DNA from: an uncultured Thermoplasmatales archaeon
GTDB taxonomy: Archaea > Thermoplasmatota > E2 > DHVEG-1
Reading direction: 5' to 3'
DNA: 17,589 bases
Assembly (NCBI GenBank): GCA_964533085.1
Contig: CAZHIY010000011.1
Coordinates: forward strand, 1-17,589
In this document: positions 1 to 17,589 of the stretch, one piece after another
Numbering within the stretch: the first letter of the stretch is position 1
Layout of the letters: each line of letters starts with the position of its first letter
Translations under genes and position numbers: made by a program
Notes under the pieces: model-generated
What the model was told of the DNA's origin: nothing
Databases searched by the model: none
The model's input: the letters and a program-made list of their open reading frames with translations, nothing else

Positions 1-1
1 T

Positions 2-3000
2 CTTGATTGTTCAGCTTGTATTCTTACTCCTAAAATGGTTGATGTAGCCCGTCATCCTAACGTTGAACTTTTAACCTATTCTCAAGTTGTTGGAGTCGAT
101 GGTTATGTAGGCAATTTCAGTGTAAAAATCCAAAAGAATCCCCGGTATATTGATGTAGAAAAATGTACTGGTTGTGGTGAGTGTTTCGATGGCTGTCCAG
201 TTGAGATGCCAAATGAGTTTGATATGGGAAAAGGTACAAGACATGCAATATACACACCTTTCCCACAGGCTGTTCCACTAAAAGCAACAATCGATAAGCG
301 TGGTATGCATCCATGCAGAGATGTCTGTCCTGCTGGAGTTGGAGCACCTGGCTATGTAACACTTGTCGGTCGCGGTAAGTTTTATGAGGCCTTACGGGTA
401 ATTAAAGAACGTCTTCCATTCCCATCAGTTTGTGGAAGGGTATGTCATAGACCTTGTGAAGGTGCTTGTACCCGAAAAGATATTGACGAACCAATTGGAA
501 TTGCACATCTGAAACGGTTTGTTGGTGATTTAGAACTTCATATACCCGCAATGGAGAAACCTCCAATTGAGACTAGAGCAGAAAGTATTGCTGTAATTGG
601 GGGTGGACCTGCAGGTCTTACTGCTGCTCATGACCTCGCTCTTAAGGGATATCATATAACTGTATTTGAATCTGCACCTGTCTTAGGTGGTATGATGAGA
701 TGGGGCATTCCTGCTTTTCGTCTTCCAAAAGAAATAATCGAGCGTGAAATTTCAGATATTCTTGCTCTTGGTGTAAGGGTTCAACTCAATACTATGCTTG
801 GTAGGGATTTCACAATTCCAGATCTATTTAAACGAGGTCATAAAGCTGTCTTTTTAGCAGTTGGTGCGCAAAATGGAAAAAAGATGACCATTCCTGGTGA
901 GGAATTAGAGGGAGTATTCCAAGCAATTGACTTTTTAAAGGAAATAAATCTAGGAAAGATTATTTCCACTCCAATTGCAGAAATTGATGATGAACTTTGT
1001 ATTGGTTGTGGAAAATGTGCAGAAGCCTGCTACTTTGGAATAATTCATCTTGAACCTGATAAACTTGATCCGAAAAAACAGTATCCAACGATACATAAAA
1101 AATACCTATGTAAGGGCTGTGGTAAATGTGCTCGTGTTTGCCCCTCAAAAGCAATTAAACTTAGTGGTTTTAAAGATATTGCTCCTACAATTGGAAAGAA
1201 GGTTATGGTTATCGGTGGAGGTAATGCTGCACTTGATACTGCAAGGTCTGCATTAAGGTTAGGTGCCGAAGAAGTTGCTATTTTATATAGACGTACCCGT
1301 GAGGAGATGCCAGCAGAACCAGATTGGGAGATTGATGAAACTGAACTTGAAGGTGTTCAACTTGTTTATCTTGTTGCGCCAACGAAAGTAATTGGTGATG
1401 ACAAAGGTAGGGTAAAAGCAATAGAATGTGTAAGAATGGAGCTTCTTGATGAACTTGATAAAAGTAATAGACGTAGGATTAAACCAATTCCGGGCTCCGA
1501 GTTTACTCTTGATTGCGATAGTATAATTCTAGCAATTGGTCAAGAGGTTGATACTGATGTTTTATCAAAGGATGTTAAACTAGAAGTAACTCCATGGAGT
1601 TCTAAAAGAGTCGATCCTGCTTCGTTTCCAAAAAATGGAGTCGATGATATCGAATTGACACCCTGGAGCACTATCCACGCTGATCCTCTGACATTGCAAA
1701 CTAACATTAAAGGCGTTTTCAGTGGTGGAGATGCAGTATGGGGTGCCGGAACTATAATTGAGGCAATAGGTGCGGGAAAAGAAGCAGCAATATCAATTGA
1801 TAGGTATCTAAACGGGGAAGATATAAGAAAAGGACGTGAAGAAAAACCAGAAATCGCCAAGCCCTCTATTGAAGGCATTAGAAAGAAATCTAAAGTCCCA
1901 ATGCGATATATGAATGTTAAAGACAGAGTAAACAACTTCAAAGAAGTAGAACTGGGTTATACTGAGGAAGAGGCAATTGAGGAGGCTCAGCGTTGTTTAG
2001 ATTGTGGAGGGTGTTCTGAATGTTTCGAGTGCGTACAGACTTGTGAAGCTGGTGCAATTAATCATGATATGAAACCTGAGATAGTCGATGTTAATGTTGG
2101 AGCAATAGTTGTTGCAACTGGTTTTGACTTATTTGATCCATTAGCAAAACCTGAATATGGCTATGGTAAATACAAAAATGTAGTTACAGGTATTGAGTTC
2201 GAACGGTTGGTTTCTGCATCAGGTCCGACCAGTGGTCATATTGAGATAAAAGGTAAGGAACCAAAGAAGGTTGTTTTTATCCAATGTGTTGGTTCAAGAG
2301 ATAAAGAAACCAATGAATATTGTTCCCGTGTTTGTTGTATGTACACTGCTAAACAAGCTCATTTAGTAAAGGAAAAAATCCCAAATTCTGAACTGGTTAT
2401 ATATTACACAGATATGAGAGCCTTTGGTAAGGGCTTTGAGGAGTTTTATAATCGTGTTCAGGGAGAAGGTGTAACCTATAGACGTCGAGAGCTTGCTGAT
2501 CCAATTGAAGTAACAATGAAAGATGGAAAAACAATTGTAAAGGCTAAGGGACATCCTGATGTTGAAGCCGATCTTGTTGTACTTGCAACAGGTATTATTC
2601 CACGTTCAGACAGTCAGGAGCTCACTAGGATTTTAAATATTAATCAGAGTGCTGATGGATTCATGCTTGAAGCACATCCAAAGCTTCGACCAGTTGATAC
2701 CTTTACAGATGGTATTTTCCTTGCTGGTTGCTGTCAAAGCCCGAAAGATGTACCAGATACTGTTGCACAGGCTATGGGTGCTGCGTCTAGAGTAACTGAT
2801 ATTTTATCAAAGAAACAACTATTAATTGATGCAACTGTTGCAAATGTAAATGAGGCTTTGTGTCGTGGCTGTGGTATTTGTGTTGAGGCATGTCCTTATA
2901 AGGCTATCGAACTAACTGAAGTAGATCGTTTTGGTCATAGGGTACTAGTTGCAACAGTAAATGAAGCTCTCTGTAAAGGATGTGGTTCATGCTCTGCTGC

Positions 3001-3079
3001 TTGTTTAAATGGTGCCATAGGCCACCTTGGATTTACAGATGGTCAAATCCTTGCGATGATTAAGGCATTAGGGGATTGA
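2..3079 (+). CDS. HdrA-type heterodisulfide-reductase subunit A-like flavoprotein with embedded GltD/NfnB-like NAD(P)H oxidoreductase module and extra ferredoxin domains (5' partial, 'HdrL-like')
   Basis: The frame is open from base 2 (LDCSACILTPKMVDVARHPNVELL, the conserved HdrA DCSxCILxPKM motif). The gene therefore starts left of the window and the ATG at 35 in the ORF track is internal. HdrA hallmarks: CTGCGECFDGCP, PFPQAVP, VATGFDLFDP, FIQCVGSRD, CSRVCCMY, FLAGCCQSPKD, and a C-terminal 2x CxxCxxCxxxCP. A GltD/NfnB-type module lies between them: CGRVCHRPCEGACTR, IAVIGGGPAGLTAAHDLALKGY, GGMMRWGIPAFRLPKE, KVMVIGGGNAALDTARSALRLGA, GVFSGGDAV. Stop TGA at 3077-3079. Confidence 0.88.
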   Translation, partial: LDCSACILTPKMVDVARHPNVELLTYSQVVGVDGYVGNFSVKIQKNPRYIDVEKCTGCGECFDGCPVEMPNEFDMGKGTRHAIYTPFPQAVPLKATIDKRGMHPCRDVCPAGVGAPGYVTLVGRGKFYEALRVIKERLPFPSVCGRVCHRPCEGACTRKDIDEPIGIAHLKRFVGDLELHIPAMEKPPIETRAESIAVIGGGPAGLTAAHDLALKGYHITVFESAPVLGGMMRWGIPAFRLPKEIIEREISDILALGVRVQLNTMLGRDFTIPDLFKRGHKAVFLAVGAQNGKKMTIPGEELEGVFQAIDFLKEINLGKIISTPIAEIDDELCIGCGKCAEACYFGIIHLEPDKLDPKKQYPTIHKKYLCKGCGKCARVCPSKAIKLSGFKDIAPTIGKKVMVIGGGNAALDTARSALRLGAEEVAILYRRTREEMPAEPDWEIDETELEGVQLVYLVAPTKVIGDDKGRVKAIECVRMELLDELDKSNRRRIKPIPGSEFTLDCDSIILAIGQEVDTDVLSKDVKLEVTPWSSKRVDPASFPKNGVDDIELTPWSTIHADPLTLQTNIKGVFSGGDAVWGAGTIIEAIGAGKEAAISIDRYLNGEDIRKGREEKPEIAKPSIEGIRKKSKVPMRYMNVKDRVNNFKEVELGYTEEEAIEEAQRCLDCGGCSECFECVQTCEAGAINHDMKPEIVDVNVGAIVVATGFDLFDPLAKPEYGYGKYKNVVTGIEFERLVSASGPTSGHIEIKGKEPKKVVFIQCVGSRDKETNEYCSRVCCMYTAKQAHLVKEKIPNSELVIYYTDMRAFGKGFEEFYNRVQGEGVTYRRRELADPIEVTMKDGKTIVKAKGHPDVEADLVVLATGIIPRSDSQELTRILNINQSADGFMLEAHPKLRPVDTFTDGIFLAGCCQSPKDVPDTVAQAMGAASRVTDILSKKQLLIDATVANVNEALCRGCGICVEACPYKAIELTEVDRFGHRVLVATVNEALCKGCGSCSAACLNGAIGHLGFTDGQILAMIKALGD

Positions 3080-3100
3080 TTAGGAAGGAGGAATTGAAAA

Positions 3101-3577
3101 ATGGGTATAGATTTTAATGCAGACGAAGTTTTTGAAATAGCTGAACAAATTGAAAGAAACGGTGCAAAATTTTACAGATCTGTTGCAGAAAAGATTAAGG
3201 ATACAAATAAAAAACAGCTTTTAATAGATCTTGCAGAAATGGAGGATGAACACGAGGAGACATTTAAATCCTTAAGATCTGAACTCTCTATGGATCAAAA
3301 GATACAGACAACTTTTGATCCTGAGGGCGACTCTGAGCGTTATCTACGTGCTCTTGCCGATACACGCGTTTTCTATGAAAAGGATGTTGATACTACTTCA
3401 TTTAAGGAGATTTTAAAATCTGCGATAACTGCCGAGAAAGACTCAATTGTCTTTTATTTGGGAATGAAAGATGTTGTACCAGCACATATGGGAAAAGAGA
3501 AACTCGACGACATAATAAAAGAGGAAATGGGACATATAAGTCTTCTTAGTAAGGAGCTAATGGAGCTTAGACAATAA
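3101..3577 (+). CDS. Rubrerythrin/ferritin-like di-iron four-helix-bundle protein
   Basis: 158 aa. Two E...ExxH half-sites typical of ferritin-like di-iron proteins: AEQIERNGAKFY ... EMEDEHEETF and ITAEKDSIVFY ... IKEEMGHISLL. Strong SD (GGAAGGAGG) lies 8-16 nt upstream. Only 21 nt separate it from the upstream stop, so co-transcription with the HdrA-like gene is likely. Confidence 0.75.
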   Translation: MGIDFNADEVFEIAEQIERNGAKFYRSVAEKIKDTNKKQLLIDLAEMEDEHEETFKSLRSELSMDQKIQTTFDPEGDSERYLRALADTRVFYEKDVDTTSFKEILKSAITAEKDSIVFYLGMKDVVPAHMGKEKLDDIIKEEMGHISLLSKELMELRQ

Positions 3578-3603
3578 ATGTGATTTCTTAAATTTTCAAT
3601 TTC

Positions 3604-3613
3604 TTTTATATAT
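3604..3613 (+). promoter_or_regulatory. Candidate archaeal TATA box (TTTTATATAT) upstream of the PEPCK-like gene
   Basis: AT-rich box about 40 nt upstream of the ATG at 3652, preceded by T-tracts that could terminate the upstream operon and followed by a G-rich SD-like GGGGGGTAAAGGA. Sequence pattern only. Confidence 0.3.
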
Positions 3614-3651
3614 GAGAAAATAATACCAAGTTCCCGGGGGGTAAAGGATTT

Positions 3652-5565
3652 ATGACAAATACATTTGCTATCGAACCTGGAATAAATGTATTACAGGAAA
3701 ATGTTACACTTAATCCTGACGATAATTTTTATATAGATTTTCTGAAGTCCTATTATATCTTCACAAAGGACGGTCAATATCTTTTTGGCTCAACACAACC
3801 TGGCCGTAGACCAGATCGAGCTTTCTATATGATTCCTGAAAATTATAAACTTGGTAAAAAACAACAAAAATTTGATACAAAAATTGGAAAAAAAATCTAT
3901 GAAGTAGCCATGAAATATATTAAAGATGAAAAACCTCCATTGATTATACAGGATGGAATTCAAGGAGAGCATAGTTATGAGGTCGGGCTACGTTTTACTT
4001 GTAGTATAAAAAACCCGCATAATGCATATATTGCTTGGATGGGCAAGATGATGGTTTTTCCTCCTAAGAAAAACCTAGATATAGATTGTTGGAATTATTT
4101 AATTCAGGAAATACTTCCTGATAAATATGTAAAAGATATTCAAAGTATTTGGCCAGAGTATGATCCTAGTGTTCCTTTAACACTTTATGATCTTACTGAA
4201 ATGGATAAAAACATTAGACGGGTTATTTCTCTTGGGGTTGATTACTTTGGTGGAGCTTTTAAAAAACCTAATTTAACCATGGTTTGGAATAAAGCAGAAG
4301 CAGATGGTCTCATTTCATACCATGCTGGATGTACATCAGATCGTGTTTTAAAAGGATTAAGTGGTACTGGAAAGACTACTTTAACGGTCGGTCCAGAACT
4401 AGAACAGGATGATGCATGTCTAGGAAAACCTATTTTTAATAGTGATAATACAATCATTGAAACTAAATTGATTGGTCTGGAGGCTGCTAGTTTTGCAAAA
4501 TCTCAAGGACTTAATCGTGATAGCCCTGAGTATCCAGGGTTAATGAAATCAAGGGAAATTTCTAGTGATGGCAAAAGACCTATTGTTTTAGCAATGAATA
4601 TTGATTGTGAGGGAGCAGATTATATTACTAAAAAGATAAACGGTTATGAGGTTAGAGTTCCACAGAAAATACTTGGTGAGAAAATAGGGTCTTTACAATG
4701 TACAAAGTATGAAAAAAGTCGTACTACTAATGGTAGGTTTATCTTTTTATTTAGTGAATTAAATCCTGATTGGGGTAAGGATTGTGAGAAATCTTTAAAA
4801 AGTGAAGCATTAAGCTATAAGAAATATGATATTTTAGAACCAATTTTTAGGGTTGTTGACCCAAAGATGGCTGTAGCACTTGATAGTGGTTGTGAAAGTA
4901 TTATTACTTCTGCTATTTCAGCCCAGAAACCTGGTACGCGTGTTCGCTCTTATGCTGCGACTGATTTTATGGCTCGAGAGCAATCCCATCAAGCAATATT
5001 GAAATTAAAGATGTATAAAGATATGGATTTAGATTTGGATGGAAAATTAGTATTTTTTATCAATAATGCTGGTTTTGTTGGGGAATACGATTTTAAAGGT
5101 AATCAGATTAAAAAAATAGACAAAGATGGAAAACCAATTCCAAAAACAGATAGTGAAACTGGTGAAGTCCTTAAAAATGAATTAGGCGAAGTAATGTATA
5201 AAGGTCAGGGTGAAGGAATAAAAGTTGCAGACTCAAAAAGATTAATTGATCTGGTAGAGCATAGAAAGATTAAGAATTGGATCAAACATCCTGTTTTTGG
5301 TTATCTTATACCTGATTCAAAAGAACTTGAAGTAAAACATGGAATGAAGAATTTTGGTAAACGGTTTAATCCTCTTAATTATTACTCTCCAAAAAAATAT
5401 CTAGAATTCATTAAAAGAGATATTATGGAACGAACAGAGTTTCTTGAAGGCTTATTTAAGGGACAAGAAGGTGAAGAAAAACTAAAGGATATTATTTATA
5501 TCTGGAAGAAATGTAAAATCCCAAGTGAGCAAGAAATTAAAAATTTTTATGATACTTATTACTAG
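3652..5565 (+). CDS. Phosphoenolpyruvate carboxykinase (ATP)-family protein, divergent and enlarged (637 aa)
   Basis: Colinear with ATP-type PckA. Matching motifs: PGRRPDRAFYMI (cf. TGRSPKDKYIV), LRFTC...AYIAWMGKMMVFPP (cf. VRFIT...AHFVKNMFIRP), YFGGAFKKP (cf. WYGGEMKKG), ISYHAGCT (cf. ASMHCSAN), kinase-1a P-loop GLSGTGKTTL (nt 4354-4383), DD (cf. GDDEHGW), TTNGRFIF (cf. ENTRVSYP), FFINNAGF (cf. YLVNTGW). It carries several insertions relative to the roughly 540-aa bacterial enzymes. Confidence 0.7.
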   Translation: MTNTFAIEPGINVLQENVTLNPDDNFYIDFLKSYYIFTKDGQYLFGSTQPGRRPDRAFYMIPENYKLGKKQQKFDTKIGKKIYEVAMKYIKDEKPPLIIQDGIQGEHSYEVGLRFTCSIKNPHNAYIAWMGKMMVFPPKKNLDIDCWNYLIQEILPDKYVKDIQSIWPEYDPSVPLTLYDLTEMDKNIRRVISLGVDYFGGAFKKPNLTMVWNKAEADGLISYHAGCTSDRVLKGLSGTGKTTLTVGPELEQDDACLGKPIFNSDNTIIETKLIGLEAASFAKSQGLNRDSPEYPGLMKSREISSDGKRPIVLAMNIDCEGADYITKKINGYEVRVPQKILGEKIGSLQCTKYEKSRTTNGRFIFLFSELNPDWGKDCEKSLKSEALSYKKYDILEPIFRVVDPKMAVALDSGCESIITSAISAQKPGTRVRSYAATDFMAREQSHQAILKLKMYKDMDLDLDGKLVFFINNAGFVGEYDFKGNQIKKIDKDGKPIPKTDSETGEVLKNELGEVMYKGQGEGIKVADSKRLIDLVEHRKIKNWIKHPVFGYLIPDSKELEVKHGMKNFGKRFNPLNYYSPKKYLEFIKRDIMERTEFLEGLFKGQEGEEKLKDIIYIWKKCKIPSEQEIKNFYDTYY

Positions 5566-5650
5566 ATTGATTTTTGCAAGCTCATTTTAGATATTTAGCA
5601 AGTTTTTTAAACATTCTATTATTTAAAATCCTAAATATCGGAGGTTTGGA

Positions 5651-5899
5651 ATGGTAACAATAAAAGAAGTAAAAAGTACAATAGCCGTAGCTATTGCTGG
5701 TGCTTTTGGATTTATAATAGCTTTAATTTGGAAAGACATAATCATCGGTGCAATGAAAGTTTATGGTCTATGGCAAGATGGAGGATTTCCTGATGAAACA
5801 GCTTTGATAATCGGTATTGTAGTAGCAATAGTAATTACAATTGTTGCAGTTTTTGGTATCCTTTTCATAACAAAATGGGGCGGGGTAGAAAAAAAATAA
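5651..5899 (+). CDS. Small membrane protein, two predicted TM helices (function unknown)
   Basis: 82 aa. Two hydrophobic stretches: IAVAIAGAFGFIIALIW and LIIGIVVAIVITIVAVFGILFI. SD GGAGGT lies 6 nt upstream of the ATG. The GAFG-containing first helix loosely recalls MscL TM1 / DUF5654-type proteins, recalled from memory and not verified. Confidence 0.55.
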   Translation: MVTIKEVKSTIAVAIAGAFGFIIALIWKDIIIGAMKVYGLWQDGGFPDETALIIGIVVAIVITIVAVFGILFITKWGGVEKK

Positions 5900-5902
5900 A
5901 AA
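5889..5902 (-). terminator. Oligo-T tract downstream of tRNA-Gln(UUG) (archaeal-type terminator candidate)
   Basis: The minus strand reads TTTTTATTTTTTTT starting 14 nt after the tRNA 3' end. It overlaps the 3' end of the convergent small membrane-protein CDS. Confidence 0.35.
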
Positions 5903-5915
5903 TTATATCCTATAA

Positions 5916-5987
5916 CAGCCCTGAGCGGATTCGAACCGCTGTCGCTGGCTCCAAAGGCCAAAATGTTAACCGCTACACCACAGGGCT
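5916..5987 (-). tRNA. tRNA-Gln (anticodon UUG), no intron, CCA not encoded
   Basis: Minus-strand sequence folds as a cloverleaf: AGCCCTG TG GTGT AGCGGTTA ACAT T TTGGC CTTTGGA GCCAG CGAC AGCGG TTCGAAT CCGCT CAGGGCT G. 7-bp acceptor stem (A1-U72), anticodon loop C-U-UUG-G-A, T-loop TTCGAAT, discriminator G73. Confidence 0.93.
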
Positions 5988-6055
5988 ATTATATTTTTTA
6001 TTTTGGCAAATACAAATAATACTTATATACTTTTAACACTGATATCAAAATTTCT

Positions 6056-6220
6056 TTAATTCTTGTTTTGTTGCTGTTTTTGAATTTTTGCCCAAATATC
6101 CCTAAGAGTTGCTGTTCTGTTTATTATTAGTTTTTCATTTGTAGTATCTGGATCTATGCAGAAATAACCAAGACGTTCAAATTGAAATCTATCTAACGGT
6201 TTTAATTTTTTCAATTCTTG
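6056..6220 (-). other. glnS: In-frame continuation of glnS beyond the TAA at 6221-6223 (54 codons + TAA) encoding the conserved GlnRS C-terminus
   Basis: The codon directly after the TAA continues in the same frame: [54 protein letters not shown]. This matches the C-terminal end of bacterial GlnRS (E. coli ...[40 protein letters not shown], from memory). Confidence 0.85.
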
Positions 6221-7744
6221 TTAAATTTTACATGAATTGATTATTTCAAGTGAGTTGGGATTTAAAAAATCTTTAAAATCCTCATCTTTTTGTCCAGCTG
6301 GATCTTTTATTGTAAATAATCTTTCATAAAGTCGAACTTCAGCATCAATTGCACTTTCTGCTGATACCCAATGTATTGTTGCCCTTACCTTTCTTCCATC
6401 TGGTGCATATCCACCTTTTGTTGCGGGATCATATGTGCATCTTAACTCTATGATTTTATCATCTTTTTTAATTACTTCTTTGCATGTTATAAAATATGCA
6501 TACCTAAATCGTACCTCACGACCTGGAGCTAATCGATAGAACTTTTTTGGAGGATCCTCCATAAAATCATCTTGCTCGATATAAAGAACTTTTGAAAACG
6601 GAATTTTCCGCGTACCAGCATTTGGATCTTCCGGATTGTTAATTGCTTCGATTTCTTCTACTTGATCATCAGGATAATTTTCAATGACCACTTTTAATGG
6701 TCGTATTACACCCATAAATCGTAGGGCTGTTTTATTTAAATCCTCTCTAACAAAATGTTCAAGAAAATCAAAGTCGACCATGCTGTTTACTTTTGCTACT
6801 CCAATTCTTTTACAGAAATTCCTAATTGAGCTTGGAGAGTATCCACGTCTTCGCATACCAGAAATAGTAGGTAATCTTGGATCATCCCATCCCTTTACAT
6901 ATTTACCATCAACCAATTCTAGTAACATTCTTTTGCTCATTACTGTGAATGTTAGATTTAATCGGGCAAACTCAATTTGTTGTGGATGATATACATTTAG
7001 AGCATCAAGGAACCAATCATAAAGAGGTCTATGGTTCTCAAATTCAAGAGTACAGATAGAATGTGTTATACCCTCTATTGAATCTTCAAGACCATGTGCC
7101 CAGTCATACATTGGATAGATGCACCATTTATCCTTCGTGCGATGATGCGAAGCATGTAATATTCTATACATTATTGGATCCCGCATGTTAAGATTAGGAT
7201 GACTCATGTCAATTTTCGCTCGAAGTACTTTTTCTCCATCTCCAAATTCACCTGCTTTCATTCGGTCAAAAAGATTAAGATTTTCTTCTACACTCCGATC
7301 ACGATTCGGACTATTTTCTCCAGGAGTTGTTGTTGTTCCTCTATACCAAGAAATTTCTTCTGCGGATAAATCATCAACGTATGCTTTCCCGTCTTTTACT
7401 AGTTTTACAGCGTATTCATACATTTGATCAAAATAGTCTGAACCAAAAAGTAATCGGTCATCCCAATCAAATCCTAGCCATCGAACATTTTCAATAATTG
7501 ATTTAACATATTCCTCTTCTTCTTTTGTAGGATTTGTATCATCAAATCGAAGATTACACAAACCTCCATAATCCTCAGCAATTCCAAAATTTAAACAAAT
7601 AGACTTTGCATGACCGATATGAAGATAACCATTTGGCTCAGGCGGAAACCTTGTATGTACACGACCTTCATACTTATTGGTTTTTAAATCTTCATCAATA
7701 ATCTCTCGAATAAAATCTTTAGAAATATTATTTGTTTTTTGCAT
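6221..7744 (-). CDS. glnS: Glutaminyl-tRNA synthetase, bacterial type (as called, ends at an in-frame TAA; see 6056-6220)
   Basis: Class I aaRS motifs HIGH ([11 protein letters not shown]) and KMSKS-type (FTVMSKR). Long GlnRS-specific runs: [82 protein letters not shown]. The start is placed at ATG 7744 ([20 protein letters not shown]) because the longer ORF-track start (7831) reads through the upstream tRNA gene. Confidence 0.92.
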
Positions 7745-7773
7745 ATTTATTTCACTATCCCACCTTATTTCTA

Positions 7774-7845
7774 CAGCCCCGACCAGATTCGAACTGGTGA
7801 CTAGAGATCCAGAGTCTCTTATGTTAACCACTACACTACGGGGCT
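7774..7845 (-). tRNA. tRNA-Gln (anticodon CUG), no intron, CCA not encoded
   Basis: Minus-strand cloverleaf: AGCCCCG TA GTGT AGTGGTTA ACAT A AGAGA CTCTGGA TCTCT AGTC ACCAG TTCGAAT CTGGT CGGGGCT G. A1-U72, discriminator G73. Its 3' end lies 29 nt upstream of the glnS ATG. Confidence 0.93.
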
Positions 7846-7875
7846 AGCAAATTTAATCTGATGATAAGAATTTTC

Positions 7876-7883
7876 CTATTTAA
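7876..7883 (-). promoter_or_regulatory. Candidate TATA box (TTAAATAG, preceded by an A-rich BRE-like CATTAAAGG) for the tRNA-Gln(CUG)/glnS transcription unit
   Basis: It lies 30 nt upstream of the mature tRNA 5' end in an AT-rich intergenic region. Pattern match only. Confidence 0.3.
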
Positions 7884-7941
7884 CCTTTAATGTTATTAAA
7901 TTTTTTTTAAAAATTTTAATACAAAACATAAATAAAAAAAT

Positions 7942-8412
7942 TTACAGTTTCCCTCTAGTTAGATCAAAAATCTCTAAATAAATTTTATATAAACAAAAAT
8001 TTCTATTAAAATGATAAATTATTGGAGATTTATTTAAGAACTTAAGTAGTAAGGAGCATATTATAATTCTATTTCTTGGAATTGTGACTTCCAATTCACC
8101 TAATTTACCCTCCTGATAAAAAATATCTTTTGCTTTAGCTTTAATTATGTATTTTCCCTTTTCAGTCCATGTATGACTTATAATTTCTTCTTCTCCTGAT
8201 TTGAAAGGTCCAACCCATTCCTCAATAGTACCATCCCCCCAATCAATCCAGAGATAAACATCATCTGAATCAGGATCTATTGATGAGAATGTAAAATTGT
8301 ATTCTTGGTCTACTTTACCAATTATTGGACCTTTAATTTTTGGTTTATTTGGTGGAAGGTTTAGGTCACCCCACGGATCCATTAAGGGGTACATGTCTTT
8401 ATTGTTCCCCCC
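7942..8412 (-). CDS. C-terminal part of a frameshifted NosD-like surface protein: PKD-like domain + hydrophobic tail
   Basis: From the G-run onward the frame reads GGNNKDMYPLMDPWGDLNLPPNKPKIKGPIIGKVDQEYNFTFSSIDPDSDDVYLWIDWGDGTIEEW...GELEVTIPRNR. This is the natural continuation of the upstream beta-helix ORF (NosD-like proteins typically read ...GG.N.D.YPL..PW). The upstream part of the 204-aa track ORF (8413-8556) is out-of-frame overlap, not real coding sequence. Confidence 0.7.
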   Translation of the reverse strand, partial: GGNNKDMYPLMDPWGDLNLPPNKPKIKGPIIGKVDQEYNFTFSSIDPDSDDVYLWIDWGDGTIEEWVGPFKSGEEEIISHTWTEKGKYIIKAKAKDIFYQEGKLGELEVTIPRNRIIICSLLLKFLNKSPIIYHFNRNFCLYKIYLEIFDLTRGKL

Positions 8413-9253
8413 CTGGTATGTAATATGGTGTATCGCCGATACCATCACCATCATTATCTGTACCATTATAATCGTTCCAGTAATTGCCACCAGATGGATA
8501 TCCATCGTCCCATATATTGTATGGACCTCCACGTTCAAAAGCTTGATATTCACCATTATTTACAAAGTTGTTATGATGAATTTTATTAAACTCTCCTCCA
8601 CCTTCGCACATATCCAATAGTATACCTTCTTCATCGTTTGATATAATATTGTTTGAAATAATATGGTTATACGCAGACATAATCATGTAAATCCCTCTGT
8701 TGTTTTCTGATATATTGTTGTGATTAATCAAATTGTGACTATGATGATTACTGCTTGTATGTTCTAAATGGATACCATCATTTGTGTTGGTTGATATATT
8801 GTTGTAAGAGATAATGTTGTTATCGCTATTTTCTATACCCATATATTGTATTCGAAACATAACACCATTACGGTTTTCAGTTAAAATATTATATTCTACA
8901 GCCCCATTTGTTACATTAATAAACACAATCCCATCATTTTGTATATCGCCATCAAAAATGTAACAGTTTATAATTTTAAAATACATACTTGTATTTCTGA
9001 TAGTTATGCCATCCTGAGAAGAGGCATATATCTCCCAGTTTTCAATAATATAAGGATTATTAGTAGTTCCAGATCCTCCTGTTACACCATTTTCACTTAT
9101 GAATTCGTCATTTCCATTGATATAAATCGGTTTATGAAGTGTATATGATGATTTATTAGAAGAAAAATCAGCATAACTAGCATTAAAAGTAGGTGAAAAG
9201 GCTAGATTGAATAAGAATAAAATAACAAATAATGCTAATAATTTCCTAACCAA
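8399..9253 (-). CDS. N-terminal part of a secreted right-handed parallel beta-helix (PbH1 / NosD-like) protein, truncated by a frameshift
   Basis: Signal-peptide-like N-terminus (MVRKLLALFVILFLFNLAFS). Repeated ~22-aa N/I/G-rich beta-helix repeats follow (NCYIFDG..., YNILTENRNGV, YNNISTNTNDGIHL, HNNISENNRGIYM, NNIISNDEEGILL, HNNFVNN). It ends GDGIGDTPYYIPGGEQ* directly at a G7 run. Confidence 0.8.
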   Translation of the reverse strand: MVRKLLALFVILFLFNLAFSPTFNASYADFSSNKSSYTLHKPIYINGNDEFISENGVTGGSGTTNNPYIIENWEIYASSQDGITIRNTSMYFKIINCYIFDGDIQNDGIVFINVTNGAVEYNILTENRNGVMFRIQYMGIENSDNNIISYNNISTNTNDGIHLEHTSSNHHSHNLINHNNISENNRGIYMIMSAYNHIISNNIISNDEEGILLDMCEGGGEFNKIHHNNFVNNGEYQAFERGGPYNIWDDGYPSGGNYWNDYNGTDNDGDGIGDTPYYIPGGEQ

Positions 9254-10722
9254 TCATACCATCCCAAGAAACTAATAATTTGTTTTATCAATGGGAATCT
9301 TTCCAATATCCTTAATAATAACAAATTTTGTTGCATTTTTTCTCTGGGAATTTTTACCTCAAGCTCGCCCCACTCGCTTTCAGCATCAACTTCATCTTTA
9401 ATTTGAGCCTTAATAATTAATGTTCCTCTTTTATACCATATATAATTTTCACTTATTACCTCGCCAGAATTGTAAGGGCCATCCCATCCTGTAATATCGC
9501 CATCACCCCAATCCCATCGGATATAAACAGTATCATTATCAGGATCTATTGGAGTAACATTAAATGTTAAATACCCACCAATTCGTCCCTGAGGAGGGCC
9601 ATCAATATCTGGTTTTTCCGGTGGGCGATTCCCCACTTTAACTAATTGTGTTTTTTTGTCATTTTCAGAATGATCGTCAATAACTTGTAAAGTAACAGGG
9701 TATACTTCTAATTCTTCAAATATATGTGTAGTTGTTGGCATAGGGTTTGATTCATCATAAACTCCATCATTATCCCAATCCCATTCATATAAAATTATAT
9801 CATCGTCTGGATCAGTACTACTTGAAGCATCAAATAGGATGTTTTCTCCAGGTTCTGGGTCTTCTGGTGTCCATTCGAAATCGGCACTAGGTGGATAGTT
9901 CCAGGGTATTGCAAAAAGAGTAACTTTAGTATTTTCTCTAAATTGACCGACTAAAGTACAATCACCAGTATCTTCATCACATTGATACAAATAGCTTTCT
10001 TGGTTTGATGTATAAGCTGTTAAATATAAAATATCATCATCCTTGTGAAAATCTCCGTCCTGAGCATTATTAAGATCGATTCCAAGTGAACCAACCAAGG
10101 TTGCTGAACCTGTCATTTTGTTGACGGTCCAAAGATTATCACCAGCATCCCAACCATACAATACTCCGTCTGCATCACATGCAAGGCCAAGCATATTTGT
10201 TATACCACCTTCGAATCTGCCAATGTACTCTTGATCACCTGTTTCTCTATCAATTTTATATAGATCAGCATCTGTACAACCATAGATTTCATTTTTAATT
10301 GGATTAAACGCTAAACCATTAAGCCCAACTCCTCCACCGCCAATAATTTTCCAGTCGCAAGTTAATGGATCTATCTCATATAACTGACCAGTACTATACT
10401 CACTTGTAATAATAACACCATCATTTGTAAAAGTTCCACCACTACCAGAACCTGGGTAATCAGGACAAACACAAGTTGGATGTTCCGGGTCATTTAATAG
10501 AATTGAATAAAGCCAACAATCGAGTTCAAAGTTACCTTGAATATATGCCGTATCTTCAATTTGTAATGAACCCTTACTATTAATAGTATAATTTATCATA
10601 AAATAGTTTTCATTTTCATTAGTATTATTTGTTTTTCCAACTGTTGGATAAATACTTACTATAAATAAAAATAAAAATATTCCAAACACTATTGTTTTTT
10701 TCATTATTCTATTGCTATGCAT
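9235..10722 (-). CDS. Secreted protein: beta-propeller-like repeat region + two PKD-type domains + hydrophobic C-terminal tail
   Basis: SD AGGGAGGA lies 7 nt upstream of ATG 10722. Signal/anchor MKKTIVFGIFLFLFIVSIYPTVG. Repeated LY.ID..TG....IG motifs (LYEIDPLTCDWKIIG, LYKIDRETGDQEYIG, LWTVNKMTGSATLVG, LYQCDEDTGDCTLVG). PKD signatures FDASSSTDPDDDIILYEWDWDNDG and IDPDNDTVYIRWDWGDG. Tail LLLLRILERFPLIKQIISFLG. Confidence 0.8.
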   Translation of the reverse strand: MHSNRIMKKTIVFGIFLFLFIVSIYPTVGKTNNTNENENYFMINYTINSKGSLQIEDTAYIQGNFELDCWLYSILLNDPEHPTCVCPDYPGSGSGGTFTNDGVIITSEYSTGQLYEIDPLTCDWKIIGGGGVGLNGLAFNPIKNEIYGCTDADLYKIDRETGDQEYIGRFEGGITNMLGLACDADGVLYGWDAGDNLWTVNKMTGSATLVGSLGIDLNNAQDGDFHKDDDILYLTAYTSNQESYLYQCDEDTGDCTLVGQFRENTKVTLFAIPWNYPPSADFEWTPEDPEPGENILFDASSSTDPDDDIILYEWDWDNDGVYDESNPMPTTTHIFEELEVYPVTLQVIDDHSENDKKTQLVKVGNRPPEKPDIDGPPQGRIGGYLTFNVTPIDPDNDTVYIRWDWGDGDITGWDGPYNSGEVISENYIWYKRGTLIIKAQIKDEVDAESEWGELEVKIPREKMQQNLLLLRILERFPLIKQIISFLGWYDWLGNY

Positions 10723-10964
10723 TTTTTTCCTCCCTTAATCATATTAATATAGATATTCTTATCATTCTATTTAAATTTAGGGGTATGGATATGAAATTGG
10801 TTATAGTTATAAATCCATACTTTGCTCTAATTTAGTATACACTCTTTCAATCTTTAAAAGATAACCTACGTTGCCTAATTCTATATAATTTGATACACTT
10901 ATTGAAATACTACAAAAAAATTAAGTACTCCAGATTAGTTCTATCTTTAGAGGTGATTTGTTAA

Positions 10965-11168
10965 ATGGGAATCTATAAAATAATTGATATAGTTGGTACA
11001 TCAGATAAGAGCTTTGCAGATGCTGCTAGAAATGCTGTAATTGGGGCATCAAAAACTGTTAGAAAAATACGTAGAGCTGAAGTTACAAAACTTGATGTAA
11101 AGGTTGAAAATGACAAACCTGCTTTATTTAGGGCTGAAATGAAAATTTCCTTTGAAATTGAGAGATAA
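10965..11168 (+). CDS. Dodecin-family flavin-binding protein
   Basis: 67 aa. The pattern KIIDIVGTSDKSFADAARNAVIGASKTVRKIRRAEV...FRAEMKISFEI matches the dodecin family (..GTS..SF..A...A...A..T......EV......YR....ISFE). SD GAGGTGAT lies 8 nt upstream. Confidence 0.8.
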   Translation: MGIYKIIDIVGTSDKSFADAARNAVIGASKTVRKIRRAEVTKLDVKVENDKPALFRAEMKISFEIER

Positions 11169-11169
11169 A

Positions 11170-11178
11170 TTTTTTTTT
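11170..11178 (+). terminator. T9 tract immediately after the dodecin stop (archaeal oligo-T terminator candidate)
   Basis: TAA at 11166-11168 is followed by A then TTTTTTTTT. The tract overlaps the stop codon of the convergent larA-like gene. Confidence 0.4.
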
Positions 11179-12424
11179 AAGTTATTGGAATAGTCAGACT
11201 TCCAAATGGCATAACCACAACTTTTGGTTCATTTCCTTTAGATTTAATTATCTTTACTGCATCATCTACTGCAGTTTGAATATCTGAATATGGTTTCAAC
11301 ATAGCCTTTCTTACAATATCATCATCTAAATCAGTAACTGCCCACATATCAGCTCTGATACCGATCTGAGCCATTTTAGCTGCTTTATGATATCCAAGTT
11401 TATACTCTTCATCAAGTATTTCAAAGATTTTTTTGGGTGAATCTGCTTTACAAAGTAATTTTAGAAAACCATCCTCTCCAACACCGGTACGACATTTGGA
11501 AACAAGGATAATAACTCCATCATCTTCTAAGGCTAATTTACCATTATCTAATGCTTTTTGAGATTGATAAAGATCAATATCCATAGGATATGGAGCAGCA
11601 GATATTACAATGTTTCCTTTTTGTTTTAATGGAACACAAAATATTTGTTTAGAATATTTAATAGCTGCATCAAACGATTTATGTAAATCACCGGCTGTTA
11701 CAGCAAATAATTTATGATCACCGGTTAAGACCGTCTGAATAGAAAAAATATTTAGGTCCTTTAAAACATTCATTGCATCTACCATATCATCATTAACTGG
11801 ATTACCATCAAGAGCAAGAGAACATGCATCATCACTTAACGCAAGTTTATGGTTCATCTCAATTGTTTTATATGATGCAACGCCTGGTAAAAACGATTTT
11901 CTTCCACCAGTATAACCTGCAAAATAATGTGGTTCTACACTTCCTATAACAAGGATGTTTCTATATTCTGAAACTAGTTTGTTAATATACATCTCAGTTC
12001 CATTTTTTGACTTACCAAGATATGTCATATCTTCATCTTTACGAGCATCATGAGCATAAACCTTTCTTCTAAAAACATTGTAAGTATCGCCAAATATAAA
12101 CCTATATTCTTCTTCTGAAGGAGCCCGATGAACGCCTGTTGCTATTAGAAACTTAACATCAGGATGAGATGATAGTACTGGTAAAAGATATTTTAAAACT
12201 TTTGAGGTCGGAGTAGGCCTAGTTGCATCATTTATTATTACAAGTAATCTATCTGTATCTTCAGCAAATTCGTCATAAGATTCAAAGCCTATTGGATTTT
12301 CTAATGCTTCTTCTATCAATTTATTTTGATTTTCAATTGTAACTTTTTTTGGAACTAGAATCTCACAATTATCAGGAATATTGACTTTTATATTTTCTTT
12401 TCCATATGGTATATCAACTTCCAT
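11177..12424 (-). CDS. larA: LarA-family nickel-pincer-cofactor-dependent racemase/epimerase (lactate racemase-like, DUF2088)
   Basis: 415 aa. Motifs INDATRPTP, LIATGVHR and GSVEPHYFAGYTGGRKSFLPG (the conserved His/Lys region of LarA) over a colinear length. SD GAGGGAG lies upstream. Confidence 0.8.
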   Translation of the reverse strand: MEVDIPYGKENIKVNIPDNCEILVPKKVTIENQNKLIEEALENPIGFESYDEFAEDTDRLLVIINDATRPTPTSKVLKYLLPVLSSHPDVKFLIATGVHRAPSEEEYRFIFGDTYNVFRRKVYAHDARKDEDMTYLGKSKNGTEMYINKLVSEYRNILVIGSVEPHYFAGYTGGRKSFLPGVASYKTIEMNHKLALSDDACSLALDGNPVNDDMVDAMNVLKDLNIFSIQTVLTGDHKLFAVTAGDLHKSFDAAIKYSKQIFCVPLKQKGNIVISAAPYPMDIDLYQSQKALDNGKLALEDDGVIILVSKCRTGVGEDGFLKLLCKADSPKKIFEILDEEYKLGYHKAAKMAQIGIRADMWAVTDLDDDIVRKAMLKPYSDIQTAVDDAVKIIKSKGNEPKVVVMPFGSLTIPIT

Positions 12425-12470
12425 AGTTCTCCCTCAAATTGGTATCCTGAATAAATAACCAATTAATATA

Positions 12471-12477
12471 TTTATAT
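12471..12477 (+). promoter_or_regulatory. Candidate TATA box (TTTATAT) about 27 nt upstream of ATG 12501, suggesting a leaderless mRNA
   Basis: The 76-nt divergent intergenic region is AT-rich (AATTAATATATTTATATG). There is no SD-like purine run between the box and ATG 12501, unlike most other genes in the window. Confidence 0.35.
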
Positions 12478-12500
12478 GAATCTTGTTATTCTATCGAATC

Positions 12501-13967
12501 ATGAAAAACTTCCATGTAGCAATTATTGGGGCAGGTGTAATAGGATCTTCTATTGCATGGGAGTTATCAAAATATAAGCTTGATGTTGTTGTTTTTGAGA
12601 AAGGAAGTGATGTTGCTTCTGGTACAAGTAAGGCCAATAGTGGAGTTATTCATAGTGGAATTAATTCTCCAGTATCTTCCTTAAAAGCTTGGTTTTGTGT
12701 TGAAGGTAACAAGATGCTTCAACCACTATCAGATTCTTTAGGTTTTTCACTTAAATGGATTGGAAAATATGTAATTGCGAAAAATGAGGATGAATTAAAA
12801 GAGCTTATTCGGCTTAAAAAAGTCGGTCAAGAAAATGGAGTTTCTGGTTTGGAAATTAAAGATAAAGATGAGGTTAAGGCAAAAGAACCAAATATACCAT
12901 GCTACAAAGCTTTATGGGTACCATCTGCAGGTATAATTTTACCATATGAATTTACAATTGCATTTGCTGAAAACGCTGCTATCAATAATGTTAATTTTTC
13001 ACTTGAAACAGAAGTCATAGACCTCCAGAAAAAAGAAAATAATTTTGTAATAAAAACTAACAAGGGAAAATTTCAGTCAAAAATATTAGTAAATGCAGCA
13101 GGATTAAATTGTAGAGATATTTTATCAATGTTACAAGAACCGGATTTTAATGTCTATCCATGTAGGGGAGAATATCTTGTTTTAGATAAAGCCTATAGCC
13201 ATATAGTTAAATCTATGATTTATCCAACCCCTCCAAAAAAACTAGGAGTTTTGGGTGTTCATATCACACCAACAATTGAAGGAAATATCCTTCTCGGGCC
13301 TAGTGCCGAGTTTGTTGATGATTCCAATAATAAAATTACTACAAAAAAAATGATGAATACTTTACTAAGGGAAGCAAAAGAAATTCTTCCAGGCTTACCT
13401 GAAAAAGCTATTATTAATGCATATTCAGGAATCAGATGCAAACTTGCCTCACCGGATGAGGGTGGATGGGCAGATTACAGAATTGAGGAAGGCAAAAAGA
13501 CACCTGATTTGATAAACCTTTTAGGAATTGAATCACCTGGTCTTACTGCTGCACCAGCTATTGCAAAAGAAGTTGTCAAGATGATATCAAAGTCTATTGA
13601 TTTAAAGACTAAAACTGATTTTAAATCTAAAAAAATTAAAAATAATCATTTTTTTGAAATGAGTTCCAAGGAAAAATCTGATTTAATAAAAAAAGATCAA
13701 AGATGGGGTAGAGTTGTTTGTAGATGTGAACATATTACAGAAGCTGAAATTTTTAATGCTTTAAAAAATCCCTTAAAAGCACAAACTCTTTCAGCTGTAA
13801 AGTATCGTTGTAGAGCTGGAATGGGCAGATGTCAGGGAGGATTTTGCACTCAGCATATTGTACGAATTATGGAAGAAGATTTTAATATTGATGTTAAAAA
13901 AATGAAATTAAAATCTTTAAAATCCAATCTTTTTTATGGTAGAACGCGGGAGAATCACAATGATTAA
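12501..13967 (+). CDS. FAD-dependent glycerol-3-phosphate dehydrogenase-like oxidoreductase (GlpA-like) with C-terminal BFD-like [2Fe-2S] domain
   Basis: N-terminal dinucleotide fold VAIIGAGVIGSSIAWEL...FEKGSDVASGTSKANSGVIHSG. C-terminal CRCEHITEAEI...RCRAGMGRCQGGFC (BFD-like Cys pattern). The start is placed at ATG 12501 rather than the TTG at 12483 in the track. Confidence 0.75.
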   Translation: MKNFHVAIIGAGVIGSSIAWELSKYKLDVVVFEKGSDVASGTSKANSGVIHSGINSPVSSLKAWFCVEGNKMLQPLSDSLGFSLKWIGKYVIAKNEDELKELIRLKKVGQENGVSGLEIKDKDEVKAKEPNIPCYKALWVPSAGIILPYEFTIAFAENAAINNVNFSLETEVIDLQKKENNFVIKTNKGKFQSKILVNAAGLNCRDILSMLQEPDFNVYPCRGEYLVLDKAYSHIVKSMIYPTPPKKLGVLGVHITPTIEGNILLGPSAEFVDDSNNKITTKKMMNTLLREAKEILPGLPEKAIINAYSGIRCKLASPDEGGWADYRIEEGKKTPDLINLLGIESPGLTAAPAIAKEVVKMISKSIDLKTKTDFKSKKIKNNHFFEMSSKEKSDLIKKDQRWGRVVCRCEHITEAEIFNALKNPLKAQTLSAVKYRCRAGMGRCQGGFCTQHIVRIMEEDFNIDVKKMKLKSLKSNLFYGRTRENHND

Positions 13968-15213
13968 TCTTAATGTTGATGTAGCTGTGATTGGAGCTGG
14001 ACCAGCGGGTTTAGCTGCCGCTATTTCAGCATTTGAAAACGGCTCAAAAGATGTTTTAGTAATAGATAGAAATAGTTGGTTAGGAGGTATTTTACCACAG
14101 TGTATACATGATGGTTTTGGAGTCGAGGAACTTGGGACTTCATTGACCGGACCTGAGTATGCAGAGATGTATATTGAAACTGCTGAGAAATTAGGTATTA
14201 ATTTCTTATGTAAGACCATGGTTATGCAAATTTTCAAAAATCATGAGATCATAGCAGTTAACAATAAAGGATTGCATAAAGTTAAAGCAAAATCTATAGT
14301 ACTTGCGATGGGATGTCGAGAAAAGACAAGATGGGATGTCATGATACCTGGTGATCGTCCAAGTGGTATCTATACAGCGGGTGTTGCTCAAGGTTTCATA
14401 AACCTATACAACATTATGGTTGGAAAAAATGTTGTTATTTTAGGATCTGGAGATGTAGGCCTTATCGTTGCTCGCCGTTTAAGGTTTGAAGGTGCTAACG
14501 TTCTTGGGGTAATCGAAATTTTACCCTTTGCTAGTGGTCTACCAAGAAATGTTGTTCAATGTCTTGATGACTATGATATTCCTCTTTATCTTAATCATAC
14601 TGTAACCTACATAAAGGGTAGGGAGAGACTTGAGAGCGTTACTATTTCACAAGTAGATGAAAATAATACTCTTATTTCTGGTACTGATAAAGAGATAAAA
14701 TGCGATACTCTACTACTTTCACTTGGTTTGATTCCTGAAAATGAGTTATCTAAACAAGTTGATATTGAAATAGATAGGTTAACTGGGGGACCAATTGTTA
14801 ATCAATTTTTTGAAACAACAGTTCCAGGAATATTTGCTTGCGGTAACTGTCTTCAAGTCTATGATACAGTGGATATTTTATCAGTTGGTGCTAAACATGC
14901 TGGTAAATATGCAGCTAAATATGTTACAAAGCAAAAAAGCAAGCATATTGGTTATGTTAAAGTCATAGCTGGTAAAGATATCCGATATGTTATTCCTCAG
15001 CGGATTAATAAATCAGGAAATGTACGTTTTAGTCTGAGAGTCAAAACTCCTAAGAAATCAGCAATAGTTCATGTATCTGCTGGAAATGATATACTTTTAA
15101 AGAAAAAATTACCATGGGCATATCCAGCAAATATGATTGAATTTGAGGTTAACATCCCGGATGATATCATTAATTCTAATAAAGACTTGGAGGTAACTCT
15201 TGATGACAGATGA
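13960..15213 (+). CDS. FAD/NAD(P)-binding pyridine-nucleotide-disulfide-type oxidoreductase (NOX-like partner of the G3PDH-like protein)
   Basis: VAVIGAGPAGLAAAISAFENG and a second Rossmann motif VVILGSGDVGLIVARRL, plus GIFACGNC near the FAD-binding C-terminal motif. ATG 13960 (MINLNVD...) has GGGAG upstream and overlaps the upstream stop (ATGATTAA). ATG 13936 is an alternative start. Confidence 0.75.
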   Translation: MINLNVDVAVIGAGPAGLAAAISAFENGSKDVLVIDRNSWLGGILPQCIHDGFGVEELGTSLTGPEYAEMYIETAEKLGINFLCKTMVMQIFKNHEIIAVNNKGLHKVKAKSIVLAMGCREKTRWDVMIPGDRPSGIYTAGVAQGFINLYNIMVGKNVVILGSGDVGLIVARRLRFEGANVLGVIEILPFASGLPRNVVQCLDDYDIPLYLNHTVTYIKGRERLESVTISQVDENNTLISGTDKEIKCDTLLLSLGLIPENELSKQVDIEIDRLTGGPIVNQFFETTVPGIFACGNCLQVYDTVDILSVGAKHAGKYAAKYVTKQKSKHIGYVKVIAGKDIRYVIPQRINKSGNVRFSLRVKTPKKSAIVHVSAGNDILLKKKLPWAYPANMIEFEVNIPDDIINSNKDLEVTLDDR

Positions 15214-15571
15214 GAAAGTGATAACATGTATTGTTTGCCCAATTGGCTGCAAAATATTAGTTAGAACAGATGGTAAGTATTTTGAAATCTCCAATGGAAA
15301 TAAGTGTATTAAGGGTGTCGAATATGCAAAAGCTGAAGCTCTTGATCCCAAAAGAATGCTTACTAGCTCAGTTCTTGTAAAAAATGGCGAATGGTCACTT
15401 GTCAGTGTTAAAAGTTCTAAACCTGTTCCTAAAAATAAATTATTTCAAGTTTTAAAACAAATAAGGGAAGTGAAAGTTGATGCACCAGTTTTGCTTGGAC
15501 AAAATATGATAAAAAACGTTGCAAATACTGGAATTAATATTATTGCGACTAAATCGGTTAAAAGAGTGTAA
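15203..15571 (+). CDS. DUF1667-domain protein (small Cys-containing third subunit of G3PDH/NOX-type complexes)
   Basis: About 122 aa. N-terminal ITCIVCPIGCKI...GNKCIKG Cys pattern and size are typical of DUF1667. GGAGGT lies 9 nt upstream of the ATG. The start overlaps the upstream stop by 11 nt. Confidence 0.7.
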   Translation: MTDEKVITCIVCPIGCKILVRTDGKYFEISNGNKCIKGVEYAKAEALDPKRMLTSSVLVKNGEWSLVSVKSSKPVPKNKLFQVLKQIREVKVDAPVLLGQNMIKNVANTGINIIATKSVKRV

Positions 15572-15605
15572 ATATTTGCTATTTTTTATCTGATTTTTAG
15601 GAGAT

Positions 15606-15616
15606 TTTATATATAG
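15606..15616 (+). promoter_or_regulatory. Candidate TATA box (TTTTATATATA) upstream of hdrC
   Basis: It lies in the 108-nt AT-rich intergenic region after T-tracts (ATTTTTTATCTGATTTTT) that may terminate the upstream triad, about 65 nt upstream of ATG 15680. A second AT box (CTATAAATAA, 15641-15650) is an alternative. Confidence 0.25.
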
Positions 15617-15679
15617 AAATAAGATACAAATCTTGCAAAACTATAAATAATTAACACATGTTAATTGGAAGTGGTGTCT

Positions 15680-16207
15680 ATGGGTATCGTAGATTTGACT
15701 TCTATGGGGGAGTCACAGGTTAATCTTAGAAACGAAATAAATGAAAGATTATCAAGATTACAAGATGAAATATCTGATTATTGTTATCAATGTGCTAAGT
15801 GTACCTCGGGTTGTGAAGCTCATAAGTTACTTGAGCTTGAGCCACATAAAATTGTTGCTCTACTTAAAAGAGGTCTTATTGATGAGATGATTAATTCTGA
15901 TGTCATCTGGACTTGTATGAGTTGTTTTAAATGTCGTGAACGCTGTCCACAAAAAGTTGCTCCGGTTGAAATTTTATTTGCACTAAAAAACATGGCTGTT
16001 GCAAGTGGTAAACAGATACCTGGGAACTATACAGCAATGCTGCAGTCAGTTTTATCTATCGGTCTTTTACAAGATATAAAAAGTGTTACAACTCGTGATA
16101 ATAAGACAAAAAGTCGATCAGATTTTGGTCTTCCTGAAATTTCAAAACCAACTGATTCAACAAAATTTCAGATGATACTTTCAAAACTTGCAGTTGAAAA
16201 GGTTTAA
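15680..16207 (+). CDS. hdrC: Heterodisulfide reductase subunit C
   Basis: Two HdrC-type cluster motifs: CYQCAKCTSGCEA and CMSCFKCRERCPQ. ATG 15680 is preceded by GGAAGTGGTG. The TTG at 15665 in the track is less likely to be the start. Confidence 0.88.
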   Translation: MGIVDLTSMGESQVNLRNEINERLSRLQDEISDYCYQCAKCTSGCEAHKLLELEPHKIVALLKRGLIDEMINSDVIWTCMSCFKCRERCPQKVAPVEILFALKNMAVASGKQIPGNYTAMLQSVLSIGLLQDIKSVTTRDNKTKSRSDFGLPEISKPTDSTKFQMILSKLAVEKV

Positions 16208-16220
16208 GGGAGGTTTTTTA

Positions 16221-17093
16221 ATGAAAAGTTACGTGCTTTATCCCGGTTGCGTGATGCCAACCGAACAATATGCATATGAAATGTCAATTCGAGAAGTTTT
16301 TCCATTTCTAGATATAAAACTTGTAGATCTAAAGGATTTTTCTTGTTGTGGAGAACCTATTAAAAGCGTTAATCAAATGTTAGCTCTTGCATTATCCGCA
16401 AGAAATATTGCAATTGCCGAAAAAGAAGGCCTTGATATATTTGCTCCATGTCCAATGTGTCATTTGGCTCTTAGTGAAAGTAAAAGAATTCTTGATGCAG
16501 ATCCTGCTATGAAGGAAAAGATAAATAAGTTTCTTGCTGACGAAGGATTATCGTACAATGGTAAATCTGTTATTGTAAATACCCTTGATCTTCTATATGA
16601 CATTGTTGGTATTGATAAAATAAAGAATCTCGCCAAGAAACCCTTAAATGATCTCAAAGTTGCTACTCATTATGGATGTCATTTGATTAGACCAAGTGAA
16701 ATTGGTCGTCCAGATGACTCAGAAAATCCACAAAAAATGGAAAAAATACTTGAAGCAATTGGTGCAAAACCTATTGATTATCCAGAAAAACTTGATTGTT
16801 GTGGTGGATTATTAAATGCAAACCTTCCTGAATCAGCTCTTACTAAAACCGGTCAGAAACTTCAGAAAGTTCAAGAGCAAGGTTTTGATGCTTTTATTGA
16901 TACTTGCCCTTGGTGTCATCGTCAATATGATTCCAAACAAACCAAAGCAGGTGAAATTGTTGCTGCAAAACTGGAAGTTCCTGTTTTTTATCTAACTCAA
17001 CTCATAGGACTTTCATTTGGTATTTCTAGTGAAAAGCTTGGTCTTGATTTAAATCTGAGCCCCGTTGATAAACTTAATCTTGGAGGTAAATGA
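16221..17093 (+). CDS. hdrB: Heterodisulfide reductase subunit B (two CCG domains)
   Basis: MKSYVLYPGC..., then CCG motifs FSCCGEP ... CPMC and LDCCGG ... CPWC. SD AAGGGAGG lies 6-8 nt upstream of ATG 16221. The TTG at 16188 in the track would overlap hdrC and span the SD. Confidence 0.9.
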   Translation: MKSYVLYPGCVMPTEQYAYEMSIREVFPFLDIKLVDLKDFSCCGEPIKSVNQMLALALSARNIAIAEKEGLDIFAPCPMCHLALSESKRILDADPAMKEKINKFLADEGLSYNGKSVIVNTLDLLYDIVGIDKIKNLAKKPLNDLKVATHYGCHLIRPSEIGRPDDSENPQKMEKILEAIGAKPIDYPEKLDCCGGLLNANLPESALTKTGQKLQKVQEQGFDAFIDTCPWCHRQYDSKQTKAGEIVAAKLEVPVFYLTQLIGLSFGISSEKLGLDLNLSPVDKLNLGGK

Positions 17094-17094
17094 T

Positions 17095-17589
17095 ATGAGT
17101 AACAAAATTGGTTTTTTTGTTTGCCATTGTGGTATTAATATCTCCTCCACTGTTGATATAAAAGAACTTATGGACTATGCAAAAACATTAGATGGAGTTG
17201 TAATAAGTAAGGATTACAAGTATATGTGTTCCGATGTTGGTGCTAATATAATTAAAGACTCTATTAAAAAACATAAGATTGATAGTGTTGTTATCGCGTG
17301 TTGTTCTCCACGTATGCATGAGCATACCTTTAGAGGTGTGGTTGAAGCAGGTGGAGTGAATGCTTTTAATCTTGAGATAGCTAATATTAGAGAACAATGC
17401 TCGTGGGCTCATGAAGATAAAAAGCGAGCAACTGAAAAAGCAAAAGCACTAGTTCGCGGTTCTATTGCTAAAGCAAGACTTTTAGAATCCCTTGAAACGT
17501 CGAAGATAAAGGTCACACCAAAAGCACTTGTAGTTGGTGGTGGTATTGCTGGTATTCAAGCAGCTCTTGATATTGCAGAAGAAGGTCAT
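17095..17589 (+). CDS. hdrA: Heterodisulfide reductase subunit A (N-terminal 165 codons; 3' partial, runs off the window)
   Basis: It is absent from the ORF track because no stop falls in the window. ATG at 17095 lies 1 nt after the hdrB stop. Translation: MSNKIGFFVCHCGINISSTVD...YMCSDVG...VVIACCSPRMHEHTF...NIREQCSW...KALVVGGGIAGIQAALDIAEEGH. This is the typical HdrA N-terminal Fe-S domain followed by the FAD GxGxxG motif. Confidence 0.9.
   Translation, partial: MSNKIGFFVCHCGINISSTVDIKELMDYAKTLDGVVISKDYKYMCSDVGANIIKDSIKKHKIDSVVIACCSPRMHEHTFRGVVEAGGVNAFNLEIANIREQCSWAHEDKKRATEKAKALVRGSIAKARLLESLETSKIKVTPKALVVGGGIAGIQAALDIAEEGH

Follow-up and report, generated by a model that had tools for sequence, protein, structure and literature searches.

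The genes tRNA-Gln(CUG), glnS and tRNA-Gln(UUG) form a conserved cluster in a clade of Thermoplasmatota, where this arrangement is the rule rather than a rarity. It was observed in the window, i.e. the whole stretch of 17,589 nucleotides that was analysed, in which the order of the three genes is confirmed as real. The situation reads, with good probability, as the product of a single transfer of a bacterial glnS gene beside native tRNAs carrying G73, which the encoded glutaminyl-tRNA synthetase (GlnRS) would charge directly; the CUG tRNA and glnS would be made as one co-transcript, GatDE would have been replaced, and the TAA codon interrupting the window copy of glnS would be an error. According to reviews of 2021-2022, all known archaea lack GlnRS, and this absence is explained by an archaeal tRNA-Gln (A73, A1-U72) that is incompatible with the bacterial and eukaryotic enzymes (PMC9499178, PMC8007984). 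To account for the failure of archaea to acquire GlnRS, a 'tRNA-Gln orthogonality barrier' was proposed (Tumbula et al. 2000, as relayed in PMC9499178).

All three genes lie on the minus strand, glnS being placed between the two tRNA genes. ARAGORN and the Rfam tRNA model both detect tRNA-Gln(CUG) at 7774..7845 and tRNA-Gln(UUG) at 5916..5987 (65.5 and 62.7 bits for the two genes, against a gathering score of 29). As described in the initial annotation, they are 72 nt long and intron-less; neither encodes CCA. The glnS ATG (7744-7742) is found exactly 29 nt past G73 of tRNA-Gln(CUG), the spacer (7745..7773) having the length first reported. Codons 1-507 of glnS (6224..7744) encode the class I catalytic domain and most of the anticodon-binding domains, as recognized by Pfam and NCBIfam. 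They are followed by an in-frame TAA at codon 508 (6221..6223), then by codons 509-562 and the stop (6054..6220), which specify the conserved C-terminus. The stop of this frame-extended gene (6054-6056) is separated by 66 nt from A1 of tRNA-Gln(UUG); the short spacing noted previously holds, the figure of 68 nt having been counted from 6056. Elsewhere in the window, a synteny anchor (10965..13967) is constituted of genes identified with Pfam, namely dodecin (10965-11168, plus strand), larA (11177-12424, minus strand) and a glpA-like gene (12483-13967, plus strand).

On the basis of its domains and homologies, the window glnS encodes a bacterial-type GlnRS, in agreement with its original identification. 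The product matches PF00749, PF03950 and PF20974, positions 48-69 of the last being matched by the C-terminus after the TAA. The 507-aa fragment scores 677.7 bits with the TIGR00440 equivalog of bacterial-type GlnRS (EC 6.1.1.18; cutoff 425.8) whereas the GluRS models stay under their cutoffs, with 358.8 bits against 401.75 for the archaeal one. A phmmer search against the PDB gives 702 bits for the GlnRS of P. aeruginosa and 680 for that of E. coli, versus 475 for the human enzyme. Length and domain order are those of the bacterial enzymes (E. coli GlnS, PDB 1GTS/1QTQ; P. aeruginosa, 5BNZ), and the protein carries no N-terminal/YqeY extension, as had been stated. The catalytic, glutamine-binding and anticodon-reading residues of the bacterial enzyme are all kept. 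By E. coli numbering, the glutamine-binding residues R30, Y211, C229 and Q255 are found, like the class I motifs HIGH and (K)MSK, in the window GlnRS and in 30/30 archaeal sequences, which also all retain the anticodon-reading residues R341, R402, R410, Q517 and R520; the equivalents of Q517 and R520 in the window are encoded downstream of the premature TAA.

One difference from the E. coli enzyme concerns Asp235, replaced by Asn in the 30 archaeal enzymes and in their planctomycetal neighbors. In E. coli GlnRS, Asp235 reads the 2-71 and 3-70 pairs, and the D235N and D235G (glnS7) variants are said, in work by Perona et al. in 1989, to be mischarging mutants; Asn is the natural residue here in the archaeal enzymes. 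Since Asn also occupies it in 14 of 73 sampled bacterial GlnRS, the nearest ones included, it is inherited from the donor rather than an archaeal innovation. Archaea-specific substitutions at tRNA-contact residues were looked for and this candidate was rejected: there are three diagnostic columns only, none at a recognized contact, Asn235 being shared with the bacterial neighbors.

The archaeal nature of the host, assumed in the initial annotation, is well supported by homology. The closest homologs, 82-94% identical, bear the name Thermoplasmatales archaeon, three complete genomes (1.8-2.3 Mb) being among them, and relatives carry the archaea-specific gatDE genes. By these matches the contig is archaeal and close to genomes of the Thermoplasmatales archaeon SG8-52 type, a sediment clade of Thermoplasmatota. 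The origin of its glnS is a different matter. In a neighbor-joining tree, computed on a biased bacterial sample and without eukaryotic outgroup, the 30 archaeal GlnRS are monophyletic in 50/50 bootstraps and nest among bacterial GlnRS beside Pirellulales, Scalindua and Sumerlaeota; in this sample the nearest enzymes are planctomycetal. Archaeal and bacterial sequences share at most 74% identity, versus at least 77% among the archaeal ones. The GC3 of glnS (0.195) is like that of the neighbor genes, compared with 0.45-0.75 in the nearest bacterial genes. Nesting close to Planctomycetota together with a host-like composition points to a single old transfer from bacteria, followed by vertical inheritance and adoption of the base composition of the host, in line with the horizontal acquisition suggested beforehand. 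When a genome collection was scanned for the GlnRS protein, the matches listed were all bacterial loci, and these served as the bacterial comparison set.

The clustering extends well beyond the window. The glnS gene starts 28-42 nt after the CUG tRNA in 26 of 32 informative loci, and tRNA-Gln(UUG) follows glnS in the 13/13 loci with enough sequence. The tRNA-glnS-tRNA order is held even where flanking genes differ, and chance is no concern, dozens of independent contigs with unlike surroundings showing the same order. The initial annotation presented this sandwich as undescribed. No published description of the cluster was found in the literature, and to this extent the claim stands; the arrangement is nevertheless usual in the clade, and both NCBI and JGI list the enzyme as GlnRS, which is, as far as databases go, one of the outcomes named in the initial annotation as refuting its claim. 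Integrase-bearing elements are inserted between the tRNA and glnS in five loci, so that glnS is separable from the tRNA promoter. Empty and occupied element sites have 100% identical upstream flanks, and decayed tRNA-Gln(UUG) pseudogenes with A73 are found beside glnS in L084 and L085. The gene may have arrived through integrase elements targeting both tRNA-Gln genes. Viral contigs scanned for the tRNA 3' end gave no matches by which the integrating element might be typed as a virus.

The two tRNAs of the window are diverged isoacceptors, as previously proposed: stem pairs are standard in 21/21 positions for each of them, and seven pairs differ on both sides in a compensatory manner. tRNA-Gln(CUG) has A1-U72, G2-C71, C3-G70, G10, the anticodon loop CUCUGGA and discriminator G73; tRNA-Gln(UUG) has A1-U72, G73 and the loop CUUUGGA. 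The archaeal-type A1-U72 end noted earlier is thus seen in both, and the anticodon loop is archaeal as well. Cloverleaf, CUG or UUG anticodon and A1-U72 are those of a canonical archaeal tRNA-Gln, with G73 in place of A73, the ancestral and canonical archaeal discriminator (PMC9499178, PMC13433404). The presence of G73 in both genes was missed in the initial annotation. The CUG tRNA is identical, except for T16/C16, to the glnS-adjacent tRNA of L081-L085 and of 29 metagenome contigs, and G73 occurs in 33/33 CUG tRNAs of the glnS lineage and in 10/10 UUG tRNAs listed with their discriminator. The E. coli GlnRS identity set comprises G73, a weak 1-72 pair, G2-C71, G3-C70, G10, U35 and G36 (PMC13433404). 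Both window tRNAs display all of these elements save G3-C70, replaced by C3-G70, and positions 37 and 38, A and U in the E. coli set, are occupied by G and A. Across glnS-linked loci, positions 1 and 72 form A-U or G-U, a pair that is weak and reversed relative to U1-A72. In contrast to the bacterial enzymes, the GlnRS of this archaeal host would therefore face A1-U72 (or G1-U72) in place of U1-A72, and C3-G70 in place of G3-C70, in its substrates. Direct charging of both flanking tRNAs with glutamine by the bacterial-type enzyme is predicted.

The comparison with relatives using the archaeal indirect route (non-discriminating GluRS and GatDE) gives a second view of the locus. The dodecin-larA-glpA-like anchor of the window is collinear with that of the relative L122 (70.7% nucleotide identity), in which dodecin is followed by PEPCK-gatD-gatE-tRNA-Gln(CUG)-glnA where the window has tRNA-glnS. 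End product, Gln-tRNA-Gln, and tRNA body are alike in both systems; the relatives have gatD/gatE adjoining the orthologous tRNA-Gln(CUG), whereas here the gene of a one-step ligase takes this place and gatD/gatE are absent from the locus. Neither gene was found at the syntenic position or in the window, and decayed fragments of gatD, gatE or glnA, sought near the cluster, were not detected in 237 kb of glnS-lineage loci. The three complete genomes with glnS, CP070712.1, CP070798.1 and CP070724.1, do not appear in a list of the best 120 GatE homologs (down to 69% identity), among which another complete genome of the same CP0707xx GenBank accession series is present. A control search with PriS is uninformative on relatedness, the matches listed being all at least 70% identical and not including the complete genomes. 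On this evidence, GatDE has probably been replaced in the glnS clade. It is unlikely, if by no means far-fetched, that GlnRS is instead accessory, the clade retaining a non-discriminating GluRS and GatDE at other genomic positions, with the cluster as a supplementary source of Gln-tRNA. The same G73 tRNA does occur in relatives that carry GatDE (L107 and L122), the evidence on GatDE covers individual loci and the best 120 GatE homologs, and a disrupted glnS such as that of the window would be tolerable given a second route. The missing genes at the syntenic position and in the 237 kb, the distribution of GatE among complete genomes, and the strict conservation of glnS with both linked tRNAs speak against such redundancy.

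The second element of the reading, co-transcription of tRNA-Gln(CUG) and glnS, is likely in view of the geometry and motifs of the locus. A putative BRE/TATA promoter (AAAGGTTAAATA, 7877..7888, minus strand) precedes the CUG tRNA, the end of its TATA box being 31 nt upstream of A1, and the motif AAAG(G/A)TTA(T/A)ATA is matched at the same distance in essentially all glnS-linked loci. The 29-nt spacer includes the Shine-Dalgarno-like AGGTGG/AGTGA and no run of five or more T; the spacers of relatives are 28-42 nt long, contain no more than four T in succession and place GGTGA/GAGGT 5-9 nt ahead of the ATG. Many spacers begin with a TATA-like sequence. The geometry is that of a co-transcription unit, with a promoter-like motif upstream of the tRNA and no terminator before the open reading frame. 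The BRE/TATA element would drive a tRNA-glnS transcript, from which RNase P and RNase Z would release the tRNA, the mRNA keeping a leader of about 28 nt with its Shine-Dalgarno motif. A small hairpin was considered in the 40-nt spacers and dismissed as a conserved structure, as it pairs in L087, L095 and L111 and not in others. tRNA-Gln(UUG) would be expressed independently, from a putative BRE/TATA promoter of its own (AAAAGTATATAAG, 6022..6034, minus strand) whose TATA box ends about 35 nt upstream of A1, a TATA-like box being seen at about this distance in the 10/10 loci listed. The oligo-T tract downstream (TTTTTATTTTTTTT, 5889..5902, minus strand) is a likely archaeal terminator, with T-tracts after the UUG tRNA also in L081, L083, L092 and L109.

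A promoter belonging to glnS itself, located in or overlapping the end of the tRNA and giving a leaderless or short-leader mRNA, is a doubtful competitor of this scheme; the proximity of the tRNA would then reflect an insertion site only. Most spacers indeed open on a TATA-like sequence right after G73, for instance TATAAATAGG in L081, and the integrative elements tolerated between tRNA and glnS in the five loci, like the identical upstream flanks of empty and occupied sites, also speak for it. The canonical spacing of an archaeal TATA box is however about -26 from the transcription start. A box at positions 1-8 of the 28-29-nt spacers would place this start at or beyond the ATG, with loss of the conserved Shine-Dalgarno-like motif from the mRNA. 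The distance from TATA to ATG moreover varies between 20 and 34 nt, and the 3' end of the tRNA offers no BRE-like A-rich sequence.

The window glnS is not an intact open reading frame, and its 561/562-aa GlnRS is a reconstruction across the TAA of codon 508, after which 54 conserved C-terminal codons remain in frame. Relatives have intact genes of 560-566 aa. In the 15/15 aligned relatives covering codon 508, this codon is GA[A/C], coding for Glu or in one case Asp, and the next is CCN or TCA, with GAA CCA in relatives versus TAA CAA in the window. The most likely origin of the TAA is an error of assembly or sequencing, because the codon is specific to the window, a second lesion breaking an open reading frame (an additional G in the G-run of a NosD-like gene) occurs 2 kb away, and the downstream frame is perfectly conserved. 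A contig of a sister assembly stops at most 5 nt away from the site, which suggests a local assembly problem; an assembly chimera was considered and set aside, the identity to L083 being equal on both sides. That a genuine nonsense mutation has turned glnS into a pseudogene, the cluster decaying in this host, is improbable. The TAA would remove the equivalents of Q517 and R520, and the second disrupted gene nearby could be taken in the same sense, but there are just two substitutions and no other decay, the 54 downstream codons are fully conserved in frame, all 15 relatives are intact at the site, and the end of the sister contig again indicates a local assembly problem.

The tRNAs themselves are, from their sequence and setting, native archaeal genes and not imports. 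In the relative L120, the tRNA-Gln(CUG) found after gatD/gatE is identical to that of the window except for A73, and the glpA-larA-dodecin neighborhood is shared with a GatDE-carrying relative. Two GatDE-linked tRNAs, those of L107 and L122, have G73. This discriminator is consequently not specific to GlnRS users, and these two organisms might carry both systems; G73 is probably a pre-adaptation, an existing variant by which the barrier to a bacterial GlnRS was lifted. The initial annotation saw the enzyme and both substrates as one acquired module, a view abandoned here given the near identity with the L120 tRNA and the L122-type neighborhood. A joint import of glnS and both tRNAs from a bacterium is very improbable. 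In its favor are the close linkage of the genes, the bacterial discriminator G73 and the tRNA-Gln lying within a few kb of glnS in 6 of 60 bacterial loci. But the tRNA-Gln genes of these loci, like those of E. coli, show U1-A72 and other bodies, with CCA frequently encoded, and the flanking tRNAs, with A1-U72 and, position 73 apart, a GatDE-linked twin in L120, reside in the ancestral chromosomal neighborhood. More remote still, a recoding or readthrough of the TAA (alternative genetic code or programmed readthrough), to which the conserved frame beyond it might be ascribed, is contradicted by the use of TAA as the normal stop of 8 of the 14 other genes in the window, by the absence of a stop at codon 508 in any relative, and by ARAGORN, which found no suppressor tRNA in the window.

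This cluster can be set beside several known systems. In pyl cassettes, tRNA and enzyme travel together. As in pylT-pylS, the genes of the synthetase and of its substrate tRNA are adjacent and on the same strand; here, however, the enzyme alone came from outside, and its gene has resident tRNA genes on either side, one for each isoacceptor. The shared origin and joint movement of a mobile tRNA and synthetase cassette are thus not observed, the enzyme being bacterial and the tRNAs native. The E. coli thrU-tyrU-glyT-thrT-tufB operon is a tRNA-mRNA co-transcript, and further cases are the tRNA punctuation of mitochondria (PMC3790967) and the dicistronic tRNA-mRNA transcripts of plants (PMC8166872). 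Common to all is a tRNA directly upstream of a protein gene without terminator between them, so that tRNA-processing nucleases would create the 5' end of the mRNA; the present case, a predicted one, differs in that the protein is the synthetase of the putatively co-transcribed tRNA. A GlnRS gene was noted in Heimdallarchaeia MAGs (bioRxiv 10.1101/2024.07.04.601786), and an archaeal one by Di Giulio 2020, cited in PMC8762117. The accessible parts of these sources report gene presence only, with no description of flanking tRNAs, discriminator or a Thermoplasmata clade.

It is tentatively proposed, at somewhat less than an even chance, that a whole clade of Thermoplasmatota swapped GatDE for a bacterial GlnRS, the exchange being enabled by an A73-to-G73 variant circulating among GatDE users. 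If so, the intermediates would be extant, with A73 beside gatDE in L120, G73 beside gatDE in L107 and L122, G73 flanking glnS in the window and the decayed A73 UUG pseudogenes by glnS in L084 and L085. Such a series would both contradict the orthogonality barrier by a natural example and put it directly to the test. The textbook image of archaea without GlnRS is contradicted by this clade, in which the barrier has been crossed, and the discriminator is flagged as the key position, the tRNA bodies being identical with only position 73 differing. Close relatives using either route beside the same tRNA gene provide a matched natural experiment for the study of cross-domain synthetase transplantation, of shifts in tRNA identity sets and of the retirement of an indirect aminoacylation pathway. 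The enzyme-tRNA pairs may also serve as orthogonal pairs in genetic-code engineering.

Exactly two tRNA genes were detected in the window by ARAGORN, tRNA-Gln(CUG) at 7774-7845 and tRNA-Gln(UUG) at 5916-5987, both on the minus strand and scoring respectively 65.5 and 62.7 bits with the Rfam tRNA model (gathering score 29). Between them, on the same strand, lies a glnS reading frame whose ATG (7744) is located 29 nt past G73 of tRNA-Gln(CUG) and whose product combines a class I Glu/Gln synthetase catalytic domain with both anticodon-binding domains. The 21 cloverleaf pairs are all standard in each tRNA, and seven of them are changed on both sides; the two genes are therefore diverged isoacceptors, as the initial annotation had proposed. 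The discriminator is G73 in both of them; A73 is regarded as universal in archaeal tRNA-Gln (PMC9499178; PMC13433404). The bacterial type first assigned to the synthetase is borne out by sequence comparison: the window enzyme scores 702 bits against P. aeruginosa GlnRS and ~680 against that of E. coli, versus 475 for the human protein and 424 for a second long eukaryote-type chain. It reaches 678 bits with TIGR00440 (cutoff 426), the GluRS models remaining under their own cutoffs, and it keeps the HIGH and MSK motifs together with the residues for Gln binding (R30/Y211/C229/Q255) and for reading the anticodon (R341/R402/R410/Q517/R520).

The window glnS is stopped by an in-frame TAA at codon 508 (6221-6223), beyond which the frame stays open through the conserved C-terminus until a second TAA (6054-6056). 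Where the window has TAA CAA, the 15 aligned relatives that span this position all have GA[A/C], encoding Glu or in one case Asp, and then CCN or TCA. A recoding of TAA is excluded, since this triplet is the ordinary stop of eight other window genes. The gene might instead be decaying in this organism, and the cut-off product would lose the equivalents of Q517 and R520. The frame downstream of the TAA is untouched, however, and the identity to the nearest relative is equal on either side of it. In addition, a NosD/PKD-like surface-protein gene 2 kb away (7942-9253, minus strand) is frameshifted by one extra G in a G-run (GGGGGGG in the window versus GGTGGG in the glnS-bearing relative L083), giving two overlapping ORFs of 284 and 204 aa in place of the single 417-423-aa gene of the relatives. 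Finally, the SG8-52-1 contig (LSSD01000017.1, position 1) ends inside glnS at most 5 nt from the TAA CAA (window 6216-6226), which suggests that this spot is hard to assemble. Taken together, these four observations favour a local error of assembly or sequencing over a decaying gene.

The archaeal assignment of the window, already apparent at first reading, is sound. The top protein matches to its GlnRS (560-566 aa, 82-94% identity), when they carry a name, are called glutamine--tRNA ligase of 'Thermoplasmatales archaeon' (including SG8-52-1) or, at JGI, 'glutaminyl-tRNA synthetase', and three of them reside on complete chromosomes of 1.82, 1.92 and 2.32 Mb. A contig of GCA_030672305.1 is collinear with the window at 86-88% nucleotide identity, and the archaea-specific gatD/gatE genes are present in relatives. 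A number of sequences within the archaeal GlnRS and GatE clades (P0095, P0103 and P0213) bear the names 'Petrotogales bacterium', 'Bacteroidetes bacterium' or 'Glutamate--tRNA ligase', apparently through mis-binning or mis-annotation. The cluster is surrounded by hdrA/B/C-like, larA, dodecin, glpA-like and PKD/NosD surface-protein genes. At 35-3079 the window encodes a 1014-aa HdrA-like fusion with several 4Fe-4S and FAD/NAD domains, whose gene has a higher GC content (0.40) than is found elsewhere in the window (0.31-0.36); at the opposite end (15665-17093) are hdrC/B-like genes. By comparison with its closest relatives L083 (2826-4163 and 8657-9761) and L082, the SG8-52-1 contig, the window lacks a 357-359-aa gene without Pfam match between the glpA-like gene and larA, as well as a 338-aa GGR_cat-like gene that adjoins the upstream side of the tRNA promoter.

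The tRNA(CUG)-glnS-tRNA(UUG) order is also observed in the relatives L081 and L083, and it is maintained in the distant complete genomes L084 and L085 despite entirely different flanking genes. Metagenomes scanned with the 3'-terminal 56 nt of tRNA-Gln(CUG) yielded 29 contigs; when these were pooled with the other loci, the distance from this tRNA to the glnS start was 28-42 nt in 26 of 32 informative cases, and tRNA-Gln(UUG) followed glnS in all 13 cases with enough sequence. Five of the six exceptions to the tRNA-glnS adjacency carry an integrase-bearing element exactly at the tRNA 3' end, and in the sixth, L107, gatE is upstream of tRNA-Gln(CUG) and glnA downstream. Among 60 bacterial glnS loci, a tRNA-Gln was found within a few kb in six, none of which shows a same-strand tRNA sandwich. 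In this archaeal clade, the sandwich is the rule. In E. coli K-12 (L119, 696430-707757), glnX, glnV, glnW and glnU are only ~9 kb from glnS, which, together with the six bacterial loci that have a tRNA-Gln within ~5 kb, hints at a general loose linkage of glnS with its tRNA genes. In deeper-branching archaeal members, a tRNA-Glu(UUC) gene is located just downstream of tRNA-Gln(UUG) (L085 12747-12857, L084 13107-13181, L106 6336-6410); that of L085, 9 nt past the Gln tRNA, contains a 39-nt intron overlooked by ARAGORN.

The origin of the enzyme was investigated with a neighbour-joining tree of 30 archaeal GlnRS, 72 bacterial GlnRS from fetched loci and the E. coli protein. The archaeal sequences form a single clade in 50 of 50 bootstraps; it is placed inside bacteria, beside Pirellulales, Scalindua, another planctomycete and one Sumerlaeota genome. 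The minimum identity inside the archaeal clade is 77%, versus 74% for the best archaeal-bacterial pair, and the composition of glnS is host-like (GC 0.34, GC3 0.195), the nearest bacterial genes having a GC3 of 0.45-0.75. Within the limits of a modest tree method and sampling, these features indicate that glnS passed once, long ago, from bacteria to archaea and was then inherited vertically; the donor, for which the planctomycetal neighbours are the nearest candidates, can only be assigned tentatively. In one GlnRS of 832 aa, P0001 (6552-nt ENA contig), a segment of ~270 residues is duplicated internally, which probably reflects an assembly artefact.

glnS may have arrived by way of mobile elements. 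In the contigs L088 (1-270), L098, L112, L113 (1838-3250) and L114, a conserved element end directly follows tRNA-Gln(CUG), between the tRNA and glnS, and a 456-aa tyrosine recombinase (PF00589) is encoded on the opposite strand. L088 and L096 show 100% identity across the tRNA and its upstream flank and split exactly at the tRNA 3' end, one continuing into the element and the other into glnS. L114 and L090 behave alike, and each pair represents an occupied and an empty site within a single population. After tRNA-Gln(UUG), an element of this family is found in L094 and L104; glnS is thus bounded by two attachment sites for a single integrase family, and such an element might have delivered it.

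A BRE/TATA-like sequence, AAAG(G/A)TTA(T/A)ATA, ends ~31 nt upstream of tRNA-Gln(CUG) in virtually all glnS-linked loci, no run of five T occurs in any tRNA-glnS spacer examined, and GGTGA/GAGGT-like motifs are found in the spacer 5-9 nt ahead of the glnS ATG. The archaeal TATA box is centred near -26. With a promoter inside a 28-29-nt spacer, the transcript would thus begin no earlier than the ATG and lack the conserved SD-like motif, and a single promoter for both genes is therefore the simplest reading. Many spacers nevertheless open with a TATA-like sequence, and elements inserted between the tRNA and glnS are evidently tolerated, two points against a common transcript. tRNA-Gln(UUG) has its own TATA-like box ~35 nt upstream and an oligo-T tract after the gene. 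On this sequence evidence it is fairly likely that tRNA-Gln(CUG) and glnS would be transcribed together and parted by tRNA-processing nucleases, with tRNA-Gln(UUG) forming a separate unit. In some 40-nt spacers (contigs L087, L095, L101 and L111), a hairpin of 4-5 bp can form, e.g. TCTCT-TAACCAC-AGAGA, and its stem shows apparent compensatory changes; the pairing is lacking in other members.

The enzyme and both tRNAs had been proposed to form one acquired module, a view contradicted by the tRNAs themselves. Bacterial tRNA-Gln genes (E. coli and bacterial loci) carry U1-A72, differ in their bodies and frequently encode the CCA, whereas those of the window have A1-U72 and the archaeal anticodon loop CU(C/U)UGGA. 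In L120, a GatDE-carrying relative with the order PEPCK-gatD-gatE-(CoA-binding gene)-tRNA-Gln(CUG)-glnA, the tRNA is identical to a glnS-linked copy (the T16C variant of L081) except for its discriminator, A73. In a second such relative, L122, the glpA-like, larA and dodecin genes are collinear with window 13225-10950 (70.7% nucleotide identity, same relative orientations) and are followed by PEPCK-gatD-gatE-tRNA-Gln(CUG)-glnA, so that the chromosomal setting of this tRNA is shared by both kinds of genome. By these comparisons the flanking tRNA genes are native rather than imported from bacteria. In the GatDE-carrying relatives, tRNA-Gln(CUG) abuts gatE (L107 853-926; L122 7904-7907), the gatE stop TAG of L107 (924-926) even overlapping the first two tRNA bases; the layout of an enzyme beside its substrate tRNA was hence already present for the indirect pathway. 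The gatE of L122 (6001-7904) is divided into ORFs of 555 and 79 aa, the latter with the GatB_Yqey tail; this split may be real, since the 555-aa form represents a cluster of three sequences. The tRNA-Gln(CUG) of L122 has G73 and A37.

All glnS-linked tRNAs carry G73 (33 CUG copies and 10 listed UUG copies), with A or G at position 1 and always U at 72, so that the first pair is always weak. The E. coli GlnRS identity set comprises G73, U1-A72, G2-C71, G3-C70, G10, U35 and G36 (PMC13433404). The archaeal tRNAs share G73, G2-C71, G10, U35, G36 and a weak first pair, but have C-G at 3-70. At the position of E. coli Asp235, the residue reading 2-71 and 3-70 in the minor groove, Asn is present in 30 of 30 archaeal GlnRS; it is common to the planctomycetal neighbours and so arrived with the gene. 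In the few bacterial loci showing both features, Asp235 is accompanied by G3-C70 and Val by C3/U3. In E. coli GlnRS, the D235N mutation relaxes specificity, and a donor enzyme of the Asn235 type may have been easier to transplant. G73 is not confined to the glnS lineage, as the gatE-linked tRNAs of L107 and L122 have it too. These organisms could alternatively carry both systems; G73 is read as a variant already present among GatDE users, a pre-adaptation that would have been fixed later in GlnRS users, rather than as a change forced by the new enzyme. Decayed tRNA-Gln(UUG)-like sequences with A73, many broken pairs and a tRNA-Glu-like D-arm lie between glnS and the functional UUG tRNA in L084 (11740-11812, 30.5 bits) and L085 (12401-12473, 19.8 bits).

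Reviews of 2021-2022 state that all known archaea lack GlnRS, owing to tRNA-Gln incompatibility (PMC9499178, PMC8007984). Another review has 'almost all archaea', citing Di Giulio 2020 (PMC8762117), and a preprint from 2024 notes a gene for GlnRS in Heimdallarchaeia. Nothing specific was found in searches combining GlnRS with Thermoplasmata or Thermoprofundales. The archaeal glnS gene is already recorded in database annotation, and the arrangement is common in the clade. As far as the literature search reached, no description exists of the conserved two-tRNA sandwich, of the native origin of its tRNAs, of the contrast between G73 and the A73 of a GatDE-linked copy, or of the exchange at the syntenic position.

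No gatD, gatE or glnA fragment was detectable in 237 kb of glnS-lineage loci, and the three genes are absent at the syntenic position in the window. None of the best 120 GatE homologues listed, which share 69-100% identity with the L107 protein, comes from the three complete chromosomes that bear glnS; CP070751.1, a fourth complete Thermoplasmata genome of the same CP0707xx accession series, is represented among them with a gatD-glnA-gatE cluster. On balance, GatDE would seem to have been replaced in the glnS clade. tRNA-Gln(CUG) is flanked by gatDE and glnA in one kind of genome and by surface-protein genes and glnS in the other, and the locus looks as if the enzyme forming Gln-tRNA had been exchanged in place beside a resident tRNA gene.

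Follow-up and report, generated by a model that had tools for sequence, protein, structure and literature searches.

To our knowledge, textbooks describe the archaea as the domain without glutaminyl-tRNA synthetase (GlnRS). Reviews from 2022 report all, or almost all, known archaea to be without this enzyme and put its absence partly down to an archaeal tRNA-Gln (A73) that is orthogonal to the G73-recognizing bacterial GlnRS (PMC9499178, PMC8762117). On the bacterial side, GlnRS structures are at hand from E. coli (1GTR/1QRS) and P. aeruginosa (5BNZ). Stop codons that are followed by coding sequence are known from programmed read-through of the TMV/MuLV type, in which a conserved coding extension follows an in-frame stop and opens with CAA immediately after it; the classic read-through stops are UAG or UGA. 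In prfB (RF2) autoregulation, the stop in the gene of a translation factor is bypassed according to the factor's own activity level, and both the stop and the shift site are conserved across bacteria.

The locus analyzed here lies in a window of 17,589 nt, which is the whole stretch of DNA under study and stems from an uncultured Thermoplasmatales archaeon. Its glnS gene occupies the minus strand, starts with ATG at 7744–7742, and runs through 507 sense codons into an in-frame TAA at 6221–6223 (codon 508). Past this TAA, the glnS frame stays open for 54 more codons (6220–6059), up to a second TAA at 6056–6058. Both the in-frame stop and the 54 codons behind it are therefore found where an earlier note on this DNA had placed them. 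The joined frame comprises 562 codons and aligns without gaps to orthologues of exactly 562 amino acids. The features of the locus are the following:

5915..5988, minus strand: tRNA-Gln(UUG), with A1:U72 and G73, 67 nt past the natural glnS stop
6056..6058, minus strand: natural glnS stop TAA, common to the orthologues
6059..6217, minus strand: last 53 GlnRS codons including FQFER, intact and the same as in same-strain contigs
6218..6220, minus strand: derived CAA (Gln), codon 509; CCA in orthologues, Pro in 216/239 homologues
6221..6223, minus strand: premature TAA, codon 508; GAA in orthologues, Glu in 237/239 homologues
6224..7744, minus strand: glnS codons 1–507, with the catalytic domain, the first anticodon-binding barrel, and the start of the second; motifs HIGH at residue 42 and VMSKR at ~268 (MSK 269)
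7773..7846, minus strand: tRNA-Gln(CUG), with A1:U72 and G73, directly upstream of glnS
7942–8556 and 8399–9253, minus strand: two pieces of a NosD-like gene, with a frameshift in a homopolymer

Judged by its motifs and the presence of all three Pfam domains, the window gene is a bacterial-type glutaminyl-tRNA synthetase of class Ib. A Pfam scan of the joined frame places PF00749 at residues 29–337 (E = 1e-109) and PF03950 at residues 340–439 (E = 8e-29). The second anticodon-binding barrel (PF20974, E = 2e-23) is matched from residue 456 to residue 531 and thereby spans the stop at residue 508. Alignments with the GlnRS structures of E. coli and P. aeruginosa run from end to end (E ~1e-203 to 1e-210), and the Glu of their “...AEPSL...” stands opposite the window stop. 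Since Pfam and structures reveal homology along the whole tail, the open tail is not due to chance. The view that the tail is part of the anticodon-binding region of GlnRS, with its spacing kept, is likewise confirmed by the PF20974 match and the gapless orthologue alignment. Like the E. coli and P. aeruginosa enzymes, with which it is collinear over the full length, the predicted protein contains HIGH, VMSKR, and FQFER. In contrast to both, it is archaeal, encoded between two tRNA-Gln genes, and interrupted at codon 508.

The gene is not an isolated case among its relatives. More than 100 full-length GlnRS relatives (560–566 aa, 80–94% identity) are encoded in MAGs of Thermoplasmatales/Thermoplasmata, three of them on contigs of 1.8–2.3 Mb. 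The window itself is syntenic with GCA_030672305.1 (L001, 86–89% nucleotide identity) and with Thermoplasmatales archaeon SG8-52-1 (L002). The cassette tRNA-Gln(CUG)–glnS–tRNA-Gln(UUG) occupies positions 5915–7846 of the window and recurs in L001 (9900–11831), in L093 (3900–5830), which is the complete genome CP070712.1, and in L094 (3900–5831). Its conservation among Thermoplasmatales archaea extends to genomes on the contigs of 1.8–2.3 Mb. The tRNA-Gln(UUG) gene reported downstream of glnS is present, and it is a regular member of this arrangement. All ten tRNA-Gln copies examined (10/10) combine an A1:U72 pair with the discriminator G73. The window GlnRS shares ~72–73% identity with its best bacterial relatives. 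When species-representative genomes were searched with the 507-aa protein, the matches listed were bacterial GlnRS (at most 73% identity), with no close archaeal relative among them. The pairing of an archaeal A1:U72 with a bacterial G73 fits a tRNA that has become co-adapted to an acquired enzyme. We consider this GlnRS/tRNA-Gln cassette a better target for follow-up than the stop codon.

At the site of the stop, the orthologue proteins closest to the window read ...CKIEPELKK..., as against ...CKI-stop-QELKK... in the window, and all full-length orthologues carry ...CK(I/V)EPE.... On the DNA level, GAA CCA is found in L001, L093, L094, L084, and L085, compared with TAA CAA in the window. The earlier note had called for a comparison of orthologous loci, and this comparison returns a sense codon, GAA (Glu), in every orthologue with DNA. 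Both codon changes are reachable by point mutation, GAA to TAA by a single G>T and CCA to CAA by a single C>A. Of 239 aligned homologues, 237 have Glu and the other 2 Asp in the column of the stop; in the next column, 216 of the 239 have Pro.

Three same-strain contigs were found by a metagenome-contig pattern search together with a look-up of the exact 82-aa downstream neighbor. L085 (= L083, Ga0307426_1075499) agrees with the window in 1328 of the 1330 bases aligned and has one 9-nt gap; its two mismatches are exactly the two changed bases at codons 508–509. L084 is 98.4% identical to the window and has GAA CCA. L086 (Ga0307445_10109333) is the same as the window except for a 30-nt deletion, which takes out the site. 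Further, the window shares 100.000% identity with four contigs from independent assemblies (L089–L092, compared over 952, 2829, 1150, and 1143 nt), which shows that the window consensus is accurate elsewhere. Relative to its nearest kin, the window thus displays a clustered double G:C>T:A change, consisting of two substitutions 4 nt apart, and otherwise zero substitutions. Apart from this stop cluster, the 562 codons contain no other lesion, and the rest is identical to the sister contigs. A protein search with the C-terminal 197 aa for further same-strain alleles returned only the product of L084 (98% identity), and a search of 5.8 billion proteins contained no complete gene call ending at ...NSCKI. 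Look-ups of products encoded by the window itself (GlnRS of 507 aa, PEPCK-like protein of 637 aa, N-terminal NosD piece of 284 aa) likewise gave no recorded entry. Within the sequences compared, the stop is private to the window, being absent from the orthologues and from otherwise identical same-strain contigs.

Two relatives show irregularities of their own. The SG8-52-1 contig LSSD01000017.1 (L002 7519–7529) ends in ...GTTGAACCAGA, 3 nt beyond the changed codons, and this end yields a “partial” GlnRS of 509 aa (P0057). L094 is identical to L002 over the 130 nt compared and then continues normally. We rejected the contig end as meaningful and regard it as a weak coincidence (~1 in 6), since a truncated protein reaches the top-hit list only if it is cut in the last ~60 codons. 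The GlnRS relative P0001 (ENA, 832 aa, on a 6.5-kb contig) carries an internal tandem duplication of ~270 residues (...YRNRSVEENLDLF... twice), which probably reflects either an error of assembly or a genuine duplication in a lineage further removed.

Selection on the tail was assessed by pairwise Nei-Gojobori comparison among the window, L001, L093, and L094. The dN/dS values lie at 0.05–0.13 for codons 510–562 and at 0.055–0.078 for codons 1–507. This check, which the earlier note had proposed, reveals strong purifying selection on the tail, the same as on the rest of the gene; neutral evolution is not seen. The constraint is seen only where the tail belongs to an uninterrupted open reading frame, not downstream of a retained stop. 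Moreover, it had been argued that the intact downstream sequence speaks against long-standing pseudogenization. This argument carries no weight, as there are zero other substitutions relative to the sister contigs: at zero divergence there has been no time for decay, and the intact tail is uninformative. That no secondary decay has set in tells us no more than that the lesion is either very young or not real.

The sister contigs also vary near the end of glnS. The in-frame deletion in L086 corresponds to window positions 6219–6248 (30 nt, ten codons) and covers both changed bases; the segment deleted here is missing from none of the 239 homologues. L085, which has the wild-type GAA CCA, lacks 9 nt in frame at about window positions 6128–6139 (codons 536–539), which removes Asp-Thr-Thr from the length-variable GlnRS loop IDPDTTNEK. 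Both deletions fall in the same 110 nt. Together with the stop, three lesions are found in the ~750 nt compared versus none in ~8 kb elsewhere (Fisher p = 6e-4), a comparison that carries ascertainment bias, as two of the three contigs were retrieved via the gene downstream of glnS. The occurrence of different in-frame lesions in one region points to real local micro-diversity. The L086 deletion could have arisen as damage unrelated to the stop, or it could have pseudo-reverted the TAA allele in frame. Excision on the RNA level, of the bulge-helix-bulge type, was also considered for the L086 gap and set aside: a general look at the predicted fold gives no hint of it, and there is no sign that the contigs derive from RNA.

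The neighborhood of glnS contains a second broken frame. A gene for a surface protein with NosD/beta-helix and PKD parts is split by a +1 in seven G (gene strand) at window positions 8407–8413. Deleting one G in this run restores a single open reading frame of 436 aa, which is collinear with the 423-aa orthologue in L001; the latter has GGTGGG at the homopolymer site and encodes a single protein. Either the frame is really shifted or the consensus is wrong in the homopolymer, and a +1 in a 7-base homopolymer is a classic signature of such an error. The contig thus probably holds two gene-breaking lesions or errors, one at glnS codon 508 and one at 8407–8413 in the NosD-like gene.

The window differs from its relatives in gene content as well. 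Between the NosD-like gene and tRNA-Gln(CUG), L001, L002, and L094 have a 338-aa GGR_cat-like gene, which the window (7944–7988) is without. Similarly, a gene of 357–359 aa and of unknown family, placed between the gene for a DAO-type dehydrogenase and larA in L001 and L002, is missing at window positions ~12464–12481. The stretch 1–3079 encodes a large fusion of an HdrA-like flavoprotein with ferredoxin, which runs off the window start and has an orthologue of 1212 aa in L094. At 12483–17093, a trio of DAO+BFD, Pyr_redox_2, and DUF1667 is followed by two open reading frames that look HdrC- and HdrB-like by eye. A LarA-type gene and a divergent PEPCK-like gene of 637 aa are also found in the window.

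Among the explanations of the stop, we give the largest share, about an even chance, to a young nonsense allele, private to one lineage, in an otherwise intact and constrained glnS. A clustered double G:C>T:A change would have turned GAA CCA (Glu508-Pro509) into TAA CAA, and the assembler would have picked up the resulting allele from a population with micro-diversity in precisely this part of glnS. With translation ending at codon 508, the GlnRS set free would be without the last third of the second anticodon-binding barrel. Background near-cognate read-through would give only traces of full-length protein, and even these would be without the invariant Glu and the conserved Pro. We infer that the allele exists in cells, which may survive via the ancestral archaeal GatDE route, unless it represents a transient deleterious variant. 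The FQFER segment presumably contributes anticodon contacts in the E. coli GlnRS complex. For glutamine identity determinants, the anticodon included, mutations are reported to lower kcat by up to ~1e4–1e5 (review PMC9976931). As anticodon determinants matter for catalysis and FQFER is lost, the truncated GlnRS, which ends inside PF20974, would be expected to be inactive or nearly so. A nonsense mutation at an invariant residue in a gene with a dN/dS of ~0.06 should be strongly deleterious and would be surprising as the majority allele.

This last point bears on the reading that the stop is an error of the consensus, which is quite possible though short of an even chance. Here, the organism would have GAA CCA, a 5-base patch GAACC would have been read as TAACA in a consensus of low coverage or prone to errors, and the gene would be intact, without any biological event at the site. 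An otherwise identical contig from another assembly indeed has GAA CCA, the affected residue is an invariant one in a constrained gene, and the NosD-like gene 2.2 kb away is broken by the +1 in its 7-base homopolymer (8407–8413). Both changes also lie inside one 5-mer, as a single miscalled k-mer would give; for two changes 4 nt apart on zero divergence, one artefactual k-mer fits as well as a multinucleotide mutation. However, over 6.1 kb four independent contigs agree with the window at 100.000% identity, L085 and L086 are identical to it outside the lesions, and the other in-frame variants that independent assemblies display in the same 110 nt look biological. Of the three options that the earlier note had listed, a recent nonsense mutation and a sequencing error are both supported and are not separated from one another; read-through is not supported.

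Two more specific origins of the change were rejected. A systematic miscall linked to the motif is contradicted by 25 further GAACC motifs that stand intact in the window. With its changed bases, the mutant sequence comes to read AACAAGAATT (6212–6221, minus strand), a 10-mer that equals the natural 3′ end of glnS (6058–6067) 150 nt downstream. The wild type already matches AACAAGAATT at 9 of 10 positions. A mutation templated from this 3′ end would account for the C>A only and not for the G>T, and we regard the match as a coincidence in A-rich sequence.

A variant of the nonsense reading, which we hold to be rather unlikely, takes the stop as belonging to a set of real lesions that arose independently within the last ~250 nt of glnS (TAA CAA in the window, the 30-nt deletion in L086, and the 9-nt deletion in L085) in an otherwise clonal population. 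If this were true, a bacterial GlnRS gained by horizontal transfer would be in the course of inactivation, its archaeal host having kept the GatDE route. Alternatively, an in-frame deletion would have pseudo-reverted an earlier nonsense mutation, so that the tail was translated again. Under this several-lesions reading, the population would offer a natural experiment on the dispensability of the direct Gln-tRNA-Gln pathway in an archaeon.

Functional readings of the stop are improbable even when taken together. The earlier note had favored, as a speculation, a feedback in which full-length GlnRS is made only by Gln-tRNA-Gln(UUG) misreading the UAA, so that completion of the enzyme is coupled to its own product. 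In eukaryotes, tRNA-Gln is established as a near-cognate decoder of UAA; here, the tail is in frame and undamaged, and tRNA-Gln genes flank glnS. These genes are, however, equally present beside uninterrupted orthologues, which indicates that the tRNAs belong to the locus and not to the stop. Moreover, the stop is followed by C, and the claim of a leaky context (UAA CAA GAA compared with stop-CAR-YYA) holds for CAR, to which CAA conforms, but not for YYA, which the following GAA does not fit. Neither the 120 nt that follow the stop nor the surrounding region folds more stably than its shuffled versions (z = −1.22, +0.62, +0.05), which gives no sign of a stimulatory RNA structure, and an Rfam scan of the window returned only the two tRNAs and no recoding element. 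The stop is conserved in no orthologue or same-strain contig, UAA is the preferred genuine terminator here, and a protein made by read-through would have Gln, Tyr, or Lys where the invariant Glu belongs, in addition to the Pro>Gln exchange. With the stop unconserved, the proposed feedback is already largely refuted as something that evolved; with both the Glu and the adjacent Pro changed as well, we judge it unsupported and very improbable.

Still more improbable is a GlnRS in two pieces, in which translation would restart at TTG 6214–6212 and a C-terminal peptide of 52 aa would join the 507-aa body non-covalently. Split aminoacyl-tRNA synthetases exist in other lineages, and the TTG-start open reading frame (6056–6214, 52 aa) opens 6 nt after the stop, two codons on. 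Against this, no relative is split, all being single proteins of 560–566 aa; no Shine-Dalgarno-like sequence precedes the TTG when read by eye; and the break would fall inside a β-barrel domain, with loss of the invariant Glu. Reassignment of TAA as a sense codon, for which nothing speaks beyond the single in-frame TAA itself, is close to negligible. TAA ends at least seven neighboring genes at the same positions as in their orthologues, the lengths of which match (637, 415, 495, 158, 82, and 67 aa), no other gene contains an in-frame TAA, and the window encodes no suppressor tRNA. With TGA ending three neighboring genes, TAG two, and TAA at least seven, all three stop codons terminate neighbors, TAA most often, and we therefore rejected a change of the code.

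Compared with the known systems, the locus resembles programmed read-through of the TMV/MuLV type in having an in-frame stop, a conserved coding extension, and CAA directly 3′. In contrast to that type, its stop is unconserved and is followed neither by YYA nor by any downstream structure that folding revealed; moreover, it is a UAA and not one of the classic read-through stops. The proposed feedback is conceptually alike to prfB autoregulation. Unlike the conserved prfB stop with its shift site, the window stop is private to one sequence and comes with no recoding signal. Read-through and prfB autoregulation are both defined by a conserved stop and a stimulatory signal, both of which were looked for here and neither of which was found; the feedback idea is accordingly unsupported. 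As a candidate for recoding, the stop is of no importance, being a one-off lesion without evolutionary support. The closest counterpart is a young nonsense allele in a natural population, which is likewise premature compared with all orthologues, absent from near-identical relatives, and still free of secondary decay downstream. It departs from the usual young nonsense allele in affecting an aminoacyl-tRNA synthetase on which purifying selection is strong, and in consisting of two substitutions 4 nt apart. The feature, real as it is in the sequence, is an ordinary private premature stop that stems from a recent nonsense mutation or from an error of the consensus.
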